This document shows positions 1 to 54,639 of a stretch of DNA of 54,639 nt, one piece after another. Position 1 is the stretch's first letter; each line of letters begins with the position of its first letter. The position numbers and the translations under genes are program-made. The notes under the pieces were generated by a model. The model saw nothing but the letters and a program-made list of their open reading frames with translations. It was not told the DNA's origin and did no database searches. The DNA is from Nanobdellota archaeon (lineage in GTDB: Archaea > Nanobdellota > Nanobdellia > Woesearchaeales > DATGWN01). The stretch lies in NCBI GenBank assembly GCA_051819685.1, contig JBNJGI010000004.1:1-54639 (forward strand), read 5' to 3'.

Positions 1-74
1 ATTATTAAAAGTGTTATTATAATAACCATTGCAAGTATTATAAGGTATTCTACTGATGTTTGAGTTTTCTTCAT
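1..74 (-). CDS. 5' part of a class III signal peptide (type IV pilin-like) protein, truncated by the window edge
   Basis: Manual translation MKKTQTSVEYLIILAMVIIITLLI...: basic residues, QxSxE motif and hydrophobic stretch typical of archaeal pilin-like N-termini; not in the ORF track. Confidence 0.65.
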   Translation of the reverse strand, partial: MKKTQTSVEYLIILAMVIIITLLI

Positions 75-171
75 ATTTATTGTTTATGTCTTTTTATATT
101 TATAAATTTTTAAGTTATATTGTTATTTTACGCTATATCTACTTTATATGTAATGCAATATTAATAAAACC

Positions 172-957
172 TTAATTCTTATAAATATTATATGTTGTTT
201 TATTATATGCTTTTACAGATTCATTTCTCAATACTGTTTTTGTAATACTTCCAACCTTTCTATGACAAGTAGGACATAAAACAATTAGATTATTCACCCT
301 ATTATTTGAAGGATTACCATCAATGTGATGTATATCTGAAGCATCCTTTTCACCACAATGTTGACATGCATTATTTGCTCGTGCATATATTTTTTGTTTT
401 ATGGAACTCTTAATTGGTATTCTTTTTTTATTATTTAATCTGACATATCCATCTTCTGTTTCTTTTACTTTTATTATTTTTGGCTTAGGCGGATTCCATT
501 TATCATTTTCGTCCCATTTTTTGAAAACACCCTCTTTCGCATCGTGCCATTCATCATTAATCCCATATCCGCATCTTTTACAATAAAAAAATCTTTGTAC
601 AAATCTAGCAGGCCATAATTTGTAATCTGTTTTTTTATCTACTATTTCTCCATCTTTGTTTTTGTATATTTCTGAAGTGTAATTTCTTTTAATTTTTTTT
701 ATCCCTAAATCTTTTTCTTTTGAATCATCTTCTTTTTTAACAAAAGATCTTTTACATTTAGGACATCTAGTTATATAGATAAAATAAGTTATTGAAGCAA
801 AAATTCCTAAAAATATAATTGAATAAATATAATAGTTAAAAGGATATTTTTGAATTATAAAAAATAAAGAAAGTATTAAACTTAAACCCGACAAAATAAA
901 ACCATAATATAACATGTCTTTGTAAAGAGGTAATGGTTCAATATTTTTGTCTCCCAT
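172..957 (-). CDS. Membrane-anchored protein with Zn-ribbon and C-terminal HNH endonuclease domain
   Basis: Two N-terminal TM segments, CPKC...CKRC, C-terminal CQHC...IHHIDGNPSNN...NLIVLCPTCH. Confidence 0.75.
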   Translation of the reverse strand: MGDKNIEPLPLYKDMLYYGFILSGLSLILSLFFIIQKYPFNYYIYSIIFLGIFASITYFIYITRCPKCKRSFVKKEDDSKEKDLGIKKIKRNYTSEIYKNKDGEIVDKKTDYKLWPARFVQRFFYCKRCGYGINDEWHDAKEGVFKKWDENDKWNPPKPKIIKVKETEDGYVRLNNKKRIPIKSSIKQKIYARANNACQHCGEKDASDIHHIDGNPSNNRVNNLIVLCPTCHRKVGSITKTVLRNESVKAYNKTTYNIYKN

Positions 958-1044
958 ATCTATAATTTTGAAAAGATATATTTAAAGGTTTCTAAAAAAT
1001 TAAAAAATGCAAAAATATATAAAGTTTTAAATAAAAAATTTTTT

Positions 1045-2202
1045 ATGAAACAATTTATAACATTACTTTTTACTTTATTACTTTTAGTAGGGTGTACAAC
1101 AGAGGCAATTGATAATAGTCAAGAAAAATCTTCGAAAATAACTAAGATTAATAAAAAAAAAGATTATGAAAAAAAAGATGAAATTGAGTTAAAGGATGAG
1201 AAAAAAAAAGAGATTAAATCGGTGAAAAAAGAAAATTTATATCAAAAAGTTCTTTATCCTGAAGATTTTGAAATAGATATTTATCCTGCAGGTCAAGGTA
1301 TGTCCATAGGAAATATAATTAGTGTAGATTCTTTGATAAATTCAGTTGTTTACAAATACAATTTCACTGATAGTTATGTTGTATATTATGCAAGTAAATG
1401 GAATAATAAGGTTGATGATTATGACATGAGATTTGAACAGTATATTTACAAATTTTCTAATACAAATTTATCTAAAAAGGCTTATAATAATTTACAATTA
1501 TCATTGTTCACTGGAACATATGATGAAGATGAAGAAAATCCTTCCTATTTATTAGGATCTAAGGAATCTGAAAGAATAAATATTAAAAGAAGATTTCAAA
1601 AAGAAAATAAAGAATGGAATTATCTTAAATTAGATGGTAAATATATTATATTTGTAGAAAGCATATACCCTACAAGTTCTCTAGGAAATTCATATGAAGA
1701 AGAACTTAAGGAATCTATTATTGATAGATTTAACAATCCTTTATTACTTTCAAACAACCCAGGGAATGAATTTAAAAAAGAAATGATAGATAAAAAATTA
1801 TATATAAATGAAAATGAACATTTCAAGATTTGGTTAAATGATATCAAAGCAGAAAAAGTAGATAATACTTCAGGACTACTAACTTTTTTGCAATTTACAG
1901 TAAAAGGAAAAAATAATTATCCTTTTTATCCCTCATACAGTTACTTTGTAAGAGAAACAAACACTAGTTCTAATACAAAGCAATCAGGAATTTATGCAAA
2001 ATGGGTACTATATTCAGGATATATTTTAGATACAAACGCTCAAGAAACAATAACTTTTGCAGAACCTACTTCTATTAATTTTAATAAAAACGGCACTGCA
2101 GAATTCAAAATAATAGTTGCAGACAGATCTAGAGGTATTCAAGCACCTTATGAATTAGCAGAATTAAAATATAATGTTGATTTGAAAGAACATTTTGAAT
2201 AA
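1045..2202 (+). CDS. Hypothetical lipoprotein
   Basis: 385-aa ORF; signal peptide ending in lipobox LLLVGC. Confidence 0.65.
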   Translation: MKQFITLLFTLLLLVGCTTEAIDNSQEKSSKITKINKKKDYEKKDEIELKDEKKKEIKSVKKENLYQKVLYPEDFEIDIYPAGQGMSIGNIISVDSLINSVVYKYNFTDSYVVYYASKWNNKVDDYDMRFEQYIYKFSNTNLSKKAYNNLQLSLFTGTYDEDEENPSYLLGSKESERINIKRRFQKENKEWNYLKLDGKYIIFVESIYPTSSLGNSYEEELKESIIDRFNNPLLLSNNPGNEFKKEMIDKKLYINENEHFKIWLNDIKAEKVDNTSGLLTFLQFTVKGKNNYPFYPSYSYFVRETNTSSNTKQSGIYAKWVLYSGYILDTNAQETITFAEPTSINFNKNGTAEFKIIVADRSRGIQAPYELAELKYNVDLKEHFE

Positions 2203-2327
2203 CTCTTTCTGCTTATTTTATAAAATAAACAACCAGCTTCAACTTTATTAAATCTTAATTATAAGTATATTTTTTGGTATTATCTATTACTTCAACTATA
2301 GTCTCATCTTATGAGTTAGAATAAAAA

Positions 2328-2422
2328 TGGGCCCGACCGGATTTGAACCGGTGACCTCCGCCTAACTTAATACCAAAAAGGTATATGTAAGGGCAGCGTT
2401 ATAGCCACTAAACCACGGGCCC
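2328..2422 (-). tRNA. tRNA-Val(TAC) with a 22-nt intron at position 37/38 (2364-2385)
   Basis: Acceptor GGGCCCG/CGGGCCC, anticodon stem CTGCC/GGCGG, loop CT-TAC-A|intron|A, T-arm ACCGG-TTCAAAT-CCGGT; canonical bulge-helix-bulge; no encoded CCA. Confidence 0.95.
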
Positions 2423-2532
2423 GATAAAGATAGCGAAATTACAAACTCTTTTTAAAATTTTTGTTTTCTTGTCAGTAATAATATAAGATTTTTATAATTT
2501 TTATTAGATATTATCACTGCAAATATATTTTT

Positions 2533-3054
2533 CTAATTTCTTCTATAGAAATTGATATCACCATACCAATATTCAGGTAAAATATCAATAAAATGAGAAA
2601 AGACACAACCTATATAGCCCCATTTTGATTCTACATTACCATCTTCCCTATAAATACCCCAGTGATGTAGACCTGAAGAAAAAAACTTGTTTTCAGAATC
2701 TAATAAACCTTTTTTTCTTTTAAGCCAAGGATTTGTATAAATCACAAGATCACCTTCTGACGGATTATCATTAACTAACCTAAAATTATCATTTAACATA
2801 GCTTCAGCTTCAAAAATACTAAAGGGTACTTTTGCATCCAATGTTTTCCATAGAGCATAATTATAACAATTCAACCAGTTATCAAACATATTACTACTAT
2901 CTTCATACTTACTTCTTATACTTCCATCTGAAGGACTTGCAACCACTTTAATAGGAAGATCTTTTTCTTCAATCCATTTCCAAAAATCCTCAAATCTTTC
3001 AGGATTAAACTCTGAAAACTTATTTGCGATTAATTTCCTATAATAGCTATACAT
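2533..3054 (-). CDS. Hypothetical protein with possible papain-like Cys/His motifs
   Basis: 173-aa ORF; NCYNYA...GDLVIY...HHWG...ESKWG. Confidence 0.5.
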   Translation of the reverse strand: MYSYYRKLIANKFSEFNPERFEDFWKWIEEKDLPIKVVASPSDGSIRSKYEDSSNMFDNWLNCYNYALWKTLDAKVPFSIFEAEAMLNDNFRLVNDNPSEGDLVIYTNPWLKRKKGLLDSENKFFSSGLHHWGIYREDGNVESKWGYIGCVFSHFIDILPEYWYGDINFYRRN

Positions 3055-3154
3055 CTAAAAATGGATTAATAAGTATTTTATAAGTGTTACTATTATATAA
3101 TTACTAATTATTAAGAAAAACCTTTATAAAAAAGCGAATTAATACTAATATACA

Positions 3155-3442
3155 ATGAGATATGAAGGTAAATGTGTAGTATTCGGTAGAAAACCTCGAA
3201 AGGCTGAAGGGCAATACAAGACAGCTTTTTTCAAGATATATAAAGAAGTCAACCCTTTAAAGAACAATAATGGCGATGTTTTTCCTGATAAGGAATTAGA
3301 TTTCCCAGATACTGAAAAAGTTGAGATAAGAAATTTTGATGTCGATTATTATCTTGAAGGGAATGATTTGGTAATTGATGATATTAAAGCTATTGATATT
3401 GAGCAAGAAGGCAATATTATCTCACTTAAAATAGAAAAATAA
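3155..3442 (+). CDS. Hypothetical protein
   Basis: 95-aa ATG ORF with upstream TATA-like tttataaa. Confidence 0.6.
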   Translation: MRYEGKCVVFGRKPRKAEGQYKTAFFKIYKEVNPLKNNNGDVFPDKELDFPDTEKVEIRNFDVDYYLEGNDLVIDDIKAIDIEQEGNIISLKIEK

Positions 3443-3531
3443 TGTTTTTTCCGTAAATTTTTCTTTTTTTATAAGATATATTCGGAATTCTATAAGAAAT
3501 ATATTTTAATTAATATTCTTTTTCCAGTTAT

Positions 3532-3756
3532 ATGAATCGTATATTAAATTATGGATATAAATTTTTAAGAAGATCATTATTGCTCGGAAGCGGTATTGTA
3601 TTAGGTGCTTCAAACCATGAGTTTTTTGATGATTTTAAGTTTAATTTAGGGAAAAAAATCAATAATACAGTAGAAGAGAAACTTATGTATTCTTCTGAGG
3701 ACAGGAATTATAAAGCTCTTGAAAAATTGGTCGAAATGCGGAGATATAAAGAATGA
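3532..3756 (+). CDS. Small hypothetical protein
   Basis: 74-aa ORF; ATGA overlap with next ORF. Confidence 0.5.
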   Translation: MNRILNYGYKFLRRSLLLGSGIVLGASNHEFFDDFKFNLGKKINNTVEEKLMYSSEDRNYKALEKLVEMRRYKE

Positions 3757-4013
3757 AAAAATATATTATCGCTTTTGCTGCATCTTATGCAGCTTTTATT
3801 GCAACTGATAAATTAGTTTTTGAAGAAAAGAAAGAATATAACACTTTCATGGAAGAACATTGCTGGTTTTTGAAGACTCCTGAAGGTAAACTTCCGATAT
3901 ATGATAATAACCAGGTTGGAAGCATCCACTATAGGATGAAAGGATTAATGGAAGAACCTCCTGATAAATTAGAAAAATCACTTGAGGTGATAAGAAAAGA
4001 AATGTCAGATTAG
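3753..4013 (+). CDS. Small hypothetical protein with hydrophobic N-terminus
   Basis: 86-aa ORF, translationally coupled to the previous ORF. Confidence 0.5.
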   Translation: MKKYIIAFAASYAAFIATDKLVFEEKKEYNTFMEEHCWFLKTPEGKLPIYDNNQVGSIHYRMKGLMEEPPDKLEKSLEVIRKEMSD

Positions 4014-5992
4014 TTGAAATTGACATCAAAAACTTGTTTTATATCTTTTATTTTCTTTACAGCTTCATTAATTTTACTACAAGTATCTTTCTTTAATCTC
4101 ATTGTTATTACTATGTTTCTCTTTTTCTCATAGGTTTCTATTTTTTTAATGTCGATAAAGTTTTCAACCATTATATCAAATATTTTTACCAAAACACCAG
4201 GAGCATCATGAGAAATTATATTTATTACTTCTTCATTCTCATTTTTTGTTTTCCACCTTACATCAACTTTCTTTTTGGAGTCTAATGTGTATTGGTCTGG
4301 ACAATCATTCTTATGTATAGTAACTTTTCCATCTTTTGTTCTATATCCCACAATTTCATCTCCGTAGGAAGGTGAACAACATTTTGATATCTTGATTGGT
4401 TGTTTTTTTCCAATCACTTCTATTTTAGATTCCCTGTCTATTTCATTTATATCATTGTTTTTTTTGATTGTAGACTTTTTGTTTTCATAGGACATTCCTA
4501 ATTCTTGTCTTATTTTGGATTTAGCCATATTAGTTGTTACAATACCAAGCCATTGTTTATTAACACGAGGTTTTTGTGATGTTATGATTTCTACTATATC
4601 CCCATTTTTAAGAGTCTGACCTATTAAAGCAGGTTCTTTGTTTACAAAAGCTTTTTCATAATGGTGACCTACTTTTGAATGTATAGCATATGCGAAATCA
4701 AGGGGTGTACTTTTTTCTTTGAGAAGAACTATATCGCCTCTTGGTGTTATACACATTATTTCATTGCTGAATACATCAAATTTAAGATTTTCTTTATATT
4801 TTCCTTTTTGTTTCCTTTTCCATGATATTATCTGCTTTAACCATGATATTTTTTTATCAAGACTTCTGTCTCTTTCGTTCTCTTTATAACGCCAGTGTTT
4901 AGCAACGCCATTCTCAGCTTCCTCATCCATTTCTACTGTCCTTATCTGGACTTCTATTATTGTCTCTTCATATTTATAGTTTACATGTATAGATCTGTAT
5001 CCATTGGGTTTAGGGTTTTTTATATAATCTTTAATCCTTTTCTCTCCTGTTTTCTTATCTTTTTGTATTTCCCATAGATTATTGAGTGTATTAAATACTT
5101 CATAGCATCTTCCTTCTGAATCAAGTATTATCCGTATTCCATATATATCATATATCGTATCTAAAGATTTATTTTCATCTTTTATTTTTTTGAATATGCT
5201 ATAATAATTTTTAGCTCTTCCTTTTACTTCAGCATTAATATTATTTTTTTTAAGAATGTTTTTTATAAAATCAACTGTTTGTCTAGTTTTATCCCTTCTT
5301 TCTTTATTAGTGAGTCTTATTTTTTTCGCGAGATATTGATAAGCATAAGGTTTTAAATAAAGGAATGAAAGATCTTCTAATTCACTTTGTATCTTATAAA
5401 GCCCAAGTTTATCAGCTATAGGGGCGTAAATGTTAAGAGTTTTTGAAGCTATACGTTCTTTTTTTTCTTCCCTGAATATCCCTAAACTTCGCATGTTATC
5501 AAGCCTGTCTGCAAGTTTTATGAAAAGTATCCTTACATCTTTTGCTGAAGCAAGAATGATTTTACGCATGTTTTCAGAATTATAATCATCAAAGTTAAAA
5601 GATTTTGAATCTTTGAAATGATCTTTACTCATTTTTGTGAGTCCATCGACAAGATTAGCTATTTCTTCATTAAAATCTTTTTTTAGGTCATCGACACTTT
5701 TACTTGTATCTTCAACGACATCATGAAGTAATGCTGAGCATACTGAGGAAGTATCTGCAAGATTATAATCGATAAGTATTTTAGCAACATTTAAAGGATG
5801 AATAAAATATGGTTTTCCTGTCTTTCTGGTTTTTCCTTCATGTGCTGTTTTAGCATAATTATAAGCTTTTTTTATAAGTTTATGATCAAGATAAGAAGCA
5901 TTTTCATCTATATAATCCACCAATCGTACAGGATTGTATAAGAATTTTTCAGTTACTGAAAGCGAAGGAGACTTTTTTTTTTGATTGGCCAT
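4010..5992 (-). CDS. rel: Long bifunctional (p)ppGpp synthetase/hydrolase (RelA/SpoT homolog)
   Basis: HD domain (HPLNVA, LLHDVVEDT), synthetase (GRAKNYYSI, DYIKNPKPNGYRSIH, EVQIRT, HWRYKE), TGS (STPLDFAYAIHS), Zn finger (KCC...HKNDC), ACT; start moved to ATG at 5992. Confidence 0.95.
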   Translation of the reverse strand: MANQKKKSPSLSVTEKFLYNPVRLVDYIDENASYLDHKLIKKAYNYAKTAHEGKTRKTGKPYFIHPLNVAKILIDYNLADTSSVCSALLHDVVEDTSKSVDDLKKDFNEEIANLVDGLTKMSKDHFKDSKSFNFDDYNSENMRKIILASAKDVRILFIKLADRLDNMRSLGIFREEKKERIASKTLNIYAPIADKLGLYKIQSELEDLSFLYLKPYAYQYLAKKIRLTNKERRDKTRQTVDFIKNILKKNNINAEVKGRAKNYYSIFKKIKDENKSLDTIYDIYGIRIILDSEGRCYEVFNTLNNLWEIQKDKKTGEKRIKDYIKNPKPNGYRSIHVNYKYEETIIEVQIRTVEMDEEAENGVAKHWRYKENERDRSLDKKISWLKQIISWKRKQKGKYKENLKFDVFSNEIMCITPRGDIVLLKEKSTPLDFAYAIHSKVGHHYEKAFVNKEPALIGQTLKNGDIVEIITSQKPRVNKQWLGIVTTNMAKSKIRQELGMSYENKKSTIKKNNDINEIDRESKIEVIGKKQPIKISKCCSPSYGDEIVGYRTKDGKVTIHKNDCPDQYTLDSKKKVDVRWKTKNENEEVINIISHDAPGVLVKIFDIMVENFIDIKKIETYEKKRNIVITMRLKKDTCSKINEAVKKIKDIKQVFDVNFN

Positions 5993-6134
5993 ATATAATA
6001 GAATTATTTCTAGTATAAAAATTATTTGATTAATAGGCATAATTAAAAATATGAGTGATATTGCGAACAACTATCAAGAAGAAAAACAGAAATTCCATAA
6101 GATTGAACTACAAAATTTATATTTTTTAAAAAAA

Positions 6135-6209
6135 CGGGTCAGGGAGGATTCGAACCCCCGACATGCAGCTTAGAAGGCTGCCGTCATATCCAGACTAGAC
6201 CACTGACCC
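6135..6209 (-). tRNA. tRNA-Arg(TCT)
   Basis: Acceptor GGGTCAG/CTGACCC, anticodon arm GCAGC-CTTCTAA-GCTGC, T-loop TTCGAAT. Confidence 0.95.
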
Positions 6210-6307
6210 TTTTATAGACTTAGGATTAATGTTCCCTTTTAAAATATTTTGGAATTATTGGAAACATTTTTAAATGAAATTAATCATTATTGTTATAGAG
6301 GTGAGGA

Positions 6308-6919
6308 ATGATAAATAAGTTTCTTGGGAAAAAAGCTCAAAGTTCAGGTATTGGTTCTTTGATTATTTTTATAGCAATGATACTAGTTGCAGCTATTGCA
6401 GCAGGAGTTATAATATCTACTGGTACAATATTACAATCCAAATCTTTACAAACAGGACATAAAGCAAAAGAATCAGTATCGTCAGGATTAAAACTTCTTG
6501 AAGTATATGCTACTGACGGCCTTGAAGGATCTTTGGATAATTTTTATGTGAGAACACAACTCATGGCAGGATCTTCAGGATTTGATCTTAATGAAATGGT
6601 TTTTATGTTGAATACGCAAGATGAATCATATACTATGAGATATAACGATACTGTTGCACAATGTGACCCCACCCATATTGCAGATGATAGTTTCAATGTC
6701 CAGTTTACAAGAAACGGGACAAGAAAAAAAGATTCTTCTTATAATTATACTAATTATCTACTCCCAGGAGATACTATAAAAATTTGTTTCCATGCACAAA
6801 ATATACAGGAAGGTGAAAGAATACTTATGTTGATGATACCGAAAAATGGTCAGAAACTATATTATGAAACAGTTACTCCTTTTACATTCACAAGTAAATA
6901 TGAAACTCTTTATCCTTGA
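6308..6919 (+). CDS. flaB: Archaellin (archaeal flagellin)
   Basis: KKAQSSGIGSLIIFIAMILVAAIAAGV N-terminus; RBS gaggtga. Confidence 0.9.
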   Translation: MINKFLGKKAQSSGIGSLIIFIAMILVAAIAAGVIISTGTILQSKSLQTGHKAKESVSSGLKLLEVYATDGLEGSLDNFYVRTQLMAGSSGFDLNEMVFMLNTQDESYTMRYNDTVAQCDPTHIADDSFNVQFTRNGTRKKDSSYNYTNYLLPGDTIKICFHAQNIQEGERILMLMIPKNGQKLYYETVTPFTFTSKYETLYP

Positions 6920-6973
6920 GACTAAAGTTATGTTATCAAATCAATCCATATAATTTCAGTTTTTTCTTCTTAT

Positions 6974-7043
6974 TATAACTCATTTTAATACTTATCGCAA
7001 ATTCAAAAACTATTTCAAGATAATATCATCACTCATTTTTTTT
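6974..7043 (+). repeat. Degenerate partial copy of dispersed repeat family A
   Basis: cttatcgcaaattcaaaaactatttcaagataatatcatcactcatttt aligns with ~35995-36045. Confidence 0.7.
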
Positions 7044-7093
7044 AGGTGTTAATTTTCAAAAACATTTATTAATCACTAAAAAAGCGCTAAAAT

Positions 7094-7939
7094 ATGTTCG
7101 TAAATCAATTAGATCCTGTAATATTCGAATTTTTTGGACTTCAGATAAGATGGTACGGTATTGTCTATGCTGCAGGATTCATATATCTTTACTTTTTTCT
7201 TATGTTTCTTGCGAAACATAATTCAATTGACAATTTTGAAAAAGACGATGTTGAACCATTTCTTATAGGATTGATAATATCTATGATAATAGGATCAAGA
7301 TTGTTCCATACTTTTGTCTATAATTTCATATATTATATAACTCATCCTCTTGAAATAATAATGATATGGAACGGGGGTTTGAGTTTTCATGGAGCTTTGT
7401 TTTTTATCGCATTATGGATTTTTTATTACTGCAGGAAAAGAGGCATACATTTTTTTTCTTTGACCGACTTCCTTGTGGTGCCAGCTGCTTTCTTTCTGGC
7501 GATAGGAAGATTTGCAAATTTCATAAATGGAGAACTTATAGGAGTGAAATCTAATATTTCATGGGCTGTAAAATTTGAAGATTATGAAGGGTTTCGTCAT
7601 CCTACTCAAATATATGAAAGTATAAAAAATTTATTTCTTTTTTCATCCCTTATACTGATTAAGTTTGTACAGGGAAGAATTTTCAGAAGATATGTCCCCG
7701 GACTTATGACAATAATTTTTCTGATGGGTTATGGTATTATGAGATTTTTTATAGAATTCCTTAAAGAAGGAGCGACAGTGGTTGCAGGTCTTAATATAGG
7801 ACAGATTTTAAGTCTTGCTATGATAATTTTTAGTGTATATCTTATAAAAACTCTCCATAGATTAAACAATGAATTCAATAACATGGTTATTACTCATAAG
7901 GAAGAGAAAAAAAGGTCTAAGAAAAAAGGATCAAGATAA
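7094..7939 (+). CDS. lgt: Prolipoprotein diacylglyceryl transferase
   Basis: RWYG, GSRLFH, GGLSFHG, GRFANFINGE, RHPTQIYE, RFFIEF; multiple TM segments. Confidence 0.93.
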   Translation: MFVNQLDPVIFEFFGLQIRWYGIVYAAGFIYLYFFLMFLAKHNSIDNFEKDDVEPFLIGLIISMIIGSRLFHTFVYNFIYYITHPLEIIMIWNGGLSFHGALFFIALWIFYYCRKRGIHFFSLTDFLVVPAAFFLAIGRFANFINGELIGVKSNISWAVKFEDYEGFRHPTQIYESIKNLFLFSSLILIKFVQGRIFRRYVPGLMTIIFLMGYGIMRFFIEFLKEGATVVAGLNIGQILSLAMIIFSVYLIKTLHRLNNEFNNMVITHKEEKKRSKKKGSR

Positions 7940-9715
7940 TCTTTTCTTAATCATTTCAGAAGCTTTTTTGCCATCAGCCTTACCGCCGGAATTTTTCATC
8001 ACTTCACCCATAATTTTACCCATATCTTTCATATCTTTAGCTCCTATTTTTTTGATTGCTTCATCAACTATTTTAGAAAGTTTATCTTCCGGAATTGTTT
8101 TCTTAGAATTTATTGCTTCATCAAGAGATTTTCCAGATTTATACAAATCAAGAACTTCTGTAAAAGAATTTTTAGGAATATTTCCTTTATTGATTTCTTC
8201 AAGTACTTTTGAATATATTTCTTTATCAGGTTCAATTATTTTAGCTCCTGCAGTTATGCAAGAAGCCAGAAAATTAGCATCATTCTTTTCTTTCAATGAA
8301 TCAAAAATTTCAGCATAATCTCTCGCAATAGTTTTAGCAAGATTTTTATTCTTTATACCTAATTTTATATAATCTTCAATCTTATCCTCTATACTTTCAC
8401 CCATATTTATTTCATCAAAATAGGGTTTTATAGGTAAAGTATCCGTTTCGGGATACATTCTTGCCCCTCCAGGCATAGGTCTCATATAGCTAGTAGTTCC
8501 GTCACTATTAGCTTTACGAACTTCTTTAATTACACCTTCTTTCAAACTATATATTCTTTCTTTAGCATATTCTGCAGATCTCATAGCTTTGGTTTTATCA
8601 TCTGCAATAAGTATAAATGCATCATCTTTCTCTATACTTAAATTATCCCTTATCTGTTTTTCTTCAAGATTATATTTACTCATATCTTCATCAGAATGTA
8701 TTATGCCACCAACACCTGCAATTTTTGCGTAATCAGAAATCTCGCTACCTACTCTCCTCCCTTTCATAGTTTCTATTCCTAAAAAGCCTTTCATTCCTTT
8801 GACTTTAAATCCAATTACACAACCTCCTTTAGATATTTTCTTATTTATCATTCCACATGATGTTTTCTTGAAAGAATCTGTAATATCCAATGTTTTTCCG
8901 CATTTAAAGACTTTATCTTTAAGATTAATTAGCACACTCTGTCTTTTAGCTTCATTACGGACAATTTCAGGTATCATCTTCAAATCCTGTGCCCCTTTAA
9001 TCTCAACTCTCTCACCTTCTTCTATAGAAACATTAACATCCTGTCTTATCGTACCAATACCTCTTTTTACTCTCTGTCCTTTATATGATTTAAGAGAACG
9101 GATAAACATACCTATTTTTTCTGCTGCCTTTTTGACTTCTTCAGGACTTTCCAAATCAGGACCTGTAGCTATCTCTATCAAAGGTATCCCTAATCTTGAA
9201 AGATTATATATATCCTGTTCATTTTTTCTTTCTATAATTTTACAAGCATCTTCTTCAAGACATAATGTGTCAACAGAAATTTTTTTATTTTCGATATCTA
9301 TAAAACCCGCTGTACCTATGAGTGATGTCCTCTGAAATCCTGTAGTATTTGATCCATCTATAACAGTTTTTCTCATGATCTGTATTTCATCCACAGGTCT
9401 GCAATTAAGGAATTTACACATCTGTAAAGAAAGATTCAATGCTCCTTCATTCATGATATGAGGTGGCTCCTCATCAAGTTCGACAAGACATGTAGTATCA
9501 TCATAACCATAATATACAAAATCTTTCTTCTTAGACTGTTCTTTTGCAGCAGCAACATCGATTTCCCCCGTTTCTCCTACAACAGCTTTCAATCTTCTTT
9601 TAACTGTATAATCGGGTTTATCTTCCCTTATTAATGTAGGACATTCACAGAACAATTTCTTCCCATCAAGCTGTGCATGTATTTCAATACCTGCTTTTAT
9701 TTTTTTGTCGGACAT
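7931..9715 (-). CDS. gatE: Glu-tRNA(Gln) amidotransferase subunit E
   Basis: GIEIHAQL, KLFC, RKTVIDGSNTTGFQRT, RGIGTIRQDVNVSI, RMYPETD, C-terminal YqeY-like domain. Confidence 0.95.
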   Translation of the reverse strand: MSDKKIKAGIEIHAQLDGKKLFCECPTLIREDKPDYTVKRRLKAVVGETGEIDVAAAKEQSKKKDFVYYGYDDTTCLVELDEEPPHIMNEGALNLSLQMCKFLNCRPVDEIQIMRKTVIDGSNTTGFQRTSLIGTAGFIDIENKKISVDTLCLEEDACKIIERKNEQDIYNLSRLGIPLIEIATGPDLESPEEVKKAAEKIGMFIRSLKSYKGQRVKRGIGTIRQDVNVSIEEGERVEIKGAQDLKMIPEIVRNEAKRQSVLINLKDKVFKCGKTLDITDSFKKTSCGMINKKISKGGCVIGFKVKGMKGFLGIETMKGRRVGSEISDYAKIAGVGGIIHSDEDMSKYNLEEKQIRDNLSIEKDDAFILIADDKTKAMRSAEYAKERIYSLKEGVIKEVRKANSDGTTSYMRPMPGGARMYPETDTLPIKPYFDEINMGESIEDKIEDYIKLGIKNKNLAKTIARDYAEIFDSLKEKNDANFLASCITAGAKIIEPDKEIYSKVLEEINKGNIPKNSFTEVLDLYKSGKSLDEAINSKKTIPEDKLSKIVDEAIKKIGAKDMKDMGKIMGEVMKNSGGKADGKKASEMIKKRLS

Positions 9716-9868
9716 GGGAAAGTAATATTTTAACTTATTTTTAAATATTGTTTAATATTTATGTTTTAACTTTACAATAGTTACACACAGAAAACTTTAA
9801 AAATAAAATGAAATTACTACTTATGAAAACATACTACAAAATGAAATTTCAACGGAGGATATACAAAC

Positions 9869-10672
9869 ATGATAATACAAAAAAATACATTAGAAAAACT
9901 TAAAGAATTCGGAATAAATAGTTATGAAGCAAAATTATGGGTTGCCCTATTATCAAGAGGTACATCTACAGCAGGAGAGCTTTCTGATATTTCTAATGTA
10001 CCAAGATCAAGGACGTATGATGTCTTAGAAAGCCTTGAAAAGAAAGGGTTTATTATAATGAAAATTGGGAAACCTATTAAATATCTTGCTGTTGATCCTA
10101 AAGAAGTCGTGAAAAGAGTTCAAAAAAATATCAAAAAAAATGCAGAAAATAGAGTTGAACAGATTGAAAGCATTAAGGACTCTGATGTATTAAATGAATT
10201 ATCTTTATTACATAATCAAGGGATTGATACAGTAGAGCCCTCTGAATATACAGGAAGTATGAAAGGAAGAGATAGCATTTATAATCAGCTTGAGGAAATG
10301 TTCAAGAGTGCTGAAGAATCAATCACTATTGTAACTACAGAAGAAGGTTTTAAAAGAAAAATTTCATATTTTGATGATATATTAAAGAAGGCAAATAAAA
10401 GAGGTATCGATATAAGGATAGCTACAAATAAAGTTGATGAAGAAATGCTTGATGAGATAGATTTTGCAGAAATTAGAGAAATAAAGAATATAAATTCAAG
10501 ATTCATAATAGTTGATAAAAAAGAAATACTTTTTATGTTGATGAATGATAATGAAGTTCATTCAAGTTATGACACTGGAATATGGATAAATTCTCCATTT
10601 TTTTCATCCGCAATTGAAGATTTGCTTGAAATAGCATGGAAAGAAATGAAATTATTAAAAAAAATGGCCTGA
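9869..10672 (+). CDS. TrmB family transcriptional regulator
   Basis: GINSYEAK...VPRSRTYDVLESLEKKG HTH followed by a PLD-like effector domain. Confidence 0.9.
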   Translation: MIIQKNTLEKLKEFGINSYEAKLWVALLSRGTSTAGELSDISNVPRSRTYDVLESLEKKGFIIMKIGKPIKYLAVDPKEVVKRVQKNIKKNAENRVEQIESIKDSDVLNELSLLHNQGIDTVEPSEYTGSMKGRDSIYNQLEEMFKSAEESITIVTTEEGFKRKISYFDDILKKANKRGIDIRIATNKVDEEMLDEIDFAEIREIKNINSRFIIVDKKEILFMLMNDNEVHSSYDTGIWINSPFFSSAIEDLLEIAWKEMKLLKKMA

Positions 10673-10679
10673 TATTTGT

Positions 10680-11636
10680 TTAAGGCCACACTCTTGTCTT
10701 ATATGTAGTGAATACTTCAGGAGATTGACCGCTTGCCGTAGTAACTACACCAGTCTTAGGAATAAGATTAATCTCATAAAGTGTATCCGTTTCCAATACA
10801 TGATCAGGTTTGACTTTAAATCTTACTAAAAGAAGTTCTCCTGGCTCGAAATTAGTATCTGTGTCCCCTATTTGAGGAGTTATACAATAATCATTTTCCG
10901 GCCTAAGCAGATCAAATGAGCATATGGAAGGATAATTCTTGATAGTTAATGTGAAATTTTGGTTATCTTCAGAATTATTTATTGCTGTACCACTTGTTCC
11001 GTTTATAGTACCATTTAAATCGACATAACCAAAAATATCATTATTATATTCTAAAGGAAGATCTGTTATTTCTAATTCTGTATTGCTTTCATCCAAATCA
11101 ACCCCTAAAGATTCAGTGAAACCTCCTGCTGTACTTAAGTTAAACTGAAGACATTCATAATTACCGCTACAGTTCCATAGCAATTTAACCTGATCCTTAT
11201 CATTATCTTCTTCATTATTATCCATGTTATAAACTTCTACAAAACTATTATTACCTATATAATCTATCTCTTGTGTAGAATAGCTATTACTATGGTCATG
11301 AGCTAAAGTAGCACTGAATGATTCCAGTCCCGAAACATACGTGAGCCCTACATTATTCAACTGTATTGTATCAGAGCCCGCTGCCAATCTAAGCATTGCT
11401 TCAAATTCACTTATAGTTTCAGCAGTAGTATCTGCGTTACCGATAATTTGAACAAATTCAAAACCAGTACCTACTCTAGCAATAGCTTCATTTGATACCG
11501 CTAAAGCTCTTTGCTGAAGAAGACCGGATGTTCTTATCAAGACACTAGCAGCTACACCTGCTACAAGAATCATAGCTATAAAAATAATTAGGGTTTCAAT
11601 ACCCATTACACCTTTTTTTCTTGATCGAAAAATCAT
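10680..11636 (-). CDS. flaB: Archaellin with a large central variable insert
   Basis: KKGVMGIETLIIFIAMILVAGVAASVL; start moved to ATG at 11636. Confidence 0.88.
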   Translation of the reverse strand: MIFRSRKKGVMGIETLIIFIAMILVAGVAASVLIRTSGLLQQRALAVSNEAIARVGTGFEFVQIIGNADTTAETISEFEAMLRLAAGSDTIQLNNVGLTYVSGLESFSATLAHDHSNSYSTQEIDYIGNNSFVEVYNMDNNEEDNDKDQVKLLWNCSGNYECLQFNLSTAGGFTESLGVDLDESNTELEITDLPLEYNNDIFGYVDLNGTINGTSGTAINNSEDNQNFTLTIKNYPSICSFDLLRPENDYCITPQIGDTDTNFEPGELLLVRFKVKPDHVLETDTLYEINLIPKTGVVTTASGQSPEVFTTYKTRVWP

Positions 11637-11724
11637 GATTTCCCACACTCTTTTATATATCCGAAGGACATTAAATAGGATAATGCTTAGTAACATTTAT
11701 AAATGTTTTGGATTTAAAAAAAAT

Positions 11725-12387
11725 ATGAAGGATTTAAACAGTTTTTTGAGAGATAGTAATAAAAAAGACAACGATAATTTATTGAATATAAAAGATCAAA
11801 ATATAGAAGATATAAAAGATCTTGACGAACTTAAGTCCATTTATTCAGAATGTTATAAGTGCCAAACACTTTCTTCTAGCAGGAACAATGTTGTTTTCGG
11901 ATATGGTTCTAAGAAAAATTGCAAAATTCTTATAATAGGGGAAGCTCCGGGAAAAAAAGAAGATGAACTGCAAAAACCTTTTGTTGGAAGAAGCGGGAAA
12001 TTACTTGATAAATTATTGGAAGAAATAGGCCTTAGCAGAGAAAAAGATATATACATAACTAATACTGTGCTTTGCAGACCTCCCAACAACAGAGATCCTA
12101 AAAAAGAAGAATTAGAAAACTGCAGAAAGAGACTTGATTCACATATAAGATTGCTGAATCCCGAAATAATAGTCACATTAGGTAATTTTGCTACAAAATA
12201 CATCCTTAAAACCAAAGAAGGTATAACAAAACTTAGAGGTAATGTAATTAAAAAACAATTTAATGATAAAGATGTCAAAGTTATACCTATACCTCATCCT
12301 GCAGTTATTCTTTACAATGGAAGCTCTGAAAAGATAATGAATCAGTTTAGAGTTGATTTTAATCTCATTAAAGAAAATCTAAGCTAA
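11725..12387 (+). CDS. udg: Family 4 uracil-DNA glycosylase
   Basis: CYKC, GEAPG, PFVGRSG, CRPPNNRDP, HPA; start moved to ATG at 11725. Confidence 0.92.
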   Translation: MKDLNSFLRDSNKKDNDNLLNIKDQNIEDIKDLDELKSIYSECYKCQTLSSSRNNVVFGYGSKKNCKILIIGEAPGKKEDELQKPFVGRSGKLLDKLLEEIGLSREKDIYITNTVLCRPPNNRDPKKEELENCRKRLDSHIRLLNPEIIVTLGNFATKYILKTKEGITKLRGNVIKKQFNDKDVKVIPIPHPAVILYNGSSEKIMNQFRVDFNLIKENLS

Positions 12388-12513
12388 AAATTAATATCTA
12401 ATATCTATATAAATGTTATAATCGCAATATTTATATATGTGAAATCAATCCATTTTGTAACTACTTAATAATGTTGTAACATTGTTTTAATAAAAAAGTT
12501 TATGGGGTAAAAA

Positions 12514-14301
12514 ATGAAAAATAAAATAATAATGACAATTTTTGGGGTAATGCTTGTAATGCTTTCTAGTATGGTATTTGCTTCAATTGAAATAGATGGG
12601 CCAACTGATGATGAAATTATTTATGGTCAAGAATGGAATGGAGCTGAATTTACAGCAGACAATACATCTGCACCTATCGACACATGGTGGGTGAATGATG
12701 AAGATAATTTTGAAATAGATCAAGACGGATTTTTAAACTGGACAGAAGAATTAAGTGTTGAAAGTTATTCTGTTGAAATTTCTGTAAACGATACTGATGG
12801 GAACAAAAATTCAACTGATTTTGAATTAGTTGTTAAAGAAGATATTATTGTAGAAGGCGAACATAAAGATGAATCTGAGGCAGTTAAAAGAAGCAACCCA
12901 CTTCCAGAAGGAAGCGATGAAGAAGAATTAGACGATGAAGATGAACTCGAATATGCTAAATTTGAAATTTCTGTGACCGCTCCGGAAGATAGATCTGTTG
13001 AAATAACAGATATAGAATTTGATTTACCAAGTGGTTTCAGTAAAAGCGATTATAATTTTGATTCAGATTTTGAAGATACTGAAATTGTAAAAACTCCGCA
13101 ATTACCGATAAAAATTGAAAGTGGTGAATCAGATGATATTGATATAGAAATTTTAATACCCTTTGATTTAGATGCTGTTGACAGCAATGGGAAGTGGATT
13201 GAATATTCAGTTGATTTTACAGTTGATACATCAGAAGGAGATAAAAAAGCATCACTAAAATACTATGTAGAAAATGGAATTGAAGCAGATAAATTTGAAA
13301 TTGTAACTGAAGATGGTACTTATAATTGTGATTATGATGATCTTTGGGATACTACATTAGATTGTGATGATGAAGTGGAAGAACTTCCTATTGGAAAAGA
13401 TTTTGATGTTACATTCGTTTTAGAAAATATATTTGATCGTGATTCAGACATTGATCTTGATGATATAGAAATAACAATTGATACAGATAATAGAGATGTT
13501 GAAGCGGATGACGATAATTTTGATGTTGATGTAGATGCGGATGATGAAGAAACAGTAACAATAACTTTTGAAGTTGATGAAGATGTTGAAGATGGAGATG
13601 AAGTAACAATTGAAATTCAAGGTGAAGTAGAAGATGAAAATGGAGCAAAACATGGATTTTATTATGAATTTGATGTTGAGTTTAAAGTTCCAAGATACAA
13701 AGTAAGCATGGAAGACCTTCGTGTAAACCCTGATGTAGTGTGTCCAGGTGATTATACTTTTGTATCTTTTGAAGTAATCAATGAAGGTGAGGAAGATCAA
13801 GATAATTTACGATTCCTTATTGAGGATACAGTTCTTGGATGGAGCAAATCAGGTAGCAGATTTCAGCTTGAAGGAGCTGATGATGGAGATTTCGAAGAAG
13901 AAAATGTCGAAGTAAGACTACAGGTTCCTGAAGATGCTGAACCAAGAACATATGCTCCAAGTGTAAATTTATATTACGAATCTGATGATGATGATGATGA
14001 ACAAATGTTTGAAACATTCAACTTTGTTGTAGAAGATTGCGGAACTACAGAAACCGAAGATGAGGAAGAAGAAACTCAAAATGAAGATACCGGAATCGTA
14101 GTTGATAATCAATCAGGTCAAGCAGCGACGAATGATAGTGTTTCAGTAGATGATCAACAGGATGTATCTACTGATGAAACTGTAGCAGTAGCTCAACCTG
14201 AAAGTGATAATGATGCGCTTTTCATCGGTGGAATGATTGTACTCATAGTTATATTGTTAGCAGCAGTCATCTCAATGGTCTTTGTAATATTGAGGAAATA
14301 A
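12514..14301 (+). CDS. Very acidic secreted, membrane-anchored surface (S-layer-like) protein
   Basis: Signal peptide (SMVFA), D/E-rich beta-sandwich-like segments, low-complexity linker, C-terminal TM followed by RK. Confidence 0.75.
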   Translation: MKNKIIMTIFGVMLVMLSSMVFASIEIDGPTDDEIIYGQEWNGAEFTADNTSAPIDTWWVNDEDNFEIDQDGFLNWTEELSVESYSVEISVNDTDGNKNSTDFELVVKEDIIVEGEHKDESEAVKRSNPLPEGSDEEELDDEDELEYAKFEISVTAPEDRSVEITDIEFDLPSGFSKSDYNFDSDFEDTEIVKTPQLPIKIESGESDDIDIEILIPFDLDAVDSNGKWIEYSVDFTVDTSEGDKKASLKYYVENGIEADKFEIVTEDGTYNCDYDDLWDTTLDCDDEVEELPIGKDFDVTFVLENIFDRDSDIDLDDIEITIDTDNRDVEADDDNFDVDVDADDEETVTITFEVDEDVEDGDEVTIEIQGEVEDENGAKHGFYYEFDVEFKVPRYKVSMEDLRVNPDVVCPGDYTFVSFEVINEGEEDQDNLRFLIEDTVLGWSKSGSRFQLEGADDGDFEEENVEVRLQVPEDAEPRTYAPSVNLYYESDDDDDEQMFETFNFVVEDCGTTETEDEEEETQNEDTGIVVDNQSGQAATNDSVSVDDQQDVSTDETVAVAQPESDNDALFIGGMIVLIVILLAAVISMVFVILRK

Positions 14302-14401
14302 ATCCTTTTTTTTTTATTTTTAATAATTTTTTTTGATAAATCTAACACAATGTCATTTTTTCAGGTAAACTTACAAAAATGAACTATTTAGTTCTTCAAG
14401 T

Positions 14402-14499
14402 AAATTTGATTTAATTTGTTCTTCTGTAAATCATTTAACTTCTTATCACAAATACAAGAATTATTTCAAACTAATATCAATACTAATTTTATTTTATGT
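14402..14499 (+). repeat. Degenerate copy of dispersed repeat family A
   Basis: Aligns essentially without gaps to ~35955-36052. Confidence 0.7.
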
Positions 14500-14616
14500 C
14501 ACTTTTTTAAAAGTTATAATTTATTTTTTATTTGTTACTGCTGTTATTTATCATTTTTATGCAATATTCCATATTACTTTTAAATGAATCAGAACTTCTA
14601 AAATTTCGAAGTTACG

Positions 14617-15861
14617 ATGTTAAAAAAAATAGCCCATTTTCAGGTAAACCACCCATATATAACATTATTAGTTATATTATCAATAACTTTAGTTATGCAA
14701 GGAGGTGTATCTTCTGTAAGAACAGTTGCATCACTTGAAAAAATGATGCCCACAGATGTTGAAGAAATAGAAGCCTTTAATAGGTTGAGAGATAATAATA
14801 TGGGTAAGGATATAATAGCTGTTATCATTGAATTGGACAGGAATTCTTCAATAAAAGGAAATAATGATATAAGGAATTATGAAGTATATGATTATATAAA
14901 GGGTGTTTCAAAAGATCTTTATAAGGAACCTGATGTCAACAAGATACATTCTTTTGCACCTTTTATACCTGAAAATACTACAAAAAATGATTATTTAAAT
15001 AAAATAAGGATGATGGAAGAAAAAACTTCACAATTCATAAGCAACGATTATACAACGACAATGATACTTATAACTACAGATATAAGTGCAGATGATTCAA
15101 GAATGAATTCATTAGCAAGTAAAGTGAAAAAAATAGTTGATGATCATGGAAAGCCCTCGTCTACAAAAATAAAACTTACAGGTACACCAATAGTTCAACA
15201 AAAGCTCGGCGAACTGATTGGAAAAGATAGGAAAAACACAAAAAACATATCCACGCTACTTGTTTTTATAATAACAGCCATTCTTTTCGGAACTTTGACA
15301 AGCGCTCTTGTACCGATAATTGTGGTTACTATAAGTATAACTTGGCTTTATGGCATTATGGGATATTTTAATCTTCCTATATCCACTCTTGCAGGAGGTG
15401 TGGCGGCAATGGTTATAGGTATCGGTATAGATTATTCAATACATTTGATGAACAAATTCAAGAATGAACGGAAAAAAAACTTATCGATTAAAGATGCGAT
15501 TGAATCGGCATTGCAAAATACAGGAAATGCATTGACAGGAGCTGCTTTTGCTACAATTATAGCTTTTCTGGCTTTCCTTTTTGGTAAAATGCCTGAGATG
15601 AATCGATTTGGATTATTGATGGCAATAGGAGTAGGTTCTGCTTTCATACTATCTATGTTCGGTTTGCCTGCTTTGTTAATAATTGAAGAAAAGATAATAC
15701 ACAAGATAAGGAAAGGAATAAGTTTCGGAGTTGAAGGGGAATATCATCTTTATGGGAAAGATGAAATCCATCCTGATGATTGCATAGAAGAATACCCTTC
15801 TAAAAATGAACTAGAATCCTTGAAAAAAGATTATAAAATAGTCAGGAGGAAGAAAAAATGA
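14617..15861 (+). CDS. MMPL/RND family transporter (half-size)
   Basis: TM plus extracellular domain, LTGTP, GIGIDYSIH. Confidence 0.88.
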   Translation: MLKKIAHFQVNHPYITLLVILSITLVMQGGVSSVRTVASLEKMMPTDVEEIEAFNRLRDNNMGKDIIAVIIELDRNSSIKGNNDIRNYEVYDYIKGVSKDLYKEPDVNKIHSFAPFIPENTTKNDYLNKIRMMEEKTSQFISNDYTTTMILITTDISADDSRMNSLASKVKKIVDDHGKPSSTKIKLTGTPIVQQKLGELIGKDRKNTKNISTLLVFIITAILFGTLTSALVPIIVVTISITWLYGIMGYFNLPISTLAGGVAAMVIGIGIDYSIHLMNKFKNERKKNLSIKDAIESALQNTGNALTGAAFATIIAFLAFLFGKMPEMNRFGLLMAIGVGSAFILSMFGLPALLIIEEKIIHKIRKGISFGVEGEYHLYGKDEIHPDDCIEEYPSKNELESLKKDYKIVRRKKK

Positions 15862-16967
15862 ATATTTTTGAAAAAACAGGAGAGAAGCTTGCAAGAGTCC
15901 AGGAAAAAAAACCAAAATTATTCATCCTGCTTATGCTATTATTGATTATAGGTTCATTACCAGGACTTCCACTTTTATTAGATAATATAGAACCTTCCTT
16001 AGAAAAAATCTTACCTCAAAAAGTTCCTGAAGTTGAAACTATGAATGATATGCGGGACAAATTCGGAGCAGATATGATGTATATAATAATTTCAACAGAA
16101 GGACCATCATATGATATACTTAACCCTGAAGTCATAAAATACATGGATCTGTTAGCGAATAGACTTAAAGATAAAGAATACATTCTTCAGGTAAATAGTA
16201 TATCTGAAATCATTAAAGCTAGTAATAAAGGTGAAATACCTTTATCTGTTGAAAAAATAAAAAATATAGTGAGACAAACCCCACAATCTTCTCAATTCAT
16301 TAACAATGACAGAACTTTAGGTATTTTGCAGATAAGATCAGACACTGGTGCTGAATCAGAGATTATATCACATACTATGGAAGAGATTGAATCTGAAATA
16401 TCTGCGACTGAAAATTCAAATCCTGGCGTAAATGTTAAGATAACGGGATTCAACGCGATAGACAAAGCTACATTCGATATAATAATAAAAGATTTTGCTA
16501 AAATCACAGGAATTTCGTTCGTTTCGATGTTTTTATTCCTTTTTATATATTTCAGGAACTGGAAAAAGGTTTTCAGTTCTATAAGTGTGATAATAATGAG
16601 CGTAATAATGACATTAGGTATAACAGGGTATATAGGTCTTACAATAACTGTAGTGACTATGGTTGCAGCTGCAATGATTATGGCTCTTGGTATATCATAT
16701 GGTATAAATGTGATACATGAGTATTATGCGATAAAAAAAGAAATAGGGAAGAAAAATGTTTTGGAGAATCTAAACAAAAATATAATAAGAGCCCTTATAG
16801 GTTCTTCATTGACAACAAGTGCAGGTTTTTTAGCTCTTCTTTTTGGTATAATACCAGCTATGAAAAATCTTGGAATCGTTTTGGCTCTTGGCATAATAAT
16901 AACGCTAATGGTAAGTATATTTATCTTACCTGTAATAATATACAGTCTAGATAAGGAGGTAATTTAA
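15858..16967 (+). CDS. MMPL/RND family transporter (half-size)
   Basis: ALGISYGIN, SSLTTSAGFLALL; coupled to upstream paralog. Confidence 0.88.
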   Translation: MNIFEKTGEKLARVQEKKPKLFILLMLLLIIGSLPGLPLLLDNIEPSLEKILPQKVPEVETMNDMRDKFGADMMYIIISTEGPSYDILNPEVIKYMDLLANRLKDKEYILQVNSISEIIKASNKGEIPLSVEKIKNIVRQTPQSSQFINNDRTLGILQIRSDTGAESEIISHTMEEIESEISATENSNPGVNVKITGFNAIDKATFDIIIKDFAKITGISFVSMFLFLFIYFRNWKKVFSSISVIIMSVIMTLGITGYIGLTITVVTMVAAAMIMALGISYGINVIHEYYAIKKEIGKKNVLENLNKNIIRALIGSSLTTSAGFLALLFGIIPAMKNLGIVLALGIIITLMVSIFILPVIIYSLDKEVI

Positions 16968-16968
16968 A

Positions 16969-18189
16969 ATGAAAAAAACAATATTGATTATATTAATGAT
17001 GATCGGAATTCTTGTTCCGAACGCTTTTGCGGCATTGAAACTTGATGATGTTCAGTTCGATCCTGCTATAATTGCAGCAGGGGATGAAGTAGATATTATA
17101 GTACAGTATCATGATAAGTTCATTAAGAACAATGAGATAAAAGAAGGTAACCCTGAATATAAATTTAAAGTTTGGCTTGAACCTTCAGATACTAATTCAG
17201 AAAAATATCTTGAATTTTTTGATAGTGAAGGAGAAAACGAAGCTAATATAATTTTCAGGGGAAAATATTATAACGAGGTATTTAGAGTTAAAGTAAGTCA
17301 TGACGCCCCTGCTGGAAATTATGAATTAGATCTGGTCGGGCAATGGTACAATAATGGAATACCTGAAGAAAGTAAAATGAAAATAGATTTTGCAATGCCT
17401 GTCAAAAAAGAAGGTATAATTTTAGGTGTGGGTAATGTAATATCTGATCCTCCTGAAATCAGATCAGGTGATGATTATGTCAAACTAACAACCCATGTAG
17501 AGAATGTCGGAGAAAAAGATGCTAAAAATATAGAATTAGGATTGGAAACACCTGATGGTATTGAATCTTCATATTCTAATGATAACAGGATCTGGGTTGG
17601 AAGGTTGGAATCAGGTCAAAGTAAAAAAGTTAATTTTTTTATAGATGTTGATGAAAAATTGAAAAGCGGTTCATACGATATAAGTTATGATTTTGAGTAT
17701 ATGGATATAGATGAAAATGAACACAATAAAAAAGAAACTATACCTATAGTTATAAAACCAAGTCCTGAAATAGAAGTAATAAAAAGCAAAGGAATTATAG
17801 CTGCAGGTAAGAAAGGAGAACTTGAAATTACTGTAAAAAATACAGGAGAAGAAAGTGCAGAATCTGTAGATGTAAGACTTTTATTACAGAATTCTCAACC
17901 ATTCGAACTTGATGTCAGAAGTGATTATATAGGTGAACTTAAACCTGGAGAAAAAGGAACAGCGGTTTTTGATATGAAAGTAAAAAGTGATGCTGTGCAA
18001 AAAAAACACAATCTTAAAACTCTGATAAGATCAAAAGGTGATAGTGATGAAGGTGATGATAATATATATACATTCAATAGAAGGGCAGAACTTGAAGTTT
18101 CTGGGAAGAAAACAAACTGGATGATGTATGGAGGAATCTCTTTGTTATTACTTACAGGAATTGCATTTGCTATAAGGAGGATAAAATGA
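16969..18189 (+). CDS. COG1361 S-layer-domain protein
   Basis: Signal peptide, repeated NxGxxxA...GxLxPGE modules, C-terminal TM; typical neighbour of archaeal RND genes. Confidence 0.8.
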   Translation: MKKTILIILMMIGILVPNAFAALKLDDVQFDPAIIAAGDEVDIIVQYHDKFIKNNEIKEGNPEYKFKVWLEPSDTNSEKYLEFFDSEGENEANIIFRGKYYNEVFRVKVSHDAPAGNYELDLVGQWYNNGIPEESKMKIDFAMPVKKEGIILGVGNVISDPPEIRSGDDYVKLTTHVENVGEKDAKNIELGLETPDGIESSYSNDNRIWVGRLESGQSKKVNFFIDVDEKLKSGSYDISYDFEYMDIDENEHNKKETIPIVIKPSPEIEVIKSKGIIAAGKKGELEITVKNTGEESAESVDVRLLLQNSQPFELDVRSDYIGELKPGEKGTAVFDMKVKSDAVQKKHNLKTLIRSKGDSDEGDDNIYTFNRRAELEVSGKKTNWMMYGGISLLLLTGIAFAIRRIK

Positions 18190-18371
18190 AAGCAGATAAT
18201 ATGGTGAAACTTATTGCAGGGATTTTTATAACGCTCTCTGCTTTTTTTGGTTTTTTTAATGAATACTGGTTGATTATCACAATTTTTATAGGTATAAACT
18301 TATTCCAATACAGTATAACAGGATTTTGTCCTATGAAAATGTTGCTTTTAAAATTAGGTATGAAAGAATGA
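18186..18371 (+). CDS. DUF2892 (YgaP-like) small membrane protein
   Basis: GINLFQYSITGFCPM motif. Confidence 0.85.
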   Translation: MKADNMVKLIAGIFITLSAFFGFFNEYWLIITIFIGINLFQYSITGFCPMKMLLLKLGMKE

Positions 18372-18721
18372 TAGATTTTGCATGTAAAGAATTCAGGATT
18401 GATGAGATAATTAAATGTGGTCTCGGTTTGACAAGAGCTGAGCTTGCAATACTTTATTTTATTATTGAACAGGAAGATTGGTTTGATTCTAAAGAGATTG
18501 CTGAAAAACTTGGGAAGGATAGTTCTACAATACAGAGAGCCTTGAAGAAATTTTATCAAAATAATCTTGTCAAACGAAGACAGATAAACCTCGAAAAAGG
18601 AGGGTATGCTTTTGCTTACATTTCAGAAGATAAAAGACAAATTAAAAACATACTTGAAGATATAATTGAAAATTGGACGGATAAAGTAAAACTAGAACTT
18701 AGAAAATGGTCTTCAAAGTAA
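18368..18721 (+). CDS. Winged-HTH transcriptional regulator (TrmB/MarR-like)
   Basis: MIDFACKEF..IIKCGLGLT...EIAEKLGKDSSTIQRAL; start moved to ATG at 18368. Confidence 0.8.
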   Translation: MIDFACKEFRIDEIIKCGLGLTRAELAILYFIIEQEDWFDSKEIAEKLGKDSSTIQRALKKFYQNNLVKRRQINLEKGGYAFAYISEDKRQIKNILEDIIENWTDKVKLELRKWSSK

Positions 18722-18783
18722 TTTAGTAATTTCATATACTAAAACATGATAAAAATTATAAAAGGTTATTACATTAAAAACTT

Positions 18784-20250
18784 ATGACTGGTAAAAAAAA
18801 TAATAAAGGGTTTTATAAGTTTGATAAATTTGAGAAAAAAAATATACCAAATCTAAGATATGGGATGATACATTCACAGTTCGGTTATCCTGATGGTGTT
18901 TCTATTGTAATGAAGCAGGTTGAACATGTAATGGTGAATGACTTAGAGATTCCTAAGAAAAATATTTTTTATCTTGTAGGGAAAAGTAAAGTCAAGAACC
19001 CATATGTGATAAGAAGAGATATTCTTTGGGATGGTAATAGCACTAATAAGGTTATGCTTAAGAGGTTTAGTGAAGGTTATGGTGGTCAATATAATGAGAA
19101 GATTGAAAAATCTATAGAAGCTGCAAAAGATCACATAAAAAATTTTGTAGAAAAGAAGAAAATAGATATTCTTATTGTCCATAACGCATCTCTCCCAGTT
19201 AATTTTATTTCTTCTATCGCGCTTTCAAGATATTATAGAGATAGTATAAAAGAAAATAAAAAAACACCTAAATATATACTTTGGTGGCATGATGCTCATA
19301 CTGAAAGACAAGAATATAAAAATCCTTCATCTGATGTTTATGAATATCTTATAGAAGGCGTTCCTGGAAAATATGTAGAGTATATACTTTTTATTAATAG
19401 CACTCAATTTTCCAGTGCTGAGGAATATTTTCTTGATCTTGATAAAAGACAGCCAGGATATTATAAAGCAATTGATTTTAACCACGATATTGTGTATAAT
19501 ACTACTGATACTTTCATAGATAGTTATGAGGATCTTAATTCTGATAATCTTGAAAGAAGGATTAGCCATTTTCTTGATGATTTCAAGATTCCACAACATC
19601 TAGAAAATAAAGGTCTTTCTCTGAAAGATGCTTTTTTCGTGCTTCAGCACACAAGAGTTGTTCCGAGAAAAAGGATAGATTTCGCTCTTAGATATTGTTT
19701 TGAACTTTATAAAAAACTATGTAAAGGAAAAAACAGTTATAAAGCCATGTATTTTTTTGTCTCAGGACATACTGGATATAAGTCTAAAAGAACAAGAAGG
19801 AAATTGCTTCTTTTGCATAAAAGACTGCTTAAAGAATACGGTTATAAAAACCTTTATCTTGTTTTTGCTGAAGATTGTAAAACAGATATAAAATTTGAAG
19901 AATATCCTCGTATTTTTGCGAAATTAGGAGGTATTTCTACTTATTTCAGTGAAATTGAAGGGTTTGGAAACAATCTTCTTGAAGTACTTGCTTCAGGATT
20001 GATTCCTGTTGTATATACTTATCCTGTTTTTAAGAAAGATATTGCAAAATTTAAATTCAAAACAATATGTTTAAATAAATTTGAAATAGATGAAGATTCT
20101 ATAAATAAGACGTATGATGTAATAAAAAATAAAAGAAAAAGAAAAATATGGGTTAACAGGAACTTGAAAATACTTAAGAAAAACTTTAAACATCAAATTA
20201 TAGCAAGAAAACTTAAAAGAGCTATTATAAGAAGAAGGCTACACAAATGA
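18784..20250 (+). CDS. GT-B glycosyltransferase (GT4-like; resembles mannosylglucosylglycerate synthase family)
   Basis: DGVS, HNASLPVN, TRVVPRKRID, EGFGNNLLE. Confidence 0.75.
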   Translation: MTGKKNNKGFYKFDKFEKKNIPNLRYGMIHSQFGYPDGVSIVMKQVEHVMVNDLEIPKKNIFYLVGKSKVKNPYVIRRDILWDGNSTNKVMLKRFSEGYGGQYNEKIEKSIEAAKDHIKNFVEKKKIDILIVHNASLPVNFISSIALSRYYRDSIKENKKTPKYILWWHDAHTERQEYKNPSSDVYEYLIEGVPGKYVEYILFINSTQFSSAEEYFLDLDKRQPGYYKAIDFNHDIVYNTTDTFIDSYEDLNSDNLERRISHFLDDFKIPQHLENKGLSLKDAFFVLQHTRVVPRKRIDFALRYCFELYKKLCKGKNSYKAMYFFVSGHTGYKSKRTRRKLLLLHKRLLKEYGYKNLYLVFAEDCKTDIKFEEYPRIFAKLGGISTYFSEIEGFGNNLLEVLASGLIPVVYTYPVFKKDIAKFKFKTICLNKFEIDEDSINKTYDVIKNKRKRKIWVNRNLKILKKNFKHQIIARKLKRAIIRRRLHK

Positions 20251-20582
20251 CAAAATCCATCAAAAAACCATGGGGAAATGAAAAACAATTTTCAGAAAAT
20301 GAGAAAACTACTGTGAAAATTCTTACAGTTCTTCCAGGAAGACCTTTAAGTCTTCAATATCATGATAAAAGAAGAGAGGTCTGGAGAGTTCTTGATGGAG
20401 ATTGTAAAATCATTATTGGTGAAAAGGAATTTGCAGGTAAAAAAGATAAAGAGTTCAGAATTCCTAAAAAGACAAGACACAGAATAATTGGCGGTAAGAA
20501 CACTGCAAAAATATTGGAAATATCTTATGGAACTTATGATAAAGATGATATTGTAAGAATTGAAGATAAGTATAAAAGATGA
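20247..20582 (+). CDS. Cupin, mannose-6-phosphate isomerase type II C-terminal domain
   Basis: KPWG, LSLQYH..RREVW, HRI, LEISYG, DIVRIEDKY. Confidence 0.88.
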   Translation: MTKSIKKPWGNEKQFSENEKTTVKILTVLPGRPLSLQYHDKRREVWRVLDGDCKIIIGEKEFAGKKDKEFRIPKKTRHRIIGGKNTAKILEISYGTYDKDDIVRIEDKYKR

Positions 20583-20935
20583 AAAAACAATTAGATCAAG
20601 TTAGGGAATTTCATAAAAAGTTCAAAGTACTTATTTCAGAAAAACCTTCATTGATACCAGAAGACAGATCTGAGAATAGATATTGTTTAATGAAAGACGA
20701 GGTTGAAGAATATCTTAAAGGAGTTAAAAACAAAGATATGGAAAATGTTGCTAAAGAGCTAGCAGATATACTTTATGCAGTTTACGGTACAATTTTAGAA
20801 CATGGATTACAAAATAAAATGGAAGAAATATTTAGTGAGGTCCATAACTCAAATATGAGTAAGGAATATCATAAATATAAAATGATCAAGGGCTCTAATT
20901 ATTTTAAAGCAAATGTAAAAAAATTCTTAAAATAA
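20579..20935 (+). CDS. MazG-like / PRA-PH family NTP pyrophosphohydrolase
   Basis: VREFH..F, EVEEY, KELADILY, EVHNSNMSK. Confidence 0.85.
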   Translation: MKKQLDQVREFHKKFKVLISEKPSLIPEDRSENRYCLMKDEVEEYLKGVKNKDMENVAKELADILYAVYGTILEHGLQNKMEEIFSEVHNSNMSKEYHKYKMIKGSNYFKANVKKFLK

Positions 20936-20942
20936 AAAAATT

Positions 20943-21491
20943 CTAAAGTTCATCCAACCTTTCAAGAAGCATCTCTACCGCTGAATTAACTTCGTTTTCA
21001 CCAGTTGTTCCTGTACAAACAATCTTTCCGTTAGAGAATAGAAGGAAGGTAGCTCTTGCATCAATTAGCTTATATACAAGACCAGGGAACTGTTCTGGTT
21101 CGTATTCTGTATTTTCAAGTTGCATAGCAAGATCGTTAAGATTTAAATCTCTGTATATATCACCTGCTGCTACTACATTCTGTATTTTTATTGCAGGTTC
21201 CACATTAATTTTTATATTAATTTTTTCAAGATATTTTATAATCTGATTCAAACTTTCCCTTACTTTTTCTATTGTTTTAGCTCCCGTACAAACCACTTTT
21301 CCGCTTGAAAATATAAGCGCTGAAGTTTTGGGCTCTTTTATCCTGATTACAAGACCAGGAAACTGTTCAGGATTATATTCAGTATTACTTAATGTTGCCG
21401 CCATCTTTTCTAAAGGTATATCGTGTTCAAGTGAAGTTGATACTACTATGTTGACAATCTTTGCGTCATAATCTTTTCCTTTTTTTGCCAT
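20943..21491 (-). CDS. tbp: TATA-box-binding protein
   Basis: Two repeats EY(N/E)PEQFPGLV...FS(S/N)GK(V/I)VCTG; start moved to ATG at 21491. Confidence 0.97.
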   Translation of the reverse strand: MAKKGKDYDAKIVNIVVSTSLEHDIPLEKMAATLSNTEYNPEQFPGLVIRIKEPKTSALIFSSGKVVCTGAKTIEKVRESLNQIIKYLEKINIKINVEPAIKIQNVVAAGDIYRDLNLNDLAMQLENTEYEPEQFPGLVYKLIDARATFLLFSNGKIVCTGTTGENEVNSAVEMLLERLDEL

Positions 21492-21785
21492 TAAAATCCC
21501 TCTTAAAGTTATTATAATATTTATTGTAATCAATCATTTATAAATGCTTCTTTTTAAATGTGGATTTTTGTATATTAATATTTAAAAAAACTTTTATAAA
21601 TATACTGATTTTTAGTTTTTATTAATATAAAGATATTGTATCTGTAAAATAATATTGAATATAAAATTATTGTTAAAGAAATATCTAAAAATCAAAAAAT
21701 CGTTTAAGCATTACTACATAAGCATTAATTCAAGAAAAAATCTTTAAAAGAATTTCTTAAAATAATACTTTGAAAATTTAACACT

Positions 21786-22034
21786 TTATTCAGCCTTAGG
21801 TTTTGCTTCATTAACTGTAAGCGGTCTTCCTTCGAGCTCTTTGCCATTCATGCCTTCCATAGCATTTTTTGCTTCTTCATCATTCGCGAATTCAACAAAA
21901 CCAAATCCTTTAGAACGATCTGTTCTTCTGTCCATTATTACTTTAGCTTCACTTACTTCACCGAATTCTGAAAAAACTTCTCTAAGCTTCTCGTCCCTGA
22001 CACTCCAGGGTAAATTTCCTACAAAAAGTTTCAT
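21786..22034 (-). CDS. RRM-domain RNA-binding protein
   Basis: RNP2 LFVGNL and RNP1 KGFGFVEF; RBS gaggagg. Confidence 0.95.
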   Translation of the reverse strand: MKLFVGNLPWSVRDEKLREVFSEFGEVSEAKVIMDRRTDRSKGFGFVEFANDEEAKNAMEGMNGKELEGRPLTVNEAKPKAE

Positions 22035-22219
22035 TTTTCCTCCTCACTAACTTTTGAAAGAGTTATTAATTCTTTCTAGACATTATACAAAATCCATCAT
22101 TTAAAAATTTATTTGATAATACAGCACTTGTGCTAAAAAAAATCATTTGGTTATAATGCAGATTTTCTGGAATTAAATTAAGCTTAAATTTTATAAATGA
22201 ATAAAAATCTTATATAAGT

Positions 22220-23467
22220 ATGAATGATATAAAAGGGATAACTGATAAAGTTTTAAAAAAAATTAAACCTTTAGATGAAGGTAAGTTTATTGTTGAAGAA
22301 ATCCTTAATAGTTTAAAATATAATTCTGATGATGTTGAATTCATGATAGGTGGAAGTTATGCTAAAGGAACACATATCGGTAATAAATTTGATTGCGATA
22401 TTTTTGCAAGGTTTAAGACTGAAGATAAAGATTTATCCAAAAAGTTGAAAGTTATTGTAGAAAAAGTTTGTAATTATTTAGGTTTGGAATTTATTAAAGT
22501 AAAAGGGTCAAGAGATTACTTCCAGATTTATTATAAAAATATAACTTTTGAAATAATTCCTGTTAAATATATAGAAGATGTTTCTGAAGCAGAGAATATT
22601 ATGGATTTTTCCCCTTTCCATGTAGCATGGGTTAAAAAAGAAATTTTTAGAAAAGATTTAAGAGATGATATCAGGTTGATGAAACAGTTTTTAAAAAGTT
22701 GCAGAGTTTATGGAGCTGAGAGTTATATAAAAGGCTTTTCAGGTCATGTGAATGATATATTGGTTCTTTATTATGGAGGGTTTATTGAGGCCATCAAAAA
22801 AATAGCTAAGTGGGATTTAAGAAAAAAGATTATTATAGATTATTGTAATTATTATAAAGGTAAGGATGTAGAATTTTTTATGCATTCTTCTAAAATTAAT
22901 TCTTCGTTGATTGTTGTAGATCCAATTATGAAAGAAAGGAATGCTGCTGCTGCTTTAAGTAGTGAGTGTTTAATTAAGTTAATTGAATGTGCTAAATATT
23001 TTTTGAAGAAACCTTCGGAAGATTATTTTATTGTTCCAGAGATTAATGAGGATTATGTTAAATCTGTTTTTGGAGGTAAGATTTTAAAAGTCGTTTTGAA
23101 AGTTTTTAATGATAAAAAAGATATTGCAGGTGCTAAAGCGTTGAAATCAATTGAGTATATTGTTAAAAGAATGAAGAAAGAAGGGTTTTCAGTTAATGGT
23201 TTTGACTGGAAATTTGATTTTGATTCAAGGAAAGCTTATGCTTTTATTTCATTGGATTCGTTTGAAATTGAATCCTTTTTTATCCGTAAAGGTCCTTCTT
23301 CAGATATGAAAGAAGCAGTTGAAGCTTTTAAATCAAAACATGATAAGGTTTTTGAGAAAAATGGTTTTATTTATTCAGAAGATGAAAGAAATTATACTGA
23401 TGTTAAAACACTTATTTTAGATCTTAAAGAAGATAATTATTTTGATGGAAGGGTTGAGATAGAATAA
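22220..23467 (+). CDS. cca: Archaeal class I CCA-adding enzyme
   Basis: GGSYAKGT...DCDIF, SPFH, VYGAESYIKGFSG, DP...RNAAAALS. Confidence 0.92.
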   Translation: MNDIKGITDKVLKKIKPLDEGKFIVEEILNSLKYNSDDVEFMIGGSYAKGTHIGNKFDCDIFARFKTEDKDLSKKLKVIVEKVCNYLGLEFIKVKGSRDYFQIYYKNITFEIIPVKYIEDVSEAENIMDFSPFHVAWVKKEIFRKDLRDDIRLMKQFLKSCRVYGAESYIKGFSGHVNDILVLYYGGFIEAIKKIAKWDLRKKIIIDYCNYYKGKDVEFFMHSSKINSSLIVVDPIMKERNAAAALSSECLIKLIECAKYFLKKPSEDYFIVPEINEDYVKSVFGGKILKVVLKVFNDKKDIAGAKALKSIEYIVKRMKKEGFSVNGFDWKFDFDSRKAYAFISLDSFEIESFFIRKGPSSDMKEAVEAFKSKHDKVFEKNGFIYSEDERNYTDVKTLILDLKEDNYFDGRVEIE

Positions 23468-23653
23468 AGATATTTATAACCTTATTTTTTAATATTGTTT
23501 CAGTTTATCTATAACTTTTTGTTGTTCTTTATATTTATTATTCGTCGTTTCAGACTTTATGAAAGTTAAATTTAAATAATTTAATTTCTAGTGATTAAAT
23601 ATTACTTTTTTCAAAAATATTTTTAAAGGCATTATTTATTTCTTATTTTATTT

Positions 23654-23726
23654 AGCCCCGTGGTGTAGCGGTCAATCATCATGCCCTCTGGAGGCGTGGA
23701 CTCCAGTTCGAACCTGGACGGGGCTA
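23654..23726 (+). tRNA. tRNA-Gln(CTG)
   Basis: Acceptor AGCCCCG/CGGGGCT (A1-U72, typical of archaeal tRNA-Gln), anticodon loop CT-CTG-GA, T-loop TTCGAAC. Confidence 0.95.
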
Positions 23727-23872
23727 TTTTTTTTCTAAGAAAATGAGATTCGAACTGGAACCAGTTCATCTTCAGAATCAAAGATTCTTCGATCTCTTCG
23801 TAAACTCAGAGAAACCTGGACGGGGCTATTTTTTTTTCTAAGAAAATGAGATTCGAACTGGAACCAGTTCAT
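23711..23872 (+). repeat. Direct repeat (59/60 bp) of the tRNA-Gln 3' end plus trailer, separated by a hairpin-rich spacer
   Basis: 23711-23769 equals 23813-23872 except T8 vs T9. Confidence 0.9.
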
Positions 23873-23954
23873 TATTAAGAAAATAATATATGAATTTCAG
23901 TTTTATAGTTAAAAAAGAAACAAATATTATACTAAAAAAAGTATAAAAAATAAA

Positions 23955-24146
23955 TCATTTTTCAGGAATTATTACCCATGCAATTATATATGCAATTATT
24001 CCAGTAAAGATTCCAGTAAATATAGTAATTAAAACCCATAATAATCTGATAACTGTGGGGTCTACATCAAAATATTCTGCAATTCCTCCGCAAACACCTG
24101 CTATCATTCTATCCTTTGAACGAAATAATCTTTTATTCTTTACCAT
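23955..24146 (-). CDS. pspC: PspC domain protein
   Basis: [31 protein letters not shown]...YIIAWVIIP. Confidence 0.92.
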
Positions 24147-24195
24147 GATAAATTATAAAATATTAATATTTATAAAATAATCGATTATAAAAATT

Positions 24196-24318
24196 ATGAT
24201 GAAAAACCAATTGTTTTTTGGAAAAGTGATTGATTATATTGGAAATGTAGAAGTAAATTCAGAAGATAGACCATCAGAAAATATTAAGATAATTAAGACT
24301 TCAGTAGTAAATAATTAA
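24196..24318 (+). pseudogene. Remnant of a cyclophilin-type PPIase C-terminus
   Basis: Manual translation MMKNQLFFGKVIDYIGNVEVNSEDRPSENIKIIKTSVVNN resembles the cyclophilin end (VFGKV...I..V.....DRP...I.I) with an internal deletion. Confidence 0.55.
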
Positions 24319-25502
24319 GTTCTTTTAATTAAATGAGCTTTGGAGATAAATGTGCATTTATAAGCAAATGCCTCTAATTTTTGACTTTTACTTAAGTTTT
24401 CAATTCCTGTAACAGGGTTTCCAACTCTAACTCTTATATTTCCTTTTGTTTTGTTTTCTTTGAAAGATAAATTGAATTTTATTTCTTTACTTGAATTTCC
24501 TGCAATTACTTGTGCTACTTGAAGAGAAGGTCTTCTGTTTCCAATCGGAGTTATATTTAATGTATCATCATAATCTATGTAGTAAGCATATTTCTTTTTG
24601 CATTTTATTTTAATTTTTGCATGGCTATTAATTGCAAATTCTTGTGGTGTATCTATTTCTTTTTCATCAATAAAAACCTGTATTATCTTAGGAACTTTAT
24701 CTTCAATATTTGCAATAATTACTTTTTTAATTTCTTTCAATATTTGTTTTATTTCTTCATTTGATTTATTGTCAGAAGTCATAAAATGGTAAACTTTGTT
24801 TAAAACTTTTTTATTTAACTTATAAAATTTGACTTGGTTTTGGGATAAAGTAATGAGGTTTTTTTCCAACATTTTATTAATTCTGTTGTATAAATGTAAG
24901 TATGTTTCAATAAATCTTAATAAATGCTCTCTTAAGTAAGATATATCTAATTTTTTCAAAGATTTATCTAAGTTAAGTATTTTTTCTATAAATATTTTAA
25001 TTCTCCCATCGTTTCTTATTTCAGATAATATTTCTAAAATTGTATCAAGATCATTATCATTTATTTTTTGTATTACTTCATATTTTTGACTTAAGAAGAT
25101 CACTGATTTATTGACTTCAGTTCTAATTATTGATAAATTTCCTTTTACTGAATTAAAATGTTCTTGTTTTCGTAGATAAGTTCTTATTTCTTCAAGTATT
25201 TTTTTTAAACCTACAAAAAACATAGCTAAATTTTTATCTCTGAAACTATTAATCCTTTGATCTTTAACATAAAATTTGTGTAATTGTTTTACAAAATAAT
25301 CTAAATTAGATAAACTCTCTTCAGGGATATAATTTTGTATTTGGTTCCTCAAATATAAAAATTTACGATAATATTTCCCCCAATCAGCAGTTTTAGCAGG
25401 AACACTTCGACCATTTTTATTTTCAAGAGCAATAATTCTAATCATATCATCAATATTATCTATTTCTATTCCAATGAAATTAATTATTTGATTGTTAAAC
25501 AT
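24315..25502 (-). CDS. Hypothetical protein (helical N-terminal part, beta-rich C-terminal part)
   Basis: 395-aa ORF overlapping the upstream stop; last of a 4-gene run. Confidence 0.7.
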   Translation of the reverse strand: MFNNQIINFIGIEIDNIDDMIRIIALENKNGRSVPAKTADWGKYYRKFLYLRNQIQNYIPEESLSNLDYFVKQLHKFYVKDQRINSFRDKNLAMFFVGLKKILEEIRTYLRKQEHFNSVKGNLSIIRTEVNKSVIFLSQKYEVIQKINDNDLDTILEILSEIRNDGRIKIFIEKILNLDKSLKKLDISYLREHLLRFIETYLHLYNRINKMLEKNLITLSQNQVKFYKLNKKVLNKVYHFMTSDNKSNEEIKQILKEIKKVIIANIEDKVPKIIQVFIDEKEIDTPQEFAINSHAKIKIKCKKKYAYYIDYDDTLNITPIGNRRPSLQVAQVIAGNSSKEIKFNLSFKENKTKGNIRVRVGNPVTGIENLSKSQKLEAFAYKCTFISKAHLIKRT

Positions 25503-26364
25503 TTTGTTGTCTATCTAGATTTGGTTGTAAAGGATTTTGAGAATCTTCCCTATTTTCATTACCTCTATCGGATTGTTGTTGATTTTCTTCGTTACTTCCA
25601 TTTTGTTGTTGAGATGTTTCTTCTCTTTCTTCTTCCGATTCATTTGTTTGGCTATTATCTGTTTCATCTTCAGAATTTTCTTGTTCAGCTGAATTTTCTT
25701 CTGATTCTTCTACATCACTATTATCTTGAGATATTTTATTTGAAATTATTAATAATTGTTGAATAATAAATATTAAACTTGCTAGCTTCTGTTTAGATTT
25801 CGTTCCACCAACCATTCCACCTAAAACACCATTGTTTCTGATAATATTAAAATTTCTATTAATACGATTAATATGAATAGATATAACTCTACTTCTCAAA
25901 GTTTCATCAGGAAGTTTTTTTTGATAATTGATTAACTCATTAGCACATCCATTTACAATATCATTAATTTGATTAATATCAGCATTATCCTCTAAAGATC
26001 CTGTTTTATTTTGTATATTTAAATGATCAAATCTTTGCTTTATTCTTGTATAATTTTCTTTCCATCTATTAATATCAATGTTTCGTGGATTGTTACGATT
26101 TATGTTCATTAAGTATGCATAAAAATCATTTAATGCATCAATAAGATCACTTTGCCCTTCATTATTATCGTTTGAAGAACTTCGATCATTACTTTGATTT
26201 CGGTCATTTATTGGATCTGTTTCATCCCCACTACTTATACCAGAGGTGTTTCCTGAATGACCTCCAAAAGCACAAAATAAAGCGGCTAATAATTCGTAGA
26301 TCATCCATATAGTAAGACCTAATTGCATGAATCCTAAAATGTGCCCTAAAAATTCAGTTGCCAT
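25495..26364 (-). CDS. Hypothetical membrane-anchored protein with acidic/Q/N-rich tail
   Basis: N-terminal TM, low-complexity C-terminus; RBS ggagg. Confidence 0.7.
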   Translation of the reverse strand: MATEFLGHILGFMQLGLTIWMIYELLAALFCAFGGHSGNTSGISSGDETDPINDRNQSNDRSSSNDNNEGQSDLIDALNDFYAYLMNINRNNPRNIDINRWKENYTRIKQRFDHLNIQNKTGSLEDNADINQINDIVNGCANELINYQKKLPDETLRSRVISIHINRINRNFNIIRNNGVLGGMVGGTKSKQKLASLIFIIQQLLIISNKISQDNSDVEESEENSAEQENSEDETDNSQTNESEEEREETSQQQNGSNEENQQQSDRGNENREDSQNPLQPNLDRQQNV

Positions 26365-27001
26365 CCTTGACCTCCTTTCTTAAAGTTAAAAGTGGTAATA
26401 TAAAAGATATAGCAACACCGTATTCTTTTGAAATTCCTGATATTAAAGTTATTGCAATCATTGCTATGAGAAAATTAATAAGATGATATATCCATTTTTT
26501 TTCATCATTATTGAAATGTTCAGAAATTTTAAGACCTATAAATATAAGAGCAATTGTAGGTAATGCTACTATCAATCCTATAAAAACAGCTGAATATAGG
26601 TTTCCTATTTCTATAATAAGATTTTCAGGTATAAATATTACTGAAATTGCAGCTATCGAGAAAGAAATTATTCCTGAAACTTTTTTGTTCTTGAATATGC
26701 CTTTTCCTTCATTTAAAGCATCTGCACGTCCACTCGGTCTAAAAACATCCCCATTCAAAATTCCTCCGTGGAGAACTGAATAAACAACTGCAAATATTAT
26801 TATGAATAAAGCGAATCTAGTCGCAGCCATCTGTTCACTTAAAGAATCAAGCCATACAAAACCTCCTATTTTAAATAAGAACATAAAGGCTTCTTCAATC
26901 ATTCCAAATGAATCAGAGAATAAACTGTCTGCAAATACAATAGGTAAAGAAAATAATAATGCTGATATACAATTGATTGTTTTTTTCATGATTGTTTTCA
27001 T
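26354..27001 (-). CDS. Hypothetical polytopic membrane protein
   Basis: Signal-like LPIVFA and about 5 TM segments; similar to the N-terminal half of 27049-28422. Confidence 0.75.
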   Translation of the reverse strand: MKTIMKKTINCISALLFSLPIVFADSLFSDSFGMIEEAFMFLFKIGGFVWLDSLSEQMAATRFALFIIIFAVVYSVLHGGILNGDVFRPSGRADALNEGKGIFKNKKVSGIISFSIAAISVIFIPENLIIEIGNLYSAVFIGLIVALPTIALIFIGLKISEHFNNDEKKWIYHLINFLIAMIAITLISGISKEYGVAISFILPLLTLRKEVKDGN

Positions 27002-27048
27002 TTTTTATTTATTTGGTTAACTTCTATTTAAACTTTTTCTTCACAATA

Positions 27049-28422
27049 TCAATTTCTTTCATCAGTAGCGGTTTCTTCTCCAGATTCTTCTGCTGATATA
27101 TCCTCCTGATTTGAAGAATTTTCATCCACTTCATCATTTTCAGATTGATTTCTTTCGTGATCTTTATGATAATTATTTTTATATAATTCAAAAAGCCTTT
27201 CTTCTTCTTTTTGTTCAATTTCCTGACCTTTTATGTATTTATTAAACTCACCTTCTATTATTTCAAGAGCTTTGATTGCATTTTGAAGTTCTTCAGTATT
27301 ATTATCATCAATGCCAGAATTTGCAAGTTTTTCTGTATAATTAAAAAGACCTTTTATGTTGTGATTAATATTGTCCAGCAATTCCATTTCTTGAGTGACT
27401 TTTTCTTCAATTTCACTAGTTGTTTGTTCTAAGTTTTCATCGCGTCTCAATAAATCTAAATCTGTAATTATTTTTTTGGAATCTTTATGTAATTTATTAT
27501 AAACTTTTTTTAAATTTTGAAGATCGTTTACTAATCTTTTTGATTTTCTTGAAACTAATGTTTGCGAGGAATTATTATTTAGTTTTTCAAGATCTTTTTT
27601 CACCCTTCTCAATAGATTCAAAAACCTTTCATCAAAAGAATTCTTCTTTTTTTCAAGATTTTTTAATTTGCCCATGACTTTTTTTTCTTTGTTTTGACTT
27701 ATATTTCCTCTTCCAAAAAAACTTCCTACTGATTTTCCAAGTATCCCTGGAGCGCTTGATGTAGGATCACCGCCAGCTTCGTGATGAATAGAGAGTCGAA
27801 GAACCGCTAAAATTATGAATATGAAAGCGAGCAAAAGTATTATTGAAGGTATCATAGCAAATATACTTAAAAAACTAAAACTACCTTTAGCCATGTCATT
27901 ATAAACTCCACGCCCTACTACTGCGCCAGCACTTGAATAACAAAAATATCCGAAAAAAAGTACAATTGAATATAAAAAATTCTTCCAGCCATCTGACATA
28001 TTTGAATCTTTTATTTTTAATAAAGCAGCAATTATGAATATTGTAGGTAGTAATCCTAAAAGAATATAACCGAAAATAGCACCATAAAGTGTCCCTGCAA
28101 TCTTTTCAACATTTGTAGGCATAAAGACGACACCTATTGCAGAGATTGCAAAACCTATAATTCCTGCAACTCTTTTATCCAACTTTAATTTCATTTTTTC
28201 AGAAGTTAAAGCGCTTTGTATTAAGACAGTTCCGACAATCAAAATAAGGAATTTGACAAAATATCCTTTTTGTGTTGGATTTTCAAGCCAGGAAAGACTT
28301 CCGAAAGAAACAACTTGAACTAACATTTCACTCATTTGAGAAAAAGGATCAAATTGTGATGCTGCGAATACAGCAGGGATATTTACTAAAAACCCCGTTA
28401 GTAGTAACATAAATTTTATCAT
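27049..28422 (-). CDS. Hypothetical polytopic membrane protein with coiled-coil and acidic tail
   Basis: Signal-like PAVFA, about 5 TM segments, long K/E/L-rich C-terminus. Confidence 0.75.
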   Translation of the reverse strand: MIKFMLLLTGFLVNIPAVFAASQFDPFSQMSEMLVQVVSFGSLSWLENPTQKGYFVKFLILIVGTVLIQSALTSEKMKLKLDKRVAGIIGFAISAIGVVFMPTNVEKIAGTLYGAIFGYILLGLLPTIFIIAALLKIKDSNMSDGWKNFLYSIVLFFGYFCYSSAGAVVGRGVYNDMAKGSFSFLSIFAMIPSIILLLAFIFIILAVLRLSIHHEAGGDPTSSAPGILGKSVGSFFGRGNISQNKEKKVMGKLKNLEKKKNSFDERFLNLLRRVKKDLEKLNNNSSQTLVSRKSKRLVNDLQNLKKVYNKLHKDSKKIITDLDLLRRDENLEQTTSEIEEKVTQEMELLDNINHNIKGLFNYTEKLANSGIDDNNTEELQNAIKALEIIEGEFNKYIKGQEIEQKEEERLFELYKNNYHKDHERNQSENDEVDENSSNQEDISAEESGEETATDERN

Positions 28423-28459
28423 AATGTTTTATCAGAAAAGATATTTATAAATGTTCTGT

Positions 28460-28631
28460 TAAAATAGTCAACGACAGAGGATTGTTATATTTTTATATTG
28501 GTTTGCAGAAAACCCAGAAATTTAGCTAGACTAATTATGTCAAATTTCGTAATAGGTAAATCATTAGTGTTTAATTATTATGCGCAATATAAAATACATT
28601 TTATTTATGTCAGCGACTAACAAAAATAACT
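28460..28631 (+). repeat. Dispersed non-coding repeat family B, copy 1
   Basis: 28507-28579 is the exact 73-bp reverse complement of 34339-34411; flanks are similar but diverged. Confidence 0.9.
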
Positions 28632-28674
28632 AGAGCAATTATATTAAGAAATGATATAAGTGATAGAAATTCAA

Positions 28675-29034
28675 TTATTTAATTTTATCTATTAAATTCA
28701 CATTATACAAACGATTTCTTGCTTCATGAAGATCAGGATTATCATCAGAACATTCAGCATAATATAAAGTACCTAAACATGTTTCTCTTAAATCTTCAGG
28801 GAAATTTCCGTCATTTATTCTATGAACACTAAGTTCAAAGTACATCAAAGGCCTCTCAGGAAATTCCCACAAATGCGTTTCGGTTTGCATTTCATTTTCT
28901 TTTGAATCAGGTGGAAAATATACTGCATAATCATTAAATGTTTCATTTAATTTATTAACCAATACACGTTTTCCACTATACCTATCAATATTTTTAGAAT
29001 CTTCAACAAAAAAATTTTTTTTTACTGGTCTCAT
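28675..29034 (-). CDS. Hypothetical protein
   Basis: 119-aa ATG ORF. Confidence 0.55.
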   Translation of the reverse strand: MRPVKKNFFVEDSKNIDRYSGKRVLVNKLNETFNDYAVYFPPDSKENEMQTETHLWEFPERPLMYFELSVHRINDGNFPEDLRETCLGTLYYAECSDDNPDLHEARNRLYNVNLIDKIK

Positions 29035-29139
29035 CAGGTGAAGAATGTATCTACTTATTAATAAATATTTTTATTGTTAAGTATACAAAAAAATAATTTA
29101 TAATGCTAAAAATTTTTACTTATGGATTAAGAAGGCCAG

Positions 29140-29213
29140 ATTCGCGTTCCTGTAAATATTTAATTAATCATTACAAATTAAAAAATAATTTTATGAATGC
29201 ATCATCACACATT
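29140..29213 (+). repeat. Highly degenerate copy of repeat family A
   Basis: attcgcgttcctgtaa...caaattaaaaa...atcatcacacatt resembles 35967-36042. Confidence 0.45.
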
Positions 29214-29317
29214 CTACTGTTACAAACTTTAAATTTACAAAAATTTAAATAAGGGAAAAGAAATTATAGCATTATAGAGTTTATATTGTGAGGATGTCTT
29301 AGTAAAAAAGAGGTAAG

Positions 29318-30319
29318 ATGGAAAAAAAGAGTTATGATGTAATAACATTTGGAGGATGTACTTTAGATATCTTTGCAGACACTTTTGACAGGAATCATCT
29401 TTCTAAAAGAGATAAAAAAATGCGCTATGAGCATGTTATTTCTTATCCTGTTGGAGAGAAGATACTTATCAAATATATGGAAACTTCTATAGGAGGAGGA
29501 GGTACGAACACTGCACTCACTTTTTCTAAATTCGGTCTTAAGACAGCTTATTGCGGATGTGTTGGGAATGATAATACTGCAAATATAGTAAAAGATTTCC
29601 TTGAAAAAAATAATATTGATTTTTTTGGGCATAAATCTAATAAAAATAGTGGACTTTCAGTAATACTTGATAGTATTGAACATGATAGAACTATACTTAC
29701 ACATAAAGGTGCTAATGATGATCTTGATTTTAATAGAATCAAGCTACCTTCTGAGACCGGGCTTTTCTATTTCAGCTCTTTACTTAATGGTGCTTTTGAG
29801 ACACAAAAGAAATTAATGAAACTGGCAGAAAAGAGAAAAATAAGAACTGCTTTTAATCCAAGTTCATATGAAGCTAAACAAGGTGTAAAAAAACTTAAAG
29901 ATGTTCTTGAAAAAACTAATATACTTATCTTGAATAAAGAGGAAGCGCAGGATCTTCTTGAAGATCTTGATCCTCATCCTTCTTCATTAGCTAAAAAATT
30001 GAAAAAATACTTAAATAAATCATCTTTAGTTGTTATTACGGACGGACCAAATGGCGCTTACACATATGATGGATATATTACTTATAAAGTGATTCCTGGA
30101 AATATCAAGGTTGTTGAATCAACAGGGGCAGGAGATGCTTTTGCTAGCGCTTTCATTTCTTCTCTTATTAAAGGAGAGAGTATAAGCTCTTCACTGAAGA
30201 TAGCCACTGCTAATTCTGAGTCTGTTATTACTCATAAAGGTGCTAAAGAAGTAATTCTTACATATGAGCAAGCTAAAAAAAATGCAAATAAATCTAAGTA
30301 TAAAGTTGAGAAAATCTAG
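29318..30319 (+). CDS. PfkB/ribokinase family carbohydrate kinase
   Basis: GGGGTNTA, LNKEEA, TDGPNGA, ESTGAGDAF. Confidence 0.92.
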   Translation: MEKKSYDVITFGGCTLDIFADTFDRNHLSKRDKKMRYEHVISYPVGEKILIKYMETSIGGGGTNTALTFSKFGLKTAYCGCVGNDNTANIVKDFLEKNNIDFFGHKSNKNSGLSVILDSIEHDRTILTHKGANDDLDFNRIKLPSETGLFYFSSLLNGAFETQKKLMKLAEKRKIRTAFNPSSYEAKQGVKKLKDVLEKTNILILNKEEAQDLLEDLDPHPSSLAKKLKKYLNKSSLVVITDGPNGAYTYDGYITYKVIPGNIKVVESTGAGDAFASAFISSLIKGESISSSLKIATANSESVITHKGAKEVILTYEQAKKNANKSKYKVEKI

Positions 30320-30453
30320 ATAAGATTAAATTTATAATTATTTATCTGGCCTTTTTTATAAAATAAAAATTTAAAGTAATAAATTTAAATTAAATTTTAT
30401 AAAAAAATAAATCAGGCAGTAATTTTTTAAATAACAGATTAATACTTATAGTT

Positions 30454-31554
30454 ATGCAAAAAACTTTCAATCCATGGGATGTTAATGGTGATGTAAATTA
30501 TGACGAATTGATGGAAAAATTCGGACTTAAATATATCAAGAAATGTCCTGAAGTTCTTGAAGATAATCTGCTTTTCAGAAGGAAAAAAATTTTTGCACAC
30601 CGTGATTTTAAGCAAATAGTTGATTGTATTGAAGAAAAGAAACCATTTATTCTGATGACAGGACTGATGCCGACAGGGAATTTCCATATAGGTCACATGA
30701 TTCTTGCACAGCAATTTATACATTATCAGAAATTAGGTGCTAAACTTTACATTGCTGTTGCAGATATTGAAGCTTATAATGCAAGAGGGCAATCTTTAGA
30801 GGAAAGCAGAAAGATTGCGATAGAACAATACATAAAGAATTATATTGCTTTAGGTTTGAAACCTGAAAATTGCGAGATTTATTTCCAGAGTTCAAGATCT
30901 AAAGATTCAGAAAAATCAAATAAATATTATCAGTTGCAGAATTTGTTGGCTAATCATGCTACTTTTAATGAATTCAGAGCAGTTTATGGTGAGATTACTC
31001 CTGGTAAAATGCTTTCTGCTTTATTGCAAGCAGCTGATATGCTTCATCCTCAAATTTTTGAAGGTAAGATCCCTGTGCTTGTGCCTGTAGGAATTGACCA
31101 AGACCCTCATTTAAGGCTTGCAAGAGATATTAGTAAAAGGTATAAAGGTTTTGATTTTTTGCAGTTAAGTTCCACTTATCATGTTTTTGTTCCAGGTCTG
31201 GGAGGAGGGAAGATGTCTTCATCAGATCCTTCTTCTTTTATTGCTTTGACAGATGATGCAAAGACTGTAAAAAAGAAAGTTAATAAATATGCTTTTTCAG
31301 GCGGGCAACCAACTTTGGAAGAGCATAGAAAGAAAGGAGGTAATCCTGATACCGATGTTTCTTATCAATGGCTTACTTTTTTTGAGGAAGATGATGAAAA
31401 ACTTAAGAAAATCTATGAAGATTATAAGAAAGGTGTATTGTTGAGTGGAGAGTTAAAAGCAATTCTTATTGATAAGATTAATGGAATTCTTAAAGATGTT
31501 CAAAGTAAAAGAAATGTTAGTGATGATGTGCTTAAGAAATATATAGACTTATAG
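30454..31554 (+). CDS. trpS: Tryptophanyl-tRNA synthetase (archaeal type)
   Basis: HIGH, GIDQDPH, KMSSS, YAFSGG...EEHRKKGGNP. Confidence 0.95.
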   Translation: MQKTFNPWDVNGDVNYDELMEKFGLKYIKKCPEVLEDNLLFRRKKIFAHRDFKQIVDCIEEKKPFILMTGLMPTGNFHIGHMILAQQFIHYQKLGAKLYIAVADIEAYNARGQSLEESRKIAIEQYIKNYIALGLKPENCEIYFQSSRSKDSEKSNKYYQLQNLLANHATFNEFRAVYGEITPGKMLSALLQAADMLHPQIFEGKIPVLVPVGIDQDPHLRLARDISKRYKGFDFLQLSSTYHVFVPGLGGGKMSSSDPSSFIALTDDAKTVKKKVNKYAFSGGQPTLEEHRKKGGNPDTDVSYQWLTFFEEDDEKLKKIYEDYKKGVLLSGELKAILIDKINGILKDVQSKRNVSDDVLKKYIDL

Positions 31555-31644
31555 GTTGATGAATTAATTATTTGGAACTTAAAATCGCTTATTATATTAT
31601 TTATTTATATGTATTTCTTCTGATAAATCATTGGATTTACGAGT

Positions 31645-32298
31645 TCAATTAACTTTTTTGAAAGCAACAGTTCCAGGTGCTTTCCTTCCTACTACCGGAC
31701 CATCTTCAACTTTAAATCCTGCAATTTCCATGTTTTTCCTTACTTTTCTTGAACATGAATAGGTTGTCATTATAGAATTATCAGAACATATTCTATATAC
31801 ATCCTTAAAAACCTTTTCAGACCACATTTCAGGTGTTTTTCTTAAAGAGAAAGGATCAAAGAAAACAACATCGGCTTTTCTGAAATTTTCAACTTCGTTT
31901 ATTTTTTCTTTTGCATCCCCTATCAAAAATATTATTTCTCCTCCAGGTGTCTGTATTTTATGATTGTCTTTTATCTCTGCCTTATTCCAGTATTGAGAAT
32001 ATGTACCTAAATCAATATCATTTATTTTTTGTATTATCTCATTGTCATTTTCTAGTGCTATTATTTTTATAAAATATCCTTTTTTATGTGCATATTTAAG
32101 TGCTGCAAATGAATTGTATCCCAATCCAAAACAGAAATCTATTATTGTAGATCCATTATTGATATAAGGTTTAGAAGGTTCCAGATGTTTTTTTTCAGCT
32201 TCTTCGAAAGCTCCGGTTAATGTATGGTAATGTTCATCTGCTTTTTCATTATAAAAAGTATAACTTCCATCTTTGGTTTTAACTTTTTTCGTTATCAT
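31645..32298 (-). CDS. MnmC-type (MnmD-like) SAM-dependent tRNA methyltransferase domain protein
   Basis: TKDGSYT...EHYH...GA.EEA, FGLGYN, DPFS..KTPEMWS, TYS. Confidence 0.85.
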   Translation of the reverse strand: MITKKVKTKDGSYTFYNEKADEHYHTLTGAFEEAEKKHLEPSKPYINNGSTIIDFCFGLGYNSFAALKYAHKKGYFIKIIALENDNEIIQKINDIDLGTYSQYWNKAEIKDNHKIQTPGGEIIFLIGDAKEKINEVENFRKADVVFFDPFSLRKTPEMWSEKVFKDVYRICSDNSIMTTYSCSRKVRKNMEIAGFKVEDGPVVGRKAPGTVAFKKVN

Positions 32299-32322
32299 TT
32301 TTTAGATTTTTGAATTAAATTA

Positions 32323-33318
32323 TTATTTTCTGTATTTAGGGTATATTCCCGGTTCTATGAATACTGTATCAGTCGATACAGCTTCACCATATTCTTTTTC
32401 CTGTATTTTTTTGGCGTTTAGTTTGGCATCACCTAACGCTATTAGTTCATTTTTCAATGTCATAATAGCAACTTGCATGTCTTTATCTATATCAGAATCC
32501 AGTTTCACAATTCCTGGTATTCCAAGAAAATGACCATTGCATAAACTGTCAACCGCGTTGTCATCAACCCAGACTTTAGGAATATGTTCCACTATCTTTT
32601 CTACAGGTAAGATTATATTTTTCAATTCATTTTCATGTCTTCCATCTTTTTTATATATGTTCCAGTGATCTTTGAGATCTTGCAAGGTTTTCATTTTTTC
32701 ATCATCAAATAAACCTACTTTGGTTCTTACTAACTGAACCATATGAGCTCCACTACCAATTTTTTCTCCTATGTCATGACAGAGTTTCCTTATGTATGTT
32801 CCGGCTTGACAACCAACTTTGAATAGGACTTCTTTTCCTTTTATTTCTATGATGTCAATGTAATATATGCTTCTGTATCTTGGTTTTCTTTTTATTGCTG
32901 ATTTTATAGGAGGTAATTGTTTTATTTTTCCTTTAAATGATTTTATTGTTTTCTTTAATTTTTCTTTATCTATATCCTCATGGATATGCATGAGACAAAT
33001 ATATTCTTTTCCTGATTTTAATAATGTTCCGAGCGCCCTTGTTGCTTTGTTCAACCCTATTGGTAAAACACCTGTAACTGCAGGATCCAAAGTTCCTGAT
33101 TGTCCGGCTTTTTTTATATTTAATATATTTTTTACATGTTCAGATACTTGGTGAGAGGTAGGTCCTTTAGGTTTGTTTATGTTTATTACTCCTGCTTTGA
33201 TTAATTCTTCTATAGACCTTTCTTCAGGTTTTTTCCCATAAGACGGATCTGTTTGCTTTTCAGAGAGAGTTATGAGTGTCCTATTGTTCATCTTTTTAAG
33301 ATAAGGTAATTCTGCCAT
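32323..33318 (-). CDS. cbf5: H/ACA pseudouridine synthase Cbf5 (TruB family)
   Basis: KPKGPTSHQV, GTLDPAVTGVLP, CQAGTYIRKLCHDIG, PUA domain. Confidence 0.95.
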   Translation of the reverse strand: MAELPYLKKMNNRTLITLSEKQTDPSYGKKPEERSIEELIKAGVININKPKGPTSHQVSEHVKNILNIKKAGQSGTLDPAVTGVLPIGLNKATRALGTLLKSGKEYICLMHIHEDIDKEKLKKTIKSFKGKIKQLPPIKSAIKRKPRYRSIYYIDIIEIKGKEVLFKVGCQAGTYIRKLCHDIGEKIGSGAHMVQLVRTKVGLFDDEKMKTLQDLKDHWNIYKKDGRHENELKNIILPVEKIVEHIPKVWVDDNAVDSLCNGHFLGIPGIVKLDSDIDKDMQVAIMTLKNELIALGDAKLNAKKIQEKEYGEAVSTDTVFIEPGIYPKYRK

Positions 33319-33387
33319 AGTAATGTAGAATGTTTTTTGTTTTTAAAGTGAATGGTTGGAACACAAAATAAATATTATTGCCGAGTT

Positions 33388-34266
33388 TTAAAAAAACTTC
33401 CCTTTTTTTGGTTTAAGTGCATTTTTCATAACTTCTTCATTGAAGTTTTGAGGTACTATACCTGATTCTGCATATATGTATAATGCAGTATTAAAAACTG
33501 TATTTGCTATCCTGAAAAACATTATTATTATTATAAAATATATGAATGCTAATGCTAAGAGAACAATTAAAGGTATTATTTGTCCTGCGATCATTAATAA
33601 TACTGATAAAAAAACTGAAATAAAAACACCTAACATTATAAAAAGAAATTCAATTAATCCAAGACCAAAATATCTTATAAGACTTTCACCCCATGTTTTT
33701 TTTAATACATCTATTGATTTTTGTATTGCTTTAAATGGTCCGATGTTTTTATATACCATTGCAGGTATTACAAATATAGTCGTTATGCTCCATGCCATGC
33801 CCAAAATCATTGTTATAAATCCCATAACCCTTTGACCTATTACTCCAAATCTTTCAGCTATATTTTCAAGCAATCTTAATATTAATCCAACTGTTGCTGA
33901 AACTAAAGCCCATGCGAAAATGAGATGAAGTTTTGAAAAAGCAAATTTTATACTTTGCATAAATGTTGCATTTTTTCCAGAAAATCTAAATCCGGCAGTA
34001 TAGACAACACATACATTGAAGAATGTTGCTATAAATGCTAATCCTAAATATATTAAAAATATTATTATGTATTGAAATATTCCAAAAGTATCAATTCCTG
34101 TATTTTCAATAAATATCGTAAGTATCGAGGGAATTATCATTGCTATTATAAATAAAATAGAAAATAATCCTGAAAGTAGTGGGAATAAGAATAGTTCTTT
34201 ATCTTCATTTATGACTTTTAAAGTCATTTTTGTTATTCCCCAACTTCTTGAAAACACATTTGACAT
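33388..34266 (-). CDS. Conserved membrane protein (DUF6159-like)
   Basis: Multi-TM; SW...L..DKELF.FP, F.IP.MV, KKTWGE. Confidence 0.75.
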   Translation of the reverse strand: MSNVFSRSWGITKMTLKVINEDKELFLFPLLSGLFSILFIIAMIIPSILTIFIENTGIDTFGIFQYIIIFLIYLGLAFIATFFNVCVVYTAGFRFSGKNATFMQSIKFAFSKLHLIFAWALVSATVGLILRLLENIAERFGVIGQRVMGFITMILGMAWSITTIFVIPAMVYKNIGPFKAIQKSIDVLKKTWGESLIRYFGLGLIEFLFIMLGVFISVFLSVLLMIAGQIIPLIVLLALAFIYFIIIIMFFRIANTVFNTALYIYAESGIVPQNFNEEVMKNALKPKKGKFF

Positions 34267-34287
34267 AGAGTTTTATTATTTTATAAA

Positions 34288-34450
34288 GTTTTTTTTGTTT
34301 TAGTCGGCGATGTATATAAAATATATTATATTGCGCAGAATAATTAAACACTAATGATTTACCTATTACGAAATTTGACATAATTAGTCTAGCTAAATTT
34401 CTGGGTTTTCTACAAGGAAAAACAACAACCTCACATTATTAACTATTTTA
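34288..34450 (-). repeat. Dispersed non-coding repeat family B, copy 2 (inverted)
   Basis: 73-bp exact core shared with 28507-28579. Confidence 0.9.
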
Positions 34451-34459
34451 GTCATAAAT

Positions 34460-35062
34460 TCAATTTTCAAGCATTCTTATTCTTATTTTTCCTGGGAACC
34501 ATTCCATTAACCATTTTATGTATATTTCATGGTGTACTATTGTTTTATTTTCTGCGTAATTAAATAGTTCTTCAGTTTTCTTTTTGATGAAGTCGATTAA
34601 AGGTTTTATTGTTTCATCATTTGTATATATTTCTTTGTCTTTTAATATAAAATTACCATCTGTGGACATTATTACTTGTCCTTCTGTTAAGTAATGTTCA
34701 GTTTTAGGGTTTTTTTGGAATATCATATCACCTTGTACCATTTTACTTTCAATTTGAGAGAACCCAAGTTGGAATAGTATTTCAGAGAATAGTTCTTCTT
34801 TTTTTATTACTTTATTTATAGCTGAAATTCCAAGTTCTTTGGTTATTTCTTCTTGTTGTTCTTTTGTAGTTTCATATAGGATTATGTATTGTTTATCTTG
34901 TTTGTTTATTATATGAAGAAGAAGAAATTTTAACATTCTTGAATCTAATAAGAATTTTTCAAAGTCATTTAGTTTTTGTAAGTTAAAATCTAAATTGTAT
35001 TGTTTTAATTCTTTTTTTGGTATTTTTGTTATTTTTCCTGCAAATTCATATAGTTCTTCCAT
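34460..35062 (-). CDS. Hypothetical protein
   Basis: 200-aa ATG ORF. Confidence 0.6.
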   Translation of the reverse strand: MEELYEFAGKITKIPKKELKQYNLDFNLQKLNDFEKFLLDSRMLKFLLLHIINKQDKQYIILYETTKEQQEEITKELGISAINKVIKKEELFSEILFQLGFSQIESKMVQGDMIFQKNPKTEHYLTEGQVIMSTDGNFILKDKEIYTNDETIKPLIDFIKKKTEELFNYAENKTIVHHEIYIKWLMEWFPGKIRIRMLEN

Positions 35063-35138
35063 GATAAGAAGATTGTTTAATAGTATATATTGTTTTTGGG
35101 TATTCCCTTTTTTATGGAGTTTCGATAGAAATTATATA

Positions 35139-35468
35139 TTAATTGTTGTTAAATAATTTTTTAAAAATAAAATTTATGTTTTCTTTGGTTTTATTATCTT
35201 TTATAAAACCAATTTTTTTGTAAATTAAACTATTGTGAAGTGTGAAAATCATATCAATGTATATGTAGCTATTAAATTTTATATTACCTGAACATTTGTT
35301 TTTTTCAAGACATACTTCATAATTTTTTATATTTCTTTTTTTAGTTGTAATTTGGCATAAAATTATATTGTCTCCTCCAGGGACTGAAACAACTAAAGCA
35401 GGTCTAAGTTTTGATTTTGTCATATCAGAAAAAGGGAAATCAACTAAAACTATATCAAAACATTTCAT
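35139..35468 (-). CDS. mazF: PemK/MazF family toxin
   Basis: FDIVLVDFPFSD...KLRPALVVS...ILCQITT. Confidence 0.9.
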   Translation of the reverse strand: MKCFDIVLVDFPFSDMTKSKLRPALVVSVPGGDNIILCQITTKKRNIKNYEVCLEKNKCSGNIKFNSYIYIDMIFTLHNSLIYKKIGFIKDNKTKENINFIFKKLFNNN

Positions 35469-35692
35469 TTTTGTAAATAAGAGAAAGCCTCCTCATCTTC
35501 TTTTGAATTCCAACAATCAGCAAGAGAGTTTTCAGATAAGATCGCAGTTTCATTTTTTTCTTTAATTGGTTTAATTACTATTTCATCTTTTTTTGTAATT
35601 ATATAAGCACTCTCGCCTTCTTTAATAATATCAAAGGATTTAGGTATTGTTATTTGTCTTTTTTTTGAAACTTTTATCGTTCTTATTGACAT
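35465..35692 (-). CDS. AbrB/MazE-like antitoxin
   Basis: KVSKKRQITIPK swapped-hairpin N-terminus, acidic C-terminus; ATGA overlap with toxin. Confidence 0.85.
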   Translation of the reverse strand: MSIRTIKVSKKRQITIPKSFDIIKEGESAYIITKKDEIVIKPIKEKNETAILSENSLADCWNSKEDEEAFSYLQK

Positions 35693-35740
35693 TGTAAAGG
35701 ATGTAAAGAAAGTAAGATTAATAAATTTTACGTTTATATA

Positions 35741-36053
35741 GCAAATTCAAAAAAATAAGTGGTTTTGTGAACAGTTTTTCAGTAAACTGTTCCGGCACGC
35801 TGTCAAGGAAAACCTTTCGGCTGTTTCAACAAGTAGAAACTTTTAGTGCGGCATAATCACTTTGTTCCTGGCCTTAAACAAGTTTAAGGAAAGTAGGAGG
35901 GTATAAAACCTCCCGAACAAGTCAATTTGTAAAGGCAAATTATTTTGTCCGGGCAAACTTGATTGAATTTGCGTTCCTGTAAGTCATTTTACTCCTTATC
36001 GTAAATTCAAAAATTTCTTCAAGGCAATATTATCACTCATTTTATTTTATGTG
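35741..36053 (+). repeat. Repeat family A, longest copy (hairpin-rich; MITE-like element or structured ncRNA)
   Basis: Both ends match the reverse complement of 47885-48039; multiple inverted repeats; more GC-rich than other intergenic DNA. Confidence 0.85.
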
Positions 36054-36058
36054 TGGTT

Positions 36059-36454
36059 TTAGCTATCTAGATATTCAATTAGTTTTTTCTGTAGGATTGG
36101 TGGTTTTATTTTTATTGAATCAAGATTTTTTATATCTACCCATCTTAATTCTCTATGATTTTTTTCAGTGTCTTTATCTATTATTTCAGAAGAAGGTATT
36201 ATTTTTCCTTCGTAATCATCTGCTAAGAAATAAGTGCAATCAGATATATTATCTTTAATTCTCCATAATTTTTCTTTTATTTTGACTTTTATCGATGCCT
36301 CTTCTTGCATTTCTCTTTCTGCTGATTCTTTAGCATTTTCACCTTCTTCAATTCCACCCCCTGGAACGACATAAAACTTATCCTGATCTTTTATGCGATA
36401 TATCAGCAATACTTTTTTGTTATTCTTCAGAATCACTGCAGTTCTTTTTTTCAT
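36059..36454 (-). CDS. NUDIX hydrolase
   Basis: Nudix box GGGIEEGENAKESAEREMQEEASI. Confidence 0.92.
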   Translation of the reverse strand: MKKRTAVILKNNKKVLLIYRIKDQDKFYVVPGGGIEEGENAKESAEREMQEEASIKVKIKEKLWRIKDNISDCTYFLADDYEGKIIPSSEIIDKDTEKNHRELRWVDIKNLDSIKIKPPILQKKLIEYLDS

Positions 36455-36470
36455 TTTATATTAAAAATAT
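36446..36470 (+). repeat. 25-bp direct repeat, left copy (partner at 38913-38937)
   Basis: ttttttcattttatattaaaaatat is identical at both sites. Confidence 0.75.
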
Positions 36471-36483
36471 AGTAGTGAAAACC

Positions 36484-37461
36484 TTATAAAAAATCTTCGG
36501 GAAAAAAATTCAGTTTCAGCTCTTCTGTTATGGTGGCTAACTCTGTATTTTTAACTACTTCGGGAAATCTATTTTTTATTTCTGAAATATGCTCATAAAT
36601 ACGAGTCATATTTTCTTCTTCTATTTCTACTTCAAGTTCCCACCCACCTAGCAATTTAATAAAATGTATTGTGGAAGGATTTTGTTTCAAAAAACCAACT
36701 AAGGAATTAAAATTTTCCTTTCCGTAGTCTTTTAAAGAGATACATATCTTGTGTAATTGCATCCCCAACTTTTCAGTATCTATAAATGTTGTATATCCTT
36801 GTATGATGCCTTTCTTTTTCAAATTCTTAATTCTTGAATGGATTGTTCTTGCATCAAGATTTATTCGTTCAGATATATTATGATATTCAAATCTTCCATC
36901 GTTCTTAATCAAAGACATGATTTTCTTGTCTGTCTCATCAATCTTTTTTATTTCTTTTATCCCAGTAAATAAAAACTCCTTTCTCGTATCTCTTTTTTTA
37001 TCAAATAGATAATCTCTTTCAAGGGTAACTGCTCCTTCGATCTGAGTAATATCATAATTCTCTATGAATTTTCCCCACTTAGATAGAATTTTGTTCTTTT
37101 TTTCAGCAAAATGAAGAATGTCTTTTGTATAAAAACCAAGCATCAAATCCCATCTTCCAATAGACCTCGCAACCCATGCCACTTTAGGATCTTCAACAAG
37201 ATTTTTTATCATTTTTTTTTCATTGTCTTTTGAAAGTCCTTGTAAATTAAGATATATCTTACTGGAAAAAATACCTAATTTAGCTAAATCGAAAACAGGA
37301 ACATATTTAGTGATTATTTTTTTTTCTTGTAGCTGGTTGACATAATATGCAACAGTGTCTTTCTTTGATTGTATTTTTCTAGCCATTTCCTTATAACTCT
37401 GCCTAGCATCTTTAGTTAATTCATACAAAATCTTTTTTTCAATGGTTTTTAATTTTGCCAT
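36484..37461 (-). CDS. Tandem (double) Lrp/AsnC family regulator
   Basis: Two HTH+RAM units (KILYELTKDARQSY...; DKKIMSLIKNDGR...); start moved to ATG at 37461. Confidence 0.88.
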   Translation of the reverse strand: MAKLKTIEKKILYELTKDARQSYKEMARKIQSKKDTVAYYVNQLQEKKIITKYVPVFDLAKLGIFSSKIYLNLQGLSKDNEKKMIKNLVEDPKVAWVARSIGRWDLMLGFYTKDILHFAEKKNKILSKWGKFIENYDITQIEGAVTLERDYLFDKKRDTRKEFLFTGIKEIKKIDETDKKIMSLIKNDGRFEYHNISERINLDARTIHSRIKNLKKKGIIQGYTTFIDTEKLGMQLHKICISLKDYGKENFNSLVGFLKQNPSTIHFIKLLGGWELEVEIEEENMTRIYEHISEIKNRFPEVVKNTELATITEELKLNFFPEDFL

Positions 37462-37597
37462 ATTATACAAAAATACATTTTATTATATAAATTTTACCGT
37501 TTTGTTTAATTTTAATCTAATAAAATTTAAATGTTTTTTCAAATAACACTAGATTATATCATTTCCTCATAAAAAAAAGGAAATGGGAGTGTAAAAA

Positions 37598-37684
37598 ATG
37601 GAAGATAAAAATAGTAAGGAAGTAGAAAAAGAAAAGACAAATGAGAAAATATCCACTGGAGCAATTTGTTATGAGGTAGATTGA
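37598..37684 (+). CDS. 28-aa peptide MEDKNSKEVEKEKTNEKISTGAICYEVD, candidate RiPP precursor or leader peptide
   Basis: Manual translation; RBS-like gggagtg upstream; ends 44 nt before the radical SAM ATG; below ORF-track size cutoff. Confidence 0.6.
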   Translation: MEDKNSKEVEKEKTNEKISTGAICYEVD

Positions 37685-37728
37685 AAAGACATTCTTTTAG
37701 GATTTTTCAAATAAATAGAAATGATATT

Positions 37729-38829
37729 ATGGACTCTAAATTTTATGTAGAAACTTTTGGATGTGATTCCAACAAAGCAGATTCTAACAAAGTTATAACC
37801 TGGATAAAAAGGAATGGCGGGAGAATTGTAGATAATTACAACAAAGCAGACTATATAATTCTTATGAGTTGTTCTTTTAATAAGATTATGAAGGGTAAGA
37901 ATGTGGAAAGGCTTAAAGAATTCAAAAACAATAAACGAGCCAGAATCATATTAGGCGGGTGTATGTCTAAGATCTTTCCTGAAACAAAAAAATATGCTCA
38001 TCAGTATTTTGGACCCAGAGAAATTAACAAGATTGAATCTCTCTTCAATCACTCAAAGAAATCAATAGATAATATATCTCCGGAATTTCAAAGAAAAAAT
38101 AAGAAAGTGATAAGGATCAGTACTGGTTGTAAAGGTAAATGTTCGTACTGTGCTATTAAAAAAGCGAATGGCCCTGTTATGAGTAGAAGTATAAAGGACA
38201 TAAAAGAAGATATAAAAAATGGAATTAAAGTGGGTTTTAAAGAATTTCTATTAACCAGTGAAGATGTAGGTTCTTGGGGTCAGGATATAGGAAAAAACCT
38301 TAATGGTTTAATAGAAGAATTGGTCAAAATACCTGAAAAAATTAAGATAAGATTAAGTACTGTCCATCCCAAATGGTTTATCGAAAATCCTGAACTGGTG
38401 AGTGTGTTCAATAACCCCAAAGTAGAGAATTTTGTTTATCTTGCGATTCAATCAGGATCAGATAGGATCTTGGAGTTGATGAGAAGAGAATATACCTCAC
38501 AACAATACATTAATATTGTAAAAAAATTAAAAAAGAAAATCCCCTCTATAAAGATACATTGTGATTTATTAGTGGGTTTTCCTAGTGAAACAGAAGACGA
38601 TTTCTTAAAAAGTAAGCAGATTATTGAAACCCTTGATTTTCATTTCCTTCAAGTATTTGCATATACCGATATGGAAAACACAGTAGCAAGAAATATTAAA
38701 CCAAAAGTGGATTTCAATATTATCAAGAAGAGATGCAACATTCTTATGAAAACGTTCTTGGAAAAAAATCAAGAAAAAGATAGATTGTTAATAAACACCA
38801 ACTTGGATAAGAAAGATATTGGTGTTTAA
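37729..38829 (+). CDS. MiaB/RimO-like radical SAM methylthiotransferase-family enzyme lacking the TRAM domain
   Basis: UPF0004 domain with 3 Cys (TFGC, MSCS, GGCM), CKGKCSYC, IQSGSDRILELMRR, VGFPSETEDDF; start moved to ATG at 37729. Confidence 0.88.
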   Translation: MDSKFYVETFGCDSNKADSNKVITWIKRNGGRIVDNYNKADYIILMSCSFNKIMKGKNVERLKEFKNNKRARIILGGCMSKIFPETKKYAHQYFGPREINKIESLFNHSKKSIDNISPEFQRKNKKVIRISTGCKGKCSYCAIKKANGPVMSRSIKDIKEDIKNGIKVGFKEFLLTSEDVGSWGQDIGKNLNGLIEELVKIPEKIKIRLSTVHPKWFIENPELVSVFNNPKVENFVYLAIQSGSDRILELMRREYTSQQYINIVKKLKKKIPSIKIHCDLLVGFPSETEDDFLKSKQIIETLDFHFLQVFAYTDMENTVARNIKPKVDFNIIKKRCNILMKTFLEKNQEKDRLLINTNLDKKDIGV

Positions 38830-38912
38830 TCCTTGCAAAATTAATTATCTGATTTTATTTGAATCATTATTAAAATGTCATAATTAATAAATATCTCTTA
38901 ACAGGATTACTC

Positions 38913-38937
38913 TTTTTTCATTTTATATTAAAAATAT
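38913..38937 (+). repeat. 25-bp direct repeat, right copy
   Basis: Identical to 36446-36470. Confidence 0.75.
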
Positions 38938-39016
38938 CAGGTTTCATTTAAAAATTATTCTTCTGAAAAGCCTCTATACAGTAAAATTTTATAAATCAGA
39001 AATTTATCTTAAGTGT

Positions 39017-39664
39017 ATGTCAGAAAAAATTAAGTGTTATGGACAAAGTTGTACTGAAATAACTATGAATGGTAAAGTATTAGTGATAGATCCTTCTTAT
39101 AAGACTAAAAAAGCCGATATTATTATGCTTACAGGAAGTGTTTTTAAACCTGAAATAATTGATAAGATTTCAAAAAAAGATACTAAAATTATTGCTCCCA
39201 GGTGGTTGGAAGAGGAAGAAGAATATCTAAAGGTTAAAGATGTGATTAAGCTTATGCATAATGAAGAGACTAAGATTGATGATGTCGATATAAAAACAAT
39301 TCCCGCTTATGATATAAATAATGTTTTTGAAAGTTCTATGAAAAAACTTCTCGGATTTCTTATTAAAGGGGAGAAGGAGATATATTATTCAGGTAATACT
39401 AATCTTGTTCCTGAGATGAATGTTATTAATGTAGATTATGCTTTTATTCCTGTGGATAGCGATTATGTTGATATTTTTGAAGCTCTTGCTATCGCTAATA
39501 TAATAAAGGCCGAAACTTTTGTTCCTATTTCTTATGATAAAGATGAGAATTCAGGTCTTACGAGTTGTGTTAAATTTTCTTTGAAATGTTCTTGCAAAGT
39601 TGAGCTTTTCAGGAATAAATCAGATCTTCCTGATGTTAAGCTTCTTGTAGAAGATGAGGTTTGA
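39017..39664 (+). CDS. MBL-fold protein with degenerate metal site
   Basis: YGQSC..I, VIDP, KADIIMLT, IPAY, GFLI, YYSGNT, FVPISY; HxHxDH absent. Confidence 0.75.
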   Translation: MSEKIKCYGQSCTEITMNGKVLVIDPSYKTKKADIIMLTGSVFKPEIIDKISKKDTKIIAPRWLEEEEEYLKVKDVIKLMHNEETKIDDVDIKTIPAYDINNVFESSMKKLLGFLIKGEKEIYYSGNTNLVPEMNVINVDYAFIPVDSDYVDIFEALAIANIIKAETFVPISYDKDENSGLTSCVKFSLKCSCKVELFRNKSDLPDVKLLVEDEV

Positions 39665-39839
39665 TTTTAAGAGTATACAATCAAAGTGTTAAATTAAGAT
39701 ATTTTTCAGATGCTGATTCTTTTATTTTGAAATTATTTTCCATATCTAAATGATAATAATTATCCTGAGAAGTCACATTTTCTTTTATTAAAGGTAAAGG
39801 AGTTGCTTCAATCAATATAGTTTCTTGTCCAGAGATTGT

Positions 39840-40367
39840 TCAAGTTGTATTACCAGTGAAAATTTCATCACACCATGAAGGAGGTATTATTTCATAATTA
39901 GCTGTTGTGTTTTGTAATATATCATTAAAAACATCTTTGTTGCCATACTTATCTGTAACTATAAGTTTATGTGCTGAATTATCTATTTGTCCTGTAAAAA
40001 CAATCCTCATTATTTCACCAGGATTATAATATTTTTCATCGACTATATTAGAGTCTGAAGTTATATTCATAGAGAAATTTTCGCATCTGCTTATTTTATC
40101 TCCATCAAGATATATATTGAGGTGTTCAGGATTTATTTTGATATCTCCTGTGTTTTTTACATAAGCTAAAATCTTATTATTGGCATCATTATAAGCGAAG
40201 GATTCTATTTTAAGTCTGCTTTTCATTTTTGATGCATAAAAATCACTTCTTTCATCCATTGCTACAGAGCTTGTGTTGATAGAATGTATAAATATATTTA
40301 TTGTTACCAAAGAAACAAGGAGTGTAGCAACGAAGAATATTGTTTTTGCTGCTATACCGGAAGCCAT
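39840..40367 (-). CDS. flaG: Archaellum accessory protein, FlaG/FlaF family
   Basis: N-terminal TM MASGIAAKTIFFVATLLVS, YVKNTG...IYLDG...PGE. Confidence 0.75.
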   Translation of the reverse strand: MASGIAAKTIFFVATLLVSLVTINIFIHSINTSSVAMDERSDFYASKMKSRLKIESFAYNDANNKILAYVKNTGDIKINPEHLNIYLDGDKISRCENFSMNITSDSNIVDEKYYNPGEIMRIVFTGQIDNSAHKLIVTDKYGNKDVFNDILQNTTANYEIIPPSWCDEIFTGNTT

Positions 40368-40380
40368 TTTTTAATGAAGA

Positions 40381-41310
40381 TCATTCTTTATCGATCTTTT
40401 TCTTGTTATCTTCTTTCTGTTTATCCATTTCTTTTTCAAAGAAATTTCCTTTTTTATCATCAGATGTTTTCTTTTTTGATTTTACTTCATCATTTCCTTT
40501 TATCATTCCTTTTTGATCATCTTCTTCTTTTTCAAGAAAAGGATTATACATTTTACTTACAACTTCATAAAGACCGATAAATTTTTCTATATTTGATTGG
40601 ATTTTTTCTATTTGTTTTTTTATTTCTTCAATTTGATTTTTATTTTCATCATTCTCATTCCTTAATGTTGTCAATTCTTTTTCGAATTTTTCCTGTTTTT
40701 CCTTCACTTCACTGCTTATTTTCGATGATGAATCAACTAATTCTTTTACTTCATCCATTATAAGGCCCATCATAGCCTCTCCTGATTTAGTTTTAGTTAC
40801 ATCCTGCTCTTGTTGCTTTGCAGGTTGTTCTTTTTCTATATTCTCTTGCACGGGCTTTTCTTTTTCAACAGATTTTTTATTTTTATCATTGACATTTTCA
40901 TCTTTTTTTGCAATATCGGGTTCTTTTGTACCTTTTTCGGTCTTTTTATTCTGAACCTCTTCTTTTTTTTCAGGTTCTTTTTTTACCTGTTTATCATCTG
41001 CCTTTTTTTCTACATTTTTAGAAGATACTTCTACAATAAAATCAAGATATTTTTCAATGAGAGAAGAATCCACTTTTTTTGTGTCTTTCAATAATTCACT
41101 TAAATAAACTTTCGCCTGTTTAAGATATTCTTTTACATTATCTCCTGAAGTGCTGGCACTTAATGGTAATTTTTTTAGTTCATCTATCAGTAATGGATTT
41201 GGAGACTTTATATTTTTGGTTATCTTTCCAACTATCATTTCGGCTTTTTTGCTTATATATTCAGGATTTCCTGAATATTCTTCCTTCTTTTTTAGATTGC
41301 CGATTTTCAT
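40381..41310 (-). CDS. Archaellum accessory protein with a FlaC-like coiled-coil domain
   Basis: Coiled coil ending in IEKFIGLYEVVSKMYNPF; adjacent to the flaG-like gene. Confidence 0.7.
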   Translation of the reverse strand: MKIGNLKKKEEYSGNPEYISKKAEMIVGKITKNIKSPNPLLIDELKKLPLSASTSGDNVKEYLKQAKVYLSELLKDTKKVDSSLIEKYLDFIVEVSSKNVEKKADDKQVKKEPEKKEEVQNKKTEKGTKEPDIAKKDENVNDKNKKSVEKEKPVQENIEKEQPAKQQEQDVTKTKSGEAMMGLIMDEVKELVDSSSKISSEVKEKQEKFEKELTTLRNENDENKNQIEEIKKQIEKIQSNIEKFIGLYEVVSKMYNPFLEKEEDDQKGMIKGNDEVKSKKKTSDDKKGNFFEKEMDKQKEDNKKKIDKE

Positions 41311-41354
41311 GATCTCCTCTTTTTTTTATAACTAAGACTTTTATATTTTTAAAT

Positions 41355-42746
41355 TTATTTAAAGTTAGGCATTCCCATACCTTTCATACCACCCATCCTT
41401 TTCATCATCTTTTGCATATTTTTAGAGTTACCCCCATTATTTTTCATCATTTTCATCATTTTTTTGCTTTGTTTGTAATATTTAAGTAAATCCCTTACTT
41501 CTTGTACATCTCTTCCAGATCCTTCAGCAATTCTTTCTATTCTTGATATATTTATTATATCAGGTTTTTCCATTTCTTCTTTTGTACAACTATCCATTAT
41601 AAATTTCCATGTTTTTATCTTGCCTTCCTGTTGTTTCAATGTGTCTTTCGGGACATTCATACCACTCATACCAGGAATCATTTCCATGACTTTGGTTAAA
41701 GGACCCATTTTTTTCATAGCTTGCATCTGCTCGTATAAGTCATTAAGTGTAAAATTTCCTTTTAGCATCCTTTTACTCATATCTTCTGCATCTTCTTCTT
41801 GTATTGCTCCTTTAGCTTTTTCAAGAAGTGCTTCCAGATCACCCATTCCTAAAAGACGTCCCACAAAATTTTTTGGTTTGAATTCTTCAATATCATCTAT
41901 TTTTTCTCCGGTTCCTATGAACTTGACTTTAGCAGAAGTTGTTGCACATGCACTCAATGCCCCTCCACCTTTTGCAGTTCCGTCCATTTTAGTTATTATG
42001 ACTCCTGTAACACCACAAAGATTATGGAAAGATTTAGCTTGCTTTTCAGCCGTCTGACCTATATCTCCACCAATAACAAGAAGTTTTTCATCAGCATCCA
42101 CTGTTTTATCGATTTCACCGAGCTCTTTTATCAGATCTTCACTTAATGCATCCCTTCCCGCTGTATCTATTATAAGGATGTCATATTTTTTGAATTCTTT
42201 TTCATATTTATTGTATATTTCTTTAGGATATTCCAGATCACCTTTTCTGTTTTCGTCAATTTTTTCTCCATAAAAATCAATTCCTGCTTTTTCACAATTT
42301 TGTTTTAATTGTTCATATGCAGCTGGACGCCAAGTATCTGTCTGTATTGCAGCAACTTTGAATCCTCTTTTAGAATAATATTTTCCTAATTTTGCTGCTG
42401 TTGTTGTCTTACCATTACCGAAAAGCCCAGTAAGCATTATTTTGAAAGGTTTTTTCGGTTTTATTTCAATTGTTTCAGATTCACCGCCTAAAAATTGGGT
42501 TAATTCTTCATATACTATATTTATGACTTGCTCTTTTTTCGTTATTCCTGCTGGTGGATCTTGTTTGGCTTTCTCTTTGATATTTTTAGTAAGATCAAAA
42601 ACAAGCTTTACATTTACATCACTTTGTAGAAGGGATCTTTGTATTTCTTTTGTTATTTCTTTTAAGAGGGAGTCATTTACAAATATATTTCCGGTTAACT
42701 TTTTTAAAGTTCCCCTTAATGATTCACCTAGTTTATCGAGTACCAT
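41355..42746 (-). CDS. srp54: Signal recognition particle protein SRP54
   Basis: GLFGNGKTTT, DTWRPAA, DTAGR, TKMDGTAKGGGALS, Met-rich M domain. Confidence 0.97.
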   Translation of the reverse strand: MVLDKLGESLRGTLKKLTGNIFVNDSLLKEITKEIQRSLLQSDVNVKLVFDLTKNIKEKAKQDPPAGITKKEQVINIVYEELTQFLGGESETIEIKPKKPFKIMLTGLFGNGKTTTAAKLGKYYSKRGFKVAAIQTDTWRPAAYEQLKQNCEKAGIDFYGEKIDENRKGDLEYPKEIYNKYEKEFKKYDILIIDTAGRDALSEDLIKELGEIDKTVDADEKLLVIGGDIGQTAEKQAKSFHNLCGVTGVIITKMDGTAKGGGALSACATTSAKVKFIGTGEKIDDIEEFKPKNFVGRLLGMGDLEALLEKAKGAIQEEDAEDMSKRMLKGNFTLNDLYEQMQAMKKMGPLTKVMEMIPGMSGMNVPKDTLKQQEGKIKTWKFIMDSCTKEEMEKPDIINISRIERIAEGSGRDVQEVRDLLKYYKQSKKMMKMMKNNGGNSKNMQKMMKRMGGMKGMGMPNFK

Positions 42747-42805
42747 GTTACTGTGAAGATGTCTTGTTTTTTAAATATTCTTGGTTTCGAGCTAAAAAAC
42801 TTAAA

Positions 42806-43937
42806 TTAAGTATATTTTTTACTAAGTTGTATTTCTATTTTTTCAAGTGTTCTTCTTAGTGCTTTTATTATGTCCCATTCTCTTTTATTGGAAGTTACAG
42901 TGCTTCCAGGGTAAGTAAGGCGACTGTAGATAGTGTATAGTTTGTTTTTCCCTTCATTTCTTTCTTTTTTAACATCTATTTTCAGATCGAAAAGATTATG
43001 GAAATATCTTTCATATTTGCTTGCATATAAACTTGCAGTTTCTTTTATATAATTTATATCATGAGGTTGAAGATTTAATTCATCAAGTCCAGTGAATTCT
43101 ATTTTTCCTTTACTTCCTTGAAAAGATTTATATATTATATTTATTATATCTTCACCGATAATTAGTCCATAAGGTGTGTTATTTTTCAGGACGACAAGAT
43201 GAGAATCTTTTCCTTCTATCATTTTAGAAACTGCATCGTCAAGGTTTAAATCTTCTTCAATTAAAAGATAATCATTATCGATAAAATTTTTTACAGGCAG
43301 AGAAAGTATTTCAAGATGCTCAGTTTGATGTGTTGGTAAAGGTGTGTTAGGCTTTTCACCAAAATCCCTGTCAGTAGTATTAAGTCTTTGATGATAATTC
43401 AAAAGTAATGAGGTTGTCTTTATGTTACCCGTAATATCTCCATTTTTATCAGTTACAGGCATTTCTTTCAATTTGTGAGAATGCATTTCATGTAAAGCTT
43501 TCCCTAATTTGTCATTTTCATTCAGATGACGGAATTCAAGAAGAGCATTATCTATGTTTGAATCAAGCTTATAATTTTTTTTAAGTATTTCAAGCACACC
43601 ATATATATCTATAATTTTTTTTTAATTTTCCTTTTTCGAATAAAGGTAAGGCTCTTACTCTCCAGTCCCGCATTTGTTCCAAAATTTTTGAAATATCACT
43701 AGATGCAGAAATTCTTGCTGTATGTATTATATAATTGTCTACTTTATCTTTTGAAGGGTTAATTTTTGATTTTAAAGCTGAAAAATGGTCGAATATGCCT
43801 TTAAAATCTTTATTATTAAATATAAGAGCTTCTTCTGCTTTTTTTTCTTGCATCTCCCCTATAACTTTTGATATTGGTGTACCCGTTTGAACCTGTATAG
43901 AAATATCACTTTCCTTTATTTCAGATGAAATAACCAT
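42806..43937 (-). pseudogene. CBS-domain protein with C-terminal HPF/RaiA-like domain, split by a frameshift in an A9 run (43615-43623)
   Basis: Removing one A joins 43590-43937 and 42806-43597 as ...GKLKKIIDIYGVLEILKK..., giving about 4 CBS motifs plus an HPF-like tail (...EWDIIKALRRTLEKIEIQL). Confidence 0.75.
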
Positions 43938-43987
43938 AATTCCACCTCCTTCATTAATTATTCTGGTTAATTGATTTAATATTATGA

Positions 43988-44434
43988 TTAACCTCTTGAA
44001 TACTTTCCCATTAATATACCATGAGCCAGTATATGACCTCTTATCACATTATCTATTTCTTTTCTTTTTGTATTGTCCGGACGTTCAAGCGTTTTATCAA
44101 GAGCGTATGCATTAAAATGATATCTATGTGTTCCGGAAGGAGGACAAGGGCCTTTATAACCTTCGCTTCCGAAATCATTTATCCCTTCTTTTCCGGGTGA
44201 TGAATTTTCTTCTATTTTTATGGTTTCAGATGGAGATATATTCATGAGTATCCAATGAGTGAAATCACCTATTGGTGCATCAGGGTCGTTAACTAATAGC
44301 AATATGCTTTCTGTATTTTTAGGTATATTGCTTATTATCAATTCCGGGTTTACATTTTCACCATCACATGTATATTTTATCGGTATTTCTTCACCTTCAT
44401 TAAAAGCCGGGCTTTTTATATTCAATTCTTCCAT
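43988..44434 (-). CDS. YbhB/YbcL (PEBP) family protein
   Basis: IPIKYTCDG, DPDAP, FTHW, YKGPCPPSGTHRY. Confidence 0.93.
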   Translation of the reverse strand: MEELNIKSPAFNEGEEIPIKYTCDGENVNPELIISNIPKNTESILLLVNDPDAPIGDFTHWILMNISPSETIKIEENSSPGKEGINDFGSEGYKGPCPPSGTHRYHFNAYALDKTLERPDNTKRKEIDNVIRGHILAHGILMGKYSRG

Positions 44435-44544
44435 TTTTTATACCTCTTTTTTTTCTTTTTTTGATTTATTTTGTTATGACTTTTGATGTAATATAAAATG
44501 TGTTTTTATAAATAAATTTTAATCAAATATAAAATATAAAAAAA

Positions 44545-44883
44545 TCATTCTTTTGCTATTTCATATAAAGCTTTTATAGCAACTATTGCAGTAGCTGGAG
44601 CAATAAATACATTAATAAGACTGAAAAAAGTACTTATTGCAGTCCACCCGAAAGTAACTAATGTGAATAGATTACTTAAGGCGGAAAAACTGATCATAAA
44701 AGCTATTGCTGCGACAAGAAATGTCATTACTTCTTTATCAGTTACATTGAATATACCTACTATAAGTCCTAAGAGACCTAAAATAAGTATTGCCCAAACA
44801 GGTGTAGCTTCCGCTCCTAAGATAGATACTATTATTGCTAATATCAAACCTATTATGAAAGCTATTCCTCCGAAACTTTTCAT
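44545..44883 (-). CDS. Small multi-TM hypothetical membrane protein
   Basis: Hydrophobic 112-aa ORF; RBS ggggtga. Confidence 0.75.
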   Translation of the reverse strand: MKSFGGIAFIIGLILAIIVSILGAEATPVWAILILGLLGLIVGIFNVTDKEVMTFLVAAIAFMISFSALSNLFTLVTFGWTAISTFFSLINVFIAPATAIVAIKALYEIAKE

Positions 44884-44934
44884 TTTTTATTTTCACCCCC
44901 AAATCGAAATAATATGATTTTTTTATGTATATTT

Positions 44935-45669
44935 TTATTTCAAACTAACAAATGAATATTGGTCTTTTGTGTATGATGTCGTGATGTTACCTGATTTTTT
45001 GTCTATAATCATCAAAGGGCCTTGCACATAAGGACACACTAATCTCCCTCCTTCTTTTAGATATTTGTCCGCAAAATTTTCAATTTTTTTTTCATTATTT
45101 GAATTTATACCCGAGGTTATTATTATTTTATCAAATCCTCCAGTGTTATTTTCGATACCATTACCTTTTTTTAAGTGTATTTTATCGATTTTGTTTATTG
45201 TTTTTTCAGGTAATGAGGATTTCAGTTTTTCGATGTTTTTTGTCGCTTTTTCAACCAATTCAGGTATTATTTCATAACTAATACATTTTCCAGGATTTGA
45301 AAGGTAAGCCATTATGCTTGCATTCCAACCTGTTCCTGTCCCTATTTCAAGAACATCTTCCCCTCTTTTTATACATGATAATTGAAGCATCCTTCCTACA
45401 GTTGATGGTTGTGATAATGTCTGGTTGTGATTTATAGGTAATGCTATATCTTCATATGCATAAGTGATATCGGGAGAAAAATATTTTCTGTCTATTATGT
45501 CCATAGCATTTATTATCCTGTCAGTTATTTCAAAATCATCCTGGCTTATTGAAAGTCTTTTAAGATAGTTTTCCACAGAATCAAGCATTTCTACTTTAGT
45601 CATTTCATCCTTTTTTTTATCATAAAAGCTATTATCATTTGAATGATTATAATTTATTTTATCTTCCAT
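44935..45669 (-). CDS. pcm: Protein-L-isoaspartate O-methyltransferase
   Basis: AYEDIALPI, QTLSQP, VLEIGTGTGWNA, LKEGGRLVCP; start moved to ATG at 45669 behind ggagg. Confidence 0.9.
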   Translation of the reverse strand: MEDKINYNHSNDNSFYDKKKDEMTKVEMLDSVENYLKRLSISQDDFEITDRIINAMDIIDRKYFSPDITYAYEDIALPINHNQTLSQPSTVGRMLQLSCIKRGEDVLEIGTGTGWNASIMAYLSNPGKCISYEIIPELVEKATKNIEKLKSSLPEKTINKIDKIHLKKGNGIENNTGGFDKIIITSGINSNNEKKIENFADKYLKEGGRLVCPYVQGPLMIIDKKSGNITTSYTKDQYSFVSLK

Positions 45670-45682
45670 TTTCCCTCCTTTT

Positions 45683-46006
45683 TCAGATGGAATCAATTTT
45701 TGCTGCTATTATAAAATCGTTTTTATGTAATCCACCTATTTTATGAGTATATATTTCTATAATAACTTTATCATAATCTATATGTATTGTTGGATGATGA
45801 TCTTCTGCTTGAGCTATCCCTGCTACTTTATTGACAAAAATCATTGATTCATCAAAATTGGAAAAGCTGAAAACCTTTTTTATCTTTTTGTGATTAACAG
45901 CTTCCCACCCAGATAAATATTCAAGCATTTTTTCGACTTCTTCTTTATCCATTGGAGTTTTTCCTTCTTTTTCAGAAGAACACTCCATGTCTTTCAGTTT
46001 CTCCAT
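45683..46006 (-). CDS. Pterin-4-alpha-carbinolamine dehydratase
   Basis: EDHHP, THKIGGLHKNDFIIAAKID. Confidence 0.92.
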   Translation of the reverse strand: MEKLKDMECSSEKEGKTPMDKEEVEKMLEYLSGWEAVNHKKIKKVFSFSNFDESMIFVNKVAGIAQAEDHHPTIHIDYDKVIIEIYTHKIGGLHKNDFIIAAKIDSI

Positions 46007-46007
46007 T

Positions 46008-46445
46008 TTATTTTATCTCTATCTTTTTTTGTTTTTTATTTTCAATGTTTTTTACAGGTATATTTACTTTCAATAATCCATCCTTAAATTCAGCTTTTGC
46101 TTCATCCGGATTTATATCATAATTTATAGGTATTTTCCTGTAAAATACTGTACTCTCCGAACTATATTCTTTTTCTTCTTTTCTTTCTTTTTTCTCTTTT
46201 CCTTTGACTTCAAGATAATCATCTGTTACTTCCAGATTGATATTTTCTTTAGATATTCCGGGCATTTCTAATTCTACTTCTATATTGTTTTCTTTTTCTT
46301 TGATATTACAGACAGGTATTCTTGGAAGTTCTGTTCCATCTCCTGATAAAAGACTTCTTTCTTCAGCGTTTCTGCTGAAAATCCTGTCTATGTATTCTCT
46401 CATCCTGCTTAATTCATCCATTGTGTCCCAAATCATTTTATCCAC
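46008..46445 (-). CDS. Hsp20/alpha-crystallin small heat-shock protein
   Basis: EMPGISKENI, AEFKDGLLKVNIP. Confidence 0.92.
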   Translation of the reverse strand: MDKMIWDTMDELSRMREYIDRIFSRNAEERSLLSGDGTELPRIPVCNIKEKENNIEVELEMPGISKENINLEVTDDYLEVKGKEKKERKEEKEYSSESTVFYRKIPINYDINPDEAKAEFKDGLLKVNIPVKNIENKKQKKIEIK

Positions 46446-46455
46446 CTTTTGTTTA

Positions 46456-46800
46456 TTATTGTATAATACTTATATCATAACCTTCTTCATCCCAACCTTT
46501 AATACCATCTTCAAAATTGTATACATTTTCATAACCATATTTTTCAAGAGTTTCAGCTGCTTTTTCTGATTCCGATGAATTGTAATCAGCGCTATAAATC
46601 ACGATTACTTCTTTTTTATCAGGTATTATTTTTTCTATGATATTGATAAAATTAATATCTTCAAACGGAATATTTATTGAACCTGGTATATGGAACCTTT
46701 TATAACCTTCTTTGTTCAAAACATTAATCAAAATAAAATGAATTTTGTCTTGCATCATATTAAACAAAGCTTCACTGGTAATTATATCCATTTTAACCAT
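46456..46800 (-). CDS. Rhodanese-like domain protein without catalytic Cys
   Basis: HIPGSINIP, GYENVYNFEDGIKGW; active-site loop reads YSADYNS. Confidence 0.85.
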   Translation of the reverse strand: MVKMDIITSEALFNMMQDKIHFILINVLNKEGYKRFHIPGSINIPFEDINFINIIEKIIPDKKEVIVIYSADYNSSESEKAAETLEKYGYENVYNFEDGIKGWDEEGYDISIIQ

Positions 46801-46896
46801 TATTATTTTATATGTGACACTTGTTTTTAATATTTGTTAATTGAATAATAAAAAAACAGAAAATTTTATTAATATTAATTTCTTTTATTTTATAAA

Positions 46897-47874
46897 ATGA
46901 GTCGATTGATTGATGAATATGATAAAAAAATTTTATCTATACTGGATGATAATGCAAGAGAGAAAATTACAAAAATTGCTAAAAAAGTAAGGTTGGCTAA
47001 AGAGACTGTGAATTATAGGATTAACAGGTTGGTAGATAAAGGAATAATAAAAAAATTCAATCTTATTATAAATACTTCAAAGCTTGGTTTTAATTATTAT
47101 ATGTTCTTCCTTAAATTTAATAATACGGATCCTAAAATTGAGCATGATTTTATTGTTTATCTGAGAAAGAAAAAAAATTGTTCTAATTTAAGGTTTACTG
47201 AAGGTGCTTATGATGTATCATTCCTTCTTATGTTCAAAAATATCAAAGAATTTGAGCAATTTTATGAGGATCTTAATAATAGATATGGTAATTATATAGC
47301 TTCAAAAAGTTTCCATATGCTTACAAGAAGTTATAAGTTTCATAATAAAATATTCAAGAACGATAAAGGGGAACAAAAAATACTTGACCATACTATTGAG
47401 CATAAGGAGAGACTTAATGATAATGAATCGAAGATATTAGATAAGCTTTTACGTGATCCTAAAGCTAAATTGACAGATATTAGCGCGATAACAAACATCC
47501 CTCCGAAAGTAGTCGCATATAATTTGAAAAAATTAGAAGAAAAGGATATAATTTCTGCATATTCTATAAATATAGATATATATAAATTTAATTATGAGCT
47601 TGTGCTTTTCAATCTTTCTATTAATAATTTAAATAATATAAATAAAATTATTGAGTTCTTTAAAGAGAAAACTATGAGTTCTATCGCTTATAAAATGATT
47701 GGTGAATTTGATATTTCTTTCGAGATAAATATAAGAAGCGATATTGAATTAAGAAACATCATAGATAATTTCAGAACTGAATTTAAAGGTGATTTCAATT
47801 TTTTTGAAGTTTTGAGGATTTTCAGAGATTATGATACTAATTGGTCTCCTTTGGAAGATAATCTTATCGAATAA
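46897..47874 (+). CDS. Tandem (double) Lrp/AsnC family regulator
   Basis: DEYDKKILSILDDNAR... and a second HTH+RAM unit; divergent from the stress gene run. Confidence 0.88.
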   Translation: MSRLIDEYDKKILSILDDNAREKITKIAKKVRLAKETVNYRINRLVDKGIIKKFNLIINTSKLGFNYYMFFLKFNNTDPKIEHDFIVYLRKKKNCSNLRFTEGAYDVSFLLMFKNIKEFEQFYEDLNNRYGNYIASKSFHMLTRSYKFHNKIFKNDKGEQKILDHTIEHKERLNDNESKILDKLLRDPKAKLTDISAITNIPPKVVAYNLKKLEEKDIISAYSINIDIYKFNYELVLFNLSINNLNNINKIIEFFKEKTMSSIAYKMIGEFDISFEINIRSDIELRNIIDNFRTEFKGDFNFFEVLRIFRDYDTNWSPLEDNLIE

Positions 47875-47884
47875 GCTTATATAG

Positions 47885-48039
47885 CACATAAAATATAATA
47901 AAATGAGCGACGATATTGCCTTGAAGTAGTTTTTGAATTTGCGGTAAGGAGTAAAACGACTTACAGGAGCGCAAATTCAATCAAGTTCAACCAGAAGACT
48001 GAAAAACTGTTCACAAAACCACGTTTTTTATGAATGTGC
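47885..48039 (-). repeat. Repeat family A, internally shortened inverted copy
   Basis: Reverse complement matches 35741-35783 and 35957-36053; ~170-nt interior replaced by about 10 nt. Confidence 0.88.
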
Positions 48040-48042
48040 CAT

Positions 48043-48413
48043 TTATATATTGAATTTTTGCATATAAGGAAAGAGTTGTTTTCTTAATTCTTTATATACA
48101 TATTTTTCCTGGAATTTCATAGGGGACAGGATAGCTAATTTTTGTGCTTCTTCAGGATAATCACTTGGAGAGTCAGAAACATTAAGTGTTATTATTTTTT
48201 TATTTTTAATATCAAATTCCATTTTAAGCTTTTCTTTTATATGAGGTTTCACTACTATTATTATATCAGCCCAATCTATTTGCTTTTTTTTAAAGGATTT
48301 ACACCAAAAGAATCTATTCCTCCGAAATCAGTTTTATATCCTTTTTTGGCTAACCAATTAGCAAGATAACGGCTTCTGTTCTGTCCTAGATTACATATTG
48401 ATAATATTTTCAT
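48043..48413 (-). pseudogene. Low-molecular-weight protein tyrosine phosphatase-like gene with a frameshift at an A8 run (48284-48291)
   Basis: Manual translation MKILSICNLGQNRS (CX5RS P-loop)...NPLKK; one extra A gives KQIDWADIIIVVKPH..., joining ORF 48043-48252. Confidence 0.75.
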
Positions 48414-48509
48414 ATATAGTGTATGTTTTTAATATTAAAAAGAATATTGGTATTTTAGTACATAAAATTAAATTAGTGATAAATTTTAAGTATCTCTAAA
48501 AATTAATTT

Positions 48510-49706
48510 TTATTGAATGGAGGTGTCGAATATTATTATATTATGACCTTTTTCTTGCGCTTCAATCCTGCTTGATTTAAATGCTTCGGCTTCTAGGTTG
48601 TCTTTTATTTTTTTGTCATTGTAATCCCTTTTTTTCAATCTTTCCGATAATATTTTTTGGCTACATTCTGATATAATGCAGTAATCAACTAGTTCAGGGG
48701 ATGTGAGATGGGATAAGTGTGAATCCAATACATTACCTTTTTTATTTAACCTTTCATTACATTTCTTAGAGAACTTTTTCTCATCAATAATATAACATTC
48801 GTCTTTCTCATCATATTCATCAGCAATTTCTTTAGAAATCTCTTTTCCGTCTATATATTCAAGATTATTTTCTTTTGAAAAGTGTTTTGCCAATGTTGTC
48901 TTACCGGTTCCAGGGGTGCCTGTAAAGATATAATTTTTTTCTAAGGTTTTTGCTTCTTCTTCGTTTATTATTTTAAGGACATCTTCAAATTTGTTTATTT
49001 TATAAGAAGGGTTTATGTTTTCTTTTTCTTTTGTTTCCGGATTTATTGTGAGACAGGATATAATATTTGCATCATTGGATGTTTGTATATCTTTTTCAGC
49101 ACTGTTACCTATGTAGATAGTTTCAAAAGGAAATATGTTTTTTTTGTTGAGAGCCAGATTTACATTTTTGAAGACTTCAGGATTAGGTTTAGAATAACCC
49201 ATTTTGTAAGAAAAAAAATTGAGTTCTTCCGTAAAGATTTCATTTATATCATTTATTTCAAGCAATCTTTTAAGGTCTTTGGAGGTATAGAATTGAGCGT
49301 TTGAAACTATACCTATATAATACCCTTCTTTTTTCAATAACTTAAGCGTTTCTTTTACACCTTTATATAATGATCTTTCTGAACATTTGTCATAAAAATC
49401 ATAGGCGAATTGCTTGAAAGATTTAACAGACGATATTCCATTTTTTCTGAATACTTTCTCCCATATCTTTTCTATCTGAACTTCAGGATATTCGATTCCT
49501 TGTTTTTCTTTTTCTTTATGGTCTGATTTTATTTCGTCAAAATAAGATTTCATTATTGTTTCGCTTTCAAAATTAACTTGATATTTTTCTTTTAATTTAT
49601 TTAGGGATTTTATTATGTTGTTTTGTTTGCAAAGACTGTCATCAAGATCTCCAGCATCAGATTTTATAATTGTTCCATATATATCGAATAATATAGCTTT
49701 TATCAT
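48510..49706 (-). CDS. Fusion of a HAD-family hydrolase and an AK6/Fap7-like nucleotide kinase
   Basis: ILFDIYGT, VSNAQ, SKP, IGNSAEKD; then GTPGTGKTT, DSHLSH, RLKKRDY..KI..N.EAE. Confidence 0.85.
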   Translation of the reverse strand: MIKAILFDIYGTIIKSDAGDLDDSLCKQNNIIKSLNKLKEKYQVNFESETIMKSYFDEIKSDHKEKEKQGIEYPEVQIEKIWEKVFRKNGISSVKSFKQFAYDFYDKCSERSLYKGVKETLKLLKKEGYYIGIVSNAQFYTSKDLKRLLEINDINEIFTEELNFFSYKMGYSKPNPEVFKNVNLALNKKNIFPFETIYIGNSAEKDIQTSNDANIISCLTINPETKEKENINPSYKINKFEDVLKIINEEEAKTLEKNYIFTGTPGTGKTTLAKHFSKENNLEYIDGKEISKEIADEYDEKDECYIIDEKKFSKKCNERLNKKGNVLDSHLSHLTSPELVDYCIISECSQKILSERLKKRDYNDKKIKDNLEAEAFKSSRIEAQEKGHNIIIFDTSIQ

Positions 49707-51208
49707 TTTTTATTTTTCCCGAATGCTTCTATTATTTTTTTATGATTAATTTCCCATGCTAAAGATTTTTCTTTAAGTCCTTTTTCTGCCATTTTAAGAA
49801 TAATCCCAGAACATTTTTCAAGGGAATAATTTTTTATAACTTTATTTTTGTTGTTATTTATTATTTTTTTATCAGGATTTTTTATGAAATCTAAAAAATC
49901 TTTTAGTTGATTATTTTTTTGTAAGAATTTTTCATAATTATTTTCTTTATTTTTTAAAAATTTGAGATGATTTATCTGTTCTTTGAAATCAATGTCTTTG
50001 AAGTCTTTATTACTTATATTGATTTTATTATAGCAATGATTAAGGTTGATTCCCATTTTTTCGAAATCATTAAATATATAATCTATCCTTCTTGCAACAA
50101 CTGGTATTTCTGAAACCCACCCTTCTATATAACTCATACCGAAACCTTCTTTAACTGAAGTAGTTATTATGCAGTTTGTTATAGAAAAGAGATCTCGAAG
50201 GTTGTAAAGGTGTTTTTTACTTCTTTCTGATGAGGGAGATATTATGCTGTATCCGAAACCTATTACTGCTGGCGTTTTGTTTTCTCTTATATAGTCTTTG
50301 ATGAGATTTGAATATTCCTTGTCTTCATCTGAATGAGCGTCAAGTGTTATTAAAAGTTGCCATTTATCTTCTTCTCTGTTAAGCAATTCTAATATTAATA
50401 TTGTTTCGATTATATTTTTTCTTTTTATTATTTTCAAGGGGGAAAGAAGTATTTTTCTTTTTTTTTCAAATATATAATCATTTTTTTCTGCATATTCCTT
50501 TATTTTAGATTTTAGTCCCTTATTGAAAGGTTTTTGGGTAAGATATTCACAATCGATACAATTAGGGAAATAAAATACTTCTTTTATTCCTGCTTTTTCG
50601 AGTATTTTCTTATCCCTTAGATTTATAGTGCAATATGTTATGTTTTTTCCTACTGGATATGCTATTTCTTTTGCAAAATCAGGATTGTATTTTCCGGTAC
50701 AATTATTCATCAGGTATTGTTGTCCAGGTCTTCCTTCTTCTGCAAAGTCATGTATTTGGAGTATTATGCTTATTTTTTTTGTTTTTATTTTTTCTTTTAA
50801 TCTTTTTTTAAGGAAATCATCATGACCTTGAAAAGCAAGTGATATTAATTTTATAGCTCTTCCAAGATATGTATTTTTTGTAAGATTTATGTTATGACAA
50901 TGCAATATTATGTTTTTATGTTTCTTTTTAATGAATATATTTATTAATTTTTCAGCGACTTTCTCAGCATATGCATCAAGTTCTTTTCTGGAATCAAATA
51001 TTTTTTCATTGTAGTCAATGTCAGGCAAATCATATATTTTTACACCTTTTTCTTCATATTTGCCTTTATTAGAAGAGTATATGAAGTTTAAATCGTAATC
51101 AAGGTGCCTTTTTATTGTCTTATGGATATTTTCTATTACAAACTTAACTCCTGAACTTTTTGCGTGATTAAATATAGTGAAATAAGCAGTTTCTTGGTAA
51201 TTTTCCAT
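49703..51208 (-). CDS. GT-B glycosyltransferase (GT4-like)
   Basis: SGV, HCHNINLTKN, QIHDFAEEGRP, IKRKNIIE, SVKEGFGMSYIE. Confidence 0.82.
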   Translation of the reverse strand: MENYQETAYFTIFNHAKSSGVKFVIENIHKTIKRHLDYDLNFIYSSNKGKYEEKGVKIYDLPDIDYNEKIFDSRKELDAYAEKVAEKLINIFIKKKHKNIILHCHNINLTKNTYLGRAIKLISLAFQGHDDFLKKRLKEKIKTKKISIILQIHDFAEEGRPGQQYLMNNCTGKYNPDFAKEIAYPVGKNITYCTINLRDKKILEKAGIKEVFYFPNCIDCEYLTQKPFNKGLKSKIKEYAEKNDYIFEKKRKILLSPLKIIKRKNIIETILILELLNREEDKWQLLITLDAHSDEDKEYSNLIKDYIRENKTPAVIGFGYSIISPSSERSKKHLYNLRDLFSITNCIITTSVKEGFGMSYIEGWVSEIPVVARRIDYIFNDFEKMGINLNHCYNKINISNKDFKDIDFKEQINHLKFLKNKENNYEKFLQKNNQLKDFLDFIKNPDKKIINNNKNKVIKNYSLEKCSGIILKMAEKGLKEKSLAWEINHKKIIEAFGKNKK

Positions 51209-51280
51209 GTTGTTTAAATAATAGAAGAATTTATAAATCTTTTTTATTATATTTTAGGAATCCTTGTTGGGGTGTTAATT

Positions 51281-52273
51281 ATGAATGTTGAAGAATGGTT
51301 TGAAAAAAATAAGTTTAAATGTGATAGTTTCAGAGATATAAATCGTCTTGTTAACCTTAAAAATGAACAGAACATCAAAATTTCTGTTGTAATACCTACT
51401 CTTAATGAAGGTGCTACTTTAGGTAATGTTATTAAACAAATAAAAGAACCGCTTATGGATGATAAAAAGCTTGTGGACGAGGTTATTGTAATAGATTCAG
51501 GTAGCACTGATGATACAAAGGAAGTTGCTGAAAGTGCTGGCGCTAAATTCGCTTATTCTAAAGATGTGCTGAAAAAACATGGTGAAATTAAAGGAAAAGG
51601 AGAGAACTTATGGAAATCGATTCATTATGCGAAAGGCGATATTGTTTGTTGGGTTGATGCCGATATTACTAATATCCATCCTCGTTTCGTATATGGTCTT
51701 ATAGGCCCTTTACTTACGCATAAAAGACTTGGTTTTACCAAAGCTTTCTATCAGAGACCTATAAAAATAGGAAATCAGTATAGACCTTTGGGTGGAGGAA
51801 GAGTTACTGAATTGTTGATAAGGCCTTTATTTAATACTTTCTTTCCAAGATTGAGTGGTTTTATACAACCTTTATCAGGAGAGTTTGCTATGAAAAGAGA
51901 AATTGCTGAAAAGATACCATTTTTTACAGGTTATGGAGTTGAAACAGCTTCTTTAATAGATATACAGAAAAAGTTCGGGTTAAGAACCTGTGCGCAAGTT
52001 GATTTGAAAAAAAGAATACATAGAAATCAAACAATTGATTCATTAAGCAAAATGGCTTTTGGTATTTTAGGTGTTTTTTCTAAAAGAGCAAATACATTAG
52101 GGAAGTTAATTCTTGTAAGAAGTCTTAAACATAAGTTAAGAATTATTGTCAAGGAAGAAGGAGATTATAAGATTAAGGAACTTAAAATAACTGATAAACA
52201 AAGACCTCCTATGATTACAATACCTGAATATAGAAGAAAATTCAGGAAAGATCCTGAGTGGGTTTATAGATGA
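51281..52273 (+). CDS. gpgS: Glucosyl-3-phosphoglycerate synthase (GT81)
   Basis: VIPTLNE, GKGENLWKS, DADI, GGRVTEL, QPLSGE, GYGVE; start moved to ATG at 51281. Confidence 0.88.
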   Translation: MNVEEWFEKNKFKCDSFRDINRLVNLKNEQNIKISVVIPTLNEGATLGNVIKQIKEPLMDDKKLVDEVIVIDSGSTDDTKEVAESAGAKFAYSKDVLKKHGEIKGKGENLWKSIHYAKGDIVCWVDADITNIHPRFVYGLIGPLLTHKRLGFTKAFYQRPIKIGNQYRPLGGGRVTELLIRPLFNTFFPRLSGFIQPLSGEFAMKREIAEKIPFFTGYGVETASLIDIQKKFGLRTCAQVDLKKRIHRNQTIDSLSKMAFGILGVFSKRANTLGKLILVRSLKHKLRIIVKEEGDYKIKELKITDKQRPPMITIPEYRRKFRKDPEWVYR

Positions 52274-52281
52274 ATTTTTAT

Positions 52282-53337
52282 TCAACAATATGAATCCAGT
52301 TCCATCTGTCTTGATTTAGGAAAATCAAGATTACTTACTTTAACGCCTAATAGGCGTACTTTTTTATCTATTTTTATTTTTTCAAGAAGTTGCAACGAAT
52401 GGTCTATTATATCTTTCTGCCTTGATGAGCGATAATTTAATGAGAAATCTCTTGTAATAGTAGAAAAATCTTCAAAACGCATTTTTATAGATATTGTCTT
52501 GAAAGTCCCTTTTTTTATATCTTCTACCACTTTATAAGATAGTTGAGATAAGTAGTTTCTACATGATTCCAGCTCTATGTCTTCTTTGAATGTGATTTCC
52601 CTGCTTGCAGACTTCCTTTTCCTTTCTTGATGATTAACTCCATCGTTATTATTACCTTTGGCTATTTCTTTTAGTTTAAGTATAGATTTTCCAAAATTTT
52701 CAATCAAAAAGAATGTATCAGATTCTGCAAGATCCCCTATTTTTTTAATACCATAGCTTATTAGTTTTCTGGAAGATTTTTTACCTATTCCAGGTATTTT
52801 GGATATCTTTAAAGGAGCAAGAAAAGATTTTACATCTCTGACTATCGTAGTTCCTGCTGGTTTTCTGTAATCTGAAGCTATTTTTGAGATATATCTTGAA
52901 CATGATATTCCTATCGAACAAGTAAGTCCTGTTTCTTTTAAGACTTCTTTTTTTATTTTTCTGGCTGCTTCCTGTAATGTAAGACATTCTTTTGAAAATT
53001 CAGTTATATCAAGATATGCTTCATCAATGGATACTTGTTCAAATGCTAAAGCAAAAATACTTAGTGCATTCATTGCTTTTTCAGACATATTTTTATAGTA
53101 TATTGAATCAGGTCTTTTGTATTTTGCAGAAGGACATAGTTGATGAGCTTTGCTTATTGGCATTGCACTGTGAACACCATATTTTCTTGCTTCATAATTA
53201 GCAGTGCTTACTACACCTCTGCAATCTTCAGGTAATGCTCCTATTATAAGTGGTTTTCCTTTGAGTGAAGGATCTTTTTTTTCTTCACATGCTGCAAAAA
53301 AGCAATCCATATCAACATGAGCAATGACTTTTTCCAT
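52282..53337 (-). CDS. dinB: Y-family DNA polymerase IV
   Basis: HVDMDCFFA, STANYEAR, SIDEAYLD, KIASDYRKP, VRLLGV. Confidence 0.95.
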   Translation of the reverse strand: MEKVIAHVDMDCFFAACEEKKDPSLKGKPLIIGALPEDCRGVVSTANYEARKYGVHSAMPISKAHQLCPSAKYKRPDSIYYKNMSEKAMNALSIFALAFEQVSIDEAYLDITEFSKECLTLQEAARKIKKEVLKETGLTCSIGISCSRYISKIASDYRKPAGTTIVRDVKSFLAPLKISKIPGIGKKSSRKLISYGIKKIGDLAESDTFFLIENFGKSILKLKEIAKGNNNDGVNHQERKRKSASREITFKEDIELESCRNYLSQLSYKVVEDIKKGTFKTISIKMRFEDFSTITRDFSLNYRSSRQKDIIDHSLQLLEKIKIDKKVRLLGVKVSNLDFPKSRQMELDSYC

Positions 53338-53565
53338 AATTTTCTATTGCTATTTTCTTTTTATAAATATATTTCCGGCGTTTGTCCAGTGGTCGTGTTT
53401 ATTATTTTTTATATAGTTTAATTATATTTAAGTGATAAGTCAGGATAAATGTTTCTGATATTCTTATTTGGTTCCTAATGATGAATCATTTTTTTAGAAA
53501 ATAAAAATGTTTAATGTGATTGATTTTAAAGTTAAATATATTTTGTTCGGAATAAATTGCAAAGC

Positions 53566-53910
53566 TCAGAATATTATTAATCCTATAAAAAAAGAAAAAA
53601 GGTTACAAACAAAGGATATAAATATTGATTTTTTAAAATTTAATTGTAAGATTTGGTTATAGATTAATGCTTCAAATAAAAAAATAAATATTTCTCCAAA
53701 ATAGATATAATAATTAGACAATATATAAGGAGATAAAACAAACCAAAGATAAGGTAGAGTTGAAGCAGAAGCAAAAAAACCAACAAAGATTATTTTTTTA
53801 ACAGAAATTTTTTTGTTTCTGTAAATAAATCTTATTATAAAAAATAGAACCGGAATTTCGATAATTAATGTTACTAGTAATGAAATTAAAAATTTTGTTT
53901 GATACAACAT
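53566..53910 (-). CDS. Hypothetical multi-TM membrane protein
   Basis: TLIIEIP...STLPYLW...E...EA...NLFSF pattern. Confidence 0.7.
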   Translation of the reverse strand: MLYQTKFLISLLVTLIIEIPVLFFIIRFIYRNKKISVKKIIFVGFFASASTLPYLWFVLSPYILSNYYIYFGEIFIFLFEALIYNQILQLNFKKSIFISFVCNLFSFFIGLIIF

Positions 53911-53912
53911 TT

Positions 53913-54491
53913 TTATTCACAGCTTCCATTAAATAATGTCTTAAAAAAACATCCTATTTTACTCCAAAATCCTCGAGTTTCAGGGGTTGGATCCGGAATA
54001 TCTTCCTTTTTCCATTCAGCATTGTCTAAATTGAATCTCAATTCACAGACTTTTTCTATAGGACGACCTTTTTCATTGGTTCTTGAATCATTGATTTCAT
54101 CTAACCAATTACACTTAGTAGGTATTTCTGAAATATTTGTTATAATAAAATTCTTTCCATCAGAAGTTTTTCCCTCTAATTTATAATAATCTATATGTAC
54201 ATAATTCCTATAATAATTTTCATAAATTTTATCTCCATAATTGTTGTAATTTGCTGAAAAAGAGTATACTACTTCAGGAGTATAAGTTCCTTGTTCTTTT
54301 TCAACAGGAGGTCCGATGGGATAGCTATATCCATAACCTTTAACAGTAAATTCTATATTTTCATTGTATGCTTGCCCATTTTTTTCAAAATAAACATTTG
54401 TTACAGTTGGAAAAATCGTATCTGCAATTGCTGTGGGAAAAACCAAAAGTGCAAACATCAACATTAAAATAAAGACTAGTTTTTGTTTCAT
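53913..54491 (-). CDS. Hypothetical secreted protein
   Basis: Signal peptide MKQKLVF...AIA, C-terminal FWSKIGCFFKTLF; start moved to ATG at 54491. Confidence 0.7.
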   Translation of the reverse strand: MKQKLVFILMLMFALLVFPTAIADTIFPTVTNVYFEKNGQAYNENIEFTVKGYGYSYPIGPPVEKEQGTYTPEVVYSFSANYNNYGDKIYENYYRNYVHIDYYKLEGKTSDGKNFIITNISEIPTKCNWLDEINDSRTNEKGRPIEKVCELRFNLDNAEWKKEDIPDPTPETRGFWSKIGCFFKTLFNGSCE

Positions 54492-54639
54492 ATTTATATG
54501 TATGATAAAATAGTTATTAATAAATTTTTCCTTTGATAGCCAGTAGATGACCAAATCCTATAAAATTTATTTGATTTTCATGTAACAAAGTCATTTTAAG
54601 TAGATTTTTAATTAATATTTATACTTATAATATATATTT

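Follow-up and report, generated by a model that had tools for sequence, protein, structure and literature searches.

A TRAM-less methylthiotransferase-type radical SAM enzyme, a short peptide and a tandem Lrp protein form a conserved, candidate RiPP-like module in DPANN archaea

The stretch of DNA analysed here (the window, 54,639 nt) comes from a 930-kb, 87%-complete genome and carries three neighbouring genes. On the forward strand, an open reading frame (ORF) for a 28-aa peptide, the candidate precursor (37598–37684, stop included), is preceded by GGGAG, a ribosome-binding-like site at 37585–37589, 8 nt before the peptide ATG. The end of this ORF lies 44 nt from the ATG of a gene for a 366-aa TRAM-less methylthiotransferase-type radical SAM enzyme (37729–38829, stop included, same strand). 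Divergent from these, on the reverse strand, is the gene for a tandem (double) Lrp/AsnC-type protein (36484–37461), which has 325 aa when read from the ATG at 37461 and would be 3 aa longer from a TTG at 37470. A putative promoter of the Lrp gene (37483–37512, reverse strand) comprises a TATA-like box with a BRE-like element and another conserved stretch next to it. An initial annotation of this DNA had described a 28-aa ORF with a ribosome-binding-like site and a tandem Lrp regulator transcribed divergently, and both were recovered: the ORF with its coordinates, frame and GGGAG, and the regulator with two HTH_AsnC/HTH_24 domains. GC content is 25–32% across 30–45 kb of the window, and base composition over this interval gives no sign of recent import at the locus.

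The program-made ORF list gives the enzyme frame as 37681–38829 from a TTG; alignment with homologues places the start at the ATG at 37729. Pfam finds a UPF0004 domain (PF00919) at residues 4–85 (64 bits) and a Radical_SAM domain (PF04055) at residues 129–294 (81 bits), with no match to the TRAM models PF01938 and PF18693 and none to SPASM, twitch or PqqD families. The NCBIfam model of the MiaB/RimO family, TIGR00089, is matched with 285.2 bits (cut-off 251) over profile positions 1–374 of 429 only, so the TRAM part of the enzyme is missing; other members of the clade described below are borderline on this model (250–269 bits). Across 32 aligned clade members, the three auxiliary-cluster cysteines (C12, C48 and C78) and those of the CxxxCxxC motif (C134, C138 and C141) are invariant, and after the radical SAM core the chain ends in a short conserved strand (LxNTN). 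The AlphaFold model of the enzyme (pLDDT 93.9) aligns over 357–379 columns with solved structures of MiaB, MtaB and RimO that have 421–451 residues, leaving a TRAM-sized part of each target without a counterpart. Profiles and alignment therefore bear out the gene as first described, with a three-Cys UPF0004 domain, a CxxxCxxC motif and no TRAM. The accompanying statement that the relatives MiaB, MtaB and RimO all carry TRAM was too broad, as shown by a 346-aa protein, P0043, which scores 400 bits on the e-MtaB model over profile positions 1–351 of 421 only.

The highest equivalog score of the window enzyme is on the e-MtaB model TIGR01578 (244.6 bits), below the cut-off of 314.7; on the RimO model TIGR01125 it reaches 212.8 bits, again below the cut-off (356.95). 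Clade members score 198–245 bits on TIGR01578, the five further relatives L113, L114, L033, L118 and L034 score 198–231 bits, and seven canonical copies from the same order, all with a full TRAM, score 360–458 bits. In a careful tree of 50 rows (16 of them clade members; no root was inferred), a branch with 100/95 support splits the clade from all other rows, e-MtaB has its own branch (91/95), and MtaB, MiaB and RimO (100) are each separate. A quick tree of 74 rows agrees on the separation of the clade. The initial annotation had raised the possibility that the enzyme nests within the tRNA-modifying MtaB or MiaB clades; in both trees, of 50 and 74 rows, it falls outside them. By these phylogenies and profile scores, about 30 TRAM-less proteins, the window enzyme among them, make up a clade distinct from e-MtaB, MtaB, MiaB and RimO. 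Viral contigs yielded 65 relatives, all at 31% identity or less, and no clade members.

These data bear on a conventional reading of the locus, in which the enzyme is a tRNA ms2t6A methylthiotransferase that receives its TRAM in trans, for example from a 107-aa stand-alone TRAM protein encoded on contig C3, and the short ORF is incidental. The enzyme is the sole UPF0004 gene found in its 87%-complete genome, a stand-alone TRAM ORF is present in that genome, and the top equivalog score is that of e-MtaB. Several observations nonetheless make this reading quite improbable. First, all three other carrier genomes of the order sample (G073, G165 and G130) also encode a full-length, canonical e-MtaB, and the clade is separate from e-MtaB in the trees. 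Second, neither of the two same-family genomes (100% and 94% complete) has any methylthiotransferase match, which suggests that e-MtaB is absent from the whole family. Third, G180, a genome of the same family that has no such match, also contains stand-alone TRAM ORFs; such ORFs are thus not tied to the clade enzyme, and we rejected the stand-alone TRAM as a specific partner in trans. Finally, a tRNA substrate would explain neither the linkage to the Lrp gene nor that to the peptide. On this comparison of genomes and trees, the clade enzyme does not replace e-MtaB but stands as a distinct paralogue beside the tRNA methylthiotransferases.

The peptide ORF in the window starts one codon past an in-frame stop and encodes MEDKNSKEVEKEKTNEKISTGAICYEVD, followed by TGA. 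Its N-terminal part is rich in Lys and Glu, and its C-terminal core is KISTGAICYEVD. The peptide has no match in Pfam, NCBIfam or Rfam, and five of the peptides searched against Pfam and NCBIfam at E values up to 10 gave only one 12.9-bit match, to a transposase. Counts of its conservation rest on six independent lineages, those of the window and of loci L113, L114, L033, L116 and L118. A strict motif, [IV]-S-x-G-[AS]-[IV]-C, which was derived post hoc from the same loci on which it was scored, occurs in all of these except L118, whose peptide has the looser version KAICF. The initial annotation had proposed looking upstream of homologues of the enzyme for a short ORF with a conserved C-terminal core, and such an ORF adjoins the enzyme gene in five of six lineages by the strict motif and in six of six by the loose one. 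The ORFs encode 18–43 aa, lie on the strand of the enzyme gene and are placed −17 to +92 nt from it. Against this, a six-frame search of non-clade loci gave 1 match to the motif in 1,081,406 residues, the rest of the window gave none in six frames, and the window peptide is the only ORF bearing the strict motif in the 930-kb genome.

Within these peptides the N-terminal parts vary, and the core, which consists of the motif plus 2–4 residues, is often acidic at its end: the last residue is Asp or Glu in four of the six, and the last but one is Asp in a fifth. The core unit is repeated two to three times in L033 and L116; repeats that have no Cys keep the unit [IV]-[ST]-x-G-[AS]-[IV], and in the last unit no residue is more constant than Cys. 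In four close variants (L116 and P0121–P0123), the two core units contain none of the five variable positions. A variable N-terminus joined to a conserved core, as seen here in six lineages that show no definable cleavage site or leader motif, would be compatible with a leader and core arrangement. Codons differ between loci (TCC, TCT or AGT for Ser; GGA, GGC or GGG for Gly; TGT or TGC for Cys), and by this measure it is the amino-acid sequence of the peptide that is conserved. Sites similar to GGGAG, reading GGAGG or GGTG, stand before the ORFs in L033, L116 and L113, and not before those in L114 and L118.

In five lineages the ORF lies 5′ of the enzyme gene. That of the L116 lineage begins 3 nt downstream, so the link between enzyme and peptide is independent of an upstream position. 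The contig of L115, a near-copy of L116, ends before a downstream ORF could be seen, and no downstream ORF was seen at L117 and L119, whose contigs both lack upstream DNA. Profile searches with the peptides added no new lineages: they returned the input peptides and three L116-type near-copies, together with two long repetitive proteins (P0203 and P0204) that we take as spurious. We also set aside the metagenomic locus L034 (37% identity). Its upstream frame KKVTGSDFDLCYEFITM is not opened by ATG, GTG or TTG, an Lrp gene is missing, and the genes around it are conjugation genes of bacterial type, with one for a T4SS coupling protein; its resemblance is probably due to chance, and it stands outside the counts.

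The second conserved companion of the enzyme gene is the tandem Lrp protein. Pfam finds HTH_24 and HTH_AsnC-type matches in this chain, two stretches of each, with only a weak match to the RAM model (E = 0.0049), and its structural model (pLDDT 93.1) folds into two halves within one chain, each with a helix-turn-helix and a beta-alpha-beta-beta-alpha-beta, RAM-like alpha/beta-sandwich. In Foldseek searches, single chains of the Lrp family, PH1519 and LrpA among them, align over about half of the model with a TMt of 0.8–0.85; the best matches in that family come from single archaeal proteins, for example PH1519 at 27% identity, and each covers about half the chain. A divergent Lrp gene at homologous loci, another feature that the initial annotation had suggested looking for, is present at all seven clade loci with upstream DNA, as an orthologue of 42–55% identity. 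In a tblastn search over 194 methylthiotransferase loci including the clade, none of the roughly 180 others had a tandem Lrp. An indirect pairing, by equal length of the longest contig, joins nine enzyme matches to an Lrp match, seven of them beyond the loci read.

The TATA-like box of the Lrp gene (37483–37491 in forward-strand numbering) is centred 26 nt from the Lrp ATG. A TTTATA[AT]A box stands 22–27 nt before the Lrp ATG in the window and at L113, L114, L115/L116 and L118, and at the same five loci it is preceded by C[CG]G[CT]AA[AT]A and TT[AC]AAC. From general archaeal promoter geometry we take these elements to be BRE and TATA. The conserved intergenic DNA proved to be this BRE/TATA-like promoter beside the Lrp start and is no obvious operator.

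The short ORF might be thought a regulatory upstream ORF, or the conserved stretch a part of the divergent promoter region that acts as DNA or as a non-coding RNA, with no role for a peptide at all. The position 5′ of the enzyme gene in five lineages is compatible with this, as is the conserved promoter-like DNA in the intergenic region. That DNA, however, adjoins the Lrp start and does not lie within the ORF; the downstream ORF of the L116 lineage argues against a leader uORF; and what is conserved in the ORF is its amino acids, with differing codons. Nor does the leader region resemble a structured RNA, as it has no Rfam match at E values up to 1 and its predicted folding is not unusual (z = +0.43). 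We consider a regulatory element of this kind extremely unlikely.

Among ORFs of at least 70 aa, the enzyme and the tandem Lrp protein are the only ones that recur between the seven clade loci with flanks. Pfam searches of the enzyme, the Lrp protein and scanned neighbours found no RRE/PqqD-like domain, peptidase or exporter, and none is conserved with the module at these loci. A recognition element, a leader peptidase and an exporter are common in RiPP clusters, although not universal, and a secreted RiPP that lacked protease, RRE and exporter would be unusual. As judged from gene neighbourhoods, enzyme, peptide and tandem Lrp protein are co-conserved, and the three-gene module is conserved and self-contained in some DPANN archaea (labelled Woesearchaeota or Nanoarchaeota).

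We propose that the peptide is the substrate of the enzyme in a minimal RiPP-like module, a reading to which we assign a probability of about 0.5. The short ORF would be translated, its variable, charged N-terminal part would act as a leader, and the adjacent enzyme would act on the core at its C-terminus ([IV]-S-x-G-[AS]-[IV]-C with 2–4 further residues). Both [4Fe–4S] sites, that of the radical SAM cluster and that of the UPF0004 auxiliary cluster, are kept in the enzyme, and the RNA-binding TRAM is lost; on these grounds it would most likely form a C–S bond on the peptide and not on tRNA. Two products can be envisaged: a methylthio group on a C–H near the Cys, as in RimO catalysis (+46 Da), or an intramolecular thioether (−2 Da), for which the open iron of the auxiliary cluster might carry the thiolate of the peptide Cys instead of methyl sulfide. 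The tandem Lrp protein is presumed to be the dedicated regulator of the module and would serve as its transcription factor from the divergent gene. The module probably makes a type of modified peptide that has yet to be described; literature searches, mostly outside subscription journals, found no description of a methylthiotransferase-type RiPP enzyme or of such a system.

To examine the proposed contact, we co-folded the L114 enzyme with the L114 peptide, two [4Fe–4S] clusters and SAM, alongside three controls. The pair scored 0.57 (runs 0.57, 0.53 and 0.62) and the best of the three controls 0.02; at least 74% of contacts agree between runs, and the pLDDT of the partner is at least 49. Of 80 solved complexes, 58 pass the mark applied, as do 2 of 110 mismatched pairs, and the alignments and riding ligands used here differ from those of this calibration. 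Passing scores of 0.60 or lower came from only 7 of those 80 complexes, plus both of the mismatches that passed. The L114 co-fold thus lends weak support to binding of the peptide by the enzyme. A similar outcome would be expected if the peptide were a subunit.

The peptide could instead be a small partner of the TRAM-less enzyme, as a Cys ligand or sulfur relay for the auxiliary cluster or as an adaptor, with another protein, an RNA or a small molecule as the real substrate. In favour of this, the co-fold indicates possible binding only and not turnover, no protease or exporter is conserved at the clade loci, and the Cys of the last core unit is its least variable residue. A possible precedent is the PDB entry 9a6d, the second structural match of the enzyme model, whose title gives MtaB and the small protein YvfG as an integrative model; by its title alone it resembles the present case in pairing a methylthiotransferase with a small protein, and it differs in that MtaB keeps its TRAM (target of 451 residues). 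Literature searches found no paper on YvfG with MtaB. Against a partner, the peptide varies widely in length (18–43 aa), N-terminus and number of core repeats, unlike a structural subunit; the Cys-less repeats of L033 and L116 still keep the [IV]-[ST]-x-G-[AS]-[IV] unit; and no other candidate substrate gene is conserved nearby. We regard the partner role as unlikely, though less so than a tRNA substrate.

If the peptide is the substrate, a bolder extension may be entertained as a tentative possibility: that this is the first ribosomal-peptide pathway built on a methylthiotransferase scaffold and the first in DPANN archaea, with a C–S bond made through the UPF0004 cluster and the Lrp protein acting as a partner that recognises the peptide or senses the product. 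The bond in this extension would be a methylthio group or a thioether from the peptide's own cluster-held Cys, on peptides of 18–43 aa. The strictly co-inherited, single-chain double Lrp would then be more than a promoter-bound regulator and might take an RRE-like or autoinducer-receptor role. Were the substrate relation true, a fifth, TRAM-less methylthiotransferase clade would extend the chemistry of the family to dedicated small peptides and provide a new enzyme scaffold for ribosomal peptide natural products. Genome-reduced DPANN archaea would then be seen to invest in peptide modification, possibly for a signal, a cofactor or a weapon in a host-dependent life.

Among known systems, the siroheme decarboxylases NirDL and AhbAB, of heme d1 and alternative heme synthesis, offer the only solved single-chain tandem Lrp fold and work alongside radical SAM enzymes. 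With the Lrp model as query, Foldseek ranks the fused NirDL (4ch7) first, over the whole chain (TMq 0.65), but at 13% identity, compared with 27% to true archaeal Lrp/FFRP regulators per half; on the NCBIfam AhbA model the Lrp protein scores 40.9 bits (cut-off 140).

Closer in gene arrangement are the pathways to PQQ (PqqA/PqqE) and mycofactocin (MftA/MftC), in which a very short precursor with a C-terminal core likewise lies beside one radical SAM enzyme, and whose products are used inside the cell and hence need no exporter. They differ in their SPASM enzymes, separate RRE proteins (PqqD and MftB) and tailoring genes, none of which is conserved here. Sactipeptide and ranthipeptide synthases such as PapB also pair a radical SAM enzyme with a short Cys-bearing precursor, and the repeated core motifs of L033 and L116 invite the same comparison. 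SPASM and RRE domains are typical of these maturases, which have SPASM/twitch auxiliary clusters and usually an RRE, unlike the N-terminal UPF0004 type found here. PapB links Cys to Asp (PMC10739248).

Finally, the enzyme can be set against its own family. A 2023 paper (PMC10702137) describes four clades of methylthiotransferases, with archaea generally carrying one, e-MtaB. The e-MtaB/CDKAL1-type enzymes (TIGR01578; MJ0867), which act on tRNA t6A37, resemble the window enzyme in being archaeal, in having the same two-cluster core and in providing its best equivalog model; unlike them, the window enzyme has no TRAM, scores below the cut-off and falls in a separate clade, and at the e-MtaB loci scanned neither a peptide ORF nor a tandem Lrp gene is linked to the enzyme. 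RimO (TIGR01125; 4JC0) is bacterial, has TRAM and modifies an Asp (at its beta position) of a ribosomal protein, uS12, rather than a dedicated small peptide. It shares with the window enzyme the MiaB/RimO fold and both clusters, UPF0004 auxiliary and radical SAM, and its structure has the highest identity to the enzyme model among solved structures in Foldseek (TMq 0.81–0.82, 28% identity). According to the same paper, RimO alone among methylthiotransferases is known to have a polypeptide substrate, or any substrate other than tRNA (PMC10702137); an acidic residue, Asp or Glu, ends four of the six peptides found here.

The window (GC about 28%, AT-rich) belongs to a 930-kb genome, 87% complete, and its module comprises three genes: a tandem Lrp gene (36484–37461, −; 325 aa, two AsnC-type HTH domains), a peptide ORF (37598–37684, +; 28 aa, MEDKNSKEVEKEKTNEKISTGAICYEVD) with GGGAG 8 nt upstream of the ATG, and the gene of a radical SAM enzyme (37729–38829, +; 366 aa). 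The ORF list starts the enzyme at TTG 37681; judged by alignment, this start is unlikely, and ATG 37729 is preferred because homologues align from there. Pfam finds UPF0004 and Radical_SAM in the enzyme and no match to TRAM, the NCBIfam model TIGR00089 scores 285.2 bits (cut-off 251) over profile positions 1–374 of 429, and six cluster Cys residues are invariant in an alignment of 32 relatives. With the ORFs in place, these profile matches and invariant Cys residues confirm what the initial annotation had seen, namely a peptide ORF, a TRAM-less radical SAM gene and a tandem Lrp gene.

A 9-bp hairpin (37559–37588; CAUUUCCUC...GGAAAUGGG in RNA) overlaps the peptide ORF's ribosome-binding-like site. 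The module is flanked by a NUDIX hydrolase (36059–36454, −) and a metallo-beta-lactamase-fold hydrolase (39017–39664, +), neither of which is kept beside it at other loci. About 800 nt away is a type II toxin–antitoxin pair (35139–35692, −): a MazE-like antitoxin (75 aa, PF04014 22.4 bits, just under cut-off), whose gene overlaps that of a PemK/MazF-like toxin (109 aa, PF02452 47 bits). Downstream (39840–41310, −, and 41355–42746, −) are a protein resembling archaeal flagellins or pilins (PF01917), a 309-aa protein rich in Lys and Glu that matches FlaC_arch, and SRP54.

The enzyme falls in a clade of about 30 TRAM-less proteins, for which seven loci have readable upstream DNA: the window, L113 (= L004), L114, L115 (= L005), L116, L118 and L033. 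All-against-all BLASTP of their ORFs of at least 70 aa gives only two shared families, the enzyme and the divergent tandem Lrp. The initial annotation had proposed a search of homologues for such a divergent Lrp gene, and it is present at 7/7 clade loci (42–55% identity); in a tblastn search of 194 loci, Lrp matches are confined to the clade loci, with none at the remaining loci, about 180 methylthiotransferase loci of varying flank length. The loci closest to the window's come from records labelled Woesearchaeota or Nanoarchaeota MAGs. The L117 record is titled Methanosarcinales archaeon, yet its genome, G130, is placed in the order of the window's genome, probably a bin labelling issue.

The Lrp protein is modelled as a single-chain double Lrp (pLDDT 93.1). 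Its whole chain matches only fused NirDL in a structure search, which shares the single-chain fused double fold at 13% identity. Within the Lrp family, the model is best matched by single archaeal regulators, for example PH1519 (27%), which each span about half of it. A protein search gives 43 close homologues (45–62% identical); for nine of these, seven of them beyond the loci read, the longest contig has the same length as that of an enzyme homologue, an indirect sign that the two may share a contig. A wider family in these archaea comprises tandem Lrp proteins about 320 aa long at 25–35% identity (P0171–P0202), and in L116 a second paralogue (379–1368, +; 329 aa, about 30% identical) and the Lrp gene of the module stand back to back.

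A short ORF on the enzyme's strand adjoins the enzyme gene in 6/6 independent lineages. In the window it lies 44 nt upstream and ends in ...EKISTGAICYEVD; its counterparts are in L114 (38 aa, 50 nt upstream, ending ...GKVSSGSICYDF), L113 (18 aa, 4 nt upstream, ...EQVSVGTIICTME) and L118 (41 aa, overlapping the enzyme start, ...NKAICFLNGLDATLL). The L033 peptide (43 aa, 92 nt upstream) has three units, ...AITTGAV...VTIGAV...KTGSVCVNYN, and that of L116 (39 aa) two, ...SVISGSIYFFPEQE...SVSSGAVCCFPE. The upstream ORF with a conserved C-terminal core, as first proposed, thus recurs, with the L116 ORF 3 nt downstream instead: the motif [ST]xG[AST][IV]{1,2}C is present in the peptides of 5/6 lineages, against one match in 1,081,406 six-frame residues of non-clade loci and none in the rest of the window. 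Because the motif was derived from the same loci, this contrast matters more than any probability. Two loci from unpublished genomes (L010 and L021; G121, G183, G112, G132) enter the background motif and Lrp scans, and none of these genomes gives a clade locus, peptide or tree row.

Four rows are uncounted: the L115 contig ends straight after the enzyme gene; L117 and L119 lack the 5′ part, with no downstream ORF seen; and L034, a metagenome contig (5–3643), lies outside the clade. The upstream frame of L034, ...KKVTGSDFDLCYEFITM, has no start codon and was rejected as a peptide gene. Its 381-aa TRAM-less relative (37% identical) has as neighbours a coupling protein of type IV secretion (TrwB/TraG families) and an ORF resembling lytic transglycosylases, and hence has a bacterial conjugative context.

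Least probable of the readings is that the short ORF acts as a non-coding element or a regulatory uORF. The conserved Ser, Gly and Cys are encoded by different codons at different loci, and between the L116 peptide and its close database variants P0121–P0123 (n = 4) all five variable positions lie outside both core units. Three of the ORFs have already been annotated by others as hypothetical genes (P0124–P0126), and the genome holds no second ORF like the window's. The peptides match no Pfam or NCBIfam family and the RNA of the peptide region no Rfam family; that RNA has no unusual folding, the region as a whole doing no better than shuffles.

For the enzyme, a protein search gave 611 matches at E ≤ 0.001. 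Among the best 120 of these, the top 31 full-length relatives (P0002–P0031, P0033) are 39–56% identical and 351–378 aa long, apart from two annotations of 414 aa; precomputed TRAM matches are lacking in all 31. The AlphaFold model (pLDDT 93.9) matches MiaB (7mjz, TMq 0.85), an MtaB model and RimO (4jc0, 28% identity) over 357–379 columns of targets 421–451 residues long. Every equivalog model scores below its own cut-off: e-MtaB 244.6 bits (cut-off 314.7), MtaB 221.4, RimO 212.8 and MiaB 199.0.

In a quick tree of 74 rows (L014, L021, L022 and L028 omitted as odd or truncated ORFs; no ORF for L010, L016 and L029), the clade and a looser set of 370–435-aa proteins without Pfam TRAM split from e-MtaB, MtaB, MiaB and RimO with 100% SH-aLRT. 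In a careful, unrooted tree of 50 rows, from which 16 clade rows, 7 e-MtaB rows and the long-branched P0093 were omitted, a branch at 100/95 separates the clade from the rest, with e-MtaB at 91/95 and the three bacterial groups at 100. Nesting within the tRNA-modifying clades, which would have counted against the initial proposal, is unsupported for e-MtaB here. By sequence, the window enzyme's clade is a paralogue separate from e-MtaB, possibly its sister, since the root was not inferred. The looser set (P0034–P0046, P0062), from archaea and bacteria, groups with the clade, and in the two members scanned (P0034, P0036) the match to the family profile stops at about position 355 of 429. From a Nanoarchaeota record, the 346-aa P0043 reaches 400 bits on the e-MtaB model over profile positions 1–351 of 421 only, so TRAM can be missing or split off within true e-MtaB too.

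It is very unlikely that the enzyme acts on tRNA with TRAM supplied in trans. A stand-alone TRAM protein (107 aa, acidic tail) is encoded on a contig of the window's genome (G000:C3:52324-52488; L002 1474–1797), with similar ORFs in G180, G073, G165 and G130. In the same-order sample, whose tallies include the four unpublished genomes, 167/201 genomes have a methylthiotransferase match, nearly all in open frames of 420–440 aa at about 30% identity; apart from the window's genome, only G073, G165 and G130 have matches of 48–50%. Seven canonical copies scanned score 360–458 bits on the e-MtaB model with full TRAM, and four of them are second copies in these three genomes, so all three encode e-MtaB alongside the TRAM-less enzyme. 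In the window's own family, the two genomes (100% and 94% complete) gave no methylthiotransferase match.

In the best-supported reading, to which we give about an even chance, the three genes form a minimal peptide-modification module, in which the short ORF would encode a precursor peptide, the adjacent enzyme would be a maturase of methylthiotransferase type that no longer binds RNA, and the tandem Lrp would be a dedicated regulator. Against this, no RRE, peptidase or exporter accompanies the module, and the lineages number only six. A co-fold of the L114 enzyme and peptide, given alignments of 32 and 9 respectively and run with SAM and two [4Fe-4S] clusters, gave a median score of 0.57 (runs 0.57, 0.53, 0.62; best of three controls 0.02), with at least 74% of contacts shared between runs and partner pLDDT of at least 49. 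In calibration, from which our alignments and riding ligands depart, the mark was reached by 58/80 solved complexes and 2/110 mismatched pairs; scores ≤0.60 account for just 7 of the 80 complexes and for both mismatches that passed. The model thus lends weak support to binding. A bound peptide could also be a small partner subunit, which we think unlikely: the peptides differ in length and leader, two lineages repeat the core unit, the enzyme has lost TRAM, and true e-MtaB coexists in the other carrier genomes, all of which favour a substrate. On a substrate peptide, the family's chemistry suggests either a methylthio group put on a C–H, as RimO does on Asp, or a thioether using the peptide's own Cys.

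In the literature searched, where coverage of subscription journals and supplements is thin, we found no peptide-dedicated or RiPP-type methylthiotransferase. A 2023 paper divides methylthiotransferases into four clades, names RimO as the only one known on a non-tRNA substrate, and has archaea generally carrying one such enzyme (PMC10702137).
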